From positions 2,532,391 through 2,596,390 of the forward strand of contig OY970330.1 of the NCBI GenBank assembly GCA_963717295.1: a stretch of 64,000 nucleotides of DNA, in the 5' to 3' direction. Positions 1 through 64,000 of this stretch are shown here, piece after piece. Both the position numbers and the translations under genes were made by a program. The notes beneath the pieces were generated by a model. That model had not been told where the DNA came from, did no database searches, and was given only the letters and a program-made list of their open reading frames with translations. The number at the start of each line of letters is the position of its first letter. The stretch's first letter is position 1. This stretch comes from Thermoanaerobaculaceae bacterium. Its GTDB lineage: Bacteria > Acidobacteriota > Thermoanaerobaculia > Multivoradales > UBA5704.

Positions 1-2
1 TG

Positions 3-872
3 CGGACGTTCGGCGGACGATACCGGAATGCTCCGATCCTCGCCATCTCCCCCCGGCCCCATCTCGCGCTCGGTCCCGAGGCCAGGACGCGTCTCGAGGA
101 GCTCGGCGTGACGTACGTCGTGGAATCCCTGAATGATACCGGCAGCCCCTACGGCCCGATCAACCGGATCGTCGCCGGCTCCTGGGCCGAAACCATTTCT
201 TCCCGGCCCTATGTCGTCGTGCTCGATACAGATACGGTGTTTGTCGGCGAGCCCGATTTCGCGCGGGCGGATGCGGGGGGCAGGCCGGTGGACGTCAAGG
301 GCGCGGCGTCGAGCGGCGCGGGCGATCCCCAGGACATCTACTGGGACCGCATCTGCCGGCTCGGGGGAATCGATCTGTCGCGATTGCCCTGGATTACCAC
401 GACGATTGACCGTGTCCCGATCCGCGCCTCGTACAACGCCGGCTTCACCGTGGTCCGGCGGGACCTCGGCATCCTTCGGAGAACGCGGGAAATCTTCTTC
501 GCGTCCCTGCAAGAGAACCTGCGTCCCCAGGCCGGAACGGAGCTTGAAATTTTTTCCTCCACGGGCTCCGTCGGGCGCGAGGCCAGCGAGTGGTGGGGGT
601 CCAGCCAGGCTGCGCTGAGCGCCGCAATCTGGTCTAGGACCTCGGATGTCCACACCTATGACGAGCGCTACAATATTCCTCTCAACAATCTCCTCGATCC
701 AGGCCGCTCCTGGCCCAAGAGGCGGGGATTGGAACCCATTCTGCTCCACTATCACTACCTGGCGGAGCCGCGGTACCAGCCGCTGCTCCGCGAGGTGATG
801 AGCTGGATCGGGTGCTCCCACGAGGTTCTAAGCTGGATTGCGGACAGGCTTCCCTACTTCTCGTCCCCGTGA
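3..872 (+). CDS. hypothetical protein, 5'-partial at window edge; possible GT-A/nucleotide-diphospho-sugar transferase-like
   Basis: Frame 3 has no stop from nt 3, and the listed ORF starts at an internal GTG (108). The segment VVVLDTDTVF resembles a DxD motif. I saw no stronger family signal. Confidence 0.4.
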   Translation, partial: RTFGGRYRNAPILAISPRPHLALGPEARTRLEELGVTYVVESLNDTGSPYGPINRIVAGSWAETISSRPYVVVLDTDTVFVGEPDFARADAGGRPVDVKGAASSGAGDPQDIYWDRICRLGGIDLSRLPWITTTIDRVPIRASYNAGFTVVRRDLGILRRTREIFFASLQENLRPQAGTELEIFSSTGSVGREASEWWGSSQAALSAAIWSRTSDVHTYDERYNIPLNNLLDPGRSWPKRRGLEPILLHYHYLAEPRYQPLLREVMSWIGCSHEVLSWIADRLPYFSSP

Positions 873-876
873 AGGG

Positions 877-1518
877 TCAGCCCTTATCGCGAAGGAACGA
901 AAGCAGGTCGTTTCGCTCGTCCGTCGTCAGGGCCAGCAGAGCCGGCTTCGCGCGCATCACCCGGAACTGCGGTCCATCCTCGATCACATCGAAGAGAACG
1001 CGGGCTGCCTGATACCGGGCCCGCCGGTAGTCGTGGAGCGCCACCACGGTATTTCCACGCGAAAGCGCAAACGCCATGAACAGACACTCCAGACGGCGGC
1101 GCCCATCGACCAGAATGAACCCGAAGTCGAGGCCCAGCGCCGCCGGAGCGTTGCTGTAGTTGAGCCCAGGGTCTTCCTGTCCAAGCTTCGGTCCAATCAG
1201 ATCACAGGTGAGCATGCGAACGGTGGCTGGCGGATGGATGCGCGAAGTCACGGAGCGGGCGTAGTCCGCGTTGTCCTCCACCGAGACGAAGGTACCGCCG
1301 CGCCGTCCGGCGATCTCGGCAAGGAGGAGCGTCGAAAGGCCCGCGCCCCATTCGAGGATCGCCGAGGCGTCCGCGGCGTGAGAGCCGACGATCCGTGCCA
1401 GCTCGGGAAGAAAGTCAAGGCCGAACATGCTGGCGGAGCGAACCTCTCCGCCGTGCTCGATGCGATACCGGCTGAGATCCAACCTCGCCTCCTTCGGCTC
1501 CGCGGGAGCGTGCGACAT
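877..1518 (-). CDS. class I SAM-dependent methyltransferase
   Basis: 213-aa ORF. ILEWGAGLSTLLLAE matches the glycine-rich SAM-binding motif I, followed by an acidic FVSVEDN strand. Confidence 0.7.
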   Translation of the reverse strand: MSHAPAEPKEARLDLSRYRIEHGGEVRSASMFGLDFLPELARIVGSHAADASAILEWGAGLSTLLLAEIAGRRGGTFVSVEDNADYARSVTSRIHPPATVRMLTCDLIGPKLGQEDPGLNYSNAPAALGLDFGFILVDGRRRLECLFMAFALSRGNTVVALHDYRRARYQAARVLFDVIEDGPQFRVMRAKPALLALTTDERNDLLSFLRDKG

Positions 1519-1585
1519 GCGGATAAAAGTCTACAGGAGCGAACCGGGCGTACTCAACCGGAGTGCCGCGGCACCGCGCTGATCC

Positions 1586-3253
1586 TTACCGCCGGTGTTT
1601 GAAGTAGATCTCGGGATGGCCGTCGCGTTCGTCGTACCAGACGGCGTAGATCTCCCCGCCGGCCGCGGCCACACTGACGTGCTGCGAGTCCCCAGGTGCC
1701 GCGGTCAGGCGCTGGTCGCCACTCCAGGTGCGGCCGCCGTCGGCCGAGTCCTTGGCGTAGATCTCCAGGTTGCCGTCGCGGCCGTCGAACCAGAGGACCG
1801 TGACCTGATTCCCCACCGCGACGATGCTGGGCCGGTGGGAGATCCCCGGAGCCTGGGTCAATCGCAACGCCGGCCCCCAGGTCCGGCCGCCGTCGTCCGA
1901 ACGGCGGGTATAGATCTCCCAGTCCTGGAACGCCTGGCCGAGATGCAGCTCGAAGCCGTGCAAGGCGGCGTCGAGGAGCCCGGGGTCCCCGCCGCGGGCG
2001 ACCCAGTCCGGAGCCGCCGCACCCACCTGCTGGAGCTTGTCGGCGACGCGAAGCTGCAGGGCGTCCTCATAATAGATGAGAGGCACGTTCGGGAAGGGGT
2101 GGCGTTGATAGGTGAGGCCGACGAGCCGGAGCGCCTCGTCGAGCTTGTGCTCCTTCGTCAGATAGGGCGCGCCGGCCGCGCCGAGGGCCAGGACCTGATC
2201 GAGGATCGCCCGCAGCCGAGCGATATCACCTCCCGCCGCGCCCCAGGCGGGAGCCGCGGCCTCGATCCGCCGGGCTTTGTCGCCGCAGCGCAGGCGCGCC
2301 TCCTCCTCCGGATTGGGCACCAGGACGCCGGAGGGCTCGGGCAGGACCGGCAGGCCTAGCTTACGCAGGATGCCATCCAGCTCCGCTTCCGCCCCGCGAG
2401 GCTGGAATGGGCTGTCGCTCTGGTCGAACCAGGCGAGGTGGACCGTCGAGCCCGAGAGCGCGAGCGAAGGCGCCCAGGAGTTGGCTCCGTTGCGGGTCAT
2501 ACGGCGTACCGGCTCCCAGGTGCGGCCCGCGTCGGTCGAACGCCGGTAATACTCCTCCTCGTTGCCATCCTGCGTATCCACCCAGGCGGCATGGACGGTC
2601 TCGCCGGCGACCTCGACGGTCGGCACCCACGACGCGGCACCCTTCCCGTTACTGAGCTGCCGCTCGTCCTCCCAGGTCGCGCCGCCATCGGACGAGTGCC
2701 GGGTGACGACCTCGGTGAATCCCGATCGGTTCTCCCCCCAGACGACCTGCGCCATGGCCTCGGAGATGGCGATCGAGGCATGCGCCGCGGCGCGATTCGC
2801 GGACAAGGGCTCAACCGGTCCCCAGCTCCGCCCGCCGTCGAGCGAACGCCGCAGGAAGATGTCGAGGCCCTCCGATCCTGACTCCTGCCCGTGCCAGACC
2901 ACGAGGACAGTCTGCCCGGAGGACGCGATCGCCGGGTGCTCCGCCAGGTCGAAGCCCGCCGAGAGGAGCTGATCGGCCTCCCAGGTCGCCCCGTGGTCGA
3001 GCGAGCGCCGGGTGTAGACCTGGAAGCTCCCGCTGCGGTCGCCGTACCAGACGACCTCCACGCGCCCATCCGGCTCCGCCGCGATGCTGCGGGCGAAGTT
3101 GTAGGTGGTGAACGATTGGGCGCCGTCGAAGGTGAGCCGGCGGTCCGCCTCCCAGGCTCCGGGAGCCGCGGCGGCTCTCCGGGGCGCCGCCAGGAGGACG
3201 AGGCCTCCCAATGCGAGCGCGGCAATGGCGAGGGCGCGGGGAGGCCGGCTCAC
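1586..3253 (-). CDS. secreted BNR/Asp-box repeat (sialidase-fold) protein
   Basis: The GTG start overlaps the upstream stop (GTGA). The N-terminus is signal-like (ALAIAALALGGLVLLAAPRRAAA). There are six SxDxGxTW boxes: SLDHGATW, SLDGGRSW, SSDGGATW, STDAGRTW, SDDGGRTW, SADGGRTW. Confidence 0.8.
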   Translation of the reverse strand: MSRPPRALAIAALALGGLVLLAAPRRAAAAPGAWEADRRLTFDGAQSFTTYNFARSIAAEPDGRVEVVWYGDRSGSFQVYTRRSLDHGATWEADQLLSAGFDLAEHPAIASSGQTVLVVWHGQESGSEGLDIFLRRSLDGGRSWGPVEPLSANRAAAHASIAISEAMAQVVWGENRSGFTEVVTRHSSDGGATWEDERQLSNGKGAASWVPTVEVAGETVHAAWVDTQDGNEEEYYRRSTDAGRTWEPVRRMTRNGANSWAPSLALSGSTVHLAWFDQSDSPFQPRGAEAELDGILRKLGLPVLPEPSGVLVPNPEEEARLRCGDKARRIEAAAPAWGAAGGDIARLRAILDQVLALGAAGAPYLTKEHKLDEALRLVGLTYQRHPFPNVPLIYYEDALQLRVADKLQQVGAAAPDWVARGGDPGLLDAALHGFELHLGQAFQDWEIYTRRSDDGGRTWGPALRLTQAPGISHRPSIVAVGNQVTVLWFDGRDGNLEIYAKDSADGGRTWSGDQRLTAAPGDSQHVSVAAAGGEIYAVWYDERDGHPEIYFKHRR

Positions 3254-3702
3254 GACCCGCTCCGCTTCTGGATCTCGGCCATCTTGGCGAGCTGGGCCGG
3301 GGTCAACAGGTTCTTGAGATGGATCAGCAGCGAGAGGTGGGCGCGCTTGACCGTCCTCTCGAAGCCCATCACCTGATCAGCCGCGGCGAGGGCCTTGGTC
3401 TCGTTGACCGGCCGCTCCTGAAGCAGGCGCTGTAGCTCCTCGGAGGCTTCCTGCAGGCTGAGCTGCGCGTCGAGGAACTGCTTCTGGGCCTCCACCACCC
3501 GGGTGCGGATCGCCTTGCGTTGCGCGTCGTCGAGCCCCAGCTCCTGGGCATGGCCGAGCAGGGCCTCGGGCGGATACAGCAGACGGGCGATGGGATCGCC
3601 ACCGGCTCCAGGGTCGCCGTCAGCGAGTGCCGGCAGAGCCCCCAGAGAAAAACCGGTGAGCAGAAGAAAAAGGACGCAGGACCGGAAGAAAAAGGTTTTC
3701 AT
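3250..3702 (-). CDS. periplasmic Spy/CpxP-family (LTXXQ) protein
   Basis: I trimmed the track ORF 3250..3975 to ATG 3702, which is preceded by AGGAG. Signal peptide MKTFFFRSCVLFLLLTGFSLGALPALA, helical body, and an LTPAQ motif near the C-terminus. Confidence 0.7.
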   Translation of the reverse strand: MKTFFFRSCVLFLLLTGFSLGALPALADGDPGAGGDPIARLLYPPEALLGHAQELGLDDAQRKAIRTRVVEAQKQFLDAQLSLQEASEELQRLLQERPVNETKALAAADQVMGFERTVKRAHLSLLIHLKNLLTPAQLAKMAEIQKRSGS

Positions 3703-3733
3703 TTTGAGTCTCCTTTGAAAAAAGGGCCGGGCA

Positions 3734-4090
3734 TCAACTTCTACCCGGAGCCACTGGGAGGTTGGAGTCGGGGAAGGCCGGTGTGGAGTCGAGCAGCTCG
3801 CCTCCGGGGACGGCCAGGAGAAAGTCGGTCGGGGCCTTCCAGGTCGTGAGCGTGGGCGGGTCTGGAGGGAGAAGCGACGGAGCGGGGCGAAGGCGCCAGA
3901 CGATCCCCAGGGCAACCAGCGCAACGAAGAGAAAAGCCACGGTCGCCGGTACCCACCGCCATCCGCTGGCAGCACGGGCCGGCCGGCGAACCACCCGCTC
4001 GTAGCTGGGGGATGCGGCTTCGTCCCGTAGCTCCCGCTCGGCGAAGAGCTGGCGGAGCGCCGCCTCGTCCTGATCGGTGTCCTGGCTCAT
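3734..4090 (-). CDS. putative anti-sigma factor (single-pass membrane protein)
   Basis: ATGA overlap with the stop of the ECF sigma gene. One hydrophobic helix (VPATVAFLFVALVALGIVW). The position is typical of a cognate anti-sigma factor. Confidence 0.5.
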   Translation of the reverse strand: MSQDTDQDEAALRQLFAERELRDEAASPSYERVVRRPARAASGWRWVPATVAFLFVALVALGIVWRLRPAPSLLPPDPPTLTTWKAPTDFLLAVPGGELLDSTPAFPDSNLPVAPGRS

Positions 4091-4671
4091 GCTTCCTCCT
4101 CCTCGCCGAGCAGCCGGCGCAGACGCTCCTTGGCGCGGGCATAGTGGACTCGCGCACTGCCCACCGAGATCGCCAGGGCCGTTGCGGCGGCTTCAATCGT
4201 CATCTCGTGTTGCAGGCGCAGCTCGATCACTTCGCGCTGGCGCCGGGGCAGGAGGGCCAGGGCGGCGTCGAGACGCCCCAGACGGTTGGAGGGAACGTCC
4301 GGATCGAGCGGCCCGGCGCTGCCCGAGCCTCTCCCATCCTCGGTGCGCCTCCAGAGTTCCAGCCACCGCCCCTGGAACGCGCGCCTCCTCCTCTGCTCGG
4401 AGGCGGTGCGGCGGATCACCCCGAAGAGGAAGGTCTTGAAGCTCGACCGGCCCTCGAATCGGGCTCGACCCTCCAGCAGCTTGAGATAGGACGCTTGCAA
4501 CACCTCTTCGGCCTCCTCTCGATCGCGCCGGCAACAGGAGAGCGCCCAGCTGAAACTGGCGGGATGGAGCCGCTCGAGCTCCTGGGCAAGATCCTGTTCG
4601 GTCATCGGTTGTATCGCCCGGCTCCAGGCGTTCCGTTCACTGTGTGGAGCATCTTCCCAGTTATATGACAC
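4087..4671 (-). CDS. ECF-type RNA polymerase sigma factor
   Basis: Region 2-like FKTFLFGVIRR and a region 4 HTH (LPRRQREVIELRLQHEMTIEAAATALAISVGSARVHYARAKERL). The start is either GTG 4671 or the internal ATG 4605 (MTEQDL). Confidence 0.8.
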   Translation of the reverse strand: MSYNWEDAPHSERNAWSRAIQPMTEQDLAQELERLHPASFSWALSCCRRDREEAEEVLQASYLKLLEGRARFEGRSSFKTFLFGVIRRTASEQRRRRAFQGRWLELWRRTEDGRGSGSAGPLDPDVPSNRLGRLDAALALLPRRQREVIELRLQHEMTIEAAATALAISVGSARVHYARAKERLRRLLGEEEEA

Positions 4672-4980
4672 CTACCCAACGAGCCGGGAGAACGGAGCCC
4701 AGGGCTGAGACGAAGGCCGATGCCCTGGGTGAGGAAACGACAACTCGGTGCGGCCTGAAAGGCCGCGAGACCGTTGACCTGGCGTTTGAGGGCCGCGGTT
4801 GCGAAGCCACCCGACCCATTGAGCCGGTGGGTAAATTTTCCGGTAAGGCCACGTATCGCCCCGCCTTGTATTTATAACCACGTATGCTAAAATGAAACTA
4901 CGGGCCCGATGGCCGGGCCTACAACAAACCCTGAGCAGTCAGGGTGGGGTGAATCCTCGTCATCAAGAAAGGATGTGGCT

Positions 4981-5343
4981 ATGAGACTGAAGAAGTTACA
5001 CCTCGCAGCCCTGCTAACCGTCGTCGCCTTGCTTGCGGGGCAAATGGCGGCCCAGGCTCAGACCGGGACCTACAGGGCAGGAACAGCGCCCTTCAACGCT
5101 GGGCAGGCGGGCATCACCATCACCTTCCTGACTCCGTTACCTTCCGCGAATTACTCCGTCTCCGTGCAGGCAACCAACACGGCCGGGTACTCCCCGACCA
5201 CGGATTGCACCTACTTCAACGTTCTGCATAAGACGGCCAATGGATTCGACGTGCAGCACAAGAGGTGCAACGACGGAGTGCCGCTCGCGCTGACCGTAGG
5301 AACTCCCCTGGACTGGATCGCGATCATCAAGACTGATCCGTGA
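4981..5343 (+). CDS. small secreted protein (H-type-lectin-like pattern, tentative)
   Basis: I trimmed the track ORF to ATG 4981 (MRLKKLHLAALLTVVALLAGQMAAQA signal). The ITITF..P..YSVSV...ANGFDV...DWIAI spacing resembles the H_lectin fold. GC is visibly lower than in the neighbours. Confidence 0.45.
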   Translation: MRLKKLHLAALLTVVALLAGQMAAQAQTGTYRAGTAPFNAGQAGITITFLTPLPSANYSVSVQATNTAGYSPTTDCTYFNVLHKTANGFDVQHKRCNDGVPLALTVGTPLDWIAIIKTDP

Positions 5344-5634
5344 TCCGATCCGAATACTCCAAGGACATCGAGGCGTGATGGCCGGGCAGTTGCGCGTGGC
5401 CCACGCCTCAATGTCCTCTGACCGGACCTGTTCCCTCGCGTCGAAGATTATTTTCAACCAGCCTCCCTGCTCCGTCTTCAGCTCCCACGCTCGTCGCATC
5501 CCAGAATCTCATGGTAACGTACGCACTATGAAGACATCGCTCGCCGTGCTCGGAGCCAAGCTCGGCGAGCAAAAGGCCGATCTGGGCGGGGCGGCCAAGA
5601 CTCCCGAAATGCGGGCTCTGCTGGAAGCCGCCGA

Positions 5635-6501
5635 CTAGCGATCCTCGCCGCCCTTGATCGCGAAGTCGAGGGTGCGGGTGGGGAACGGCAGGGTGATGCC
5701 GTTGTCGTCGAACGCCTTCTTGATCTTCTCGATGGCCTCGCTCTGCGCCGCGAGAAAGTCAGACTGCTTGGAGGCGAAGGCGATCCAGAAGCGAGCCACT
5801 AGATCGATGGAGCTCTCGCCGAACTTTTCGAAAAACATCTCACAGGGGGTGTTCGGTTTGCGAGCGGAGACCTGCTCCAGGGTTTTCAAGGTGACCTGTC
5901 TCACCTTCTCCAGGTCATCGCCGTACGAGACGCCCAGCTTGAGATCGACTCTGCGCTTCCCCATGGCCGTGTAGTTGGTGATCGGATTCTCGAACACCTG
6001 CTTGTTGGGGATGAGCGCGAGCTGACCCTGCGGGGTGACGATCTCGGTCCAGCGCAGGTGGATCCTCTGAACCACGCCGAGGAAATCCTTGGTCTGGATC
6101 AAATGGCCGACGCGAAACGGATGCTCGATCGAGAGAAAGATGCCGGCCATGAAGTTGGCGGCGATGTCCTGGAAGGCGAAGCCGAGGGCGAGCCCCAGGA
6201 TGCCGGCGCCGGCGAGCAGCGAAGCGACCGTCTTCTGCAGCCCGACGATGCCGAGCGAGATGAACACCCCGGCCGCGAGAAGAAGCAGGAACACCGTCTG
6301 GGCGAGCAGCCGAGTTACCTGCTCGCTGTGGGAAACGCGGTGCAGGAGACGCAGCAGGAGGCTCCGTACCAGCTTGGCGATGAGCCAGAATCCCACCAGC
6401 ACGAACACCGCCACCACCAGGTTGGGCAGCAGCAGGATGAAGTCCCGCGACCACCCCAGCAACTTCCCCACGAGCAGGTTCCAGGTCTTTTCGATATCCA
6501 T
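5635..6501 (-). CDS. mechanosensitive ion channel, MscS family
   Basis: The true start is MDIEKT at 6501; the 663-aa track ORF is an upstream read-on into kdpD antisense frames. There are three TM helices and a conserved pore/beta domain (AGILGLALGFAFQDIAANFMAGIFL...PNKQVFENPITNY). Confidence 0.85.
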   Translation of the reverse strand: MDIEKTWNLLVGKLLGWSRDFILLLPNLVVAVFVLVGFWLIAKLVRSLLLRLLHRVSHSEQVTRLLAQTVFLLLLAAGVFISLGIVGLQKTVASLLAGAGILGLALGFAFQDIAANFMAGIFLSIEHPFRVGHLIQTKDFLGVVQRIHLRWTEIVTPQGQLALIPNKQVFENPITNYTAMGKRRVDLKLGVSYGDDLEKVRQVTLKTLEQVSARKPNTPCEMFFEKFGESSIDLVARFWIAFASKQSDFLAAQSEAIEKIKKAFDDNGITLPFPTRTLDFAIKGGEDR

Positions 6502-6536
6502 GGCCTGGAAGATTAGTGCAACTCGCGGGCCATCCC

Positions 6537-8471
6537 CTATTCGATCGCCAGCGCGATCTGGTTGGCGAAGGCTTCCAGGAGATGGAGCTGCTCGGGAGCG
6601 ACGAGGCGTTGCGGGTCGGCGGGGTGCACGCCCAGCACGCCGACGATTCCCTGCGAGGTGCGCAGGGGAATGTAGAGACCCTTGGCGGCGGGGAGGGTAT
6701 CGGTGGTCTTCCCTGCCATGCGCCCGTGATCGAAAACCCACTGCGAGACGGCCTGCTCGCGGATGTCGAAGAGGTAGGTGACCACCTCCGCCGCCCGCTC
6801 GGCGAGGCGGCCGGTCTCGTCCGGCAGCAACAGCAGCACCTGGGAGAGGAAGACGGAGTGGATGTGCTGGGCAGCGGCCTTGAGCACGGCGTCGAGGTCC
6901 GCAGCGGCCGCGAGGTCCCGGCTCATGGCGTAGAGGGCCGCCGTGCGCTCCTCTCGGGTCCGCGCCGCCTCGGCCTGCTGGCGCAGACGGACGGTGAGGG
7001 TGGAGACGACGATCGCCGTCGTGAGCATGACGGCAAAGGTCAGCAGGTACTCGGCGTCGGTGATAACAAAGGTGAGGTACGGCGGCACCAGAAAGAAATC
7101 GAAACCGGCGACGGAGAGCACCGAGGCCAGGATGGCGGGACCCCGGGTGGATCTGGAGGAGATTCCCACCACGCTCAGCAGCATGAGCATGGCGAGGTTT
7201 GTGGGCTGGAAATACGAGCGAACGGAGATGCACAGCCCAAGCGTCAGACCGGTGACCAGAAGGGCCGCCACGTAGCCCCGAACGTCCCACTCCGGGCGGC
7301 TCGGCTTCTCCGCCGCCGGCCAGCCGCCGCCCTCTTCGCCTGAAATCACATAGATGTCGATGCCGCCGCTGCCGCGCACCAGATCGTCGCGCACCGAGCC
7401 GAAGAGCACGTCCTTCCACCGTGAATGAAGCGGCTTGCCCACCACGATCTTCGAGACGTTGCGACGCCGGGCGTACTTCAAAATCTCCTCGGCCGGGCGC
7501 TCGCCGGAGAGGGTGACCGTCTCGGCACCCAGGCGTTCGGCGATCCGTAGCGTCTGCCAGACGCGGTCGCGCTCCGCTTGCGCGAGGCGCAGCTCGGCCG
7601 GCGTCTCGACATACACCACCACCCACTCGGCCCGCAGCCGCTCTGCGAGCCGCCGGCCGCCCCGCACGAGCTGGCCGGCCGCAGGCCCGGAGCTGATGGC
7701 TACCAGAAGGCGCTCGGCCACGGGCCAGGTGTCGCCGATGTTGTGCGCCTGGCGGTAGAGCTGCATCTGCGCGTCCACCCGCTCGGCCGTCTTGCGCAGG
7801 GCAAGCTCGCGCAGGGCAATGAGGTTTCCCGGACGGAAGAATCCCTCGATCGCCCGCGACGACTGCTCGGGGTTATAAACCTTTCCTTCCTGGAGGCGCT
7901 TGAGCAGCTCCTCGGGCGGCAGGTCCACCAGCTCGACCTGATCGGCCCGTTCGAGGATGGAGTCCGGCACCGTCTCGCGCACGGCGACGCCCGTGACCTT
8001 CCCCACCAGGTCGTTCAGGCTCTCCAGATGCTGGACGTTGACGGTGGTCCAGACGTCGATTCCCTCGGCCAGCAGCTCCTCGACGTCCTGCCAGCGCTTG
8101 GCATGGCGGGAGCCGGGAGCGTTGGTGTGGGCCAGCTCGTCGACCAGGACCACCGCCGGCCGGCGATCCCGAGCCCCATCGAGATCGAACTCCGCCAGCT
8201 CGACTCCCCGGTGCTCGTCGACGCGGCGAGGCAGGATTTCCAGACCTTCGAGCAGGGCCTCGGTTTCCTTGCGGCCATGGGTCTCGACGACGCCCACCAC
8301 CACGTCCACCCCGCGCCGGGCCAGCTCGCGGGCGCCTTCGAGCATGGCGTAGGTCTTCCCGACCCCGGCCGTGGCGCCAAAGAAGACCTTGAGCTTGCCC
8401 CGGCGCTCCCGCTCCGCCTCGGCGTTGGCGAGAACGAGAAGCTCGTCGGGATTGGGGCGGTCGGGCGTCAT
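6537..8471 (-). CDS. kdpD: KdpD-type sensor lacking the histidine-kinase transmitter (KdpD-N + Usp + 4TM + GAF only)
   Basis: KdpD N-domain ([19 protein letters not shown]), a Usp-like segment, a DUF4118-like TM block and a GAF-like end. The ORF stops at ...[10 protein letters not shown], where E. coli KdpD continues into the DHp H-box. Only 35 bp separate it from mscS. Confidence 0.85.
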
Positions 8472-9046
8472 GAGTGGTGAGGGTCCTTGCTGTCGAGATC
8501 CAGGTTGAGCTCCAGCACGTTCACCCGCGCCTCGCCGATCACACCCAGCCAGCGCCCCTCGGTATGACGATCCACGAGCTGGCGCACGTCCGCGGGAGAA
8601 AGCCCGCGGGCCGCGGCCACCCGTTCAACCTGATAGATCGCGGCGGCGGGGCTGATGTGCGGATCGAGGCCGCTCGCGGAAGCGGTGACGAGATCGACAG
8701 GGACCGGCCCTTTTCCCGGATGGGCGGCGCGAACGCGTTCCACATCCGCCTTGACGCGATCCATCAGGGCCTTGTTGGTCGGCCCCAGGTTCGAGCCGCT
8801 GGAATTGACGGCGTTGTAGGGGAAGGGCCCGGTGGCCGAAGGCCGGCCCCAGAAGTAGCGGGGACCGGTGAACGGCTGGCCGATCAGGGCGGAGCCCACC
8901 GTCTTGCCGTCTTTCACGATCAGGCTGCCGTTGGCTTGGCGGGGGAACACCGCCTGGGCGATGCCGGTCACCACCAGAGGATAGACCAGCCCGGTCAGCA
9001 CGGTGAGAACGAGGAAAATCAGAATCGCGGAACGTAGCTCTCTCAT
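8468..9046 (-). CDS. kdpC: K+-transporting ATPase subunit C
   Basis: 192 aa with an N-terminal TM helix and typical KdpC motifs ([18 protein letters not shown]). It overlaps the kdpD start by 4 nt. Confidence 0.9.
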
Positions 9047-9048
9047 GG

Positions 9049-11115
9049 TTACACCAGCCTCAAAGCCTGAAGGATGACGTCGATCAGCTTGATTCCCACG
9101 AAGGGGACGAGGACTCCGCCCAGGCCATAGATCAACAGGTTGTCGCGCAGCAGGCGCGAGGCTGAGTGGCGGCGGAACTTGACGCCTCTCAAGGCCAGCG
9201 GAATGAGCACTATGATGATCAGGGCGTTGAAGATGACGGCGGACAGAATGGCGCTCCGCGGGCTCGCGAGACGCATGAGGTTGAGCCGGTCGAGCACCGG
9301 ATAGGTGGTGGCGAAGGCGGCGGGAATGATGGCGAAATATTTGGCCACATCGTTGGCGATGGAAAACGTGGTCAATGTGCCGCGGGTGATGAGGAGCTGC
9401 TTGCCGATCTCCACCACCTCGATGAGCTTGGTGGGATTGGAGTCGAGGTCCACGAGATTCGCCGCCTCCTTCGCCGCCTGGGTGCCGGAGTTCATGGCCA
9501 CGGCCACGTCGGCCTGGGCCAGGGCGGGGGCGTCGTTGGTGCCGTCCCCCGTCATCGCGACCAGCCGGCCGCCGGCCTGATACTCGCGGATCAGCTTCAG
9601 CTTGGCCTCCGGGGTCGCCTGGGCCAGGAAGTCGTCCACGCCGGCCTCGGCGGAGATGGCGGCGGCGGTGAGCGGGTTGTCGCCGGTGATCATCACCGTC
9701 TTGATCCCCATCTGCCGCAGCTCGGCGAAGCGCTCACGAATGCCGCCCTTGACGATGTCCTTGAGGTGGATCACTCCCAGGACGCGGGAGCCCTCGGCCA
9801 CCACCAGGGGCGTGCCGCCCGAGGTGGCGATCGTCTCCACCTTGGTGCGCACGTCGGGAGGAAAGGAGCCGCCCTGGCCCACCACGTACGCTTCGACGGC
9901 GTCCGCAGCGCCCTTGCGGATCTGGCGGCCGGCGAGGTCGACGCCGCTCATGCGGGTCTGGGCCGTAAACGGCACGAAGCTGGCTCCCAGAGCGTGGACG
10001 TCGCGCTCGCGAAGGCGATACTGCTCCTTGGCCAGCACCACGATGCTGCGCCCCTCAGGAGTCTCGTCGGCCAGCGAGGAGAGCTGGGCGGCGTCGGCCA
10101 TCTCCTCCTCCCGGACCCCGTCCGCCGGGAGGAACTGGGTCGCCTGCCGGTTGCCGAGAGTGATGGTGCCCGTCTTGTCGAGCAGCAGGACGTCGATGTC
10201 CCCGGCCGCCTCCACGGCACGGCCCGAGGTGGCGATGACGTTGGCCTGGATCATGCGGTCCATGCCCGCGATGCCGATCGCCGAGAGCAGGCCGCCGATG
10301 GTTGTGGGAATCAGGCAGACGAGGAGCGCCGTGAGCACCGTCACCGTCACCGCGGTGCCCGCGCCGCACGCCTTGATGCTGTAGATCGAGAAAGGCAGCA
10401 GAGTCACCGTGGCCATCAGGAACACCAGCGTCAGGCCGGCGAGAAGAATGAAAAGGGCGATTTCGTTCGGCGTCTTCTGGCGCTTCGCGCCTTCGACCAG
10501 GGAGATCATGCGGTCGAGGAAGGTTTCGCCGGGATTCGCCGTGATGCGGATCACCAGCCAGTCGGAGAGCACCTGCGTGCCGCCCGTCACCGAGCTGCGG
10601 TCGCCGCCGCCCTCGCGGATCACCGGCGCGCTCTCGCCCGTCACCGCGGCCTCGTTGACCGAGGCGACGCCGTCAATCACCTCGCCGTCGCCGGGGATCA
10701 TAGAGCCGGCCTCGACGAGCACGACGTCCCCTTTGCGCAGATCGGTGGAAGAAACCTGAATAGACTTGGCGTCACGCCGCGGCTCTTCCAGCCGCTTGGC
10801 GAGAGTGGTTTTGCGGGTGTTGCGCAGGGCGGCGGCCTGGGCCTTGCCGCGCCCTTCGGCCATGGCTTCCGCGAAGTTGGCGAACAGCACCGTGAACCAG
10901 AGCCACACGCTGACACCGAGGATGAACCCGGCGGGAGCCTCACCCTTGCCGGCGAGCGCCTGGATAAAGAGACCCGTAGTCAGAAAGCTGCCGACGTACA
11001 CCACGAACATCACGGGGTTGCGCAGCATCAACCGGGGGTCGAGCTTACGAAAGGAGTCCTTGATCGCCGGACGGACGATCTTGGGATCGAACAGAGACGT
11101 CTTGCGGCGGGACAT
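9049..11115 (-). CDS. kdpB: K+-transporting P-type ATPase subunit B
   Basis: 688 aa with the P-type motifs [15 protein letters not shown] and [14 protein letters not shown]. Confidence 0.95.
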
Positions 11116-11116
11116 T

Positions 11117-12868
11117 TCAATTTCCTCCGGCCAGCATCTGCAGGTGCTCGACGATGGGGCCGAGCGCCAGCGCCGGGAAAAAGGTCAGGGAGCCGACCAG
11201 CACGATGACGCCGATCAGCAGGACAACGAAAAGCGGGGTGTGGGTCGGCAGCGTGCCACTCCCTGACGGCACCTGCTTCTTGCGCGCCAGCGAGCCGGCA
11301 ATGGCAAGAGTCGGAATGGCGAGCCAGAAGCGGGAGACGAGCATGTCGATGGCGCCGGTGATGTTGTAGAAGGGCGTGTTGGCGCTGACCCCCGCGAAGG
11401 CGCTGCCGTTGTTGTTTCCCTGCGAGGTGAAGACGTAGAGGATCTCGCTGAAGCCATGGGCGCCGGGGTTCGCGATCGCCTTCGTACCGGGCTCGACCAC
11501 CACCGCGATCGCCGTGAACAGCAACACGACGAGCGGCATGATGAGCACCACCAGCGAGGCCATCTTGATCTCGTACGACTCGATCTTCTTGCCCAGGTAC
11601 TCCGGCGTTCGCCCGACCATGAGGCCGGCGATGAACACGGCCACGATGACGAAGATCAGCATGCCGTAGAGCCCCGAGCCCACGCCGCCGAGAATGGTTT
11701 CTGAAAACTGCATGAGGAAAAGCGGCACCAGGCCGCCCAGCGGCGTGAAGGAGTCGTGCATTGCGTTGACGGCGCCGCACGAGGTGGCGGTGGTGGCGGC
11801 GGCGAAGAGCGCCGAGCGGGCGACGCCGAAGCGCACTTCCTTGCCTTCCATGTTGCCGCCGGGATTGACGGCCGTAGCCGTCTGATCGACGCCGAGCGGA
11901 CCCCACTTCGGGTTCCCCTGGGCCTCGGCCCAGTAGCCAAAGACCTGGAACGTGACGAGCACCAGCAGCATCGCGGCCAGGATGGCCCAGCCCTGGCGGG
12001 TGTCCCCCGCCATCTTGCCGAAGGTGTAGCAGAGCGCCGCGGCGATCACCGTCTCCGCAAGGATGAGCAACAGATCGGTCAGCGGCGTCGAGCTCTCGAA
12101 CGGATGCGCGCTGTTGACGTTGAAGAAACCGCCGCCGTTCGTCCCCAGATGCTTGATCGCCATTTGGGAAGCGACCGGCCCGACGGCAATTACCTGGTGG
12201 GTGACCGGCTTGCCGTCCGCGTCCTTGGTGGCCTCGACGAGGGTCGCGGTCTTATAGGGCGAGAGCGTCTGCACCACACCCTGCGAAACGAGCACCAGGG
12301 CGAGGACGAGCGACAGCGGCAGCAGGATATAAAGCGTCGTCCGTGTCAGGTCGACCCAGAAGTTGCCGATCGTTTTCGCCTTGCGCCGCACGAGCCCGCG
12401 GATGAAAGCGACGAGGATCGCCATGCCGGTCGCGGCGGAGGTGAAGTTGTGCACGGCGAGCCCTGCCATCTGCGTCAGATAGCTCATGGTGGCCTCGCCT
12501 ACGTAGGCCTGCCAGTTGGTATTGGTGGCGAAGCTCACGGCGGTATTGAACGAGGAGTCGGCGGAGACCGCGCCAAACTTCTGCGGATTGAAGGGCAACC
12601 AACCCTGCATCCGCTGCTGGACATAGAGGACGACCACGCTGACGGCGCTGAACAGGAGGACGGCGAGGGCGTAGGTCTTCCACTCCATCTCCTCCTCCGG
12701 CCGCACGCCGGTCAGGCGGTAGATCAGCCGCTCGAAAGGGCCAAGGATGCGGTCGAGGCCGAAGGGCTTGCCCTCATAGACCCGGGCAATGTAAGAGCCG
12801 AGCGGTTTGGCGAGCGCCAGAAGGATCACGACGAAGAGAGCGATTTGCAGCAGTCCGTTGGTAGTCAT
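11117..12868 (-). CDS. kdpA: K+-transporting ATPase subunit A
   Basis: 583-aa polytopic protein with a typical KdpA N-terminus ([28 protein letters not shown]). It sits directly between kdpF and kdpB. Confidence 0.9.
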
Positions 12869-12957
12869 CAGAAGCGCTCCGGTTTCAGCAGGGCCACGAA
12901 AAGGTAGATGGTCAGCAGCACCGTCACCACGAGCCCGAGGACGTAGAGCCAGCTCAT
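12868..12957 (-). CDS. kdpF: K+-transporting ATPase subunit F
   Basis: 29-aa hydrophobic peptide MSWLYVLGLVVTVLLTIYLFVALLKPERF. AGGAGG lies 8 nt upstream, and the stop overlaps the kdpA start. Confidence 0.8.
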   Translation of the reverse strand: MSWLYVLGLVVTVLLTIYLFVALLKPERF

Positions 12958-13061
12958 TTCCGTTCCTCCTGCGCCGCCGGTTCCAGAGAGGCGCACAGAC
13001 GCACGAAACCCCACGAAAGGGCGAAAAAGCCGAGAATCAAAAGGATGAAGACGAAGTCCAT
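12954..13061 (-). CDS. unannotated 35-aa single-TM peptide, translationally coupled to kdpF
   Basis: MDFVFILLILGFFALSWGFVRLCASLEPAAQEERK. AAGGAGGG lies upstream of ATG 13061. The TGA stop overlaps the kdpF ATG (ATGA). Confidence 0.5.
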   Translation of the reverse strand: MDFVFILLILGFFALSWGFVRLCASLEPAAQEERK

Positions 13062-13075
13062 GGGGGTGTCCCTCC

Positions 13076-13888
13076 TTAGAAGCGGACCGAGAGGCCAAGC
13101 CCGAAAAGCCAGTCGGGCGAGTCGGCGGTGAGCCCGCGGTCGAAGCTCAGATCGAGCTGGAGATCGTTGGCGACGAGGTACTTGATGCCCCCACCGAGGA
13201 AGGAGCTGTCGCTCGCCCCATCGAGGTTGGTGAGGATGTAGGCAGCCTCCCCATACGCGCTCCATTTCGGGGACGGCAGCGAGCGGCCGAGCAGTACGGC
13301 GAAGGTTTCCTGACTGTAGCGGCCGCGATCTTCCGGCCCATTCAGGTAGCCGGCCAAGGCGTCGGCGCTCCAGTCTTTGGTGAGCGCCCACTCCGCCATC
13401 GTGTTGAGCTGGTAGACGGGCCGCTCGGCGGAGAAACCCTTCTCCCCCACCGGCACGATCACGGAAGGAATCAGCGCCAGGGAAGGTCGGGCGCCCGCGT
13501 TGTCGACGGGGCGCCACTTGGCTCCCACCTCGACGTCGCCGAAACCATGGTCCGTGAAATTGGAGCCGCCGGACGTGACGCGCGTCTCGGTATAGACCGG
13601 GCTGCCGAGCCGCAGCTCGAACCGGCCGGTGAGGCCGTAGCGGATCAGGCCCACGAGGCTGGTGGAACGAAAATCCGTACCGCCGCCGTTGGCGATCGTC
13701 ACGGCAGGGATGCCGAGCTCGACTTGGAGAACGTGGGGTTTGACGGTAGGAATGCTGAACAGGATTCCAGGGCGGTCTGTGTTGATGGGGTCCGAGGGGA
13801 CTGGCGCCTGGGCGCGGGCACTGCTCGCCGCCATCAGGAAAAGAATGAATAGGGTTGTAATAGGAAGCTCTCTCATGGAAGACAGCAT
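13076..13888 (-). CDS. outer-membrane beta-barrel protein (transporter/MetA-like porin family)
   Basis: Signal peptide ending ...SSARAQA, alternating beta-strand pattern, and a C-terminal ...GLGLSVRF with terminal Phe. The alternative start is 13876. It is the first gene of the kdp transcription unit. Confidence 0.7.
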   Translation of the reverse strand: MLSSMRELPITTLFILFLMAASSARAQAPVPSDPINTDRPGILFSIPTVKPHVLQVELGIPAVTIANGGGTDFRSTSLVGLIRYGLTGRFELRLGSPVYTETRVTSGGSNFTDHGFGDVEVGAKWRPVDNAGARPSLALIPSVIVPVGEKGFSAERPVYQLNTMAEWALTKDWSADALAGYLNGPEDRGRYSQETFAVLLGRSLPSPKWSAYGEAAYILTNLDGASDSSFLGGGIKYLVANDLQLDLSFDRGLTADSPDWLFGLGLSVRF

Positions 13889-13944
13889 CGCCCCGCACGG
13901 CGAAAGAAGTCCGTAGGGAGACCGAAAGCTTTGCGGAAGAAAGG

Positions 13945-13962
13945 CTAAAGAGTTTCTAAAGA
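13945..13962 (-). promoter_or_regulatory. candidate OmpR/KdpE-type direct-repeat box (TCTTTAG-N4-TCTTTAG)
   Basis: The minus-strand sequence is TCTTTAGAAACTCTTTAG, with half-sites 11 bp apart, about 57 bp upstream of the porin/kdp start. A near-identical box occurs at 16126..16143. Confidence 0.45.
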
Positions 13963-13990
13963 CGAGGGATGCCGCTGATCCATACCGTTA

Positions 13991-14254
13991 CCCCCCAATG
14001 TAGAGACGCCCGCAGGGTAGCGCTTGCGCTACCCCGTGGGGCGTCTCCGGATCGGCGATGAAATCCGAACAAGAGGGATGTTCGGCGGCGCGAGGGTGCT
14101 GGAGGCGGTTCTATGTTCGGAAAATCGGAGAATCGAGGGATCGGAGGACGAAGTGCCCGGGCAAGGTCTGTAATTTGCGGACGATATCTCCGCCTCGGAG
14201 ACGCCCCACGGGGTAGCGCAAGCGCTACCCTGCGGGCGTCTCTACATTGGGGGG
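13991..14254. repeat. perfect 59-bp inverted repeat pair flanking a 146-bp spacer (MITE/REP-like)
   Basis: 13991..14049 is the exact reverse complement of 14196..14254; I checked this base by base. Each arm is itself an imperfect hairpin (GAGACGCCC...GGGTAGCGC/GCGCTACCC...GGGCGTCTC). Confidence 0.9.
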
Positions 14255-14303
14255 GTGCCGTCCACGTAGGACCAAGACGTCGGCGCCCGTAGGGAATCGT
14301 CTA

Positions 14304-16079
14304 CTACTCGGCCGCCGCCGGGAGCGTGAACCAGAAGGCCGCTCCCCGGCCCTCCTCGCCCTCGCAATGGATCTCGCCGCCGTGCGCCTGGACGATGTTC
14401 CGGGAGACGGCGAGGCCGAGGCCGACAGTCCCCTGATCCTGGGTTCCCGGCACCTGATAAAGAGGCTCGAAAATGGCTTCACGGAAAGCCTCCGGCACGC
14501 CGCCGCCGGTATCGGTCACGGTAAAGCGCGCCCGGCCTTCCCAGGGCGTGGCCCGCACCGTCACCGCGCCGCCGGCCGGCGTGTGGGCGAGGGCGTTGCG
14601 CAACAGGGCCGGCAGCAGCAGCTTGACCCGCTCACGATCGGCAAGCACGCGGGGCGCTTCCGGATCCACTTCCGCCGACAGCTTCACCTGCTTCTCCTCG
14701 TAGCGGGACGCGAGGTCGCGCACTCCAGCCGCGACCAGATCGCCCGGCGGAATGGGCTCCAGATGGAGCTGCTCGCGGCTCTCTTCCATCCGCGACATGG
14801 CCTGGAGGCTCGCGGCGACCCCGGCGATACGTTCGGTGTCGGCGTGGGCACCGGCCAGCGCCCTTTCGATATCGTGAGCCGCATTGCCCAGTAACACGGC
14901 GTTCACCTGCCTGCCGCGGAGCCGGTCCGTAATGTCCTCCAGCACCAGGACCAGGGCTTCGGGACTGCCCTGACCACTGGCGAGGACCGCGCCATGCGGC
15001 AGGAAGAAGTGCTCGCGCCCTTCCAGAGAGACCCGGAGGGCAGCCTCCATGCCCGTCTTGGGGGGACGCCCGGACTCGATCCTCGCGATCAGCGGCAGGA
15101 GCCAATCGCGGTGCTGCCCGGGGAGCGTCTCACCCGGCCTGAAAGCGAGCAGGGTCGACGCGGCCTGGTTGGCGAGCTCCACTTTCCGGTCGGGGCGGTC
15201 CGAGGAGACCACGGCCACCGCCTCGGGGAGCTTGTCGATGGCGGCCTGGGAGATCCGCCGGGACCGCAGCAGGTGGGATTGATCGGTTTCCCGCAGCTCC
15301 CGCAAGCCGGCGGCCATGGAGTTGAAGGCGGCCGCGAGCTCGCCCAACTCGTCCTGCGAGGTGACCGGGACGGTGAGATCGAGATGACCCTTCTCGATTT
15401 CTCCGGCCGCCTCGGTGAGCCGCTCCAGTGGGCCCAGGATGGCGCGGGAAAGGAAGAGGATGCCGAGGCCCGCGACGGCGGTGCCGGCGAGCAGCAGCAG
15501 GGCCATCTCGCGACTCGCGTCCTTGGCCAGCTTGCGGGCGCGATCGTTGGCATCCACCATGTTCTGCTGGTTGAGGTTCAAAACCTCGTCGGCCGTCCCT
15601 TTGATCTGCTGAAAGATCGGGAAGAGCTGGCGGAAATAGAGGCCGCGCCTCTCCTCCAGAGGGACGTTCGGGTCCAGCACCCGCTCCAGCACGGGAACGT
15701 AGGAGGTGTAGAGCTGGCTCAGCCGCTGCGCCCGCTCCCCTTCGCCGGGCAGGGTGATGTTGCCAAGCTCCGTCTTCAGGGCCTCGTTGAAGCGGGGGCG
15801 GTTCTGCTCGGCGATCGCAAGCCCCTGCCGCGGTTCGCCGGCCAGGGCGAAGAGGGCGCCGCTGTCCATCCTCTCCAAGGCTTCCTTCATCCGCTCGCTG
15901 GCGATGACACTCTGATAGTTCTCACGCAGGATGACGTCGATCGAGCCGCCGAGGCCGGCGAGCAGCGAAATGCTCTGCACGCCCACGGCGATCAGGATCG
16001 CCAGCAGCAGCACGAATCCCAGGGTGAGCTTGGTGCGCAGCCCGAGGCCTGAGGGTTGGATCGGTGAGTTCGCGTCCAT
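14304..16079 (-). CDS. HAMP-domain sensor histidine kinase with four-helix-bundle-like periplasmic/N-terminal sensor
   Basis: TM helix (LGFVLLLAILIAVGV), a second TM followed by HAMP (LERLTEAAGEIEKGHLDLTVPVTSQDELGELAAAFNSM), an H-box-like NAAHDIERAL, and HATPase boxes (LLRNALAHTP, DTGGGVP, GLGLAVSRNIV). Confidence 0.8.
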   Translation of the reverse strand: MDANSPIQPSGLGLRTKLTLGFVLLLAILIAVGVQSISLLAGLGGSIDVILRENYQSVIASERMKEALERMDSGALFALAGEPRQGLAIAEQNRPRFNEALKTELGNITLPGEGERAQRLSQLYTSYVPVLERVLDPNVPLEERRGLYFRQLFPIFQQIKGTADEVLNLNQQNMVDANDRARKLAKDASREMALLLLAGTAVAGLGILFLSRAILGPLERLTEAAGEIEKGHLDLTVPVTSQDELGELAAAFNSMAAGLRELRETDQSHLLRSRRISQAAIDKLPEAVAVVSSDRPDRKVELANQAASTLLAFRPGETLPGQHRDWLLPLIARIESGRPPKTGMEAALRVSLEGREHFFLPHGAVLASGQGSPEALVLVLEDITDRLRGRQVNAVLLGNAAHDIERALAGAHADTERIAGVAASLQAMSRMEESREQLHLEPIPPGDLVAAGVRDLASRYEEKQVKLSAEVDPEAPRVLADRERVKLLLPALLRNALAHTPAGGAVTVRATPWEGRARFTVTDTGGGVPEAFREAIFEPLYQVPGTQDQGTVGLGLAVSRNIVQAHGGEIHCEGEEGRGAAFWFTLPAAAE

Positions 16080-16125
16080 GGCAGCCAGTGTCGGCCGCGA
16101 TGGGCAAGGAAGTCCGGAAGAAATC

Positions 16126-16143
16126 CTAAAGAGTTCCTAAAGA
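16126..16143 (-). promoter_or_regulatory. candidate OmpR/KdpE-type direct-repeat box, second copy
   Basis: The minus-strand sequence is TCTTTAGGAACTCTTTAG, about 47 bp upstream of the HAMP kinase start, in the 73-bp gap after the response regulator gene. Confidence 0.45.
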
Positions 16144-16152
16144 TCGTTGGTC

Positions 16153-16851
16153 TTACTCCACCGGCTCCGCCAGAAATCGATATCCCACCCACGGCTCCGT
16201 CCCGATGTAGCGGGGATTCGCGGCGTCGGGCTCCAGCTTGCGGCGCAGCGAGCCGACGTGGACTCGCACGGTGTCGACCGTGGTGGCCGGGGCGCCTTTC
16301 CAGACTTTGGCGATGATCTGGCGCAGGCTGACGGGACGGCCGGCGTGCCCGGCCAGCAATTCGAGGATGGCGAGCTCGGTGGGAGTGAGCCTCACGTCCT
16401 CGCCGTCGCGGACGACGGTGCGGCGGGCGCGGTCGATCTCGAGTCCCGGGAAGCGGAGCACCTCAGCCACCGGCCCGGCCTCGGCGCGGCGAATCTGCGT
16501 GCGGACGCGGGCCAGAAGCTCCCGCAAGGAAAAGGGCTTGGTGATGTAGTCGTCCGCCCCGCGGTCGAGGGCCCGCACCTTGTCCTCCTCCTCGCCGCGC
16601 ACCGAGAGGACGATCACCGGCGTGCGGTCGATGCGGCGCACGGCGGTGATCACGGCCATGCCGTCCGCCCTCGGCATGGCGAGGTCGGTGATCACCAGGT
16701 CCGGCCGGCTCTCCTCGAACTTCGCCTTCCCCTCCACCCCGTCGCCAGCCGAGATCGTGTCGTAGCCGGCCGCCTCGAGCTCGCGGCTCAGGGTCTGGCG
16801 AATGGAAGGATCGTCGTCGACGACCAGCACCAGCGGGGTTGCGCGGGTCAT
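16153..16851 (-). CDS. kdpE: OmpR-family response regulator, KdpE-like
   Basis: Receiver domain (VLVVDDD, LVITDLAMP, DDYITKPF) plus a winged-helix C-terminus (VRVHVGSLRRKLEPDAANPRYIGTEPWVGYRF), which closely resembles the KdpE C-terminal signature. Confidence 0.8.
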   Translation of the reverse strand: MTRATPLVLVVDDDPSIRQTLSRELEAAGYDTISAGDGVEGKAKFEESRPDLVITDLAMPRADGMAVITAVRRIDRTPVIVLSVRGEEEDKVRALDRGADDYITKPFSLRELLARVRTQIRRAEAGPVAEVLRFPGLEIDRARRTVVRDGEDVRLTPTELAILELLAGHAGRPVSLRQIIAKVWKGAPATTVDTVRVHVGSLRRKLEPDAANPRYIGTEPWVGYRFLAEPVE

Positions 16852-16858
16852 GTTTCAC

Positions 16859-17083
16859 CTAGGCGGCAAATCGAAGGATCTCGACTTCGGCGCCGTTCTG
16901 AATGGCCTTCTCCGCTCTCTCCAGAAGCTCCCCGGCGATCTCGTCCGACAGGTAATACTCTCCGCAATTTTCACACACGTCAGCGGGAACGTCCTTGAAG
17001 ATGACGACGGTCTCGCCACGCTGGAGTACAACCGTCACTTGGCCGAATCGGGTTTGGCCTTGTCGGCAGAATAGGCAGTTCAT
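16859..17083 (-). CDS. stand-alone YgiT-type zinc-finger protein (MqsA N-domain-like, no HTH)
   Basis: 74 aa with a CxxC...CxxC arrangement (MNCLFCRQG ... CENCGEYY). It is packed 21 bp after the kinase gene and 7 bp before the regulator gene. Confidence 0.7.
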   Translation of the reverse strand: MNCLFCRQGQTRFGQVTVVLQRGETVVIFKDVPADVCENCGEYYLSDEIAGELLERAEKAIQNGAEVEILRFAA

Positions 17084-17104
17084 GGCGTTCTCCTCGTCTT
17101 GAAA

Positions 17105-18589
17105 TCACGTATCCACCTCCCCCGGCTCCGGAGCCGCCGGCAGGATCAACCTCGCGATGGTACCTCCTCCGGGCCTGTCCAGGAGCGTCAGGGTGCCGCC
17201 GTTGGCATCGGCAAGGCCTCTCGCGATGCGAAGGCCGAGCCCTCCCGAGGCGCTGTCGCCTGCTGCATCCTCCTCGGTCCGCCGCAGGTCGCGGCTCCCC
17301 TGAAGCAGCCGCTTCACGCCCGGCGGCAGGCCGGGACCGCGATCCAGCACCTCCAGGCGAACCCGGTCCAAGATCTCCGGATCGGGGCTGGCGGCGAGCT
17401 CCAGGGCCTGGCCGGCCGGCGCCGCGCGCGCCGCGTTCTCCAGCAGATTGACCAGGGTCTCCAGGGCCAGCGAAGGATCGGCCCAGACTTCCGGACAGTG
17501 CGGCGCGACCCGGATCTCGACCGCCCGGCCGGCCAGGATGAGCGACAGGCTTTCCCGGGCGGCACGGAAGAGGGAGGACGGCGGTACGGGCTCAGGGTGC
17601 GGGCGGGCCACTCCGCCCTCCAGACGCGCCAGGGACAGCAGATTGTCGATGCGGCGCGAGAGGCGTCCCTGCTCCAGCGACAACCCGCCCAGGCTGGCGA
17701 GCGCCTCCGGCTGGCCCGCGAGCCGGCCTTCCAGGCTCTCGATCTCCAGCCGCATGGCGGTGAGCGGCGTGCGTAGATCGTGGGAAACAGCCCGCAGAAG
17801 CGAGGTCTTCAGGGTGTCGCTCTCGCGTACCGCCTCCAGGTGGGCCTCCTCGCCGAGCAAACGCTCGCGCTCGATGGCGAGAGCGAGCAGACGGCCCGCG
17901 GACTCCAGCACGGCCCGCGGCGCCACGGGTCCACGCGCCACGAGAATCCCGTTGGTCATGCCGCCCACGTGGAGGGGAAGGAAGACCGTGCCGCCCGCCT
18001 CGACGATCTCCTGGGTCTCCAGCACCCGCAGCAAGAGAGCCCTGTCGATCGGCAACGCTTCCGCCCCGAAGGTACTCACCGGCTCCTCCTGCCCCTCCAG
18101 ATAGAGCCCTCCGGCCTCGGCGCCGATGGCCCGCAGCGTCCGAGCTGCAGCCTCGCCCAGGACACCGGGCCGCTGGCTGGCCGTGAACAGACTGAAGCAG
18201 AGGTCGTAAAGAATCTCGACTTCCCGCCGGCGGCTCTGAGCCTCCTCGGCTCGCCGGCGGGCTGTGGCCACCAGCCGGCTCGCGACCGTCGAGGCGATGA
18301 GGAAGGTGACGAGCGCCGCCCAGTTGGCGGGTTCCTGGATGGTCAACGTGCCGAAGGGGGGGAGGAAAAAGAAGTTGAAGCACCCCATGGCCACCAACGA
18401 AGCAACGGCCCCCACCGCTCCACCCCCCCAGGTGGCGAGCCCCAGAACGAGCAGCAGGTAGGCGAAGCCGGCGGTGGTGGCATTGGCCCCGGCGAGGCGC
18501 GCGAGAAGAGTGACCAGGGCGGCGGCGAAGGGGAGGGCCACCCAGGCCGCTCCTCCCCGTCCCGAAATCGCGCGCGGATCGGCGGCCAT
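17105..18589 (-). CDS. KdpD C-terminal-half-like histidine kinase (DUF4118 TM block + GAF-like + HisKA + HATPase)
   Basis: TM block with the FNFFFLPPFGTL motif typical of the KdpD membrane domain. H-box LRAVSHDLRTPLTAM, N box LLENAARAAP, G boxes DRGPGLP and GGLGLRIA. Confidence 0.85.
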   Translation of the reverse strand: MAADPRAISGRGGAAWVALPFAAALVTLLARLAGANATTAGFAYLLLVLGLATWGGGAVGAVASLVAMGCFNFFFLPPFGTLTIQEPANWAALVTFLIASTVASRLVATARRRAEEAQSRRREVEILYDLCFSLFTASQRPGVLGEAAARTLRAIGAEAGGLYLEGQEEPVSTFGAEALPIDRALLLRVLETQEIVEAGGTVFLPLHVGGMTNGILVARGPVAPRAVLESAGRLLALAIERERLLGEEAHLEAVRESDTLKTSLLRAVSHDLRTPLTAMRLEIESLEGRLAGQPEALASLGGLSLEQGRLSRRIDNLLSLARLEGGVARPHPEPVPPSSLFRAARESLSLILAGRAVEIRVAPHCPEVWADPSLALETLVNLLENAARAAPAGQALELAASPDPEILDRVRLEVLDRGPGLPPGVKRLLQGSRDLRRTEEDAAGDSASGGLGLRIARGLADANGGTLTLLDRPGGGTIARLILPAAPEPGEVDT

Positions 18590-18632
18590 GCGTCCAAGTC
18601 TAGTGCTACTTTGCCGAATTGCCCTCTTGGGC

Positions 18633-19907
18633 TCACTTGGCGATGGCGATCTCCGCGTTCACGAAGATCGGCGGACCGTCATCCTGATTTCCGCTCTCGT
18701 TCTGCGGCACGGTGAAGAAATCGATGGCCCCACGCTGGAACACGAGGCACAGGCTCGAGCCGCCGTAGCTGAAGTAGCCGAGCTCCTGGCCTTTCTTCAC
18801 CGTATCCCCGGCCTTCACCTCCAGGGTGACCGAGGAGATCTCGGTAATGCCGATGGGCATGACGCAGACCATGCCGATCACCGGGTCCGGGCTCTCGACG
18901 AACACCAGCCCCCGCGTGTTGACGGAGGACTCGTAGCCCTGCGAGTAGGTCGCGGCGGTCGGGTCGGGGCCGGCGGATTCCGCATCGCTGAACATCAATC
19001 CGCCCACGGTCTCGGCACTGCGGACGATGCCGTCGATCGGCGAGTGCCAGCGGTGATAGTCGGCGCCGGACAGGAACGACTGGAACACGTCGCCGCCGAT
19101 GAAGCGCTCCGTAAACTCGCTGCCGTTCAGCATGTTGCCCAGCGAGTAGGGCTGCCCCTTGATCCAGAAATTCGCCTGCGCCTGGACGTCGCTGACATAG
19201 GTGACCACCGTGCCGTCGTTGGCGGAGACGATGACCTTGGGATTGTCCGGAGCGGCGATGGGGCGGCATTCCGGCTTGATCTGCCGGTGGAAATAGGCAT
19301 TGAAGGAAGCGAAGCCCCAGTGCGGTGCCCCTGGGTCGGGGATCACGAACTCGTAGAGCTTGTTCTGCTTGTAGGCTGGCGGCGACAGCCAGCCGTATTC
19401 TCCCTCATTCAGGACGGACTGGCTTGCGGAGCTGTCCAGATAGGCACACCACTCCTGGAGGATGGCCCGGATCGCCTCGTTGAACGCCACGTTCCGGAAT
19501 GCAGCCTCGCCGGACCGCGTCATCATCATGTAGGTGAACAGGGTCGACATCGGGAAGGAGTTCTGATCGGCGGGAACCGGGTTGTACTCCGGCGCGGTGG
19601 TCGAGATCAGCTCCAGGGCCGTGAGCAGTTGGGGGATGTTGTGGATGTGCCGGTGCTTGGGATGGACCTGATCGATCATCTGGGTCACGTACATGCGGAC
19701 GATCCCATCGTGCTCGATCAAACCCGCCAGCGCCGCCACGGACGGAGTGAGAATCGGATCACCCTTCGCCAGCCGCTTCTCAGCCTCCTGGGCGAGGTTC
19801 TTCTGCCACGCATCGACCGCCGCCCGGTTCTTCGGCAGATAGCCGGCCACGCGCCCAAACGACCTCCTGTACCGCGCCTCGATCGCCTGCTCGACATCGT
19901 CGCTCAT
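18633..19907 (-). CDS. phosphatidylserine decarboxylase-family protein (long PSDC + PSD form, PsiD-like)
   Basis: 424 aa with a strong AGGAGGG RBS. The C-terminal pyruvoyl-enzyme self-cleavage context is GYFSYGGSSLCLVF. An extended N-terminal domain precedes the PSD core. Confidence 0.65.
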   Translation of the reverse strand: MSDDVEQAIEARYRRSFGRVAGYLPKNRAAVDAWQKNLAQEAEKRLAKGDPILTPSVAALAGLIEHDGIVRMYVTQMIDQVHPKHRHIHNIPQLLTALELISTTAPEYNPVPADQNSFPMSTLFTYMMMTRSGEAAFRNVAFNEAIRAILQEWCAYLDSSASQSVLNEGEYGWLSPPAYKQNKLYEFVIPDPGAPHWGFASFNAYFHRQIKPECRPIAAPDNPKVIVSANDGTVVTYVSDVQAQANFWIKGQPYSLGNMLNGSEFTERFIGGDVFQSFLSGADYHRWHSPIDGIVRSAETVGGLMFSDAESAGPDPTAATYSQGYESSVNTRGLVFVESPDPVIGMVCVMPIGITEISSVTLEVKAGDTVKKGQELGYFSYGGSSLCLVFQRGAIDFFTVPQNESGNQDDGPPIFVNAEIAIAK

Positions 19908-20155
19908 CGGTCCCTCCTAGTTCCTGGACTTGAAACACTCTTTTTGCAAAGGCAGCGCCAACTGTACTCTCCTCTGGCCACCGGGCTGGAACAAGAGGAT
20001 GACAGGTGTCCGCGGCAAAGGCCGGCACGGAACCGACGTGTCGCCGACATGTCGGTCGGCGTGCTGCCCGTAGGGTGGCAGACCCGTAGCCCCGGGTGCC
20101 CTATGGGCTCAGGATGTCCTGTTATCATTGAAGAGTCTCTTCAAGGAGGATCATC

Positions 20156-23100
20156 GTGCAGAGAGTCCTGGTCCCGCTCGTCCTCTCCGTCGTTCTGAGC
20201 TCCTCCCTCCACGCCGCGAAGATTCCGATTTCCGGCCGGGTCGTCGATCCCGGCGGCAAGGGTGTGGCTGGCGCCAAGGTGCTCCTCGCCCCCGTGCCCA
20301 CCGCCACGGAGAGAGCCCGGCTGGAGCTGGCGGGCAAGACTTCCGAGCCCGCGGGCACGGCGGCCACGGACGCCTCGGGGGCCTTTCAGATCGCCGCCCC
20401 GGATGCGGGCATGTGGAATGTACGGATCGAGGCCCGCGGCTTCGTACCTCTCGAAATGCCTCTCACTCCCCTGGTCGACGAAACCGACCTGGGAGAGGTG
20501 AAGATGCTCGCGGACACGGGGATCAAGGTGACGGTGACAGATTCCGCGGGCAAACCGGCAGCCGGCGTCCGGGTACGGCTCCTGGACGCGCGGGCTGGGA
20601 CCGGCTTCGGCGGAGGCGGGTCCGTGGCCCTCCGGCTCGCCACCACGGGAGCGGACGGTACGGCAACCCTGCCCCGGGCGGCCGAGGAGAATCTCACCGT
20701 GCAAGTGGGGATGGCCGGCTTGCCCATGACCGAGCGCAAGAGCGTGCGCGGCACGGCTGTCACCTTCCGGCTCGCCGCCGGAAAGGCCCGCCACCTTCGG
20801 GTGCGGGACGCCAAAGGCAAGGGCGTGCCGGGTGTGGCCGTCTGGCAGGGTGACTGGGTGATGGGGAAGACCTCCGAGACCGGGACCATCGATCTCGCCC
20901 TCCCCGATGCGGGCGGTGCCGGGCTGCGGCTGACGGCGGAGGATGGCCGGTCTCTCGACTTCCGGCTGAAACCCGCCGCGAAACCCGGTGTCACCGCGCC
21001 CGAGGGGGCGGAGACGCCTGACGTGGCGATGCTGCCGTCGGCCGGGGCCCTCACCGGCAAAGTCGTCTCCGCCCGCGACGGCCGCCCGCTCGCCGGGGCC
21101 TTGGCATGGCTCTCCGCCGATCCCAGCACGGCTGTGAGGACGGGGGCCGACGGAACCTTCAGCATCCAGGCCTCTCCCGAGGCGACAAGCGTGGAAGCCG
21201 CCGCCGGCGGTTTCTTTCAGAACCGGGGGGACGCTGGTGGCAATCACCGGTCGCCCAGTTTTGCCCTCAAGCCCCGCCTCGCCACGTCCGGCGTAGTGGT
21301 GGACGAGGCCGGCAGAGGCTTGCCGGGCGCGGGTCTCACCGCCACCCTGTTGCCGGGGAAACTGTCGATGAGCATGGATTTCAGCCGCTTCCGTAGCGGC
21401 GGCTTCCTGCGCAGCGGCCCCGGCGGGCGATTCCGGCTCGCCAATCTGGCGGCGGGCGTTCCTTACGGCCTGCGCGTCGAGCTGCCGGGCTTTGCCCCCG
21501 CGCAGACGGAGCTTCCCGCCCGCGAGGACGGCCAGCCGGCGCCCGAGCTGCGTATCGTGATGCGGGCCGGCCAGCAGGCCTTCGGCAAAGTTCTCGACGC
21601 CAACCATGCGGCCGTCGCCGGAGCCCGGGTGAGGCTCCGCCCCCGGACCGGCGACGATCTGGGAGCTCAGCTCCGGGAGGCTCTCGGCGGCCCGGCGAAC
21701 CGTTTCGAGGCCACGAGCGAAGCGACGGGACGCTTTGCCGTGGGTCATATTCCTTCCGGCAGCTTCGATTTGATCGTGAACGCGAAGGGCTTCGCACCGC
21801 TCACCGTACCCGGCCTCGCGGTGCCCGAGGGGCAGGGCGCGTCCGATCTCGGAACGGTGGTGCTCTCCCCCGGCATCGCCGTGGAAGGCAAGGTGGTCGA
21901 CGCGGAAGGCAAGCCCGTCGAGGGGGCCGAGGTACGGGCTGTGGCCGGCGCCATGCGGACCCTGCGGAGGACGCCCGCGCGAAATCCCGGGCCCGTCGAC
22001 AGCTTCACCGCCGCCGACGGCTCTTTCCGCCTGGAGGACCGCGCGCCGGGTGAGTCGCTCGACCTCGCCGTCAGCCATCCGAGCTATGGGCCGGGCACCG
22101 CCCCGGGGGTCGTGGTACCCACGGCAGAGCCGGTGCGCATCGTGCTGCAGACCACCTCCAGCGTCTCGGGCCGGGTGCTGGGCAAGGACGGCAAGGGCAT
22201 TTCCGGAGCCCGGGTGACCTTGAGCGAATTGATCCCGATGAGCTTCGGAAGCCGGTCGATGATGCGCCCCGGCAGCTGGAAGCCGGGGGTGACCGACGAG
22301 GACGGCGCCTTCTCCTTCTCCGGCGTGGCTCCCGGCAGCGTGGAGGTGCGGGCCGAGGCGGTTCGACATCAGACCGCGGAGCTCAAGGGGCTGGAAACGA
22401 AACCCGGGCAGGAGCTGACGGGAGTCGAGCTCGTCCTCCCAGCCGCCGCCTCGGTCGAGGGCCGCGTCGTCACCCCCGACGGCAGGCCGGTTCCGGGCGC
22501 CGAGGTGACGGTGGTGAGCGCCGACTCCGCCGGGGGCTTCGCCTTCCCGGACCTCTCCGCCCAGACCGACGGCGACGGCCGCTACGTTCTCGACGGTGTG
22601 CCTCCCGGCGCGCGGACCCTTGAAGCCCGGGCCGAAGGCTATCGCCGGGGGGTGCGAGATCTGGAGGTGAAGGAAGGGGACACCACCGCCGACTTCACCC
22701 TGGAGAACGGTTTCCAGGTCTCGGGCCGGGTGGTGGACGAGGCGGGTAACCCTGTGGTGAGCGCCCAGCTCCTGATGGTGGCCGGCCGGAGCTTTACGGA
22801 AGTATTGAGCGCCTTGAGCGGCCCCGACGGCGCCTTCCACTTCGACGGCGTCCCGCCCGGAACGTTCCGCCTCAGCGCCCGTAAAATCGGTTACGCGGCC
22901 AATGCCCAGGGCGATACGGTAACGGTTTCCAACGCCTCGGTGAGCGGTCTGGAGATCAAGCTCGCGGCTGGCGGCTCGCTCACCGGCAAGATCACGGGGG
23001 TGGACTTCAGCCAACTGGCGCGCGTCCACGTCGTCGCCAACGACAGGAGGCCCGGCCAGGTGGACGCCGACGGCATCTATCACATTCTCAACGTGCCCCC

Positions 23101-24232
23101 GGGCGACTACGTGGTGAGCGCCTCCGTGCCGGACACGCCGCTGCACGCCGAGGGGCGGGTGACGCTGGAGCCCGGGGCGGCGGAAGGGAAAATCGATCTC
23201 CAGTTTGGCAAGGGTTTTACGCTCAGCGGCGTCGTGCTGCGCAACGGCGCTCCGCTCGCCGGTGCCGGCCTGGAGCTGACCCACAAGGATACGTACTCCA
23301 ATCACGACGCGAATTCCGATCACCAGGGAGCGTTTCAGTTCGGCGGCCTGGACGCCGGCACCTACGAGCTCTCGGTGCGTACGGCGGGAGGAGCGTTCCA
23401 CAAGGAAACGGTGGAGATCTCGGGCGATCGCGAGGTGCGGGTGGACCTGCGCACGGCAAGCCTCGCCGGACGAGTGGTCGACGCCGCGGACTCCACGCCC
23501 GTGACCGGCGCCAAGATGAGCCTGGAGCCGGTGGAGGGCAAGGACGACTTCCCCATGAGCTCCGCCGAGACCGATTCCCACGGCGCCTTCCGGCTCGCCG
23601 AGGTGGCCGATGGCGCCTGGAGACTGCGGGTGAGTCACGACGGCTACTCGCCCGCCGTGAAGGAAGTGCGGGTGGACGGCGCGGACGCGAGCGATCTGGA
23701 GATCCCGCTCTCCCCCACCGAGGGGCTGACGCTGGAGGTGGTGCTGCCCTCCGGCCAGGCTCCGGAACGCATCCGGGCCGGCGTGATCGACGCCGCGGGC
23801 AAGACGGTGGCCGCGGGCTTTTATCCGGTGGGAGAGAACGGCCGCGTGCGGCTGAGCAACGTGCCGCCGGGGAGCTGGCAAGTCTTCGTGGATTCCGACT
23901 TCGCCGCACCGGGCAGCGTGCCGGCGACCGCGCCGGGTCCGGTCGTGCGAGTCCTCCTGTCCCCGGCCGGCGTCGTACGCGTGAAGGTGCCCGCCTTGAC
24001 CCAGGACGACACCGCCGCCAAGATAAGCCTCGCGAGCCCCGGCGGCGCCTATCGCGCCTTCGATTTCAACGGCCAGATCACCAGCCAGTTCGATCTCTAC
24101 CGCGGCACTCAGACCCTCACCCGCATTCCGGCCGGCACCTGGCAGGTGACCGCCAAAGCCGCGGACGGCCGCACTTACACGGGCACGGCGGCGGTGACGC
24201 CGGGAGGTGCCGTGGATGTGGTGTTGAAATAG
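20156..24232 (+). CDS. large secreted protein with ~14 tandem carboxypeptidase-regulatory-like (CarboxypepD_reg) domains
   Basis: GTG start with AAGGAGGA upstream and a signal peptide. A recurring (I/V)SGRVVDxxGxPVxGAxV module is present, e.g. ISGRVVDPGGKGVAGAKV, VSGRVLGKDGKGISGARV, VEGRVVTPDGRPVPGAEV. Confidence 0.8.
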   Translation: MQRVLVPLVLSVVLSSSLHAAKIPISGRVVDPGGKGVAGAKVLLAPVPTATERARLELAGKTSEPAGTAATDASGAFQIAAPDAGMWNVRIEARGFVPLEMPLTPLVDETDLGEVKMLADTGIKVTVTDSAGKPAAGVRVRLLDARAGTGFGGGGSVALRLATTGADGTATLPRAAEENLTVQVGMAGLPMTERKSVRGTAVTFRLAAGKARHLRVRDAKGKGVPGVAVWQGDWVMGKTSETGTIDLALPDAGGAGLRLTAEDGRSLDFRLKPAAKPGVTAPEGAETPDVAMLPSAGALTGKVVSARDGRPLAGALAWLSADPSTAVRTGADGTFSIQASPEATSVEAAAGGFFQNRGDAGGNHRSPSFALKPRLATSGVVVDEAGRGLPGAGLTATLLPGKLSMSMDFSRFRSGGFLRSGPGGRFRLANLAAGVPYGLRVELPGFAPAQTELPAREDGQPAPELRIVMRAGQQAFGKVLDANHAAVAGARVRLRPRTGDDLGAQLREALGGPANRFEATSEATGRFAVGHIPSGSFDLIVNAKGFAPLTVPGLAVPEGQGASDLGTVVLSPGIAVEGKVVDAEGKPVEGAEVRAVAGAMRTLRRTPARNPGPVDSFTAADGSFRLEDRAPGESLDLAVSHPSYGPGTAPGVVVPTAEPVRIVLQTTSSVSGRVLGKDGKGISGARVTLSELIPMSFGSRSMMRPGSWKPGVTDEDGAFSFSGVAPGSVEVRAEAVRHQTAELKGLETKPGQELTGVELVLPAAASVEGRVVTPDGRPVPGAEVTVVSADSAGGFAFPDLSAQTDGDGRYVLDGVPPGARTLEARAEGYRRGVRDLEVKEGDTTADFTLENGFQVSGRVVDEAGNPVVSAQLLMVAGRSFTEVLSALSGPDGAFHFDGVPPGTFRLSARKIGYAANAQGDTVTVSNASVSGLEIKLAAGGSLTGKITGVDFSQLARVHVVANDRRPGQVDADGIYHILNVPPGDYVVSASVPDTPLHAEGRVTLEPGAAEGKIDLQFGKGFTLSGVVLRNGAPLAGAGLELTHKDTYSNHDANSDHQGAFQFGGLDAGTYELSVRTAGGAFHKETVEISGDREVRVDLRTASLAGRVVDAADSTPVTGAKMSLEPVEGKDDFPMSSAETDSHGAFRLAEVADGAWRLRVSHDGYSPAVKEVRVDGADASDLEIPLSPTEGLTLEVVLPSGQAPERIRAGVIDAAGKTVAAGFYPVGENGRVRLSNVPPGSWQVFVDSDFAAPGSVPATAPGPVVRVLLSPAGVVRVKVPALTQDDTAAKISLASPGGAYRAFDFNGQITSQFDLYRGTQTLTRIPAGTWQVTAKAADGRTYTGTAAVTPGGAVDVVLK

Positions 24233-24238
24233 AAGCGC

Positions 24239-24823
24239 TCAGGATGTGAAGCCCAGCCGCTCCTCCAGCCTGGCCTTCGCCGCGGGCCACTCCTCGGCGA
24301 TGAGGCTGAAGATCATGGTGTCGCGGAGGAAGCCGTTGGAGCGCATCTGGAAACGGCGCAGCACGCCCTCGCGCTGGGCTCCCAGCTTCTCGATCGCCCT
24401 CTGGCTCTGGAGGTTGTTGACGTCGGTCTTGAACTGGACGCGCGCGGCTTCCAGCGCTTCGAAGGCGTGGCGCAGCAGCAGGTACTTGCTCTCGGGGTTC
24501 ACTTTCGTGCCCTGGTGGGACTTGGCGATCCAGGTGCGGCCGATCTCAAGACCGAGGTGAGGCGGACGGATGTCGAGGTAGCCCGTCATCCCCACCGGCT
24601 CCAGTTCCGGCTTGACGAGGATGACGAAGAACAGCGAGGCGGGCTTGGCGAGGGAGTCGCGCACCCAGTCCGCGAAGGCCTCGGCGCCGGCGTCCCGCGG
24701 CCATTCCAGGGTGTGGAGGAAGAGGTCCGGATCGGTCCTGGGCCACAGCAAGGGGGCGTGCTCCGGCGTCAGGGGATCGAGGATGAGGCTGGGACCTTCG
24801 AGGCGCACGGGCTGGACGTTCAT
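24239..24823 (-). CDS. GNAT-family N-acetyltransferase (RimJ/RimL-like)
   Basis: 194 aa with acetyl-CoA-binding-type segments (GRTWIAKSHQGTKVNPESKYLLLRHAFE...SQRAIEKLGAQREGVLR). Confidence 0.75.
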   Translation of the reverse strand: MNVQPVRLEGPSLILDPLTPEHAPLLWPRTDPDLFLHTLEWPRDAGAEAFADWVRDSLAKPASLFFVILVKPELEPVGMTGYLDIRPPHLGLEIGRTWIAKSHQGTKVNPESKYLLLRHAFEALEAARVQFKTDVNNLQSQRAIEKLGAQREGVLRRFQMRSNGFLRDTMIFSLIAEEWPAAKARLEERLGFTS

Positions 24824-24862
24824 AGGCGCTTCAGTTTATCGTGCGCCACGGAGGTTCCAAAC

Positions 24863-26137
24863 TTGATCCCAGCATCCCTCGCGCGCCGCGGCGCGCCACT
24901 CGCTCTATCGCTGCTCCTGGCCTCGGCCGCCGCCTGGGGCCAAGGGGAAGCTCCCAAACCCGCCGAGCCGACTCCACCGACGACTCCGGGGACGCCGGCC
25001 GTGCCGGAAAACCCACCCGTGCCCGCGCTGCCGCCGCCCGTCGTCCGCATTCCCGATCGCGGCGACTTCAAGCTGGTCTACGAGAAGACCAGGAATCCCG
25101 ACTATCTGGGCCTCCAGCAGATCTTCAAGGAGACTCAGCTCCTGCAGGAGACGGTGCGGGCCCTCAACGACACGCTGGCGATGCCGACGGACGTCACGGC
25201 GGCCCTTCGCGAGTGCGGCACGGCGGATGCTCCGTACGACGCCGACAAGCGCCGTATCTCGATCTGCTACGAGCTGATCGACGCGCTCTCCGACCTGTTC
25301 ACGGCGGACGTCACCAGCGAGGAGGGCATTCAGCAGGCGGGGATCGCCGTGGCCGGGGCGACGCTGTTCATCTTCTTCCACGAGGCGGGGCACGCGCTCA
25401 TCCGCCTCGACTCCCTGCCCATTACCGGCAAGGAGGAGGATGCGGTGGATCAGCTCGCCACCCTCCTGCTGCTCGAAAGCGGCCGGCAGGGCGAGAAGGC
25501 GGCGCTCGACGGCGCCACCACGTTCCTCGCGCGAGAGAAGGACGCCAAGAGCCAGGCCGCGCTCGCCAGGATGCCCTTCTGGAACGCCCACGCCCTGGAC
25601 CAGCAGCGCTTCGCCAACGTCATCTGCTGGGTCTACGGCAAGAACCCCGTGGAGTTTCAGTACCTGGTGGAGGATGGCACCCTTCCCACCGACCGCGCCG
25701 CCCAGTGCACGGCCGAGTACGAGCAGATGGCGAAGACCTGGGATGGGTTGCTGGGTCCCTATCTCAAGGGGCCGGGGCTGGTGCCGCCGCTGCCCGCTCC
25801 GGCGTCCCCTGCTCCGGCCTCGCCTGAAAAGGCGGCCCCAACGCCGCCGCCACCAGGGATTAAAATCCCTGGCCACCTTGTCGGCAACCTTCTTTCAAGG
25901 GATGGCGGTCTCAGGAGCCCCCGGGATGTAGGTATCGGCCAGATAACTCCGCAGCTTGCGCAGGGCCGGTCAGCCAGCCGCGCTGCGTCATGTTATTTCG
26001 CTGCCTTCCCCTTCTCCTCCGCCACCCACGCCCTGATGTTCTTCTCCAGCAGATCGAGCGGCAGGGCGCCGTTGCCCAGCACGTGGTCGTGGAAGGCGCG
26101 GACGTCGAACTTGGGGCCCAGCTCCTTCTCGGCGTAG
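24863..26137 (+). CDS. DUF4344-type putative metallopeptidase (HExxH), 3' end uncertain
   Basis: TTG start 8 nt after GGAGG, a signal-like N-terminus, and FFHEAGHALI. After a Pro-rich tail the frame has no stop until 26137, so it overlaps the convergent DUF885 gene by 145 bp. Confidence 0.55.
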   Translation: MIPASLARRGAPLALSLLLASAAAWGQGEAPKPAEPTPPTTPGTPAVPENPPVPALPPPVVRIPDRGDFKLVYEKTRNPDYLGLQQIFKETQLLQETVRALNDTLAMPTDVTAALRECGTADAPYDADKRRISICYELIDALSDLFTADVTSEEGIQQAGIAVAGATLFIFFHEAGHALIRLDSLPITGKEEDAVDQLATLLLLESGRQGEKAALDGATTFLAREKDAKSQAALARMPFWNAHALDQQRFANVICWVYGKNPVEFQYLVEDGTLPTDRAAQCTAEYEQMAKTWDGLLGPYLKGPGLVPPLPAPASPAPASPEKAAPTPPPPGIKIPGHLVGNLLSRDGGLRSPRDVGIGQITPQLAQGRSASRAASCYFAAFPFSSATHALMFFSSRSSGRAPLPSTWSWKARTSNLGPSSFSA

Positions 26138-27828
26138 GCGCGCATCTCCTTGATCTTCAGCTCGCCGATCTTGTAGGCCAGGGCCTGGCCGGGCCAGACG
26201 ATGTAGCGGTCCACCTCGACCTCGATGTCGTGCTCGGCCTTGGCCGAGTTGGCCTTGAAATAGTCGAGCGCCTGCTGGCGGGTCCAGCCCATGGTGTGCA
26301 TGCCGGTGTCCACCACGAGGCGGATGGCCCGCCACATCTCGTAGGTGAGCTGGCCGAACTTCGAGTAGGGATCCTCGTAGAGACCGAGATCGGCCCCCAG
26401 ACTCTCGGCGTAGAGACCCCAGCCCTCGACGAAAGCCGTGTAGTCGTCGTGCCGGCGCCACTCGGGAACGTTCTCCAATTCCTTGGCGAGCGAGATCTGA
26501 AGATGATGACCCGGCACCGCCTCGTGCAGGGTGAGAGACTCCATCTCCCACTTCGGCCGCGACTTGAGGTCGTAGGTGTTGGCGTAGAAGTACCCGGGCC
26601 GGCCCGCCGCCCGCGAGCCGTCCTCATAGTAGGCCGTGGTCTGCGACTTCTCGGCATAGGAGGGCACGGGAATGACGCCGTAGGTCATTCGCGGCAGCTT
26701 GCCGAAGAGCTTCACCAGGCCGGGATCGATGCGCTTGGCGATATCGCGATAGCCCGTCAGCAAATCCTCCGGCTTGTCGTAGAAGAACCGCGGGTCGGTG
26801 CGCAGAAAGGTGAGAAACTCCGGGAAGCCGCCCTTGAAGCCGGTGGTGGCGATGAGATCGTCCATCTGCTTGCGGATGCGCTTCACCTCGGAGAGGCCGA
26901 TCTGATGGATCTGCTCCGGTGTGAGATTGGTGGTGGTGCTGTTGCGGACGTTGAAGGCGTACCAGGCCTTGCCGTCCGGCAGATCGCTCATGGCGATGGT
27001 GTCGCGGGAGGCGGGCAGGTAGGTGTTGAAGAGGTAGCTCTGGAGCTTGCGGAACGCCGGCAGGGCGGCGCTCTCGAAGGCCGTGATGCCGTCGCTCTTG
27101 AGCCGTGCCTGCTCGTTGACCGGAATGCTGTCGGGGAACTTCTGAAAAGCCTTCAGCATGGGGCTCTTCATGGGGCTGTCCACGATCAGGTTGCCGACCT
27201 GGGCCGGGACCTCGCGCAGAGTGATTTTCGGCGGCGTCACTCCCTCCTGAAGGCCCTTGTTCAGCAGGGCGATCGTCTGATCGATCACATGGGGAATGCC
27301 GCGCAGGCGGGCGATAAGGTTCTCGTAATCCTTGACATTGTTGGCCGGCATGTACGACAGGAGCTGGGGGATTCCCTGCTGCACTCCGCTCACCTGGTTG
27401 ATCTGCATATACTCGTGGTGAAACTTCTTGCCCTCGATCTCGCGCTCCACCCGCCGGTGCGCGAGGTCGTAGTTGACCTGCTCGGCCGGCGTGAGCTTGG
27501 CGCGGTCGATGGAGTCGAGAGCCTGCAGCATCTTGACCGTGAGCGCGCGGCCGAACTCGATGGCCCCGAACGACGAGTCGCTCCAGCGGTCGTTGAGCCC
27601 CGGATAGCCCACGGCGGTCGCGAACTCCGGGGCCGCGTGCATCGTGGTCTCCCACGAGAGGTCGAACAGCTTCTGGAGCCGCACGCTCTCGCTCTCCTTG
27701 CCCTTGGTGTCGGGGAACTGCTCGAACTGTTTCGCGTACGCGACGAGATCCGGAGCGACGGCGGAGGCGGCGGTCACGGAGACTGCGGCCAGCAGGCAGA
27801 CGGCGAAGATCAGGAACAGAGATTTCAT
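25993..27828 (-). CDS. DUF885-family protein (putative metallopeptidase)
   Basis: 611 aa with a signal peptide, the HEAVPGHHLQ motif, and characteristic C-terminal DRYIVWPGQALAYKIG. Confidence 0.8.
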   Translation of the reverse strand: MKSLFLIFAVCLLAAVSVTAASAVAPDLVAYAKQFEQFPDTKGKESESVRLQKLFDLSWETTMHAAPEFATAVGYPGLNDRWSDSSFGAIEFGRALTVKMLQALDSIDRAKLTPAEQVNYDLAHRRVEREIEGKKFHHEYMQINQVSGVQQGIPQLLSYMPANNVKDYENLIARLRGIPHVIDQTIALLNKGLQEGVTPPKITLREVPAQVGNLIVDSPMKSPMLKAFQKFPDSIPVNEQARLKSDGITAFESAALPAFRKLQSYLFNTYLPASRDTIAMSDLPDGKAWYAFNVRNSTTTNLTPEQIHQIGLSEVKRIRKQMDDLIATTGFKGGFPEFLTFLRTDPRFFYDKPEDLLTGYRDIAKRIDPGLVKLFGKLPRMTYGVIPVPSYAEKSQTTAYYEDGSRAAGRPGYFYANTYDLKSRPKWEMESLTLHEAVPGHHLQISLAKELENVPEWRRHDDYTAFVEGWGLYAESLGADLGLYEDPYSKFGQLTYEMWRAIRLVVDTGMHTMGWTRQQALDYFKANSAKAEHDIEVEVDRYIVWPGQALAYKIGELKIKEMRAYAEKELGPKFDVRAFHDHVLGNGALPLDLLEKNIRAWVAEEKGKAAK

Positions 27829-27951
27829 GACGACCTTTCTACGGGAAGAACGCGGGATACACCACGGCTTGGGGATTCTACGGGAGAGACGGGCGGAGGT
27901 TGCAGGGGGTCCCCATTCGTCGCCTTTCAGCGAAGGACGTCTCTCGCGGCT

Positions 27952-28267
27952 GGGAAATCGAGGTTCTCCCTATTCCGGGGGTTCCGCTTCGCTCCACCCC
28001 CGGCTACATGCCTTGGCCCCTTCGGGGCATGTTCGTCGCTCCCGGCCCCGAAGGGGCCAAGGCATGTAGCCCGGGGGCTGGCGGCTTTTTGCCAGCCCCG
28101 GGACACGTCGATCCAATAAACCTAAAGCCCTGAAAGGGCGACGGCAGCTTGGGTTCGACGAAGCGCCGCCGCCGCCCCTTCGGGGCTGGAAAAATCGAGG
28201 TTCTCCTAGTCCGGGGACTCCGCTTCGCTCCGCCCCCGGCTACATGCCGTTGCCCCTTCGGGGCATG
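27952..28267. repeat. 80-nt direct repeat pair plus nested hairpins in a 551-bp intergenic region
   Basis: 27952..28031 and 28188..28267 share ...AATCGAGGTTCTCC..CCGCTTCGCTCC.CCCCGGCTACATGCC.T.GCCCCTTCGGGGCATG. 27997..28027 pairs with 28046..28077 (1 indel). Confidence 0.8.
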
Positions 28268-28293
28268 TGGAACGTGAGGGTGAAGGGACTGCT

Positions 28294-28370
28294 AAGGACT
28301 TCAAGGACACGAAGGACGCAGTCAACCGAAAACTCTCGTCCTTGGCGTCCCTGGTGTCCTTGAGGTCCTT
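28294..28370. repeat. 9-bp-periodic AAGGACNNN hairpin element
   Basis: AAGGACTTCAAGGACACGAAGGACG ... CGTCCTTGGCGTCCCTGGTGTCCTTGAGGTCCTT, immediately 3' of the peptidase gene. A related copy lies at 33095..33191. Confidence 0.75.
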
Positions 28371-28379
28371 GCTTTCCGC

Positions 28380-31172
28380 TCACCGACGGCTGGTGCCGAA
28401 CGTCAGCTCCACCTTCACCCGCTTGCCGCCGCGCACCACGACGGCGTTCGACTTCTCGCCCGGCTTGGCGTTCTGGAGGACGTACATGAAATCGTGGATG
28501 TCGCGGATCTCCTTGCCGGAGAGCTCCACGAGCAGGTCTCCCCTCTGAATGCCGGCGGCCTCGGCCGCTCCTCCGGGCCGCACGCCAGCGACCAGCACTC
28601 CGGGACGGCCGTCTCCCGCGTAGTCGGGCACCGTGCCCAGCGAGGCGCCGTAGGAACGCGAGTCGCCCCTGGGCGCGGGCGAGGGGGCGCTCTTGTAGGT
28701 GGGGCGGTTGGGCTCGTCGGCGACCGTCTCGGCGATGTCAGCGACCAGACTCGCGATACGGGCGCCGCCGATGGCGTTGATCTTGTCCGCGTCGTCGGAG
28801 GGCTTGTGATAGTCGTCGTGGGCTCCCGTGAAGAAGTGGAGCACCGGCACTCCGGCGGCGTAGAAGGGGCTGTGGTCCGAGGGGCCGTAGCCGTCTCCCG
28901 AGAGGGTGCAGAGAACTCCGTTCTGGCCGCAGAGCGGCGGCACGATCTTCCCCCATTCCGCCGCGGACTCCACGCCCAGCACGCTGACCTGGTCGCCCCG
29001 CAGCCGGCCCACCATGTCCATGTTGAGCATTGCCACGAGGTCGCCGAGCTTGAGGCTCGCGGGCGGCTTGCGGGTGAAGGCGGTCGAGCCCAGAACTCCG
29101 GCCTCCTCGCCGGAGAAGGCGACGAAGTAGACGTCGCGCCGCAGGTGGGTGCTCGGAGCGCTGAGCTGCTTGGCCACCTCCAGCAGGGCGGCCGTGCCGG
29201 AGGCGTTGTCGTCGGCGCCGTTGTGGATCTCGTGGGAGTCGGGGGCGAGCGAGCCGCCGCCGCCGAGACCCAGGTGATCATAGTGGGCGCCCACCAGCAC
29301 GGCTCCCGGCAAACGGTCCTCTGCCGTCGCCCGCAGGATGCCCACGACGTTGACGGCGCTCTCGTTGCGCCGTTCGAGGTCGATCTTCAAGCTCGCCTGA
29401 TGGCTGCCGGCGAAGAGCGGAGCTCCCGTGTCGCGCTTCACCGTCACGACCGGCAGCCCGGCATCGCCCCCCGCCGCCTCCGAACGGTCGATGGCCAGGC
29501 TCGGCAACGGGGCTTCGGCCGGCGGGGTGCTTCCCGCCTTCCCCTCGGGCGAGTCGACGATGATCAGGCCGGCGGCGCCGTGCTCGCGGGCGTTCCAGGC
29601 CTTGTAGCGAAGGTCGCCGTAGCGCTGCTCGGCGTCCTTCTGGGCGAACTTGCCCCCCTCGGGCGTGAAACGGCGGACGACGACGATCTTCCCCTTGGCC
29701 TCGATCCCCTTGTAGTCGTCAACCCCGAGATCGGTGGCGGTGATGCCGTAGCCGGCGGCCACCACGGGACCGGAGACCGTGCCGTTGCTGGAGAACGAGG
29801 CCGGCTGGAAGAGTCCGGCGGCCACGGCGGCGCCGTCCACCGTCACCGCCGTCCCCGGCTTGGCCGCCACGGCCATGGGCACCTCGAAAGGCTGGAAGTA
29901 GCCGTTCTCTCCCAGCGACTCCAGGCTCAGCTGGCGGAAGCGGCGGGCGATCCAGCGCGAGGATTCGGCGAGCCCCACGGTGCCGATCCCCCGGCCCTCC
30001 CGGGCGTCGTCGGCCAGCCAGCGCACGTCGTCGCGGAAGCGGCCGGCCGCCGCCGTGGCGGGAGCGGCGGTCAGCTCGGCCGAGGCGTGGTCCACCCAGC
30101 GGGCGACGAAGACGTCCGTCTCTCCCGCCTCGCTCTGATTGCGGTTCGAGGAGAAGGCGACGTGAGTGCCGTCCGGCGAGAAGAGGGGGAAGCCGTCGAA
30201 GCCGGCCGTCCAGGTGATGCGTTCGAGGCCGGTGCCGTCGGTGTTGATGGCCCAGATGTCGAACTCCCGCCCCTTCGGATCGCCGTAGTTCGAGGAGAAG
30301 AGGAGGCGGTTGCCCGAGGGGAAGAACGACGGCGCGAAGGAGGCCGCGTTCAGGTAGGTCACCTGGCGGGCGTCGCTGCCGTCGGCGTTGGCGACCCAGA
30401 GCTCGAGCTTGTTGGGATGGATCAGCCCCTGCGCCAGGAGGGTCTTGTACTCCTCCAGTTCCGGCCCGGGCTTGGGGCGCGAGGCGCGCCAGACGATCTT
30501 CTTGCAGTCCGGCGAGAAGAAGGCGCCGCCGTCGTAGCCCGGGGTGTCGGTCAGGCGCTTGACGTTCTTGCCGTCGGGGTCCATGCGGTAGAGGTCGAGG
30601 TCGCCGTCGCGGGTGGAGGTGAAGATCACCGAGCCGTCCTTGGGGCAGACGGTGGACTCGGCGTCGTAGGCGTTGTTGTCGGTCAGGCGGACGAGGTCCG
30701 AGCCGTCCGGCTTGGCGCTGTAGATCTCGTAGGTGGGATAGATGGCCCAGACGTAGCCGTGCGAGTGGTCCGGAACCGGCGGGCAGTCGGGGCTCGCGGC
30801 GTGGGTCGAGGAGAAGAGGACGCGCTTGCCGTCGGCCGTGAAGTACGAGCAGGTGGTGCGACCCTTGCCGGTCGAGACCAGGATGGGAGTGCCGGTGCCG
30901 TCGGCCCGCTGGCGGAAGATCTGGTCGCAGGCGTAGGGGGGACGGCTGGACTGCATCATGACCTCCACGCCGTCCGGGGACCAGTAGGCCTCGGCGTTCT
31001 CGCCCCGGCGGGTGAGCTGCACGAGATCGGTCAGATGGACCTCGCGGCGGTCGAGAGGCGGTGCCTGCAGTTGGTGAAACGTGGCCTCGGCGGCGGTCGC
31101 CGGACCGGGGCCGAGAAGGCCCGCCAGCAGGGTTGGCACGAGCAATAGGCGCATTGTCTCTCTTCCTCTCAA
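28380..31172 (-). CDS. secreted PD40/TolB-like beta-propeller + PA/M28 aminopeptidase + PDZ fusion protein
   Basis: Repeated FSPDG/WSPDG propeller blades. M28 zinc-site motifs (VGAHYDHLG, GADDNASGTAALLE, FSGEEAGVLGS). C-terminal PDZ (GIQRGDLLVELSGKEI). The alternative start is 31154. Confidence 0.8.
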   Translation of the reverse strand: MRGRETMRLLLVPTLLAGLLGPGPATAAEATFHQLQAPPLDRREVHLTDLVQLTRRGENAEAYWSPDGVEVMMQSSRPPYACDQIFRQRADGTGTPILVSTGKGRTTCSYFTADGKRVLFSSTHAASPDCPPVPDHSHGYVWAIYPTYEIYSAKPDGSDLVRLTDNNAYDAESTVCPKDGSVIFTSTRDGDLDLYRMDPDGKNVKRLTDTPGYDGGAFFSPDCKKIVWRASRPKPGPELEEYKTLLAQGLIHPNKLELWVANADGSDARQVTYLNAASFAPSFFPSGNRLLFSSNYGDPKGREFDIWAINTDGTGLERITWTAGFDGFPLFSPDGTHVAFSSNRNQSEAGETDVFVARWVDHASAELTAAPATAAAGRFRDDVRWLADDAREGRGIGTVGLAESSRWIARRFRQLSLESLGENGYFQPFEVPMAVAAKPGTAVTVDGAAVAAGLFQPASFSSNGTVSGPVVAAGYGITATDLGVDDYKGIEAKGKIVVVRRFTPEGGKFAQKDAEQRYGDLRYKAWNAREHGAAGLIIVDSPEGKAGSTPPAEAPLPSLAIDRSEAAGGDAGLPVVTVKRDTGAPLFAGSHQASLKIDLERRNESAVNVVGILRATAEDRLPGAVLVGAHYDHLGLGGGGSLAPDSHEIHNGADDNASGTAALLEVAKQLSAPSTHLRRDVYFVAFSGEEAGVLGSTAFTRKPPASLKLGDLVAMLNMDMVGRLRGDQVSVLGVESAAEWGKIVPPLCGQNGVLCTLSGDGYGPSDHSPFYAAGVPVLHFFTGAHDDYHKPSDDADKINAIGGARIASLVADIAETVADEPNRPTYKSAPSPAPRGDSRSYGASLGTVPDYAGDGRPGVLVAGVRPGGAAEAAGIQRGDLLVELSGKEIRDIHDFMYVLQNAKPGEKSNAVVVRGGKRVKVELTFGTSRR

Positions 31173-31508
31173 CAGGCAAAAGTTTGGCAGGATGCCGGAC
31201 GCCTGCTATTCTGCATCGAAAACGGAGGCTCCGCACAGGAGTTCTTCGCGCGGGGCTCCGTCTCAGCCTCGCACCGCGGGCCGGCGGTGGCGCCGGTTCG
31301 CTTACTCAAAGCGAGGCAGGGTGGAACGGAACCCTGCTCCCCCGGGGAGGATCGCCCGGAAATTCCGGAAGGCCCGCAAGCGTTACAAATCCAGGCATAG
31401 AGGGCATGAATTTGTTCATGCGTCGACTTGACGCCGGCTTGACCGGCTGGGTCCCGCTGGACCGCAACGCGTCCGGGCCGCAGAATCCCCAAGAACAGTG
31501 GAGAAGAC

Positions 31509-33095
31509 ATGAACGATCAGGACACCCAGGAAAAGCAGGAGCTCGGCCAGGAGACCCCGGACAGCGTGGCAATCTCCGACGACACCCAGGACACCCCAAG
31601 CCCGCAGGAGACCCAGGTTGCAGTTGCGGAGGCTCCCCCGGCAGACGCCCCCCAGGCGGCGGCTGAGGGGGACGAGGCGCCCCCGGCGGAGGCCGCACCG
31701 GCGGCCGAGGCCTCGTCTCCGGAGGCCGAAAAGCCTCAGGAGACGCCCGCGGCACCGCAGGAGGCGGCCGCGAAGCCTCAGGAAGCAGCGACTGACGAGA
31801 AAAAAGGCTTCGGCGAGATCCTGGCCGAGTTCGAGCACGATGCACCGAAAAAGAAGCGCGACGAGCAGGGGGCCGGCAGCAAGGTGAGCGGCAAGATCCT
31901 GTCGATCGGCGAGGAATGGGTCTTCGTCGACGTCGGCGGCAAGTCGGAAGGCCGGATCGCCGCGGCGGAGCTGAAGGACGCCGAGGGCAACGTCACGGTC
32001 AAGGAGGGCGACACCCTCGAGGCCACCATCACCGGCACCGATCCCGAGTCGGGCGCCCTGCTGCTCAAGCGCAAGGCGGGCGGCAAGGGCAAGCGCACCG
32101 AGGTCTCGGCCGAGATCAAGCAGGCCTTCGAGAGCGGCCTGCCGGTCGACGGCATGGTCACCGGCCTCAACAAGGGCGGCGCCGAGGTACAGGTCTACGG
32201 CATGCGGGCGTTCTGCCCCCTGTCGCAGCTCGACCTGCGCTACGTCGAGGACCCGCAGCGCTTCGTGGGCCAGAAGCTGCAGTTCAAGATTTCCCGTCTC
32301 GAAGAGGGGAACCGTGGCGGCCGCGGCCCGAACATCGTGCTCTCCCGGCGTGCCCTGCTGGAGGACGAGCAGCAGACGAAGGCTTCCGAGACCCGCGAGA
32401 AGCTCCAGGTCGGCGCCACCCTCACCGGCAAGATCACCTCGCTGACCACCTACGGCGCGTTCGTCGACCTCGGCGGCATCGAGGGCATGCTCCACGTCAG
32501 CGAGATCGGCCACAGCCGCACGGCCCATCCGCAGGACGTCTTCACTGTCGGCCAGGAGGTCGAAGTCCAGGTCATCAAGATCGAGAAGGGGAAGGACGAG
32601 AAGCGGCCCGAGCGCATCTCCCTCTCCCGCCGCGCCCTGGAGAAGGACCCGTGGCGCGACGCCGTCTCCCGCTTCCCCGAGGGCACGGAGACCACCGGCA
32701 AGGTGGCGCGCACCGAGACCTTCGGCGCCTTCGTCGAGCTGGCGCCCGGCCTCGAAGGGTTGGTCCACATCAGCGAGATCGGCGGCGGCCGGCGGCTGAA
32801 CCACGCCCGCGAGGCGGTACAGCCCGGCCAGGAGGTGCAGGTGCGGGTGCTGGGAGTGGATACGGCACGGCGCCGGATCTCGCTCTCCATGTCCGCGGTC
32901 GGCGGTGGCGGCGGCGACCGCAGCGAACGGAGCGATCGCGGCGGCGACCGTGGTGGCGACCGCGCGCCTCGCGGCGACCGCGACAACCGTCGCGACGATC
33001 GCCGGGAAGAGTACGCTTCGGCCAACGCCTCGTCGGCGGCCGGCTCGGGCTTCGGCTCGATGGCGGACTTCTTCTCGCGCAGCAAGAAGAAGTAG
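31509..33095 (+). CDS. S1 RNA-binding domain protein (ribosomal protein S1-like, four S1 domains)
   Basis: Acidic/Pro-rich N-terminus, four S1 OB folds (e.g. GKITSLTTYGAFVDLGGIEGMLHVSEI, GKVARTETFGAFVELAPGLEGLVHISEI), and an RG/RD-rich tail. Confidence 0.75.
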   Translation: MNDQDTQEKQELGQETPDSVAISDDTQDTPSPQETQVAVAEAPPADAPQAAAEGDEAPPAEAAPAAEASSPEAEKPQETPAAPQEAAAKPQEAATDEKKGFGEILAEFEHDAPKKKRDEQGAGSKVSGKILSIGEEWVFVDVGGKSEGRIAAAELKDAEGNVTVKEGDTLEATITGTDPESGALLLKRKAGGKGKRTEVSAEIKQAFESGLPVDGMVTGLNKGGAEVQVYGMRAFCPLSQLDLRYVEDPQRFVGQKLQFKISRLEEGNRGGRGPNIVLSRRALLEDEQQTKASETREKLQVGATLTGKITSLTTYGAFVDLGGIEGMLHVSEIGHSRTAHPQDVFTVGQEVEVQVIKIEKGKDEKRPERISLSRRALEKDPWRDAVSRFPEGTETTGKVARTETFGAFVELAPGLEGLVHISEIGGGRRLNHAREAVQPGQEVQVRVLGVDTARRRISLSMSAVGGGGGDRSERSDRGGDRGGDRAPRGDRDNRRDDRREEYASANASSAAGSGFGSMADFFSRSKKK

Positions 33096-33191
33096 GGAAC
33101 ACCAAGGACTCCAGGGACAGCAGGGACTTCAAGGACCGCAGGGTCGTAGCTTCTAGTCCTTGGTGTCCCTGGGGTCCCTTTTCGTCCCTGG
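33095..33191. repeat. 9-bp-periodic A(A/G)GGACNNN hairpin element, second copy
   Basis: AAGGACTCCAGGGACAGCAGGGACTTCAAGGACCGCAGGG ... AGTCCTTGGTGTCCCTGGGGTCCC. It overlaps the stop of the S1 gene and encodes the ...RDPRDTKD tail of the convergent gene. Confidence 0.75.
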
Positions 33192-33569
33192 TTTCCACCC
33201 CACCGCCTTCCCCACCTTCCCGCCCTTGTCCTCCGCATCCGCATGGAAGTGATGCAGCACGCGGTGGAAGATCGGCGTCACCAGGATCGCCGCGACCGTG
33301 ATGACGACGAGGCCGGCGTATAGGGCGTACAGGCCGGCGAAGAGCTTGCCAGCCGTAGCCTTCGGGGGATCGACCGGCCCCATGCCGCCGAGAAGCATGG
33401 CGGTGTTGAGGAAGGCGTCCACCCAGTGGAGCTTCTCGAAGAGGTGGTAGCCCAGCATTCCCACGACGAGTGAGACGGCGAGCAGGCCGAACGCCACGGC
33501 CCAGTGGCGGGAGAGGCGAAGAAGGAAGTCGCGCCTGGGAAGCAGGGGCTCGGTGCGGTGCTCGTACAT
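33153..33569 (-). CDS. small integral membrane protein (family not recognised; pore-loop-like segment)
   Basis: 138 aa with hydrophobic helices around WVDAFLNTAMLLGGMGPVDP. The last ~15 codons lie inside the AAGGAC repeat. Confidence 0.5.
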   Translation of the reverse strand: MYEHRTEPLLPRRDFLLRLSRHWAVAFGLLAVSLVVGMLGYHLFEKLHWVDAFLNTAMLLGGMGPVDPPKATAGKLFAGLYALYAGLVVITVAAILVTPIFHRVLHHFHADAEDKGGKVGKAVGWKPGTKRDPRDTKD

Positions 33570-33599
33570 TTGACCTCGTACAAACTGACTCCATAGAAG

Positions 33600-35609
<2,010 letters not shown>

Positions 35610-35627
35610 TCAGGCTCTCTTCATCGC

Positions 35628-35712
35628 TTCCCTACGCTGGCATTACCCAGGTCAGGTGATGAGGGTCGTCCCCGCAACGGGACTCTCAGCCTTGGCGGCC
35701 CCCCTAGCTGGC
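35628..35712 (-). promoter_or_regulatory. TPP (THI-box) riboswitch, thiC leader
   Basis: Minus strand: GGGGGGCCGCCAAGGCUGAGAGUCCCGUUGCGGGGACGACCCUCAUCACCUGACCUGGGUAAUGCCAGCGUAGGGAA. It carries the CUGAGA and ACCUGA..CUGG.UAAUGCCAGCG signatures, about 110 nt upstream of the thiC ATG. Confidence 0.9.
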
Positions 35713-35768
35713 AGGGATGATCGTACACGGTTTGGGAGGGCGAGGTGTAGGAGGGCGGCAATCGAGGT

Positions 35769-36587
35769 TCAACCTCGTAGCGCGGCGACGATCTCGGTAA
35801 GCGACGAGGCCGTCACCGACTGACGGAGGACTGACCGGAGGACCGCCAGGTCGCCGCAGCCAGCAAGAGCCGTCCTCAGATCGCCGGACATCGCGAATCC
35901 GCGGGTCGTCAGAACCTCGGCGACAGCCTCCCGGAGACCTTGGGCCTCTCCTTTGGCCTCTCCTTTGGCCTCACCTAAGACCTCGCCTTCGGCGCGGACC
36001 TCTTCCAGGCTGGCGTAGCCCTCGCGCTGAAGGAGATTGCGGAAGATGACCTGGTCCGCGGTCTCGCGATCGTAGAGCGCCTTCACCGGCACCGGATTGG
36101 CCAGGATTCCAGGCGCTTCGAGCTGCTCATCCGGGTTTACGACGCGCATCCCCTGGCCCGGCTGATGCACCTCCACCCGCCGCGGGCCGGTCAGCCGCAC
36201 CACCCAGACGTAGCGGGTGCCGGCGGCGAATAGCTCCTGGATCTTGATCCGCAGATCCGCTTCGTCCTGGCCCGTGTCGGCGTACTCGACTGCCAGTGGA
36301 GGCGCCCCCTCAGCCCATCCCGGTAGATCGGGGATCTCGCCCACGGAGAGATCGGGGGCCCGGAGCACGTCCGGGGAGGGGGAGTAGCCGGCGTCGACCC
36401 CGACGTCCTGGACCGCCGGATCGCTCGCGAGCACTCCGCCTCCCACATTCACCGCCTTCGCTCCCCGTCTTCCCGTGGGCAGGCAGTGAATGGGGTGGCC
36501 GTTGGACAGCTCGTACGGGTCACCGGACCGGAGCTGACCGGCGGTAAAGGGTCCTTGAGACCTGAGTTGCGGCGAGCTCTTGTTCAT
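35769..36587 (-). CDS. Uma2-family (DUF820, PD-(D/E)XK-like) endonuclease fused to a DUF4351-like helical tail
   Basis: Uma2-like core (PDLSVGEI...PLAVEYADTGQD...AAGTRYVWVVRL). The C-terminus has EGEVLGEAKGEAKGEAQG followed by a helical segment, as in Rpn/DUF4351 tails. Confidence 0.65.
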   Translation of the reverse strand: MNKSSPQLRSQGPFTAGQLRSGDPYELSNGHPIHCLPTGRRGAKAVNVGGGVLASDPAVQDVGVDAGYSPSPDVLRAPDLSVGEIPDLPGWAEGAPPLAVEYADTGQDEADLRIKIQELFAAGTRYVWVVRLTGPRRVEVHQPGQGMRVVNPDEQLEAPGILANPVPVKALYDRETADQVIFRNLLQREGYASLEEVRAEGEVLGEAKGEAKGEAQGLREAVAEVLTTRGFAMSGDLRTALAGCGDLAVLRSVLRQSVTASSLTEIVAALRG

Positions 36588-36642
36588 CGGGGAAAATCAT
36601 AACACTTCATGGGAGGAAGAGGAGACGGGGAGGATCGGAACC

Positions 36643-36726
36643 TACTACGCTGGCATTCCCCAGGCCGGGTGATGAAGGTCGTCCCTCGCGACGGGACTCT
36701 CAGCCTTGACGGCCCCCCTAGCTGGC
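36643..36726 (-). promoter_or_regulatory. second, diverged TPP-riboswitch-like copy upstream of the Uma2 gene
   Basis: Minus strand: ...GGGGGGCCGUCAAGGCUGAGAGUCCCGUCGCGAGGGACGACCUUCAUCACCCGGCCUGGGGAAUGCCAGCGUAGUAG. It is collinear with copy A over ~130 nt (about 85% identity by eye), but the ACCUGA and UAAUGCC positions are altered. Confidence 0.65.
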
Positions 36727-36803
36727 AGGATGATCCTACACGGTTGGGAGGGCTAGGTGTAGGGGCGGATCGGAATATACTTCCTGAGATAGGAAGGAGC
36801 TCG

Positions 36804-38162
36804 ATGAAATCGCGTCAACGTGACCAGCAGCCTGAGGACGAGGGAAGCCCAGCTTCCCCGGTGTACCTGCTCGACCTCTCGGTTCGCAACGTCCGCTGTT
36901 TCGGACCCGAAGAGCAGACTCTACGTCTCTCGGACTCCCAGGGTCGTCCGGCACCGTGGACGGTGATCCTAGGCGACAATGGCGTCGGCAAGACCACCCT
37001 CTTGCAGTGCCTCGTCGCGCTGGAACCGCGGCGCCACTTCACCAGACCCAGCGGCCTTGTCAGCGACTTCGGAGAACGGCCACAGGTTGAGCTGCCAACG
37101 AACGGCGGCGACGGCTGGAAGATCTACCGCGGCCTTCCGGAAGAGACTTCAATCAAGGGACACTTGGCCTTGGGTCACGGGCTTCGGCCCTCAGGGGAAT
37201 CCATTCAGACTACGGAAGTCATCGTACCCACAAGCACCCAAATGTGCTGGTCGACGCCTGATACGCGACGCTTCGATCTCCGGGTCTGCGGCTACGGAGC
37301 CACCCGCCGGATGGGTTCGGCAGTACTCAGCCGCGGCCCGGAGGATCCTGCGGCAAGCCTCTTTCTAGACTACGTAACCTTGGTCGATGCGGAGGAGTGG
37401 CTGCTGGTCGAGGACTACGCGCGGAGCCGAGGCGGAGGCGCTGAGTCGGAGCGGCGCCTGGAGAAAATCAAGAAGGTTCTGCTCGACCTTCTGCCCGACA
37501 CCGAGAATCTCCGGATCGTGGTCAAGCCCCGGGCCGATACGCAGAGAGTCAAACCTTCCATTGAGATGAAGACTCCCTATGGCTGGGTGGCCCTCTCCAA
37601 CCTGAGCCTCGGCTACCGAACAATGATCGCCTGGACGGTCGATCTTGCGAGCCGGCTCTTTGCGCTCTACCCCCGAAGCCCGAATCCCCTGGCTGAGCCC
37701 GCAGTGGTTCTGGTGGACGAAGTGGACCTCCACCTCCATCCAAAGTGGCAGCGTGAGCTACGAAGCCATCTGACCGAACGGTTCCCCAACGTGCAGTTCG
37801 TGGTCACTGCCCACAGCCCGCTCGTTGCACAAGCGTCGGAAAACGAAAACATCGTCGTGCTGCGACGCCAGGGAGATCACGTGGTCATCGACAACGACGT
37901 CGAGACGGTGCACGGCTGGCGAGTCGATCAAGTGCTGACCTCGGATTTGTTCGGGTTGAAGACCGCCCGTCCTCCCGAGTACGATGATCTAATCGCCGAG
38001 CGCAATGCCCTCCTCTCGAAGCGGATCCTCAGTGCCCCAGATCGCGCGGCCCTCAAACGACTTGAATCCCAGGTCGTCGAGCTCCCTGCAGGCGAGACTC
38101 CGGAGGATCTGGAAGCCATGCAGATCATCCGCGAGGCCGCCGCCAAGCTCCGGAACTCCTGA
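36804..38162 (+). CDS. ptuA: AAA/ABC-type ATPase, Septu PtuA-like
   Basis: ATG 36804 follows AGGAAGGAG. Walker A GDNGVGKTTLLQ, Walker B/D-loop VVLVDEVDLHLHP, and VVTAHSPLV. It sits 5 bp upstream of an HNH gene. Confidence 0.7.
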   Translation: MKSRQRDQQPEDEGSPASPVYLLDLSVRNVRCFGPEEQTLRLSDSQGRPAPWTVILGDNGVGKTTLLQCLVALEPRRHFTRPSGLVSDFGERPQVELPTNGGDGWKIYRGLPEETSIKGHLALGHGLRPSGESIQTTEVIVPTSTQMCWSTPDTRRFDLRVCGYGATRRMGSAVLSRGPEDPAASLFLDYVTLVDAEEWLLVEDYARSRGGGAESERRLEKIKKVLLDLLPDTENLRIVVKPRADTQRVKPSIEMKTPYGWVALSNLSLGYRTMIAWTVDLASRLFALYPRSPNPLAEPAVVLVDEVDLHLHPKWQRELRSHLTERFPNVQFVVTAHSPLVAQASENENIVVLRRQGDHVVIDNDVETVHGWRVDQVLTSDLFGLKTARPPEYDDLIAERNALLSKRILSAPDRAALKRLESQVVELPAGETPEDLEAMQIIREAAAKLRNS

Positions 38163-38167
38163 GCCGC

Positions 38168-38917
38168 ATGATCCGTATTCTCAAGTCTGCGACCCCGCCC
38201 GAGATCCTGGTGAACGAGGGCAGGATGGCGACCAACGGCCACTGCAACGGCTATGAAGCGGATCCGTCCGCGTACCAGGATGGCACCCGGACGTTCTCTT
38301 TTGACTCCGGGATTTACGGTCACGCCTCGGTCAAAGACATGCTGATTGCGGCGCAGCATGGCAAGTGCTGCTTCTGCGAGGCGAAGATCACTCACATCAG
38401 CTATGGTGACGTGGAGCATTTCCGGCCCAAGGCGGGCTACCGTCAGGATCCGGACGACGATCTCACCCGCCCGGGTTACTACTGGCTGGCCTACGACTGG
38501 AGCAATCTCTATCTCTCCTGCCAGTTGTGCAACCAGCGCTACAAGAAGAATTTCTTCCCTCTACAAAACCCCAAGCGGCGCTGCCAAGATCACATGGGGG
38601 ATCTCACACTGGAAGAACCGCTGTTCCTCGATCCAGGATTGAACCCGGAAGACCATATCGAGTTCGCAGCCGAGCAGCCGAAAGCCAGGGACAGCAGCCT
38701 CAAAGGCGTTGAAACCATCAAGGCTCTCGGATTGCTTCGGGAGCCCCTACGGGAGAGGAGGTATGACAAGTACGTCCAACTTTCCACTCTCAGGGACGTG
38801 GCGCTTCTGTATCCCGACGAGCCCCTGGGACAGCGCGCCCGTAGCGTCCTCGACAGAGCGCTAGGCGACGACGCCGAGTACGCCTCCATGGCGCGGTGCC
38901 TGATGAGAAAGCCCTGA
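38168..38917 (+). CDS. ptuB: HNH endonuclease, Septu PtuB-like (TIGR02646-type)
   Basis: HGKCCFCEAKI...GDVEHFRPKA...WSNLYLSCQLCNQRYKKN matches the Cys-rich HNH signature of the retron/Septu-associated HNH family. Confidence 0.7.
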   Translation: MIRILKSATPPEILVNEGRMATNGHCNGYEADPSAYQDGTRTFSFDSGIYGHASVKDMLIAAQHGKCCFCEAKITHISYGDVEHFRPKAGYRQDPDDDLTRPGYYWLAYDWSNLYLSCQLCNQRYKKNFFPLQNPKRRCQDHMGDLTLEEPLFLDPGLNPEDHIEFAAEQPKARDSSLKGVETIKALGLLREPLRERRYDKYVQLSTLRDVALLYPDEPLGQRARSVLDRALGDDAEYASMARCLMRKP

Positions 38918-38986
38918 ATGTCCTGAGAGTCTCCAGGGAAGGCGGATCGGAGTCAACGCAAAGGGGAGAGTTGTCGCCGCTGCAAT

Positions 38987-39103
38987 CCCGCCCGGGCATA
39001 AATGCCGGGGCTAGTAGCTGCGCCCCCTGAAGGGGACTTAAGCCGGATTAAGCCGGATTCATCCGGCGCCCTTGAAATAGCCCCGGCATTTATGCCCGGG
39101 CGG
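38987..39103. repeat. palindromic intergenic element (26-bp perfect terminal inverted repeats), family A
   Basis: CCGCCCGGGCATAAATGCCGGGGCTA at 38988..39013 is the exact reverse complement of 39078..39103. The left ~65 nt recur at 56946..57010. Confidence 0.85.
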
Positions 39104-39181
39104 AGGTCGGCTCATCTTGAAAGCTGACCGCACCAGGAAGGCCGGATTTCCCGGCTGCCTTCAGGATGTCTATACTCTCGT

Positions 39182-40327
39182 ATGTCCGAGCCAACCGCCT
39201 CCCCTGACCTCCAAGGCCTCCGCGAATCGATCGAGGAGATCGACCACGAGATTCTCGACCACCTGCGCCGGCGCATGGACCTGGTCGAGGAGGTGGCGGC
39301 GGCCAAGCTGCGCGCGGCTTCGCCGTTCCGCGATCCGCTGCGGGAGGACCAGGTCTTCCAGCGGGTACGCCATGCGGCCGTGGAGCGCGGGCTCGATCCT
39401 CATGAGGTGGAGCGGCTGTACCGGGTGCTGCTGGAGATGTCGGTCGCCCACCAGCAGGCTCACGTGCGGTCGCTCGCGGCGGCACCGTTGCGCGTGGCCT
39501 ACCAGGGTGTCGAGGGCTCTTACAGCCATCTCACCGCCCAGCGGCGCTACTCGGGGCTGCCCGAGGGGGTATTGCTGGAGGGGTTCGAGACGTTTCGCGG
39601 CGCCGCCGAGGCGGTCAAGAGCGGCGCCTCCGATCGCGCCCTGCTGCCGATCGAGAACACCACGGCCGGCAGCATCAACGAGACCTACGATCTCCTGGCA
39701 GAGGGCGGCCTCACCATCACCGCCGAGGCCGTGAGCCACATCGAGCACTGCCTGCTCGTGCTCCCCGGCACCAAGCTCGAAGACCTGCGCACCGTCATCT
39801 CCCATCCCCAGGGGCTCCTCCAGTGCCAGGACTTCCTGCACGGCGTGCCGTGGATCGAGGCGCGGGCCGAGTTCGACACCGCCGGCTCCGCGCGCAAGGT
39901 GCGGGAGCGCAACGATCCCACGGTGGGCGCCATCGCCGGCGAGTCGGCCGCCCGCGTCTTCGGCCTGGAGATCCTGCGCCGCGGCATCCAGACGCAGGAG
40001 GGGAACTTCACCCGCTTCGTCGAGCTGTCGCTCCACTCCGAGCCCTGCCCGCCCGGGACGCCGGCCCGCACCTCGCTGGTGCTCGCCGTCGCCCACCGCT
40101 CGGGCGCTCTGGCCGAAGTGCTCACCCTGCTCACCCGGTGGGGCGTGAATCTCGCCAAGCTGGAGTCGCGCCCCATACCCAGCAGCCCGTGGAATTACCG
40201 CTTCTATCTGGACCTCGAAGGCAATGCGGACCGCGATCCCGTGCGCGGCGCCCTGGAGGAGATCCGACCCCACACCACGGAGCTGCGGGTGCTCGGCAGC
40301 TACCCCGCTGCCGAGCGTGAGGCCTGA
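39182..40327 (+). CDS. pheA: bifunctional chorismate mutase / prephenate dehydratase (P-protein)
   Basis: N-terminal CM domain (LRESIEEIDHEILDHLRRRMDLVEEV), PDT domain (RVAYQGVEGSYSH ... ENTTAGSI) and a C-terminal ACT domain. Confidence 0.9.
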   Translation: MSEPTASPDLQGLRESIEEIDHEILDHLRRRMDLVEEVAAAKLRAASPFRDPLREDQVFQRVRHAAVERGLDPHEVERLYRVLLEMSVAHQQAHVRSLAAAPLRVAYQGVEGSYSHLTAQRRYSGLPEGVLLEGFETFRGAAEAVKSGASDRALLPIENTTAGSINETYDLLAEGGLTITAEAVSHIEHCLLVLPGTKLEDLRTVISHPQGLLQCQDFLHGVPWIEARAEFDTAGSARKVRERNDPTVGAIAGESAARVFGLEILRRGIQTQEGNFTRFVELSLHSEPCPPGTPARTSLVLAVAHRSGALAEVLTLLTRWGVNLAKLESRPIPSSPWNYRFYLDLEGNADRDPVRGALEEIRPHTTELRVLGSYPAAEREA

Positions 40328-40342
40328 CCTCCTCCCTTTAGC

Positions 40343-42883
40343 TCACCCGCCGCACTGAGCGCTGCCCACGAGCGTGTAGCTCGTCGAAGTGGTGTGATCG
40401 ACCGACGTCGTCTGTGAGGACGGCGTGCCGCTGACGTTGACCGCGAAGGCGCGGACCTCCAGGGCCGGCAGGTCCTGCCCGGTGCCGACGTTGTCCACCT
40501 GATCGGTGGTAATCGTGATGGTGATGGTGCCGTCGGCCGAGAAAGTGCCGGTGGCGTTGCCGAGGTCGGTGCCCTGGTTGGTGTTGGGCGGCGAGAGCTT
40601 GCCCACCTTGAAAGCCGCGGTGCCGAGCCCGGTGGCCCGCATCACCACGTAGTTGCGGTCATAGGTGGCGTCGGGCACGGGCCGGTTCCACAGGATCATC
40701 CAGGCGTTGCCGGGAGTGAAGGTCGAGAGGCTCGCGACCTTGAGGGTGAAGACGATCTTGTGGGAGCCGTCCGTGGTGCGCGGCTCGGCGATCGAGAGCC
40801 GCTGGACGTCGAGGGCCGGCACCTGGGAGTCGCTCGCCGGATCGTCCGCCACCTTGGTACCGGGTGCCGTGCAGGACTGCGTCGCCGGCGGTGCCACCGT
40901 AGGAGTCACGTCATGGCAGAACGGGCCTTTGCCGATCGCGTTGACGGCCACGACATGGTAGGCGGGAGCCGCGCCGGCCTTCGGGGTGTCGTCATAGGAG
41001 TGGAAGCCGGGCCCACCGCTGGCGATCTTCTTGAAGCCGCCCGCGGGGTTCGAGCGATAGAGGATGTAGCTCTTGATCGGAGAGCCGTGGTCGTCCGGCG
41101 TCGACCAGGTGAGATGGACGACGCCGTTGGCCCCCGTCGCCTGGAGAGCGGGAGCGGCCGGGACGCTGACCGGCGAGTCATAGGCGGCGAAGAGGCCGTC
41201 GCCGCTCGTCTGGCGGGCGATCGTCGCCTGGGCCGTGCCGCTGTTGGGGCCGCCCGTGACGCAGCCGCCGGTGCAGCCGTCCGCGTAGCCCACCAGCACC
41301 CGGCCCTGGGCGTCGACCGCGGCGTCCATGAAGTCGAGGAGGTTGCGAGTGCCGCCGCAGGTCGTGCCGGCGGAACAGATGGTCCCCTTCTGCACCGGAT
41401 CGCCGGGCGTCGCGTCCGCCGTCACCCAGGAGGCCCCGCCGTCGTAGGTGTGGGCCACATAGAGGTGCCAGACGGCCGGGAAGGTCGGGTCCTCGCCGCC
41501 CGCGTCGCCCGGCGTCGAGGTGCCGAGGAAGGCGAAGGCCGCGCGGTCGGGATCGCCGGCCACCACGGCCGGGAAGGCGATGTTCCGCAGGCCGAAGCCC
41601 GTCCCCACGTCCTGGATGTTGCTCCAGGTGTCGCCCTCGTCATGAGAGACCGCGATGTACGGATGGCCGTCGCCGTTCATGTAACCGAAATAGACGGTAC
41701 CGTCGCTCGCGATGCCGAGCGAGGGGTCCCAGCTTCCGGCCGAGCTGCCCGGCACGGTCTTCACCGTCCAGGTCAGGCCGTTGTCGCGGGTGACGGCCAC
41801 TCCCTGGCTCCCGCCGCAGCTCTTGTTGGGGACGTAGGCGGTGCCGTCCGGCGCCACCTTGACGTGGCCGTGGATGCCCGAGCACTGCGTGAGGTTGTAG
41901 ATCGGCACCGCCGGCCCGAACGTCGTGCCGCCGTCGAGGCTGGTGGCGCACTGGGCCATGGCGATGTCCTGCGAGCAGTAATAGAGGATGTGAGGATAGC
42001 TCGTCAGCGGCGTGAGGAGACCGGAGGCGAAAGGGCCGCCGCCGATCGTCTGGTGGTCGACGCCCGAGTTGAGCCCCGAGCCCTGGCTGGGCGACCAGGT
42101 GATGCCGTCGTTGTCGGTGAAGGCCATCAGGCTCAGCTTGGTGGGCAAAAGCTGGGAGACGAAGGTGCGGCCCAGCGTGGGATCGGTGTAGAGGATCGGA
42201 TCGAACGTCACCTGGGAGGTCTGGAGCGCCGAGACGTTCTCCCAGGAGCCGGTGGCCGGCGAGGAGCAATCGTTGAAGGAGACGCGAAGCGTTTCCGTGC
42301 CGGCGACGTACATCACCTTGCCGGTGCGCTGGTCGACGCCGATCGAGGGCTCGCCGGCGCTCGTCCCCACGCCAGCCGGCGGCGTGTAGTTGGTGTAGCG
42401 CGGGGGCGGCAGGGTCGAAGGGGGAGGCGGCGCGGGAAGCTGGGTGATCTTGGCGTTGCCGCTGTAGGCCGTGAGCGGCGCGAAGGGCGAGGCGCTCACC
42501 GTGTACGTTCCGCCCGCCGGGTTGGTGAGGACGACCTGCTCGGCCTCCCCGGCCGAGTTTCCGGACTGGCCCACGAGACTGCCGTCCGGGCCGTAGACCT
42601 CGAGATCGTAGTCGTCCGTCGGCTGTAGGGTGAAGTTGATTTCGACCCTGAAAGCGTAGGAAGGCGGGACGATCGTCAGTTTGTAATTATCACACGCGGG
42701 ATTGCTGGGGCCGCCGCAGGTCGAAGCGGCGGTGGGCGTCAGCGGGCCTCCCGTCCAATTCGCCTGCGACGACGAGGACACGGTGCCCGAGGACGGATTG
42801 GCCGCCCAGGCCGAGGTGCAAAGAAGCAGACCGCCTGCCAAGGCAGCGATCAGTGGAACTCTCCGGCAATCGAGAAAGAACAT
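40343..42883 (-). CDS. secreted PPC-domain + BNR/sialidase-fold + fibronectin-III protein
   Basis: I trimmed to ATG 42883 (MFFLDC..., GAGAGGAG upstream). PPC-like DDYDLEVYGPDGSLVG, Asp-box-like SLDGGTTF, RDNGLTWT, HDEGDTWS and YDGGASW, and an Fn3-like VHLTWSTPDDHGSPIKSYILYRS. Confidence 0.75.
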   Translation of the reverse strand: MFFLDCRRVPLIAALAGGLLLCTSAWAANPSSGTVSSSSQANWTGGPLTPTAASTCGGPSNPACDNYKLTIVPPSYAFRVEINFTLQPTDDYDLEVYGPDGSLVGQSGNSAGEAEQVVLTNPAGGTYTVSASPFAPLTAYSGNAKITQLPAPPPPSTLPPPRYTNYTPPAGVGTSAGEPSIGVDQRTGKVMYVAGTETLRVSFNDCSSPATGSWENVSALQTSQVTFDPILYTDPTLGRTFVSQLLPTKLSLMAFTDNDGITWSPSQGSGLNSGVDHQTIGGGPFASGLLTPLTSYPHILYYCSQDIAMAQCATSLDGGTTFGPAVPIYNLTQCSGIHGHVKVAPDGTAYVPNKSCGGSQGVAVTRDNGLTWTVKTVPGSSAGSWDPSLGIASDGTVYFGYMNGDGHPYIAVSHDEGDTWSNIQDVGTGFGLRNIAFPAVVAGDPDRAAFAFLGTSTPGDAGGEDPTFPAVWHLYVAHTYDGGASWVTADATPGDPVQKGTICSAGTTCGGTRNLLDFMDAAVDAQGRVLVGYADGCTGGCVTGGPNSGTAQATIARQTSGDGLFAAYDSPVSVPAAPALQATGANGVVHLTWSTPDDHGSPIKSYILYRSNPAGGFKKIASGGPGFHSYDDTPKAGAAPAYHVVAVNAIGKGPFCHDVTPTVAPPATQSCTAPGTKVADDPASDSQVPALDVQRLSIAEPRTTDGSHKIVFTLKVASLSTFTPGNAWMILWNRPVPDATYDRNYVVMRATGLGTAAFKVGKLSPPNTNQGTDLGNATGTFSADGTITITITTDQVDNVGTGQDLPALEVRAFAVNVSGTPSSQTTSVDHTTSTSYTLVGSAQCGG

Positions 42884-43016
42884 CGCGGGGCTCCTCTCAA
42901 AGATGATCGAGATACATCCAACTCCCGAAAATCGGCCTTGTGCAGAGACCGTGCCAAGAAGGCGACGGGAGAAGAGGGCCGGGGTGATGAGGGGGGCTTT
43001 GGGAGGACTTCGAGTT

Positions 43017-44384
43017 TTACTTGGTGCTCCGCAACACCACCGCCGCGTTGTGGCCGCCGAAGGCGAACGACTGCGAAAGGGCGTTGCGGATCGGCCAGGC
43101 ACCGGCCTGGCGCACGAAGTTGAGATCCGCGATGGGATCTTCGAGGTTGAGGCAGGCGTGCGCCGCCTGGTGCTGGAGGCTCAAGACCGTCACCGCGGCT
43201 TCGAGGGCGCCGCTCGCTCCCAGGGTGTGCCCGAGGAGCGACTTGGTGGAGTTGACCAGCGGCCGGGAGCCGAAGATCCGCGACAGGACGGCGGCCTCGG
43301 TCTCGTCGTTGGCCATCGTGCCCGTGCCGTGGGCGTTGACGTAGTCGATCTCGTCCGGCCTCAGCCCTGAGTCCCTCAGGGCCGACTCGATGGCGCGGGC
43401 GATCTGCCGGCCCTCGGGCTCCATCACCATGATGTTGTGGGCGTCCGAGGTCTCGGCGAAGCCGGCCACCTCCGCGAGAATGGGCGCGCCGCGCTCTCTC
43501 GCCCGCTCCATCTCCTCGAGCACCAGCACCGCGCCGCCACCCTGGCTGAAGAGGAACCCGGAACGGCCCCGGTCGAAGGGACGGTTTCCCCGCGGATCGT
43601 CGCCCCGGACCAGCGTATGGGCGAGATCGAAGCTGTGGAAGATGGCGCCGTAGTCGTCGTCGAGGAGCTCGACGCCGCCCGCCAGCACGAGGTCCATTTC
43701 CCCCCCGGCGATCGAGCGGTAGGCATGGCCGATCGCCACCGTCCCCGAGGCACAGGCCGCGCAGTGCGTGCTCTGGGGTCCCACCAGGGAGAGCTTGATA
43801 CTGAGCGCGCTCGTCGCCGTATTCGGCATGGTCATCGCCACGGCGAAAGGATTGGCGCGGGACGGCGCCTGCAATCTCCGCTCGACGCTTTCCAGGAGAT
43901 CCAACGCTCCAGAGTCTCCCAGCCGCCCGCGCAGCTCACGAAGCGACTCCTTCGGCCGGGTGAGCGCCTGGTGCAGGGTGCTGCGCAACGCCGAGCTGAT
44001 GCCGCCGATTCCCGTGCCGAGGGAGACGCCGGCGCGCCCAGGCTCCACGTCTCCCGTCCCGGAAAGAGCGAATGTGCCCCGCTTCTCGTCTTTAACCTCG
44101 CGTCCGATGCCCGCCGCCTCCAGCGCCTGAAGGGCCGCGGTCATGGCGATCAGGGCCGTGCGGTCGTTCTGCAGACGCTCGATACGGCCGAGGCCCCAGG
44201 CTTCGTAGTCGGGCTCGGCCAGGGGGGACCAGAGACGGGAGGTGAACTGGGCGTAGTCGAGCCAGGCCGGAGGGATCGGCTCGACGCGGGTGGCTCCGGC
44301 CAGACAGGCGCGCCAGAAGTCGACCGCGCCATGGCCGATCGAGCTGACGATGCCGAGGCCGGTGACGGCGACCCGGCGCCTCAT
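43017..44384 (-). CDS. beta-ketoacyl-ACP synthase (KAS I/II family)
   Basis: Active-site Cys context HCAACASGTVAIG and His motifs NAHGTGT and GHTLGASG. It overlaps the ACP stop by 4 nt. Confidence 0.85.
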   Translation of the reverse strand: MRRRVAVTGLGIVSSIGHGAVDFWRACLAGATRVEPIPPAWLDYAQFTSRLWSPLAEPDYEAWGLGRIERLQNDRTALIAMTAALQALEAAGIGREVKDEKRGTFALSGTGDVEPGRAGVSLGTGIGGISSALRSTLHQALTRPKESLRELRGRLGDSGALDLLESVERRLQAPSRANPFAVAMTMPNTATSALSIKLSLVGPQSTHCAACASGTVAIGHAYRSIAGGEMDLVLAGGVELLDDDYGAIFHSFDLAHTLVRGDDPRGNRPFDRGRSGFLFSQGGGAVLVLEEMERARERGAPILAEVAGFAETSDAHNIMVMEPEGRQIARAIESALRDSGLRPDEIDYVNAHGTGTMANDETEAAVLSRIFGSRPLVNSTKSLLGHTLGASGALEAAVTVLSLQHQAAHACLNLEDPIADLNFVRQAGAWPIRNALSQSFAFGGHNAAVVLRSTK

Positions 44385-44692
44385 GAAGCGAGCGTCGTGG
44401 AGGGTGCGGGAGATGCGTCGACGCCGGTGCCGGCCGCGCGGTCGGCCTGGCGCAGGATGAAGTCCACCGTCTCCCCCACCGTGGTGAGCTGAAGGGCGCC
44501 CTCATCCTCGATCGAGCGGTCGAACTCGTCTTCGAGCGCCATCATCAGCGACAGATTGTCGAAAGAGTCGAGGTGGAGATCCTCGGTGTAGCGGCTCTCG
44601 AGGGTAATGCCGTCCTCGCTGACCTTCAGCACCTCGGCGACGACCTTGCGTACGCGCTGGAAGACCTCTGTGCGGATGTCCGTCTCGCCCAT
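44381..44692 (-). CDS. acyl carrier protein (with extended C-terminal tail)
   Basis: 103 aa. The phosphopantetheine attachment context is EDLHLDSFDNLSLMMALEDEF. Confidence 0.8.
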   Translation of the reverse strand: MGETDIRTEVFQRVRKVVAEVLKVSEDGITLESRYTEDLHLDSFDNLSLMMALEDEFDRSIEDEGALQLTTVGETVDFILRQADRAAGTGVDASPAPSTTLAS

Positions 44693-44710
44693 GCCGTCAG
44701 GATTCTAGCG

Positions 44711-45436
44711 CTACATCTTGCCGATCGTGAGGCCCAGCGTCGTATAGATGCGCTTCACGTAGTCACGCGTCTCGCGATAGGGGGGAATGCCGCCGTAGCG
44801 CAGAACGGCGTTCTCGCCCGCGTTGTAGGCGGCGAGCACCTTCGAGAGGTCGTTGGGGAACTGCTCGGCGAGCCAGCTCAGGTAGCTGATACCGGCCTCC
44901 AGGTTCTCCTTCGGCTCGTAGATCTTCTCCAGGCGGGCCCCGAAGCGCTGCGCCGTGGAGGGCATGAGCTGCATCAGGCCGCGGGCGCCCTTGCGGGAGT
45001 AGGCCCGGGGGTTGCCGGCGGATTCGGCGCCGATGAGGGCGGCCACCACCTGGGGGTTGAACGAGTGCCGCTTGGAGGCCTCGTAGATCATCTTGCCGTA
45101 GGGGCCGTCCGGAACCTTCTGGGACTCCTCGAACTTGAGCAGCACGGGCGACTTGGCGGCCTCGACCGCGGCCACGGCGGTCACCGGCGGCGGCGGGGGC
45201 GGCGGCGTGTACTCGTCGTCCAGCACGCGGTCGACCCGGTCGATGGGCAGGGTGATGCGGCCGCCGGACGCCAGAGTGACCCGGGCCTGCTCCCCCACGG
45301 CCTCGAAGTCCGCGGCCTTCATGACGTTGCCGTCCACCAGAATCACCAGCTCGGCGCGCGCCGGGGCGACTCCAAAGGCCAGAAAAACTCCCAGGGCGAG
45401 GCACAGGGACAGCGAGCAGGGCCAGGATCTATGCAT
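44711..45436 (-). CDS. lytic transglycosylase (SLT domain)
   Basis: Signal peptide from MHRSW (an alternative upstream ATG is at 45472). Catalytic region IGAESAGNPRAYSRKGARGLMQLMPSTA ... AYNAGENAV. Confidence 0.8.
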   Translation of the reverse strand: MHRSWPCSLSLCLALGVFLAFGVAPARAELVILVDGNVMKAADFEAVGEQARVTLASGGRITLPIDRVDRVLDDEYTPPPPPPPVTAVAAVEAAKSPVLLKFEESQKVPDGPYGKMIYEASKRHSFNPQVVAALIGAESAGNPRAYSRKGARGLMQLMPSTAQRFGARLEKIYEPKENLEAGISYLSWLAEQFPNDLSKVLAAYNAGENAVLRYGGIPPYRETRDYVKRIYTTLGLTIGKM

Positions 45437-45575
45437 CGGGGATGAGTCTCTCCACCTAGGGTCAGCGATCACTCGCCACTTAGTATACGGAACAGCCGGC
45501 GAAAACGCCTAGCCACCCTCTGGTTGTCTCAATAGCGGGAAACCGCGGAAAGGGGAAGGGAATTCCTGCGGAGAC

Positions 45576-45607
45576 GGAAAGGGCCGCCCCCGCGGGACGG
45601 CCCTTTT
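45576..45607 (-). terminator. GC-rich hairpin terminator candidate after the orphan secreted-protein gene
   Basis: Minus strand: AAAAGGGCCGTCCCGCGGGGGCGGCCCTTTCC, starting 13 nt after the stop at 45620. The U-tract is short. Confidence 0.45.
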
Positions 45608-45619
45608 GGAGCCGGCGGA

Positions 45620-46072
45620 TCAGTAGAGGCGATCGCAGCGGCGGGTGTGACCGTCGGTGCAGTTGGAGAACTCGATCACCTGGCCCCAGCTGGAGACTAC
45701 CGCCCGCTTGCACTGGGGGCCGGACGGGTTGATGGTGTACTCCCAGGTCGTGTAGAGGATCGTCGTCCCAAAGGTGGTGTTCACGGGCTTGGCGAAGGTG
45801 ACCTTCCGGTTCTCGGTCACAATGTTCGTACCGTTGTAGGAGGCGTCGTAGTACTCGATGTCCCGAAAGATGGGATTGCCGGAGGCGTCGTATTGCGTGG
45901 AGCTCGGCACGAAGGTCGAGAAGCCGTTCACCGAGGGATACGGCGGATTGGTATACGAGCAGGTGTAGTCCGCGTACCAGGTGGGCGTGTGGAAGGGACC
46001 ATAGGCGAAGGCGGCGTTGACACTGGCGACGACAAGCAGCAGGGCGAGCAGCGCGATCCTCTTCATGCTCAT
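45620..46072 (-). CDS. orphan secreted Cys-containing protein (~150 aa)
   Basis: ATG 46072 follows AAGGAGA. Signal peptide MSMKRIALLALLLVVASVNAAFA, four Cys residues, and no family that I recognise. Confidence 0.6.
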   Translation of the reverse strand: MSMKRIALLALLLVVASVNAAFAYGPFHTPTWYADYTCSYTNPPYPSVNGFSTFVPSSTQYDASGNPIFRDIEYYDASYNGTNIVTENRKVTFAKPVNTTFGTTILYTTWEYTINPSGPQCKRAVVSSWGQVIEFSNCTDGHTRRCDRLY

Positions 46073-46132
46073 GATTCCAAATCTCCTTGCCACACTGGGG
46101 TGGCGGTAGCGGTCATTACGCCGCATCCCTGG

Positions 46133-46148
46133 GGCAAGGCCGCTGCCA
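46133..46148 (-). promoter_or_regulatory. sigma-54 type -24/-12 promoter candidate
   Basis: The minus strand reads CTGGCAGCGGCCTTGCC, with GG and GC at the canonical spacing of TGGCAC-N5-TTGC, about 60 nt upstream of ATG 46072. Confidence 0.6.
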
Positions 46149-46227
46149 GGAGTCAAATTACTGAAAACAAAGAATCTTGGGTAAATTGATCATCCCGTTT
46201 GAGGGACTGGAGGCCGCTGGAGGCGAG

Positions 46228-46253
46228 TGCCAGTCCCGAATTCGGGACTGGCA
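46228..46253. promoter_or_regulatory. perfect 26-bp palindrome (candidate enhancer-binding-protein UAS)
   Basis: TGCCAGTCCCGAATTCGGGACTGGCA, about 80-105 bp upstream of the -24/-12 element and 44 bp after the EBP gene stop. Confidence 0.45.
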
Positions 46254-46296
46254 GGAGAGGGTCCTGGCCGGGGGGAGCCATACTTTCGGTCGATCC

Positions 46297-48015
<1,719 letters not shown>

Positions 48016-48019
48016 GCCA

Positions 48020-50764
48020 TCATGGAACGAAGCGGGGATGGCTGAGCCAGGTATCGACGTTCTTCACGTTCTGCGGCATCTGAACGTGCGTGAATCCCTC
48101 GCGCGCCTGCCGTGCCAGACGCATGGCGCGCTGCCGGTTCCCATCGCCATCCCACAGCGCCTGGGCGAGATAAAACTGGCACTCCGCCAGCGACAGCTCC
48201 TTGCCATGCTGTTTTTCGCGCACATCGAGAGCTTGCTCCAGCGGAGCGATCGCCTCGCGTGGCCGGCCGAGGCCCAGCAGAGAAATTCCAATTCCTTTCA
48301 ACGAGTACGACAGGTCGTAATGCGAAGGTCCCAGCACCTTGCTGTCGATGGCCAAGGCTTCGCGGAAGATCGGGAGCGCCTCGTCGTATCGCTTTTCGAG
48401 ATAGTAGACCTCGGCAATGTTGTCGAGGACGCTGGTTACATCCGGGTGTTCCTTGCCGTGAACTGCCTCCTGCGCACGAAGATCCTCATTGTAAAGCCGC
48501 AGGGCTTCCGCATACCGACCCTTGTCCTTAAGGATGATGGCGATGTTGTTGCGTACCCCCAGGGTCCATGCGTGGGTCGCGCCATATCGGCGGCTGAACA
48601 GATCGGCGGCCTGCCGGTAAAAGTTGAGGGCGAGATCGGGTTGATTGAGGCCCAGGTAGCCGTTGCCCAAAGTATTGTAGGACTTGGCCAGGTCCGGATG
48701 ACCGGCCGGCAAAGCCTTGCGGCGAATGGCCAGCCCGCGCAGGCTCGCCTCCACGGACTCCTGAGGCTTGCCCATTACATCGTAAAAGGTGCCCAGGTTG
48801 CTCAGGACGGCGGCTACCTGTGGGCTCTCGGGACCGTAAGCGCGCTCTCCCATCACCTTGGCCTGCTGCGCCGACTTGACGGCGTCGGGAAGCCGCCCTT
48901 CCTGATATTGAAGAGTTCCGAGCGTCCTCAACAGCTCGTAGCGGAGGGCGGGACCGCCGTGCGCTCCGTCGATGATCGCGCGCGCCATCTGTGTCCATCT
49001 CTCGCCGTCCTCGTGGCGAGCCTGTTGAAAGCCCACGATCCACGAAAGCTGGGAGGCGGCTCGGCCCGCGGTTTCGAAGTCCCCGCCGGTCTGCGCCCGG
49101 GTCAGGGCGTCGAACATGGACCGCTCCGCCTCGCGGCTCTTGCCCAGAGTGTCCTGAAGGATCGCCACCTGATAGAGCGCCGCCGCTTCGAGCGGGGCGT
49201 AACCGGCCTGCCCTGCGGCCTTGGCGGCTTCCTGCGCGGGTCCCAGGGCCTCGGCCGGCTTGCCCGCATCCGCCAGTGCCTTGGCCGCCGTCACCTTCGA
49301 CCGCGCCGCCTCGACGCGGGCGCGGACGGCCGGGTCGCGAGGTGGCTGCACCTTGGCCGCCAGCGCCGCGGAGTCTGCGCAGAGGGCGATTTTCCCGAGG
49401 CCCGCCACCTCCTCGTCGGCGCGGAGCACGACCTGGGCATCGGCGTGGGACAGCAGATCCGTGAGCGCCCGGAGCTCGCTCAATCGCTGATCGAGACAGA
49501 ACATCCGCCGGTCGAGCAGATCCTCCGATTGCTCACCTCGCACCCGAGTGGCCTCGCAGGCTGCACGGCGCATGCGTGACCAGTCCGCGGCGAACAGGTC
49601 GAGAGCGGGCTCGATCCGCCCCCATGTCTCCCTGGCGAAGGGGGACCCAGAGCGCAGAAAGGCGGCCCGGCCGGCGGCCTTCCGGCCCGCGTCCCAGACG
49701 CCCGCAAGCTTCTCCTCCGCACCGCCACACAGTTGGACTCGCCGGGCCTGGAAATATCCAAGGCTTGAAAACAGAGCGCCTGACACCAGCACGATCGCCG
49801 CAGCCGCCACCCAGCGACGGCGGATCACGGATGGATCACGTTTCAGATCGTGAAGGAGCTCCGCCATCCCTGGATAGCGCCCCTCGGACGAGGCCGAGAG
49901 ACCGCGCCGCAACACAGGCTGGAGGCGAGCCGGCACCCCCGAGCCCTCCGGCGGCTCACGCACCTCGCCCCGCCGCTCGACGGACAGCATCTCGCGCAGC
50001 CCCTGGCCTGCAAAAGGTTTCTGGCCGTAGAGCGCCTCCCAGAGAGCGACGCAAAAGCTGAACTGATCGCTACGGGCGTCCGCCGCACCACCCCGAAGCT
50101 GTTCCGGCGCCATGTAGGCCGGAGTCCCCATCACCGCGCCCCACTCCGTCAACGGGCTCGCCAGCAGACCGCCCGAGCCGCTCCCAGGCGAGGATGCGGA
50201 GCCCTCGTTGCCAACCTCTCCCGCCGGCCGCGCGAGCCCGAAGTCCGCCACCTTGACGCGGCCGTCCGTGCCCAGCAGCACGTTGTCCGGCTTGAAATCC
50301 CGATGCACCAGACCGGCCGCATGGGCCGCGGCGAGACCCTGGCCCGCGGGGACGAACACCTCCAGGATCTCCCACCAGGACCGCTTCGTCTCCGCGAGCC
50401 ACCGCCGGAAGGTCTTGCCCTCCACGAACTCCATCGCCACGAAAACCTGATCGCCGATCGTCCCCGCGTCATACACCGCAACCACATGGGGATCGGAGAG
50501 CCGGGCGATCGCCTGAGCCTCCCGCTGAAGCCGCAAAGCCGCCTCCCCCACCGCCCCCGCCCGGTCCGGACGCAACAGCTTGAGCGCCACCTTGCGGTCC
50601 AGCTCCGGATCGTAGGCCGCGTACACCACGCCCATGCCGCCGGAGCCGATGCGCTCCAGCACGACATAGCGCCCCACGGCGGAGCCGCGGGGAAGGGGCT
50701 CGCCGGGTTTCTTCGGCGGCTGCGGGCCGAGGGGGAGGGTTTCAGTGGGTTCCATCTGCGGCAC
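48020..50764 (-). CDS. Ser/Thr protein kinase with TM segment and C-terminal TPR array
   Basis: Hanks motifs (VALKLL, HRDFKPDNVLL, DFGLA, GTPAYMAPEQ), one TM helix (WVAAAAIVLVSGALFSSLGYF), and multiple TPR-like repeats. The stop is 4 nt before the EBP start. Confidence 0.9.
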   Translation of the reverse strand: MPQMEPTETLPLGPQPPKKPGEPLPRGSAVGRYVVLERIGSGGMGVVYAAYDPELDRKVALKLLRPDRAGAVGEAALRLQREAQAIARLSDPHVVAVYDAGTIGDQVFVAMEFVEGKTFRRWLAETKRSWWEILEVFVPAGQGLAAAHAAGLVHRDFKPDNVLLGTDGRVKVADFGLARPAGEVGNEGSASSPGSGSGGLLASPLTEWGAVMGTPAYMAPEQLRGGAADARSDQFSFCVALWEALYGQKPFAGQGLREMLSVERRGEVREPPEGSGVPARLQPVLRRGLSASSEGRYPGMAELLHDLKRDPSVIRRRWVAAAAIVLVSGALFSSLGYFQARRVQLCGGAEEKLAGVWDAGRKAAGRAAFLRSGSPFARETWGRIEPALDLFAADWSRMRRAACEATRVRGEQSEDLLDRRMFCLDQRLSELRALTDLLSHADAQVVLRADEEVAGLGKIALCADSAALAAKVQPPRDPAVRARVEAARSKVTAAKALADAGKPAEALGPAQEAAKAAGQAGYAPLEAAALYQVAILQDTLGKSREAERSMFDALTRAQTGGDFETAGRAASQLSWIVGFQQARHEDGERWTQMARAIIDGAHGGPALRYELLRTLGTLQYQEGRLPDAVKSAQQAKVMGERAYGPESPQVAAVLSNLGTFYDVMGKPQESVEASLRGLAIRRKALPAGHPDLAKSYNTLGNGYLGLNQPDLALNFYRQAADLFSRRYGATHAWTLGVRNNIAIILKDKGRYAEALRLYNEDLRAQEAVHGKEHPDVTSVLDNIAEVYYLEKRYDEALPIFREALAIDSKVLGPSHYDLSYSLKGIGISLLGLGRPREAIAPLEQALDVREKQHGKELSLAECQFYLAQALWDGDGNRQRAMRLARQAREGFTHVQMPQNVKNVDTWLSHPRFVP

Positions 50765-50786
50765 TCACCGGGAAGTTCCTTTCTCA

Positions 50787-51662
50787 CTAGACCCAGTACA
50801 ATGTGATCACAAACAGAAAAAACCGATACAGCCACACAATCTGGAAGAACGACAAGGAAATCACGAGAGCCACGGTTGCGCTATACCAGTAGCTGGCCTT
50901 GTAGACGCGGCGCAACATGAGGACCAGATACACCGCGATACAGACCTGGAGAAAGATCGTGATCGGGTTGTCGTTCGCCGCGATCAGAGCGGAAATGCTC
51001 GGCCCCTTGTACCAACACATCAAAAGGACCGCGACCGCCGGCACACCAATCGTCAGCAACAGGAGGATGAACGACCAGAGATGCGTCGCGATGACGGCGT
51101 GGTCCATGAAATAGCGGCGATGAGTGAAGAAGAGCCCGTAGAAGATGACCGAGTAGATCGGGATGAACAGGAAGATCAGGGTCTTTGAAAGAGTGCCGGC
51201 CTTCGCGTCGTACTTCGCCTCGAACGCGGCGAAGCTTAACTTCTCCGCCTTGAGGCGGCTCTCCACGATTCGGCCGGCAAAGCCCGGGTAATAGTCATTC
51301 CCGTGAAGCTGAACCGCAAGCGGCGTCGAGAACGTATGAACTCCAAACAGGGCGATGAAAAAGTAGTAGACGACGTTGAGGGAGACGAAAAGCGAAATCG
51401 GCTTCGCGTACCGCACTCTCCTGCCGCGGAACTGCTCCAAGCTCAGGAACCCCGGCTTGGCGACGAGGTACCATAGCGAGCGGTAGCCCTTCGAATCGAA
51501 ATGGGTCAGGAGATTGGCGACGACGTCGAAGTAGTGCCGAAGGGACCGATCCGCCGGCCCGAGCTTCTCTTCGCCGCAGTTGCTACAGAATTGGTCGAAG
51601 GATTCCGTGCCGCAGGACGGACAGATGAACGTCGAACGAGCAGGGGGTTTATCGTTGCTCAT
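50787..51662 (-). CDS. DUF3667-type zinc-ribbon membrane protein
   Basis: N-terminal CPSCG...CSNCG ribbon followed by several TM helices. GC is visibly lower than in the flanks. Confidence 0.6.
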   Translation of the reverse strand: MSNDKPPARSTFICPSCGTESFDQFCSNCGEEKLGPADRSLRHYFDVVANLLTHFDSKGYRSLWYLVAKPGFLSLEQFRGRRVRYAKPISLFVSLNVVYYFFIALFGVHTFSTPLAVQLHGNDYYPGFAGRIVESRLKAEKLSFAAFEAKYDAKAGTLSKTLIFLFIPIYSVIFYGLFFTHRRYFMDHAVIATHLWSFILLLLTIGVPAVAVLLMCWYKGPSISALIAANDNPITIFLQVCIAVYLVLMLRRVYKASYWYSATVALVISLSFFQIVWLYRFFLFVITLYWV

Positions 51663-52189
51663 CGGGCCTCAGGCTCCGATGGCGGCGAATCTCGGAGAGC
51701 CCGGTGAAACCACGCGACGTCCTGCCACTTGCCGAATTTACGGCCCACGGCCTTGAAGATCCCGATGGGCTCGAAGCCGACGCTGTGATGCAGCGCAACG
51801 CTCGCATCGTTGGGCAGGGTGATGCCCGCGTAGGCGTTGCAGAAGCCCTTGTCGGTCAAGATCTCGAACAGTCTAAAGTACAGCGCGCGACCGACCCCCT
51901 GGCGGTGATGAGTCGGATCCACGTAGGCAGAGACCTCGACGGACCAACGATAGCCAGGACGGCCCCGATGCAAGGAGCCGTACGCGTACCCGATGCAATG
52001 GCCCGCTCGCTCCGCGACGAGCCATTCCCAGCCTGCCAGGGCTTTTTCGATGCGCGCCGCGAAGTCCTCGACCGTGGGCGCGACCATTTCGAACGATGCC
52101 GCGGAATCCTCGACGAAGGGGCGGTAGATCTCCAGCAGGGCGAAAGCGTCAGCCTCCGTGGCAGACCGGATGCGAATCGATTCAGCCAT
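51659..52189 (-). CDS. GNAT acetyltransferase, phosphinothricin-acetyltransferase-like
   Basis: I trimmed to ATG 52189 (MAESIRIRSATEADA). It has the HRQGVGRALY acetyl-CoA motif and a PAT-like C-terminus (FKAVGRKFGKWQDVAWF). Confidence 0.75.
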   Translation of the reverse strand: MAESIRIRSATEADAFALLEIYRPFVEDSAASFEMVAPTVEDFAARIEKALAGWEWLVAERAGHCIGYAYGSLHRGRPGYRWSVEVSAYVDPTHHRQGVGRALYFRLFEILTDKGFCNAYAGITLPNDASVALHHSVGFEPIGIFKAVGRKFGKWQDVAWFHRALRDSPPSEPEAR

Positions 52190-52196
52190 GACGAGC

Positions 52197-52676
52197 TCAG
52201 GGTCGTTGCAATTGGGTCGAGCCCCAGGCACGGCTGGCTGCGAGGGCTATGGGCACGCCGATCAGAAACATGTGGACGAGCAGGCCGGTCACCAATGTGT
52301 CCCAGTGAGGAAAAGGCCTCGGACCGATCTTCGAGAGCGGGAGAACGACCCAGTTCATGACGACGTAGATCCCGAAGCCGTACACCGCGCCCCAGAGAAC
52401 GGGCTTGGCGACCAGGACCGGCAGATACTGGCTGGCGAAGACGTAGACCGCCGCGGCCACCAAAGCGATGAAGAAATGCAGACCGAGCCCCAGCGCCGCG
52501 GTGGAAGTGCCGCCCTCGTAAGCGCTGGGTCCCAGAAGGCCGCTGGCTACGGATTGCAGGACGCGGCTGGGGAGCACCCCCCTGCGGAGGTAGGAGAAGA
52601 CGATGGCGTAGGTGATGTCGAAGGCACCGGCGACCAGGCCGCCGAGGACGATGGACGACAGAGCGCGTCTAGGCAT
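52197..52676 (-). CDS. integral membrane protein (about 4 TM; family not recognised)
   Basis: Start at MPRRAL (52676). The sequence is hydrophobic throughout. Confidence 0.5.
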   Translation of the reverse strand: MPRRALSSIVLGGLVAGAFDITYAIVFSYLRRGVLPSRVLQSVASGLLGPSAYEGGTSTAALGLGLHFFIALVAAAVYVFASQYLPVLVAKPVLWGAVYGFGIYVVMNWVVLPLSKIGPRPFPHWDTLVTGLLVHMFLIGVPIALAASRAWGSTQLQRP

Positions 52677-52716
52677 TGAGTCAGGACCTCCTGCCACAGT
52701 CTACCGTAACCCCCCG

Positions 52717-53469
52717 CTACGAGCGCGGATGGAACTTGTCGTAAAGGGATTTCAAGCGGGCCTGATGGATGTGGGTGTAAATCTGAGTGGTCGAGATGTC
52801 GGTGTGGCCGAGCATGGTCTGCACGGCGCGCAGGTCGGCGCCGTGCTCCAGCAGGTGGGTGGCGAAGCTGTGGCGCAGCACGTGCGGAGAGAGCGGGGCG
52901 CGGATGCCCGCTTTGAGGCCGTGCGCCTTGATGATGCGCCAGAAGCCGCTGCGCGACATCGGCTCGCCGAAGCGGTTCAGGAAGACCATGGGATGGCGTC
53001 CCGTCCCCAGCGTCGGGCGCACCTCGGACATATAGCGGCGGGTCCAGTGCTCGGCCTGCTCCCCCACCGGCACCACCCGCTCCTTGTTGCCCTTGCCGAA
53101 GGCCACGAGAAAGCCGACGTCCAGGCGGAGCTGCGACAGGGTAAGCCCCACGAGCTCGCTCACCCGCAGGCCGGCGGCGTAAAGCATTTCGAACATGGCG
53201 CGGTCGCGCACGCCGATGGGCGTCGAGAGGTCCGGTGTCGCCAGCAGGGCCTCCACCTCGTCCTCGGAGAGCACCTTGGGCAGCGGCTTGTTGAGCTTGG
53301 GCGGGAGGAGGTTGACGGCCGGGTTGTCCGCCCGCTCCTTGAGCGTCACCTGGTTCTCGTAGAAGCCGCGGATGGCGGAGAGGGCGCGGGCGCTGGAGCG
53401 CGGCGAGAGGCCCTGCTGCTGGAGACCGCGCATGTGGGCCGAGAGGTCGGAGGCGGCCGCCGTCAGCAT
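52717..53469 (-). CDS. xerD: tyrosine recombinase XerD (annotated from first in-frame ATG; true N-terminus probably upstream, see findings)
   Basis: Catalytic C-terminus (RHSFATHLLEHGADLRAVQTMLGHTDISTTQIYTHI). The in-frame upstream sequence (ALDRYLESLAVERGLSQNTVASYRNDL) is clearly the XerD N-domain, but it has no ATG/GTG/TTG before the stop at 53722. Confidence 0.8.
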   Translation of the reverse strand: MLTAAASDLSAHMRGLQQQGLSPRSSARALSAIRGFYENQVTLKERADNPAVNLLPPKLNKPLPKVLSEDEVEALLATPDLSTPIGVRDRAMFEMLYAAGLRVSELVGLTLSQLRLDVGFLVAFGKGNKERVVPVGEQAEHWTRRYMSEVRPTLGTGRHPMVFLNRFGEPMSRSGFWRIIKAHGLKAGIRAPLSPHVLRHSFATHLLEHGADLRAVQTMLGHTDISTTQIYTHIHQARLKSLYDKFHPRS

Positions 53470-53611
53470 GTCGGCGCCGCCCCTTTTCGCCAGCCACTCG
53501 CCGAGGCGCGCGAGGTCGTTGCGGTAGCTGGCGACGGTGTTCTGGGAGAGGCCGCGCTCGACCGCCAGGCTTTCCAGGTAGCGGTCGAGGGCGCGGCGCC
53601 AGGGGGGACGC

Positions 53612-54874
53612 TCACGAGGCCACGGGCGTCCGCGGTCCCACGCCGTGCTCGGCGCAGATATCCAGGATCTCCGTCTCTTCGAGAGTGGCGCTCGAGGACT
53701 TCGCCTTCTGGAAGATCGCCTTCACCAGCGCCTCCGCCGGCTCGATACCCCGCTCCTTGAGCCAGTAGACGACGTTCGACTCGCCGCTCATGGGACCCAC
53801 TTCGATCATCTGACGGCTGCCGATGAGGGAGGCGGGGATCGAGGAGTAGACGCGGTCGGCCAGCCAGTCCTCGCCGCGGGCGCGGGCCTTGATGATGGCC
53901 GAGGCGTGAACGCCGGTGCCGGTGCGGAAGGCGTCCTTCCCCACCACGGGGTAGTTGTCCGGCAGGGGCACGCCCGTCGTGTCCGCCACCAGGCGGCAAT
54001 ACTCCTGGAGGCGGCTCAGGTCGCGGTCGATCCAGCCCAGGAGCTGCATGTTCACGAGCAGAATGTCGATGGGGCAGTTGCCCACCCGCTCGCCGATCCC
54101 CACGGCCGTGCCGTGCAGACGGTCCGCGCCGGCCTCGGCGGCGGCGAGGGCGTTGATCACCGAGAGCCCCCGGTCCTTGTGGCCGTGCCAGTCCACCTTC
54201 ACGTCCTCGCCGGTCGCGTCCACCACCTCACGGATGAACTTGATGAGGTGGCGCACGCCCGTGGGGGTCGCATGCCCCACGGTGTCGGCCACGCAGACCC
54301 GGCGGGCACCGGCTTCGATGGCCGTAGTGTAGAGCTGCCGCAGGTCCTCGGGGGCCGCGCGGGTGGTGTCCTCGGTGACGAACATCACCGGCAGCCCTTC
54401 CTTGACGGCGAACTCCACGGCCTCGCGGCTGAGGCGGAGCATACGGTCGAGCGTCCAGCCTTCGGCGTACTGGCGGATGGGCGAGGAGCCGATGAAGCAG
54501 GCCGCCTCAATGGCGATGCCGGTGCGCTGGGAGATCTCGGCGATGGGTTGCACGTCGGCGATCACCGTGCGGGCGGCACAGTTGGGAGCGATCTTCAGCC
54601 GCTGCTCCACGATCTCCCGCGCCAGCCGCTCCACGTCGCGCACCACGTGCGGCCCCGCGCCGGGCAGGCCGATGTTGGCCGACTCGATCCCCAGCGCCGC
54701 GATCAGGTGGAGGATCTTGAGCTTGTCCTCGATCGGCGGGTTGCGTACGGAAGGCGACTGCAAGCCGTCGCGCAGGGTCTCGTCGTCCAGCTCGACCTTG
54801 GCGCGGGCGGGCCGGATGTCCCCCTCGCCAATGCGGTTCCAGTCGTAGATCAGCTCGGATTCCGTGGGATTCAT
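53612..54874 (-). CDS. 2-isopropylmalate/homocitrate synthase-family enzyme (DRE-TIM metallolyase, short form without LeuA regulatory domain)
   Basis: DETLRDGLQS signature and WHGHKDRGL metal-binding motif. At 420 aa it has no C-terminal allosteric domain. Confidence 0.75.
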   Translation of the reverse strand: MNPTESELIYDWNRIGEGDIRPARAKVELDDETLRDGLQSPSVRNPPIEDKLKILHLIAALGIESANIGLPGAGPHVVRDVERLAREIVEQRLKIAPNCAARTVIADVQPIAEISQRTGIAIEAACFIGSSPIRQYAEGWTLDRMLRLSREAVEFAVKEGLPVMFVTEDTTRAAPEDLRQLYTTAIEAGARRVCVADTVGHATPTGVRHLIKFIREVVDATGEDVKVDWHGHKDRGLSVINALAAAEAGADRLHGTAVGIGERVGNCPIDILLVNMQLLGWIDRDLSRLQEYCRLVADTTGVPLPDNYPVVGKDAFRTGTGVHASAIIKARARGEDWLADRVYSSIPASLIGSRQMIEVGPMSGESNVVYWLKERGIEPAEALVKAIFQKAKSSSATLEETEILDICAEHGVGPRTPVAS

Positions 54875-54875
54875 C

Positions 54876-55982
54876 TCAGCGTCCTCCCGAAGCCGCCACC
54901 GCCCGCCCGGCCGCCTTGGCCAGCAGATCGCCCACCTGCGAGGTGGTCAGCGTGCCGCCGAGGTCGGGGGTGGATTGCCCCTCGCGCATGGAGCGCGCGA
55001 CGGCGTCCTCGATCGTCTTCGCGGCTTCGGCGTGGCCCAGGTAGTCGAGCATCAGCGACGCCGAAAGGATGGCGCCGACGGGGTTGGCCCTGCCGGTGCC
55101 CGCGTACTTGGGCGCCGAGCCGTGGACGGGCTCGAACATGGAGGTCTGGCCGGGGTGGAGGTTGGCCGAGCCGGCGACGCCCAGGCCGCCCTGGAGGGCC
55201 GCGCCGAGGTCGGTGATGATGTCGCCGAACATGTTGTTGGTGACGATCACGTCGAGACTCTCGGGGTGCTTGACCATCTGCATGGTCAGCGCGTCCACGA
55301 ACATGTGGCGCGACTGAATCTGGGGAAACTCCGCCGCGATCTCGGCGAAGGCCCGCTGCCAGAGGTCGTGGCCGTAGCGCATGACGTTGGACTTGTCGGC
55401 CATCAGCACCTCGCGGCGCTTGTGGTCCACGGCGTACTCGAAGGCGGCGCGGATGATGCGCTCGACTCCTTTGCGGGTATGAATCTCGTCCTGAATGGCG
55501 ATCTCGTCCGGCGTGCCCTTCTTGAAGTTGCCGCCGACGTTGACGTAGGCGCCTTCCGTGTTCTCGCGGAAGATCACCATGTCCACGTCCTTCTCCGTCC
55601 TGTCCTTGAGCGGGCAGAGGCGGGCGTCGTAGAGCTTCACGGGGCGCAGGTTGATATAGAGGTCGAGGCCGAAGCGGATGCCGAGCAGGATGTCCGCGGC
55701 GTGCTTCATGTCGGGCACGCGGGGGTCGCCATAGGCGCCGATGAAGACGGCCGAGTAGTTCTCCCGGAAGTCGTCCAGCGCTCCCTTGGGGAGGGTTTCG
55801 CCGGTGGCGAGGTAGCGGTCGGCGTCCCAGTCGAAATGGACCAGCTCCAGGGGGAGATCCCAGGATTCGGCGGCGGCTTCGAGCACCTTGACGGCCTCGG
55901 CGGTGACGTCCTTGCCCGTGCCGTCGCCGGGCAGTATCGCGATGCGTTGAGGGCGGCGTTGAGAGGGGGGAATCGAGCTCAT
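54876..55982 (-). CDS. isopropylmalate/tartrate dehydrogenase-family enzyme
   Basis: ILPGDGTGKDV, NLRPVK, NMFGDIITDLGAALQGGLG and HGSAPKYAG motifs. The gene lies 1 nt upstream of the synthase gene. Confidence 0.8.
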   Translation of the reverse strand: MSSIPPSQRRPQRIAILPGDGTGKDVTAEAVKVLEAAAESWDLPLELVHFDWDADRYLATGETLPKGALDDFRENYSAVFIGAYGDPRVPDMKHAADILLGIRFGLDLYINLRPVKLYDARLCPLKDRTEKDVDMVIFRENTEGAYVNVGGNFKKGTPDEIAIQDEIHTRKGVERIIRAAFEYAVDHKRREVLMADKSNVMRYGHDLWQRAFAEIAAEFPQIQSRHMFVDALTMQMVKHPESLDVIVTNNMFGDIITDLGAALQGGLGVAGSANLHPGQTSMFEPVHGSAPKYAGTGRANPVGAILSASLMLDYLGHAEAAKTIEDAVARSMREGQSTPDLGGTLTTSQVGDLLAKAAGRAVAASGGR

Positions 55983-55992
55983 GCCGGGGATG

Positions 55993-56832
55993 CTAGCACG
56001 ACGAACGGCGCCGCCTGACCCCGGTGCCGCGGCCCCCCGAGGAGTCCGCCGACGGCCAGCGGAAGCTCACCACCCGTCCCGCGGCCGGCTGCGCCAGGAC
56101 GGGCGCCGGCGCCACCGGCACCCGCAGCACGAGCCCCAGCTCGAAGACGAACGGGATCTCGGGGCAGAGCCACGCCGAATGCAGGGCCGGGAGCGGAGTT
56201 CCCGGAGGCAGGTCGAGCCATCGGGGCAGCACGTCCGCCCCCTCCACCTCGGCCTTGAGCGGCCACACGGGCACCGGCGGATGCTCGGTGGCGATCTTCT
56301 GTAGCTCTCCCGAGACCACGGCGTAGCCGCGGGGGCGATCCTGGAAGTAGCGTATCGCCTGATCCCACGAGCCCAGCCGCGGCCCCTCGCCGAGCATGGG
56401 CGCGGCCTCGGAGGCCCGCACCTGGAGAACGCCCTTGCGCTCCACCCGCCAGATCCACGGGCCGCCGCCGTCGAGGTCCTTGGACGGCCGTGGGAAGCTC
56501 AGCCGGGCCCACGAGGCCGGCTGATGCGTGACCAGCCGAGTCCCGGGAACCACCCAGGCCGGCATGAGCATCCGGCGGAACAGCACGGAGGGGATGCCCT
56601 CGTCGTCCAGCACGTAGAGGCGGAGATTGAGCTGCGGATAGCCGAGCCGCAGGCGCGGCAGGGCCGTGAAATGGAGGGAATCCTGATGGAAGAGGAGCGC
56701 CGAGGCGAAGACCCAGTCCCGCCCCTGCCAGGAGTGGATCTGATACCGCAACGGCCTGGGCGGCGCCGGCAGCGCCTCCGCCGGGAGCGCCCAGTTGAGA
56801 TACAGGCAGTCGCGCACCGTGGTCCGCAGCAT
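55993..56832 (-). CDS. DUF2071-family protein
   Basis: I trimmed to ATG 56832 (MLRTTVRDCLYLNWALP). I preferred this frame over the Arg/Pro/Gly-rich alternate frame 55979..57034. Confidence 0.55.
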   Translation of the reverse strand: MLRTTVRDCLYLNWALPAEALPAPPRPLRYQIHSWQGRDWVFASALLFHQDSLHFTALPRLRLGYPQLNLRLYVLDDEGIPSVLFRRMLMPAWVVPGTRLVTHQPASWARLSFPRPSKDLDGGGPWIWRVERKGVLQVRASEAAPMLGEGPRLGSWDQAIRYFQDRPRGYAVVSGELQKIATEHPPVPVWPLKAEVEGADVLPRWLDLPPGTPLPALHSAWLCPEIPFVFELGLVLRVPVAPAPVLAQPAAGRVVSFRWPSADSSGGRGTGVRRRRSSC

Positions 56833-56945
56833 CGAGTCCACCCCCTGGGGGAACGATAGCGCGGGTGGGGGCGGGGGGCAAGGGTGGGGGCGCCAAGATC
56901 TCCGCAAAGGGTTTGGAAAGCGCAGAACTTCGACGTGGCAGCCAG

Positions 56946-57010
56946 CCCCGCCCGGGCATAAATGCCAGGGCTATGAGCTGCGCCCCCTGAAGGGGACTTA
57001 GAAGCCGGAT
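56946..57010. repeat. truncated copy of family-A palindromic element
   Basis: CCCCGCCCGGGCATAAATGCCAGGGCTATGAGCTGCGCCCCCTGAAGGGGACTTAGAAGCCGGATT matches 38987..39052 at about 90% by eye. The right inverted arm is absent. It abuts the low-GC islet. Confidence 0.8.
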
Positions 57011-57083
57011 TCCGGGTGTAGCCGCACCCGCCAATACGTCATCCTTACATCACCTCCTACTGAGCCGCCCAACGCTCCTCACT

Positions 57084-58256
57084 TCACAGGTGCGGATCGT
57101 TCGGTGGAAGTGCCGGGTTCGCCGGTGAAGGTCGCCCTGTGACATGTTTCTGCATCTCTGCACCTGGCACTGCAGAAATGCTGCTGCCGACAGTAGGGGC
57201 TTGATCGACTTGCGGTTCCCTCTCATCAAAGCCCAGATTGAAGCAGGTAGCAGAACAGCGCACGGTGCCGTCCTCCTTTTTAGTCCTGGCTGCAGTGAGC
57301 TTCCAAGTCCTCTCGTCTTCGCGAGACAGCTCACATGACGGCGAACGACCAGCATAATGGGTCATTAGAGTCAGAACGCAGAAATCGCGCTTCGTCTCCT
57401 CACTGGATCGGTAGCCACGCTGGGCTTTAGAATCGGAAGAAGAAATGGTTTTAAGATTAACTACATCTCTTGACACAACTCGAGCACCCAACCTGAGTTC
57501 GAGATCTCGCCGCAACTCTGCTACAGTCTGCGGATACGGCCTATCGATTGGAGGAAGGTTTATATCTAAAGAACCCTCTGAGGTGTCAATACCAATCTCG
57601 GTCCGCTTGTAAGAAGTCTCGAAGCCCTTGGCTGCGACTGCTTCAGCGCGAATGCAGCGAATTGTGATTTGGCCCTGGTCGACCTTGATAGCGAGAGGCT
57701 TTCCAGATGAGACCTGATCTCCTGCCACAGAGCAACTGGCTGCACCCTCGAAGGTAATAGTCTTGAGTGTTATGGGGTCGCTGCCTTTTCGCCTTATTGA
57801 GAATCCGAGAAGTCGCCCGTCAAGATCACTGGCAGCGATCTCGACATTCTTCTCGGCAAGGAGTTGACACTGATTCCACGCAGTCAACGCTTCGGCCGAA
57901 AGAAGGCTGAGGCGAGAAGCCTCCATTTCCCTTCCTTGGCTGCTATCAGCCTGCTTGCGGCAGAATTCTACTCGATCCGCCTGGGAGGCGAACCAGTCAC
58001 CTGCAATCCCGATTGGCACCGGTGACTTAAGACCAACTTGGCCATTATGCGAAAACGACCAAGAATTATCAGTCTTCCTGCAGTGCTGATGAAAGATTAA
58101 ATTATTCCATTCTTTCTGTGAAATGGCGCTCCATTCGTTTCGGATTCCGTGACTCAGGAGCGCATTGCAGTGCTCTTGGGCTGCCGCCTCAAAGGGCGCC
58201 AATGCATATGTAAGCACCACAAGAGCGAGATGAACCGCAGCTCTTCGCATTTTCAT
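57084..58256 (-). CDS. orphan secreted protein in a low-GC islet
   Basis: 390 aa, GAGGGAGG RBS, signal peptide MKMRRAAVHLALVVLTYALAPFEAAAQ, several Cys residues. Codon usage and GC clearly differ from the flanks. I recognise no family. Confidence 0.6.
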   Translation of the reverse strand: MKMRRAAVHLALVVLTYALAPFEAAAQEHCNALLSHGIRNEWSAISQKEWNNLIFHQHCRKTDNSWSFSHNGQVGLKSPVPIGIAGDWFASQADRVEFCRKQADSSQGREMEASRLSLLSAEALTAWNQCQLLAEKNVEIAASDLDGRLLGFSIRRKGSDPITLKTITFEGAASCSVAGDQVSSGKPLAIKVDQGQITIRCIRAEAVAAKGFETSYKRTEIGIDTSEGSLDINLPPIDRPYPQTVAELRRDLELRLGARVVSRDVVNLKTISSSDSKAQRGYRSSEETKRDFCVLTLMTHYAGRSPSCELSREDERTWKLTAARTKKEDGTVRCSATCFNLGFDEREPQVDQAPTVGSSISAVPGAEMQKHVTGRPSPANPALPPNDPHL

Positions 58257-58748
58257 GTTTGTGCCTCCCTCGATTTTATGTATACCTGGTTAGGACTGAC
58301 GGCGAATCTCAAGATCAACTGTATCCGGCTGTTCGTCAAACGCCTTCCCGACAGTCGCTACTCGTGCTCAGACTATCGGCGGAAAGATGTATGCCATTAA
58401 TTCTATGAAACATATATACGCTACACCGGTTCCCTACTCCTCGTCAATATCGGTGTACTGCCGGGTTGGGAGCCTGTCGCGCGGAATCGTCCCAAGATAA
58501 CCAGACCGGCTTCCGGTGGCCTATCCTTCCTCTGCCGAAGCAGACTACCGCTGCTGGAACTCCGGCGGTCTCAAGAGCATGCCGACCACTTCCTGGGCCG
58601 GCATCGGCGCGCCTTGCCGCCCGTCTTGGCAGCGGCGGCGAGCAGGCCGAGGATCGCGACGTCCTGATCCGCGTTTCCCTTCGGACAGCAGGAGCGGCGG
58701 GTAGACCTGCATCGCCTCCTGCCAGGACCGCGGCGGCCGGGGTACGGG

Positions 58749-59426
58749 CTATGCCCAGGACAGGCCCCCAGGGAGTTGTGCAGCACTATATTCAAAGTGC
58801 AGGACTCTCCGCCTGCCAGGAGTCACAGCCGGGCTGGACGCATGAAGAAGAAGTGGGCTCATCAGCATCGCCGCACCGGCCGACACGGCGCAAAGCGTTT
58901 CGGTTAGCTCTCCGCGGAGCGAAGCGATCGTCGACTCCGAAAGCCGGCCGAGCCTGTGGGTTCCAGGAAGCACTCGCAGGGCCCCGTTGGTGGGTGGCGT
59001 GTCGTCGAGGTGCAGCCGGATGGCCAGGATGGTTCCGAGAATGGAGACCGGGGATTGAACGTACGGCACTCCATCCTTGACGGTCCACGGCCCAAATCCC
59101 TCGACTCCCTGGCGGTGGGTCACGGCGATCGTGAGATCCTGGTGCCAGGGAACCTTCCAGTTCGCCTGCGGTGTCTTGTCGAACACCGTCAGCTTGATTG
59201 GCCTTGCAGCAGGACCGAGGAACTTTTCGGCTAGCCGAGCGGGCTCGCCCGTGGTTGCCAGCTTGCAGAGCTTCGCGGACTTGCCAAGTACGTTGCGGAC
59301 GCCGGCACCGCCAGGCGCGGCCGCGAGAAGCTTATCGACCTCAGCCCTGAGCTCGACCAGATCAGAGTCGGGCACCAACTGGTCGACAATGGCGAATCCG
59401 AAGATCCCGAGGTCTTCGTGCAGCAT
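58749..59426 (-). CDS. phytanoyl-CoA dioxygenase (PhyH) family Fe(II)/2-oxoglutarate oxygenase
   Basis: VPWHQDL (HxD) and LRVLPGTHRLG (distal His), with RRRVLHFEY near the C-terminus. Confidence 0.75.
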   Translation of the reverse strand: MLHEDLGIFGFAIVDQLVPDSDLVELRAEVDKLLAAAPGGAGVRNVLGKSAKLCKLATTGEPARLAEKFLGPAARPIKLTVFDKTPQANWKVPWHQDLTIAVTHRQGVEGFGPWTVKDGVPYVQSPVSILGTILAIRLHLDDTPPTNGALRVLPGTHRLGRLSESTIASLRGELTETLCAVSAGAAMLMSPLLLHASSPAVTPGRRRVLHFEYSAAQLPGGLSWA

Positions 59427-59581
59427 CTTGGAATCAGCTCCACAATTCAGGTACCGTCCCTGATCCTACTACCCTCCAACCGCCGGCCGCGCTCCTCACG
59501 CGGTAGCCGGTCAGTTCCAATGCCTTGTTAGGCCGCAGCGCGCGGGAGGCAGTTGATGACTCGCGACGACGTTGGTGTTAC

Positions 59582-59838
59582 GCCGGCCCAAGGGGCCGTG
59601 ATTCCTAAGCCCAGGCCAACGGCCTGGGTTTGGAGATGATCCGCAGATGCGGCCTGAAGGGTCGCGATACCCCATCGACGTCGAGTCGTCCGCTATGACG
59701 AGCAGTAGATCTGGGATGAGGCAGAGGTCCGTGGTGCGGGGGCCAATTATCGCGCCCCGTTGGGGCGCCCTGTCCGGTAAGGGCCTGCATACCCAGGCCG
59801 TTGGCCTGGGCTGAGGGATCACGGGCCCTTGGCCCGGC
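59582..59838. mobile_element. MITE-like element: 48-bp imperfect terminal inverted repeats around a 161-bp core
   Basis: 59582..59629 matches the reverse complement of 59791..59838 at 44 of 48 positions. Each arm contains a CCCAGGCC(A/G)(A/T)(C/T)GGCCTGGG hairpin. There is no internal ORF. Confidence 0.65.
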
Positions 59839-60103
59839 TTGGCGGTCAGGTTGTCCCATGACGTAGGCATCGAAGAGAGGGGATCGAAGGGAGAGGAGAA
59901 TGTCAAAGGTGCTTGCTGACAGGCTTGATCACCACCCGACTCCCCCAGCAGGATACGTCACCGTACTTACGGTGGGGACTACTAAGGGGTGGAGACATCG
60001 TAGAGGCGCTCCTTCCGCTGGAAATTGCCGCAAGGAACGGGCGAGGGGCCAGGCGCGCCGCCGGCGCACGAACGACATAGAATTCCTGAAGAAAGGTGCT
60101 TCC

Positions 60104-60375
60104 ATGGCTCAGGTCGTCTTCGAATTTCCCCCCACCGTCTTTTCGGCCCTGCGTAAAGCCCCGAGGAGTTCGCCACCGAGATGAAGCTGGCGGCGGCGAT
60201 CCATTGGTACTCTCAGGGACTGGTCTCCCAGGGCAAGGCAGCCGAGATCGCGGGGGTGAGTCGCGCTGATTTCCTGGAAGAGCTGTTCCAGCGAAAGATT
60301 CCCGCCGTCCAGGTCTCGATCGAAGAGCTTCGCGAGGAGCTTCGGCGTGGCGAGGCCCTCCCGCCTATCGGATAG
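60104..60375 (+). pseudogene. UPF0175-family antitoxin, apparently split by a 1-nt frameshift; no toxin partner
   Basis: MAQVVFEFPPTVFSALRKAP (ATG 60104) runs into a stop at 60182. EEFATEMKLAAAIHWYSQGLVSQGKAAEIAGVSRADFLEEL... continues in another frame (ATG 60181). One extra G at ~60163 would fuse them into a ~90-aa UPF0175-like protein. Confidence 0.5.
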
Positions 60376-60482
60376 CCCAGAACCTCACCCACGGTGACCC
60401 CGGTTTTGCCTCGACAGACGTCCGACGCCACGCTGCAAGGCGAGGCCCCTGCAACCCGCCTAGCCAAGATCGCAGAGCCCAG

Positions 60483-60952
60483 CTTCGGCCAGGAGCCGCA
60501 AATATTCCAAAAATTGCCGCAAACATCCAACGGCCCAAGGTTCCCGACGAAAAAGCAGCCGCAACTACCTCACCAAAAGCCGCAAATACTCGGGCCCCAA
60601 CGGTCTAAGTCGCAAATTATGTCGCAAATAGCGGACGAGCAGCGGTCGCCATGAGAGCAGCCGCAGCCACTACCGGAAGATTTGCGGCTTCTTGCGACCT
60701 ATTTGCGGCTGCTTCGCTCCAATTTGCGGCTACTCATCCACCATTTGCGGCTGCTCGCCTATTATTTGCGTCTATTCGTCGGCCGGCGATGCTTGCTTGT
60801 TGGCCATTTGCGGCTGCTCGTGAGGCAGCTGCGGCTGCTCTCGCTTGAGCATTCATTGCTCTTGTGGCATTTGCGGCTGCTGGCCCTCCAGTTGCGTCTT
60901 CTCTAGTGGATTTTGCGGCTGCTGGAGGGCTATTTGCGGCTTCTGGCAGGGA
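60483..60952. repeat. 21-bp-phased ATTTGCGGCTGCT repeat array in two inverted arms (iteron/centromere-like)
   Basis: The right arm has 13 consecutive 21-nt units starting at 60680 (core present in 11). The left arm has 7 units on the opposite strand, with cores ending at 60503, 60524, 60566, 60587 and 60629, plus an off-phase copy at 60609..60617. A ~50-bp centre separates the arms. Confidence 0.85.
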
Positions 60953-61032
60953 GGTCGCGACTTTCGTCCGCAGAGAACGCATCCGCCGAGATCCGGCGGT
61001 TTCAGGTAGGATTTCCCCCAGGTCGAACCTCT

Positions 61033-64000
61033 ATGCGCCTCCCTCTCCGCACAAGGCTCCCATGTCTCCTCGCCTGGGTCCTCCTGCTCGCCTTTGCGAC
61101 CGGCGGGACGGCGCTCTTCGCTTCCGGCGAGGAGCGCGGATTTCCCCTCATTCAGGCGTACGACCCGGGTCTTCCGGATGCCGAGACCCAGAACTTCGCC
61201 ATCGCGCGCGATCCCCGGGGCTTCGTCTACGTAGGCAACGGCCGCGGCGTCCTGGTCTATGACGGCGCCTGGTGGCGGCTGATCCCGATCGGCAAGGCGA
61301 AGACGGTCTTCTCTCTCGCCAGCGATGCGCGGGGACGGATCGGCGTCGGCGGCGACGACGAGCTTGGCTACCTGGCTCCCGACGGCGGCGGCAGCCTGCG
61401 CTACGTCTCGCTCGTGGGACAGCTCCCTGCCGGCCAGCGGGCGTTTGGACAGGTTCTGCGGACGGCGGCCACGGAGACGGGTTTCGCCTTCATCACCACG
61501 CGGTGGCTCTTCCTTTGGGATGGCGCCCGGATGATCACCGCGGCCACGTTCCCCGGCGACCGGCCGTACGCGGTGATCTTTCCCATGGACGACGCCGTCC
61601 TCGCCTGGACCCGCGCCGGGATCGCCCGCCTGAAAGGCACCCGGCTCGAACCCGTGCCGGGCGGCGAGGTGTTTCGCGACCGGCGGGTCGATCTCATCCT
61701 CCCCGCCCCCTCGGCCGGCAGCGGGCTGCTCGTCTCCGTCCGCGGCGAAGGGCTCTTCCTTCTCAAGGACGGACAGGCGCGGCCGTTCGCCGCCGCGGCG
61801 TCACGGTGGGCCGCCGAGAAGAAGCTCCTGGAAGGCGTCCGGCTACCCGACGGCCGGTGGGCCCTGGGCTCGATCCTCGGCGGCGTGCTCCTGCTGCGGC
61901 CCGACGGCACGGTGGATCAGGTGATCGACACCTCGGTCGGCCTGGCGGACAACTTCGTGAACGGCGCGATCGTCGATCGCGAAGGCTCGCTGTGGCTGGC
62001 TTTGAACAACGGTCTCGCACGGATCGAGGTCGCTTCTCCGCTCTCGGTCATCGACCGCCGGTCCGGGCTGGAGGGGAGCGTCTACGCGGTGACCCGCCAT
62101 CTCGGAAAGCTTTGGGCCGCCACCGCCGCCGGTCTATTCACCACCGAGGGCACCGAGCGCGCCGCGGACGACCCCAAGACGCCGGAATGGGGGCTTCCGG
62201 TTCGACTGCGAGCCGTGCCCGGGCCTCCCCCCTCGGTGTGGAGCCTGCTGTCCGTGGACCAGGATCTTCTGGTGGGAACGGCTTACGGCCCTTATCTGGT
62301 CCGTGGCACCACGGCCCAGGCGTTGGCCGGCGTCGGCCAGAAGACCGTGTTCGTCCTGACGCGCTCGCGCCGGAACCCGGACCGCGTCTGGGTGGGAACC
62401 TCGGAAGGGCTCGGCGCCCTTCGGCGTGATGGAGCGGAGTGGCGATTCGAAGGCATGGTCCCCGGAATGACTCAGGACATCCGCTCGATCGAGGAAGGCG
62501 AGAACGGAGTCCTCTGGTGCGCGACGCGGCTCGACGGACTGTGGCGAGTCGAGCTCGACTCCCGCACCCTGGATCGGCCTGCACGGTTGCTCCAGGTCCC
62601 CGGAGGAGACGGCGTTCATCTGAACCGAATCGGCAGCCACATCCTGGCGGCGACCGGCGAGAAGGTGCTGCGGCTCGACGAGACGAAAGGCCGGCTCGTG
62701 GACGACCCCAGCCTCGCCGGCATGCACGGCAAGGTCAACTCTCTCGCCGAGGACGCCGCCGGCAACGTCTGGATGGCCTCTCGCCAGCCGGCCCTCGCCC
62801 TGCGCCAGGGGGTGGGATGGGCGGCCGAGCCGCGCTCGCTCGTCGAGGTGCCGGGGCATTCCGTGCTGGCGATCGTCACCGAGCCGGACGGCGTCGTCTG
62901 GCTGTGCGGCGACGACGGGCTGTATCGCTACGCCGGCACCTCCCACCTTAACGCTCAGGCCCTGCCGGCTCCGCCCCTCGCCCAGGTGACGTCCAGCGGC
63001 GACAAGCTCCTCTTCGGCGGCGCCCCCGGCGTCGCTCCGAAGGCCGTGGACCTGCCGCCCTACCTGCGGCGCCTGCGCATCGAGTTCGCGCCTCTCTCCT
63101 TCCGCGCCGGCCTGCGCTTCCAGACCCGGCTCGAGCCGATCGACGCCGGCTGGAGCGGTCCCACGGCGGAGCCTTTCGCCGAGCTGACGCGGCTGCCTCC
63201 AGGCGCGTACACCTTCCACGTGCGCACCTCGGGGCCGAGCGGCGAGGTCGGGCCGGCGACGTCATGGTCGTTTCGCGTCCTCTCGCCCTGGTATCAGACG
63301 CGGTGGGCCCTCGCCGGCTGGATCGCCCTCGCGATCGCCGCCCTCACCGGCTACGCCCGCCTGCGCGGCCGCGCCCTGCGTCAGCGGGCGGTACGGCTGG
63401 AGGCCCGGGTCGCCGAGCAGACGGTCGAGCTGCGCAACACGGTCGAGGAGCTCCAGCACGCTCACGCCGGGCTGGCCTCGGCGAACGCCCGGCTGGAGGA
63501 GCTGTCGCTGCGCGACGAGCTCACCGGCCTCGCCAACCGCCGGCACCTCAAGCAGGTGCTGGAGGCGGAGTGGGACCGCTCCCAGCGGCAGGGGGCGCCG
63601 CTCGGCTTCATCCTCCTGGATCTCGATTTCTTCAAGCGGCTGAACGACACCCGCGGCCACCGCGAGGGGGACCGCTGCCTCCAGGCTGTATCCCGCCACC
63701 TCGCCGAGGCGCTGAAGCGGCCGGGCGATCTGGCGGCCCGCTACGGCGGCGAGGAGCTGGCGGTGCTGCTCCCCTACACCGATCTGAAGGGCGCCCTGGA
63801 GGTGGCCGAGCAGCTCCGCGACGGCATCGAGCGGCTGGCGATCCCTCACGAAGCCGCGCCGCTGGGCCATGTCACCGCCAGCTTCGGCGTTGCCACCGTG
63901 ATCCCGGCTCCCGGCCAGGAGCCGGGGGTCCTCATCGAGGCCGCGGACCTCGCCCTCTACCGGGCCAAGACGGCGGGAAGGAACCGGGTCCGGGCCGCCG
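61033..64000 (+). CDS. sensor diguanylate cyclase: periplasmic beta-propeller (Reg_prop-like) + Y_Y_Y + TM + coiled coil + GGDEF, 3'-partial
   Basis: Frame 1 is open from ATG 61033 to the window end, so it is absent from the ORF track. Signal peptide, TM helix WALAGWIALAIAALTGY, and a GGDEF domain (DELTGLANRR ... RYGGEELAVLLP ... LYRAKTAGRNRV). The active-site motif reads GGEEL. Confidence 0.8.
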   Translation, partial: MRLPLRTRLPCLLAWVLLLAFATGGTALFASGEERGFPLIQAYDPGLPDAETQNFAIARDPRGFVYVGNGRGVLVYDGAWWRLIPIGKAKTVFSLASDARGRIGVGGDDELGYLAPDGGGSLRYVSLVGQLPAGQRAFGQVLRTAATETGFAFITTRWLFLWDGARMITAATFPGDRPYAVIFPMDDAVLAWTRAGIARLKGTRLEPVPGGEVFRDRRVDLILPAPSAGSGLLVSVRGEGLFLLKDGQARPFAAAASRWAAEKKLLEGVRLPDGRWALGSILGGVLLLRPDGTVDQVIDTSVGLADNFVNGAIVDREGSLWLALNNGLARIEVASPLSVIDRRSGLEGSVYAVTRHLGKLWAATAAGLFTTEGTERAADDPKTPEWGLPVRLRAVPGPPPSVWSLLSVDQDLLVGTAYGPYLVRGTTAQALAGVGQKTVFVLTRSRRNPDRVWVGTSEGLGALRRDGAEWRFEGMVPGMTQDIRSIEEGENGVLWCATRLDGLWRVELDSRTLDRPARLLQVPGGDGVHLNRIGSHILAATGEKVLRLDETKGRLVDDPSLAGMHGKVNSLAEDAAGNVWMASRQPALALRQGVGWAAEPRSLVEVPGHSVLAIVTEPDGVVWLCGDDGLYRYAGTSHLNAQALPAPPLAQVTSSGDKLLFGGAPGVAPKAVDLPPYLRRLRIEFAPLSFRAGLRFQTRLEPIDAGWSGPTAEPFAELTRLPPGAYTFHVRTSGPSGEVGPATSWSFRVLSPWYQTRWALAGWIALAIAALTGYARLRGRALRQRAVRLEARVAEQTVELRNTVEELQHAHAGLASANARLEELSLRDELTGLANRRHLKQVLEAEWDRSQRQGAPLGFILLDLDFFKRLNDTRGHREGDRCLQAVSRHLAEALKRPGDLAARYGGEELAVLLPYTDLKGALEVAEQLRDGIERLAIPHEAAPLGHVTASFGVATVIPAPGQEPGVLIEAADLALYRAKTAGRNRVRAA

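Follow-up and report, generated by a model that had tools for sequence, protein, structure and literature searches.

The TPP riboswitch (THI element, RF00059) is known to control thiC by transcription termination, and a complete member combines a P1–P5 junction, with conserved J4/5 and L5 nucleotides, with an expression platform and a thiamine-related gene downstream. CUGAGA and the GCG of GCCAGCG are the nucleotides that contact TPP directly (PMC7824784). Septu, a defense system made up of the PtuA ATPase and the PtuB HNH nuclease, is known from defense-island hot spots. The Uma2 family (PF05685) comprises putative PD-(D/E)XK endonucleases; a literature search returned incidental mentions of Uma2 and nothing on its function, and nothing on riboswitch relics of the kind described below. 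In true tandem riboswitches, both units are complete and each has its own expression platform, within one 5' UTR. The Bacillus anthracis tenA leader, described as two complete TPP riboswitches in series, is the example closest to the arrangement considered here.

The locus lies in a 64,000-nucleotide stretch (the window; contig OY970330.1) of a Thermoanaerobaculaceae genome (Thermoanaerobaculia, Acidobacteriota), in which two TPP-type sequences, a Uma2 gene, and a Septu operon crowd the DNA upstream of thiC. The reading favored here, at a probability of roughly 0.8 and judged from sequence, is that the upstream copy (copy B) is a pseudo-riboswitch left over from a local duplication, that a single working riboswitch (copy A) stands upstream of thiC, and that the Uma2 gene has its own promoter. 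The features are as follows.

33600–35516, minus: thiC (HMP-P synthase; Pfam ThiC_Rad_SAM, 623 bits, plus the ThiC-associated domain)
35566–35602, minus: intrinsic terminator and expression platform of riboswitch A (sequence reading, centroid fold, and conservation)
35612–35715, minus: TPP riboswitch aptamer, copy A (RF00059 above gathering score; core the same as in seven orthologous leaders, which score 62.8–68.5 bits)
35632–35758, minus: repeat unit, copy A, spanning the thiC promoter region and the aptamer as far as GCGUAG (matched to copy B by blastn and alignment)
35756–36611, minus: Uma2 cassette with the open reading frame (ORF) at 35769–36587 (272 aa, 819 nt; Pfam Uma2 and homology to paralogues)
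36627–36646, minus: duplication junction, AGTAGGTTCCGATCCTCCCC, repeating the Septu end and target sequence AGTATATTCCGATCCGCCCC of 36762–36781 (local alignment)
36645–36768, minus: repeat unit, copy B, a duplicated thiC promoter with a 3'-truncated, decayed TPP aptamer (RF00059 below gathering score; no terminator behind)
36706–36734, plus: candidate ptuA promoter, sigma-70-like TTGACG-17-GATGAT, antisense within copy B (consensus scan)
36775–38940, plus: Septu island with ptuA at 36804–38162 and ptuB at 38168–38917 (PADLOC)

The thiC Riboswitch

A first-pass annotation of the sequence had placed a TPP aptamer before thiC on the minus strand, and the Rfam scan bears this out. Copy A (35612–35715) matches RF00059 over its full length (model positions 1–105) at 64.7 bits, against a gathering score of 54.3. 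A -10-like TACGAT occupies 35720–35725 in its promoter region, the conserved CGTGTACGATCA. On the 3' side the order is terminator, SD sequence, and thiC. The terminator is laid out as GGCCGCACC, an 11-nt loop, GGTGCGGCC, and the U-tract TTTCTCTT; the hairpin appears in the centroid fold, its equivalent in the relative L089 is flagged as a terminator, and it is also kept in L001, L087, L090, L096, L098, and L099. Translation of thiC most likely starts at the ATG at 35516, behind the SD sequence GGAAGGAG, and the ATGATCGAGCC start is kept in all relatives.

To judge by these features, copy A is a bona fide TPP riboswitch and the ancestral one for thiC. From what is known of the family, TPP bound to the aptamer would favor formation of the downstream terminator hairpin, and transcription would halt before thiC. 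Single-sequence minimum-free-energy folding gave z-scores near 0 or positive and did not recover the native TPP fold even for copy A, so the covariance model and comparative data were used instead.

A Decayed Second Copy

The same annotation had reported a collinear second copy about 1 kb upstream on the same strand, roughly 85% identical by eye. The direct repeat is there, at 36645–36768, and its measured identity to 35632–35758 is higher than the estimate: 89.8% over 128 columns by blastn, or 90.7% over the 118 core positions shared in an alignment. The repeat takes in some 40 nt of promoter region ahead of the aptamer and breaks off at GCGUAG, partway through the 3' strand of P4. Copy B covers the thiC promoter, with a -10-like TAGGAT at 36733–36738, and the 5' four-fifths of the aptamer, and is a true paralogue of the copy A leader. 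An assembly artefact as the origin of the two copies was ruled out, as they differ at about 10% of positions.

When the covariance model was applied to both copies, as the annotation had proposed, copy A passed and copy B did not. Copy B is absent from the scan at the gathering threshold and appears in a relaxed E-value search of 1.4 kb (36626–36729, minus strand; 33.0 bits against 54.3, E = 2.8e-4). As had been described, it keeps CUGAGA and GCCAGCG and is altered at ACCUGA (ACCCGG) and UAAUGCC (GAAUGCC, a UAAU-to-GAAU change); ACCCU has also become ACCUU, GCC has become GUC, and there are changes in the loops. Five of the substitutions specific to copy B fall at columns that are invariant in the eight other leaders, that is, copy A and the seven orthologues. 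The P3 and P5 stems are intact, and the covariance alignment contains non-standard pairs in P1, P2, P3, and P4. The rest of P4 is missing, leaving two of its four pairs, which are not adjacent, and the 3' strand of P1 has been replaced by unrelated sequence. A complete P1–P5 junction with the conserved J4/5 and L5 nucleotides is not found in copy B. Given the retained TPP-contact nucleotides and the P3 and P5 stems, it may still bind TPP weakly.

Nothing resembling an expression platform follows. Sequence reading, scanning, and folding found no terminator and no sequestering hairpin in the 57 nt before the Uma2 gene, and the RNA downstream of copy B folds worse than shuffled sequences (z = +2.6). 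The gene it precedes belongs to the Uma2 family and not to thiamine metabolism.

The Uma2 Cassette

The nuclease gene begins at the ATG at 36587, the 57 nt past copy B that the annotation had given, and matches Pfam Uma2 (PF05685) at 34.4 bits against a gathering score of 27. The motifs RAPDL(S/A)VG and LAVEYAD, putative acidic catalytic motifs, are invariant across 24 homologues, including D79 (in PDL) and E101 (in AVEY). The DUF4351 domain also assigned to the protein did not hold up: Uma2 is the sole Pfam match at E ≤ 10 for both the whole protein and its C-terminal 105 aa. There was no match in NCBIfam or PADLOC, and no solved structure in the PDB was detectable by sequence. The family is multi-copy. 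The metagenome-assembled genome (MAG) GCA_036275055.1 has two members, and the 8.78-Mb contig of the window has a second one, P0111; look-ups by exact sequence matched no record for either the window protein or P0111. Third-position identity of the window gene is 79.9% to the Uma2 gene of L001, barely more than the 78.2% to a paralogue in the same MAG as the L001 gene, so orthology with the L001 gene is only a possibility.

Homology among the paralogues is confined to the ORF and about 25 nt upstream. In the window, the 5' flank is CATGAAGTGTTATGATTTTCCCCG, with TGnTATGAT at 36596–36604, 8 nt before the ATG. The 3' tail, ACCTCGATTGCCG, is common to the window and the paralogue L086; this post-stop sequence is part of the cassette, and a 35-nt target duplication once considered to flank Uma2 was dropped for that reason. 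All 10 paralogues examined, down to 70% amino acid identity, have a -10-like TAT(G/T)(A/C)T with an upstream TG, 7–8 nt before the ATG, and none of the 10 has an SD sequence before it. Because of this shared pattern, the window gene most likely has its own -10-type promoter and a leaderless mRNA. The paralogues examined sit in unrelated contexts; L001 alone is also near thiC, with its Uma2 gene upstream of a single TPP element, and the nine other paralogues are all without a preceding TPP element. Unregulated transcripts from the duplicated copy B promoter may in addition read through into Uma2. The promoters of Uma2 and copy B, like the leaderless start, are proposed from sequence motifs.

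Relatives and the Order of Events

The informative relatives came from a metagenome DNA-pattern scan. A scan of genome contigs with ThiC returned mostly distant phyla and one useful Thermoanaerobaculia locus, L003. Aligning the thiC leaders of relatives, another check that had been suggested, recovers the state before insertion: L087 and L099 (thiC 96% identical in amino acids) have a fully syntenic empty site, reading pheA, an IR element, TPP, and thiC, and the empty site of the Septu insertion in L087 reads ...TTGAGTCAGATCCCGCCCCCCTACACC.... L089 (93%) has the Septu operon only, with a single TPP element and a Septu junction, GGAAGTATAT/TCCGATC, identical to that of the window. The duplication and the Uma2 gene occur together only in the window among these relatives, each of which has one TPP element, scoring 62.8–68.9 bits.

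The defense system that had been reported next door is Septu according to PADLOC, with PtuA (PDLC00304, 508 bits) and PtuB (PDLC00339, 300 bits) encoded on the same strand 5 nt apart. On either side of the island stands an 11-nt direct repeat, TCCGATCCGCC (36764–36774 and 38941–38951); the island's GC content is about 0.60, versus 0.67 for the window. The Septu insertion probably came first and without aptamer duplication, since L089 combines the operon with just one TPP element. The duplication would have followed it, because the end of Septu and the target sequence recur at the junction behind copy B. The junction alignment scores 29, against 13.4 ± 2.2 for shuffles (0 of 2,000 reach 29), for a similarity that is short (20–37 nt) and C/T-rich, with a score of 28 occurring once elsewhere in the window.

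The changes since then are one-sided. The copy A aptamer is identical to those of L001, L089, and L090, and copy A is 96–97% identical to its orthologues in L087 and L089, versus 90.7% to copy B. In the polarized alignment all aptamer changes after the duplication fall on copy B, and of the roughly 9% of positions that differ between the whole copies, nearly all changed on the copy B side. Set against thiC third codon positions that are 78% identical in the window and L089, this difference fits a duplication after the two lineages split, followed by neutral decay. In principle, L089 could derive from a window-like state through recombination between the two repeats.

The order of events that these sequences suggest is as follows. 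The Septu operon would have inserted beside the thiC promoter first. A tandem duplication of about 135 nt would then have copied 7 nt from the island's end together with the 11-nt repeat at the target, the promoter of thiC, and the aptamer as far as GCGU; the Uma2 cassette would occupy the second duplicated unit, just upstream of the copy A promoter. As an alternative order, a whole 1-kb unit was duplicated and its first Uma2 copy was lost. The breakpoint of the duplication would have cost copy B the 3' strands of P4 and P1, relaxed selection would then have let substitutions build up in it, and transcripts running past Uma2 would still meet riboswitch A, preserving TPP control of thiC. The annotation had offered two aptamers in series, created by insertion of the island, with copy B perhaps decaying. 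A duplication linked to insertion and the decay both stand; Septu as the duplicating agent does not, given the single TPP element of L089, and neither does serial action, as thiC effectively stands behind one working aptamer and not two. The region upstream of thiC is a hot spot of insertion and rearrangement.

Other Uses and Origins of Copy B

The relic may have found a use as DNA. With just 29 nt of the island ahead of the ptuA ATG, the promoter of that gene has to lie in flanking DNA, and a consensus scan of 1.5 kb found a sole candidate promoter (0.1 expected): TTGACG-17-GATGAT, antisense in copy B. Its -35 hexamer was created by a C-to-T change specific to copy B, and the L089 equivalent, TTGGCG, falls below the scan threshold. 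Copy B could thus have been kept as promoter DNA, in antisense for the Septu operon and in sense as a constitutive extra promoter into Uma2, and the duplication could have ended competition between the thiC promoter and a ptuA promoter overlapping it back to back. All of this is compatible with copy B being a relic. Of course, a single consensus match is involved, chance could account for one of about nine substitutions in a sequence that is decaying, and the Septu operon of L089 evidently copes with an unduplicated leader; re-use as a promoter is possible and, on balance, rather unlikely.

The origin of the duplication could also lie with Uma2. The two repeats closely flank the cassette, the right one starting a few nucleotides from the conserved 3' tail, and this multi-copy family occupies many unrelated intergenic sites, as would suit either a long duplication of the target site or the Campbell-type integration of a circular DNA with Uma2 and part of the thiC leader. 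Against this, at six other paralogue loci no direct repeat of more than 15 nt flanks the gene out to 500 nt, and the left junction holds Septu-end and not cassette sequence, a better fit to a head-to-tail tandem junction. Such a by-product of cassette insertion is improbable. The fuller proposal, in which the Uma2 genes of Thermoanaerobaculia spread to intergenic sites near promoters as leaderless single-gene cassettes driven by their own promoters, one such insertion (or nuclease activity) made the duplication of about 135 nt, and copy B was re-used as the Septu promoter through TTGACG, is a long shot as well. If true, it would mean a decaying riboswitch recycled into promoter DNA for defense genes.

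Far less credible is the co-option first suggested for the locus, in which copy B, perhaps weakened or re-tuned, still responds to TPP and gates Uma2, tying thiamine status to a nuclease beside a defense system. Copy B is a true aptamer homologue with CUGAGA, GCCAGCG, P3, and P5, and it sits with its duplicated promoter on the Uma2 strand, with no terminator before the gene. The annotation had itself named what would speak against gating, and the sequence has it: the copy fails the model and has no 3' P1 strand, and Uma2 has its own promoter motif. The broken P4, the missing expression platform with poorly folding RNA downstream, and the changes at invariant positions, a pattern of relaxed selection, weigh the same way, as do the nine other paralogues, none of them behind a TPP element. 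A tandem riboswitch, with both aptamers giving thiC a sharper or two-step response, is less likely still: both lie on the thiC strand with no minus-strand terminator found between them, so read-through transcripts could carry both. Yet the incomplete copy B lacks an expression platform and is separated from copy A by an 819-nt ORF that has a promoter of its own; copy A, in turn, has a promoter copy immediately before it, and a single aptamer suffices in all seven orthologous leaders.

With copy B read as a duplication relic, the locus amounts to ordinary genome wear and not a new regulatory circuit, and its novelty is low. It carries a caution, that a sub-threshold riboswitch-like match before an unrelated gene can be a relic and not a re-wired regulator. 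Its stepwise history can be read from metagenomic relatives, from the empty site to Septu and then to Septu with the duplication and Uma2, and thiC kept its riboswitch control through two insertions into the promoter region. The sequences also hint that Uma2-family genes may move as minimal cassettes that bring a promoter along and have a leaderless start.

Comparison with Known Systems

The Septu operon resembles known Septu in its adjacent genes, low GC content, and presence or absence among close relatives. It differs in that the island holds two genes only, without a mobility gene, between 11-nt direct repeats, and it is a neighbor of the riboswitch duplication and not part of it. The window ORF agrees with the Uma2 family in passing the gathering score, in its invariant motifs, and in being multi-copy within genomes; the Thermoanaerobaculia subfamily differs from its PF05685 relatives in a C-terminal (A/S)EGE-repeat and helical tail without a Pfam match. 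Next to the tandem riboswitch of the tenA leader, the window likewise has two TPP-type aptamer sequences on one strand upstream of a thiamine gene. Two complete units in one leader are not found in it, however: part of the upstream unit is missing, the two units are kept apart by an 819-nt ORF that has a promoter motif of its own, and the relatives are single-unit. Copy B shares ancestry alone with the TPP riboswitch, being 3'-truncated, sub-threshold, and without an expression platform before a gene unrelated to thiamine. Copy A, with the full P1–P5 consensus including CUGAGA, ACCUGA, and UAAUGCCAGCGUAGGGAA, a score above the cut-off, a terminator behind it, and thiC downstream, is in nothing unusual among TPP riboswitches.

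The two TPP copies

Along the minus strand from 37100 to 35400 come the start of ptuA, copy B, an ORF of 272 codons, and copy A; thiC then follows after a hairpin with its U-tract and an SD sequence.

Genes around the two TPP copies
Start (ATG) at 36804, plus strand: ATPase gene (ptuA), from reading of the sequence
36587-35769, minus strand: ORF of 272 codons between the copies (Pfam Uma2, 34.4 against a gathering score of 27)
Downstream of copy A, minus strand: thiC (Pfam, 623 bits)
Divergent from the thiC strand: Septu PtuA and PtuB (PADLOC, 508 bits and 300 bits)
39182, beyond Septu: pheA (Pfam)

Next to the copies lie an ordinary Septu pair and a gene of the Uma2 family. The Pfam score bears out the Uma2-type gene that the first-pass annotation had placed between the copies; its DUF4351 label for the same gene finds no Pfam match even at E <= 10. 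By its protein homologues the window belongs to Thermoanaerobaculia (Acidobacteriota). The GC content of the Septu segment is about 0.60, lower than the 0.67 of the window. The Uma2 subfamily carries a repeat tract, (A/S)EGE(A/V)xGR, at residues ~200-225 of the protein encoded at 35769-36587, which varies in length by up to ~24 residues among homologues and is followed by a conserved helical C-terminal tail; neither tract nor tail is matched by Pfam. A literature search turned up nothing on what Uma2 does or on riboswitch relics of a comparable sort.

At Rfam gathering thresholds, the whole 64-kb window yields a single family, RF00059, at 35612-35715 (minus), scoring 64.7 bits where the cut-off is 54.3. 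This is copy A, an ordinary member of the family. Copy B comes up only in a relaxed search of 35500-36900, at 36626-36729, where it scores 33.0 bits (E = 2.8e-4) and non-standard pairs are flagged in P1, P2, P3, and P4. The covariance-model check proposed earlier comes out in favor of copy A and against copy B. The two form a direct repeat (A, 35632-35758; B, 36645-36768; spacing 1013 nt) with an identity of 89.8% by blastn, or 90.7% across 118 shared positions. The repeat starts ~40 nt upstream of the aptamer and ends at GCGUAG, within the 3' strand of P4. The copy coordinates in the first-pass annotation and its 57-nt gap between copy B and the nuclease gene were correct, as was its remark that CUGAGA and GCCAGCG are retained in copy B and ACCUGA and UAAUGCC changed.

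Probable decay of copy B

Four lines of sequence evidence argue that copy B is not a riboswitch. It fails the RF00059 gathering score. It lacks the 3' strand of P1, because its homology to A stops before P4 ends, and keeps two of the four P4 pairs. A terminator (GGCCGCACC...GGTGCGGCC plus TTTCTCTT) follows copy A and every orthologue; copy B is followed by 57 nt that lack any terminator-like structure and fold worse than shuffles (z = +2.6). Finally, in an alignment of both copies and seven orthologous leaders, all aptamer changes since the duplication fall on copy B: GCC to GUC, ACCCU to ACCUU, ACCUGA to ACCCGG (two changes), and UAAU to GAAU, in columns where the other eight sequences do not vary. 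Two relatives, L087 and L089, have leaders 96-97% identical to copy A, whereas copies A and B share only 90.7% identity; such a pattern is the mark of relaxed selection on copy B, with copy A under purifying selection. Since copy B retains the nucleotides listed as direct TPP contacts (CUGAGA and the GCG of GCCAGCG; PMC7824784), it may still have some residual binding. Copy B belongs to RF00059 by descent, yet it fails the defining tests and is not filed as a riboswitch.

History of the site

A metagenome scan with the leader pattern of this lineage gave 13 loci, which were compared by tblastn and alignment. Each relative has exactly one TPP element (62.8-68.9 bits).

States of the site (thiC amino acid identity to the window)
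L087 and L099 (96%): empty site; BNR, pheA (opposite strand), thiC promoter, one TPP element
L089 (93%): Septu only; ptuB-ptuA (opposite strand), CAT...GGGAAGTATAT/TCCGATCTGCCCCCTACACC, one TPP element
Window: Septu, duplication, and Uma2

The two empty-site loci are in full synteny with the window; between pheA and the thiC promoter, L087 has the inverted-repeat (IR) element and L099 a GGAC-rich hairpin repeat. Relative to the empty site, whose promoter region in L087 reads TTGAGTCAGATCCCGCCCCCCTACACC, the window's Septu island (36775-38940) has an 11-nt duplication, TCCGATCCGCC, on both sides (36764-36774 and 38941-38951; single-copy in L087). The Septu junction upstream of copy B is that of L089. 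The two-gene island has no mobility gene despite its flanking direct repeat, and its insertion point adjoins an ancestral TTGACT upstream of the thiC promoter.

The 20 nt past the copy B breakpoint, AGTAGGTTCCGATCCTCCCC, repeat the Septu end and the target AGTATATTCCGATCCGCCCC at the start of unit B, with an alignment score of 29 compared to 13.4 +/- 2.2 for shuffles (0 of 2000 reach 29). GCGU/AGUA would then be a head-to-tail junction, left when a unit of ~135 nt was duplicated in tandem with Septu already present. The Uma2 cassette lies within the second unit, just upstream of CCTACACC. An alternative is that a 1-kb unit already containing Uma2 was duplicated and its first Uma2 copy then lost; the simplest account would have two steps, the ~135-nt tandem duplication and then insertion of the Uma2 cassette. 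A thiC third-codon-position identity of 78% between the window and L089, taken with ~9% lineage-specific change on copy B, is consistent with a duplication that postdates the split from L089 and with roughly neutral decay since then.

The window, L087, and L099 have an intact pheA, the chorismate mutase/prephenate dehydratase gene; L001 retains only a 78-nt 3' remnant of it (6822-6899) and L096 only a 32-codon 5' remnant (~2228-2320). The thiC-BNR interval is therefore called a recurrent deletion and rearrangement site. A structured element of ~116 nt lies between pheA and the thiC promoter (38988-39103), with a perfect outer stem of 27 bp around two small hairpins and no match to an Rfam family. 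It is also found in L001 (6965-7069) and L087 (~9237-9360), the latter with a pair of compensatory double changes, one in the outer stem (A-U to G-C) and one in an inner hairpin (C-G to U-A). A half copy, facing the other way, sits at 56951-57020 of the window. Scattered between genes are GGAC-rich hairpin repeats, long and imperfect (window 33094-33189; L001 5897-5977), which cause spurious microRNA-family matches in Rfam. They also occur upstream of the thiC promoter in L099, L098, L096, and L090, and in several relatives they take the place of the stretch preceding the thiC -10 element.

Promoters and present-day regulation

The first-pass annotation had offered a riboswitch co-opted to gate the nuclease gene as one reading. 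Nine other loci encode Uma2 proteins 70-88% identical to the window's; their settings are unrelated and include positions behind pyrF, a TIR-CHAT gene, and an MFS transporter, and one beside ECF sigma factors. Nucleotide homology covers only the ORF and ~25 nt upstream, and ends at or just past the stop codon; the 3' tail ACCTCGATTGCCG is shared with the paralogue L086. In all 10 loci, the window included, a TAT(G/T)(A/C)T hexamer closely preceded by a TG stands 7-8 nt ahead of the ATG, and none has an SD sequence; the motif is TGnTA(T/G)GAT in the seven closest. This layout suggests an extended -10 promoter giving a leaderless mRNA. Of the other nine, only L001 has a TPP element nearby: its one thiC riboswitch, located downstream of Uma2. 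At the sequence level, then, a predicted promoter of the nuclease gene's own lies between copy B and the ORF, which counts against the gating reading.

Among known homologues, the one most similar to the window's Uma2 is that of L001 (88% amino acid identity; region 6001-6899). It also adjoins thiC, at another position: between the BNR gene and the pheA remnant, upstream of the IR element. Six relatives closer by thiC than L001 have no Uma2 in this region. The two positions may reflect independent insertion, local movement, or repeated loss.

By homology and the known mechanism of the family, thiC would be controlled through TPP-dependent termination by riboswitch A, from the promoter copy directly upstream. 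In the minimum free energy fold, which is no better than shuffles, the aptamer 5' segment GGGGGGCCGCC pairs with the 3' arm of the terminator, a plausible candidate antiterminator. Copy B's promoter probably still works, given that L087, L099, and L001 have an identical -10-like TAGGAT; it would send unregulated transcripts through Uma2 and onward to riboswitch A.

The island contributes just 29 nt ahead of the ptuA ATG, and the ptuA promoter must therefore lie in flanking DNA. TTGACG-17-GATGAT (36706-36734, plus strand), a sigma-70-like consensus match antisense within copy B and directed toward ptuA, is the only promoter-like site in a 1.5-kb scan. A copy-B-specific C-to-T change created its -35 hexamer, TTGACG, and the ptuA-facing equivalent in L089 is below the scan threshold. 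The relic may thus have been re-used as a Septu promoter, as judged from one consensus match. The -10 of this site overlaps copy B's own TAGGAT, back-to-back.

Comparison with known systems

The locus is a worked example and a warning that sub-threshold riboswitch matches should not be taken for new regulation. What has been documented well here is a relic of evolution at a hot spot for insertions. It does not amount to a system of a new kind, and the arrangement of A and B at thiC does not qualify as a tandem riboswitch.

Follow-up and report, generated by a model that had tools for sequence, protein, structure and literature searches.

At the Bordetella promoters Pptx and Pfha, BvgA~P binds as dimers every 22 bp on one helical face, directly upstream of the promoter; up to six dimers are found at Pptx, and promoter deletions in 22-bp steps preserved the phase (PMC7250471). 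This is the closest documented geometry to that of the locus described here: protein units every two helical turns, on one face, upstream of a promoter. Back-to-back direct repeats of ~21-22 bp, each part conserved core and part variable sequence, often with bent DNA and inverted copies nearby, are also found in plasmid iterons (the seven 22-bp iterons of the R6K gamma origin, RK2 oriV, P1 incC/incA). Two phased repeat blocks flanking a short core, coated cooperatively by a small DNA-binding protein, make up the type II/Ib centromeres (R1 parC, with 2 x 5 11-bp repeats around the promoter; pSK41 parC, with 4 x 20-bp repeats). Asymmetric, monomer-read sites in direct repetition at 21-bp spacing occur in AraC and LytTR operators (the araI1-I2 half-sites 21 bp apart; the 9-bp repeats with 12-bp spacers of AgrA/ComE). 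Two further groups share some traits with the locus: BIME/REP clusters, the pneumococcal BOX and MITEs (non-coding, intergenic and built of sub-repeats, the kind of site taken by the module being held by MITEs in sister strains); and the sponge RNAs CsrB/RsmZ (many copies of a short motif within a few hundred nt, and an end hairpin).

The DNA analysed here (the window, 64,000 nucleotides) belongs to an 8.78-Mb contig. The host of its terminal GGDEF gene is a soil acidobacterium of the class Thermoanaerobaculia. Upstream of this gene lies a two-armed module of ~480 bp, here labelled W-type (Table 1). A sequence-only reading had described 13 units at 60680 and every 21 nt thereafter, with a 13-nt core and 8 variable nt, the units 60785 and 60848 being degenerate yet in phase; the positions are as described, and the same two slots are degenerate in the homologues too. 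The core ATTTGCGGCTGCT is present at three or fewer mismatches in 11 of the 13 right-arm units. The seven opposite-strand units 21 bp apart that had been proposed to the left were borne out in part: five are in-phase minus-strand cores (ending at 60503, 60524, 60566, 60587 and 60629), two slots are degenerate (60533-60553, 60596-60616), and two extra core copies are out of phase (60606-60617 and 60656-60668). The innermost in-phase cores of the two arms are 50 bp apart and the arms face outward, as had been read, and the proposed geometry (21-bp period, cores on one helical face, two outward arms) holds, the 21-bp register being maintained across 24 slots. By position weight matrix the core is a contiguous, asymmetric motif of 13 bp and ~20 bits (per-position values summed). 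The left arm is A-tract-rich and contains the most AT-rich run of the array (16 nt). The remaining local claims also stood: the array is lower in GC than the upstream DNA (56% vs 67%), its last unit ends at 60952, 80 bp before the GGDEF ATG at 61033, and a broken UPF0175 gene, a MITE-like inverted repeat (59582-59838) and a low-GC islet were all seen nearby. The diguanylate cyclase ORF opens with a signal-peptide-like N-terminus.

Table 1 Features of the W-type module, its surroundings and its homologous copies. Coordinates are positions in the window.
Feature	Position	Strand	Description
Right arm	60680..60952	+	13 contiguous 21-bp units, starts = 60680 + 21k (k = 0..12)
Right-arm unit			13-nt core A[T/G]TTGCGGCT[G]CT, then unconstrained 8-nt spacer
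Left arm	60491..60637	-	Seven 21-bp slots: five with ATTTGCGGCTGCT-like core, two degenerate
Centre between arms	60638..60679	.	One out-of-phase core-like copy, 60656-60668
Unique module tail	60953..60992	+	GGTCGCGACTTTCGTCCGCAGAG..., conserved with L258
Whole W-type module	60491..60975	+	nhmmer profile from four homologues
Promoter-proximal block	60996..61032	+	GCGGTTTCAGGTAGGATTTCCCCCAGGTCGA..., conserved in relatives with and without arrays
GGDEF gene	61033..63999	+	Reg_prop/Y_Y_Y/GGDEF diguanylate cyclase; runs past window end
UPF0175 antitoxin-like ORF	60103..60375	+	Frameshift near 60160; outside module at other loci
Single native site	60022..60033	+	AAATTGCCGCAA, identical 12-mer to left-arm unit 60511-60522
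Segment missing from L277 orthologous site	60054..60995	.	942-bp insertion = UPF0175 pseudogene + module
Flanks of window module			Reg_prop-GGDEF and UPF0175
Flanks of L258 module			FHA-GGDEF and proline dehydrogenase
Flanks of L216 module			Ser/Thr kinase and 168-aa ORF
Flank of L240 module			TPR protein

The phased array stands well above chance and is genuine: with two or fewer mismatches allowed, the 13-mer has 12 occurrences in the array and two in the rest of the 64 kb, compared to a mean of 1.5 matches in shuffled whole windows, none of which reaches 14; self-identity of the right arm at lags of 21, 42 and 63 is 0.56, 0.59 and 0.56 (500 shuffles: median 0.27, maximum 0.40); and the period given by TRF is 21/42. 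The sequence-only reading had named two findings that would speak against it, a core scattered as an unphased REP and an array lying inside a conserved, expressed ORF. The first was not encountered within the 64 kb (TTTGCGGC: 11 copies in the array, one elsewhere), and the array is not a dispersed REP, at least within this stretch. Nor is it coding: in the window the right arm is interrupted by one or more stops in all six frames, the stops lie elsewhere in the homologues (L258, L234, L240, L216), and no frame is open in all of them. The most suggestive frame, LRLL (TTG/CTG, CGG/CGT and CTG/CTT/CTA being synonymous), which is in phase with the GGDEF ORF, is closed by a TAG at 60904, and the conserved ..AT before TTG puts the wrong third position for a GC3 of ~87%, pointing to a signal at the nucleotide level. 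A CRISPR array (repeats of 23-47 nt with spacers of like length) was discarded for a core of 13 nt and a spacer of 8 nt, and a 9-nt match between the core and the complement of the 16S 530 loop (p ~0.06, our own estimate) was taken as chance.

Homologous copies were sought with an exact two-unit pattern (two in-phase cores) in 241 million metagenome records. Among the 72 matching stretches are 7 W-type modules from five distinct loci, on contigs of high GC and with the same two-armed layout; the low-GC metagenome and viral matches to this pattern are unrelated coding repeats rich in Arg/Lys. An nhmmer profile made from four of the homologues matched in full length (~455-490 bp) the window, L258/L253, L234, L240 and L216/L209, each of the two pairs being one locus from two samples. 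In their 21-bp register the copies match one unit at a time, the degenerate ones among them, and so do the stretches of the left arm outside the repeats; the centre is 74% conserved compared to L258 and ~40% compared to L234/L240. By the names on homologous proteins, the window and L258 both belong to Thermoanaerobaculia (Acidobacteriota). The flanking genes of the five loci are unrelated, with no gene common to all flanks, and each copy has one adjoining gene directed outwards. An inverton was rejected (the centre has the same orientation in all copies and in the two samples of one locus), as was an association with GGDEF genes (2 of ~10 array loci adjoin one, which is not significant without the seed locus). 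A genome scan with a three-unit pattern (TTGCGGC-N14 x3) returned, among the matches listed, mostly coding heptad repeats of other phyla, which were discarded, and at least five Thermoanaerobaculia arrays; four further 21-bp arrays, in other Thermoanaerobaculia genomes among these listed matches (L042, L065, L071, L078), lie beside unrelated housekeeping genes, and having been found by a 21-bp-specific pattern, their period is no independent evidence.

Conservation differs sharply between cores and spacers. In the right arm, identity between the window and L258 is 86% in the cores and 49% in the 8-nt spacers, and between the window and L234 it is 78% and 37%; in substitutions per site this corresponds to ~0.15 vs ~0.85 (L258) and 0.26 vs 1.37 (L234), a core rate ~5-fold below the spacer rate. 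The alignment of four lineages (273 + 189 = 462 bases) contains three gap events only, of 1, 2 and 21 nt, the L240 copy being without exactly one unit. The loss of one unit is expected from unequal exchange and is no evidence by itself; the small number of small indels is evidence. Within one array the spacers are mutually unrelated and the units are not homogenised. Because the cores are conserved, the spacers near saturation and small indels almost none, the alignments indicate selection on the motif as well as on the exact 21-bp spacing, and they mark the module as an old, stable structure. A spacing constraint exact to the base favours double-stranded DNA read on one helical face over a flexible RNA.

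Across orthologous loci, where the sequence-only reading had suggested looking, arrays are present in some close relatives and absent or replaced in others. The Reg_prop-GGDEF locus was compared in 8 relatives, 6 close (82-86% amino acid identity) and 2 distant (63-65%): the close relatives L277, L281, L282 and L288 have no array there, nor do the distant orthologues L278 and L279. At the same site L276 has other 21-bp repeats, ~30-39 units in all (TTGYGAGGTCRCAAYNCCNGA, followed by CAATNCCGCAAAGAGTGCTCT and a GACCTCCC type), and L280 carries 14 units of CATCCTTCCCGCTGGAAGAAC; the arrays of L276 and L280 have higher-order periods of 42/63/84 bp, and those of the window, L276 and L280 all stop just 5' of one conserved block, GCGGTTTCAGGTAGGATT. 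The L258 copy is in turn absent from the Pro_dh/FHA-GGDEF spacer of three relatives (83-85% identity), and overall the module is missing at the orthologous sites of L277, L281, L282, L288 and L285-L287. In the window and the eight orthologous loci, a set assembled irrespective of period, tandem arrays of more than 5 units always have a period of 21 or a multiple, the only other tandem arrays being two 10-bp arrays of 4.5-5 copies. By this comparison the module is dispensable.

The window module ends at the start of the block that is also conserved in relatives without an array. The FHA-GGDEF start of L258 and of three orthologues that lack the array is preceded, at ~35-40 nt, by a conserved block read as TTGACG-N18-TAnnCT, a reading of the alignment that a strict consensus scan did not call, and the L258 module lies ~165 bp further upstream; thus, the module would be upstream of a promoter and outside the leader. 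In L216 the last unit runs right up to the AAGGAGG ribosome-binding site of the next ORF, and the arm must therefore contain the promoter or the leader of that gene. Sigma-54/sigma-70 promoters inside the units were rejected (unsuitable spacings, none found by the scan). The single native AAATTGCCGCAA site (Table 1) is also present in the array-less L277 and L288, and TTGCSGCAA is absent elsewhere in the window; this native site is possibly an ordinary single operator for the same putative protein.

The preferred, if tentative, explanation, which we would put slightly short of an even chance, is that the module is a same-face cooperative binding platform for a putative sequence-specific DNA-binding protein, located upstream of promoters. 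Many copies of one such protein would bind the 13-bp cores side by side on one helical face, one protein unit per 21 bp, forming two opposed cooperative arrays (13 sites to the right, ~5-7 to the left) around a short centre beside a bent left arm; the module would then most likely modulate transcription or local DNA architecture at the promoter region of the diguanylate cyclase, a putative periplasmic sensor. We infer protein binding, its cooperativity on one face and the adjacent promoter as its target from several lines of evidence: the 21-bp register, homologues that align unit for unit, selection on core and spacing, and a 13-bp motif of ~20 bits and footprint size, together with the non-coding nature of the module, the lack of an RNA family, its position upstream of promoters, the native single site, the predicted bend of the left arm and the BvgA precedent. 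As expected of a phased binding array, the spacing is a whole number of helical turns and the array lies directly upstream of the promoter region (window, L258). Three points hold the confidence down: no binder has come to light, the module is portable and can be dispensed with, and sister strains carry different arrays. No cognate protein was identified among the flanks of the five copies, which share no gene, and the UPF0175 protein was rejected as a candidate (frameshifted in the window, absent beside the other copies). Two sister strains with different 21-bp arrays at the site are awkward for a single regulator of the cyclase gene. The sequence-only reading had offered an operator array for a DNA-binding protein that controls the cyclase; the operator part fits the selection pattern, but the link to the cyclase in particular is weak because the same module adjoins unrelated genes elsewhere. 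To our knowledge, twenty-odd sites are several-fold above any known operator array.

Two further observations count against a binding platform: the orientation of the module to the downstream gene varies (the long arm points toward the gene in the window, the short arm in L258 and L216), and a simple consensus scan found no promoter in or beside the module.

Each of the described systems differs from the W-type module in more than one respect. BvgA arrays have 3-6 dimer sites of inverted heptads, whereas the module has 13 + ~7 asymmetric 13-bp sites in opposed arms; unlike BvgA arrays it also recurs at unrelated genes, and its regulator is only putative. AraC/LytTR operators comprise two, rarely three, repeats, the motif here is unrelated to theirs, and no AraC/LytTR gene is present nearby. 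Unlike BIME/REP, BOX and MITE elements, the module is not dispersed in the 64 kb, its units form no hairpins, its copy number is low, and no terminal repeats or duplications were found. CsrB/RsmZ motifs are placed in hairpin loops at irregular spacing, in contrast to the base-exact spacing, the inverted arm and the lack of an Rfam match found here. The parC repeats are all direct and immediately upstream of parM/parR, whereas the arms here are inverted and without par genes in five contexts. The right arm does consist of direct repeats of the 17-22-bp type in helical phase (13 x exactly 21 bp); unlike iterons, however, the module is chromosomal, has more sites, and comes with no rep gene, DnaA box, unwinding element or plasmid similarity. 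The element belongs to no described family; in mechanism it resembles phased binding-site arrays, of which it would be an extreme and portable form.

Among the rival explanations, a non-autonomous mobile or recombining (MITE-like) element is unlikely, though the most probable of them. Its arms would bind a transposase or recombinase supplied in trans, intergenic hot spots would be its targets, and any effect on the cyclase would be incidental. Such an element would account for five loci at which one module, its unit order unchanged, lies beside unrelated genes; for two independent loci filled in one strain and empty in close relatives; for the palindromic MITE found in L288 and L281 at, or close to, this insertion point 5' of the GGDEF gene; and for the window locus being a cargo hot spot. 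Inverted arms with repeated sub-terminal sites are also known from the ends of Tn7/Mu-type elements. Against it, neither a terminal inverted repeat nor a duplicated target site was seen on inspection of the boundaries (compared to L258 and the empty L277 site), a unique tail of 40 bp closes the right end, and no transposase is present nearby. There is a single copy in the 64 kb, 241 million metagenome records yielded five distinct W-type loci, and spacers differing by ~0.85-1.4 substitutions per site indicate that the copies are old, with no recent bursts.

Action at the RNA level is quite improbable. One or both arms would be transcribed outwards as a 5' leader or sponge RNA, in which the AUUUGCGGCUGCU motif binds a protein or pairs with RNA. 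Outward transcription would give the same sense motif from both arms, each copy has one outward neighbour gene, and the L216 arrangement, with a promoter or leader inside the arm, is compatible with it. Compared to shuffles, the right arm folds somewhat better in the sense strand (z = -2.55) but not in the antisense strand (z = +0.25), and the tail (60953..60992) and last unit can pair into a hairpin that closes the right arm and is conserved with L258, where alone the scan called it terminator-like. However, Rfam 15 gave best scores of 8-17 bits against thresholds of 40-100, with no family near its gathering score, and consensus folds of left arm and centre (both strands, four sequences) show little covariation (terms of -0.9 and -1.9 kcal/mol). 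The conserved promoter-like block between module and gene in L258 also argues against an RNA, as does the centre, the expected place of a promoter, which is only ~40% conserved and in which no promoter was called; the scarcity of small indels in saturated spacers is what double-stranded DNA in helical phase would show, and not what a flexible sponge would.

Curvature is the basis of another, very unlikely, explanation, a structural DNA element without a dedicated protein, in which the small static bend of any 21-bp tandem repeat would add up in phase to make curved or supercoil-trapping DNA that is selected or tolerated upstream of promoters. Three sequence-unrelated arrays at one site, each with a period of exactly 21 bp, would fit such an element. 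Curvature was predicted with a wedge model on provisional Bolshoy-Trifonov parameters, a limitation of this explanation, against a background of 27 degrees on average and 67 at the 99th percentile. For the left arm the predicted bend is 63-101 degrees per ~95 bp in all four homologues, and the left arm and the arrays of L276, L280, L042 and L078 reach 77-109 degrees per ~95 bp, in the top 0.4% of the background. The right arm, which is the main array, is by the same model at background (30 degrees, 39th percentile), so curvature alone cannot explain it; neither does curvature alone explain the ~20 bits of core beside free spacers.

A neutral minisatellite, a functionless by-product of slippage or unequal crossing-over, is more improbable again, a slim chance at most. 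The presence, absence and sequence turnover of arrays at the same site in sister strains would suit it, as would the higher-order periods of L276 and L280, typical of unequal exchange, and the L240 copy short by exactly one unit. Yet the W-type units are not homogenised and their spacers are mutually unrelated, unit order and number are kept across spacer-saturated lineages, cores change ~5-fold more slowly than spacers, and hardly any small indels occur.

A relic or active iteron origin, or a parC/parS-like centromere, of an integrated plasmid or phage, as the sequence-only reading had envisaged, is largely refuted and keeps the barest of chances: the phased, iteron-like direct repeats, a second arm in inverse orientation, bent DNA alongside, the lower GC and an orphan antitoxin gene next to it speak for it, but no rep/par/mob gene lies within ~15 kb or beside the five copies, which also lack integrase cargo, Pfam scans of the window neighbours and of the homologous-copy flanks found no Rep family, no parA/parM + parR/parG/parB operon is present in any of the five contexts, the DnaA box TTWTNCACA has 0 matches in the 64 kb, no AT-rich unwinding element was found beside the repeats (most AT-rich stretch a 16-nt run in the left arm), neither 72,556 plasmids nor 50,697 phages contained a blastn match, and the flanks are housekeeping DNA (leuA/leuB-like genes, proline dehydrogenase). 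The neighbourhood of the array is syntenic chromosomal housekeeping DNA; the Pfam neighbours to ~15 kb are DUF2071, an isopropylmalate-type dehydrogenase, an HMGL-like synthase, a Ser/Thr kinase, a sigma-54 activator, PhyH and the frameshifted UPF0175. The sole integrase of the window (52717-53721, XerC/D-like) has a counterpart at the same place in L276, L281 and L282, which are array-less or differently arrayed. GC skew was uninformative as an origin or terminus marker, as it tracks gene orientation here.

Returning to the binding platform, the W-type module is, by the alignments of its copies, one member of a conserved family. A broader proposition, possible but on the doubtful side, is that Thermoanaerobaculia harbour a new class of low-copy, ~0.3-0.8-kb intergenic cis-elements on a 21-bp lattice, which would nucleate long polar filaments of a sequence-specific DNA-binding protein upstream of promoters and, gained, lost or exchanged at one site between sister strains, would act as exchangeable regulatory cassettes, the W-type with its opposed arms and bent left arm being the best-conserved member. 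For annotation, the locus is a warning that chromosomal iteron-like repeats need not signal integrated plasmids. If a protein coats the lattice, no larger natural array of phased binding sites would have been described on a bacterial chromosome, and such arrays would exist as portable modules and not as fixed parts of one promoter or replicon. Sister strains with no array, with the W-type or with one of two other 21-bp arrays before the same cyclase gene constitute a natural experiment, and these differences make the effect on the expression of a c-di-GMP gene directly testable.

The interval between the DUF2071 gene and the GGDEF gene (56971-60995 in the window) is a cargo hot spot, in the window as well as in the orthologous loci of six close relatives (L276, L277, L280, L281, L282 and L288). 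The genes in this interval (HXXEE, DUF1800, GAF-GGDEF, PhyH, small ORFs) or its repeat elements differ from relative to relative, and nevertheless its flanks are syntenic throughout.

The 390-aa ORF in the window showed no Pfam match, and one further public assembly contains an identical copy of it. An independent Logan assembly contig matches the window with 100% identity across 56959-59609, and terminates within the MITE-like element. In the UPF0175 antitoxin-like ORF, a C-run near 60160 carries a 1-nt shift, and the first ~26 codons are out of frame with the remainder; the ORF is not followed by a PIN toxin gene in the window. The UPF0175 gene is intact (87 aa) in the relative L288. The tRNA-Ser(GGA) call is probably a false positive; it overlaps an ORF on the other strand, Iso_dh, at that ORF's 3' end.

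Further features of the window, with their positions
Feature	Position in the window	Strand	Remarks
TPP riboswitch (RF00059)	35612-35715	-	64.7 bits; upstream of ORF 33600-35609
tRNA-Ser(GGA) call	54956-55033	+	ARAGORN
390-aa ORF	57084-58256	-	~54% GC; signal-peptide-like start
MITE-like element	59582-59838		54-nt inverted arms, 89% complementary
UPF0175 antitoxin-like ORF	60103-60375	+	

A hairpin, with CTTTCGTC after it, can form from the last unit and the conserved tail at the end of the two-armed array upstream of the GGDEF gene (window ~60936-60962), and likewise in the homologous module of the metagenome locus L258 (5736-5762). Of the two, only the L258 hairpin was called terminator-like by the scan. 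AGCAGCCGC, the complement of the core (e.g. window 60701-60713), is identical to the conserved string of the 16S rRNA 530 loop, in the region of the 515F primer. This 9-nt match is probably due to chance (estimated p ~0.06).

A distant copy of the module, in the metagenome locus L216 (4266-4496 and 4623-4650), alternates a perfect 12-bp palindrome (GTGAACGTTCAC) with the 9-bp core. Its last unit lies immediately next to the AAGGAGG site of an ORF of 168 aa; the encoded protein has a coiled-coil N-terminus and a basic C-terminus, and no Pfam match was found for it.

Periods of 21 bp or a multiple of it also occur in other arrays. A locus from another Thermoanaerobaculia genome (L073, 6285-6949) carries 6.4 copies of a higher-order repeat whose length is 104-105 bp (5 x 21). 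Upstream of the orthologous GGDEF gene, the relatives L276 (5127-5945) and L280 (2108-2401) each carry a further array in strict 21-bp phase, with unrelated units; the cores of these two arrays are palindromic (TTGTGAGCTCACAA; TTCCCGCGGGAA), whereas the core of the window array is asymmetric.
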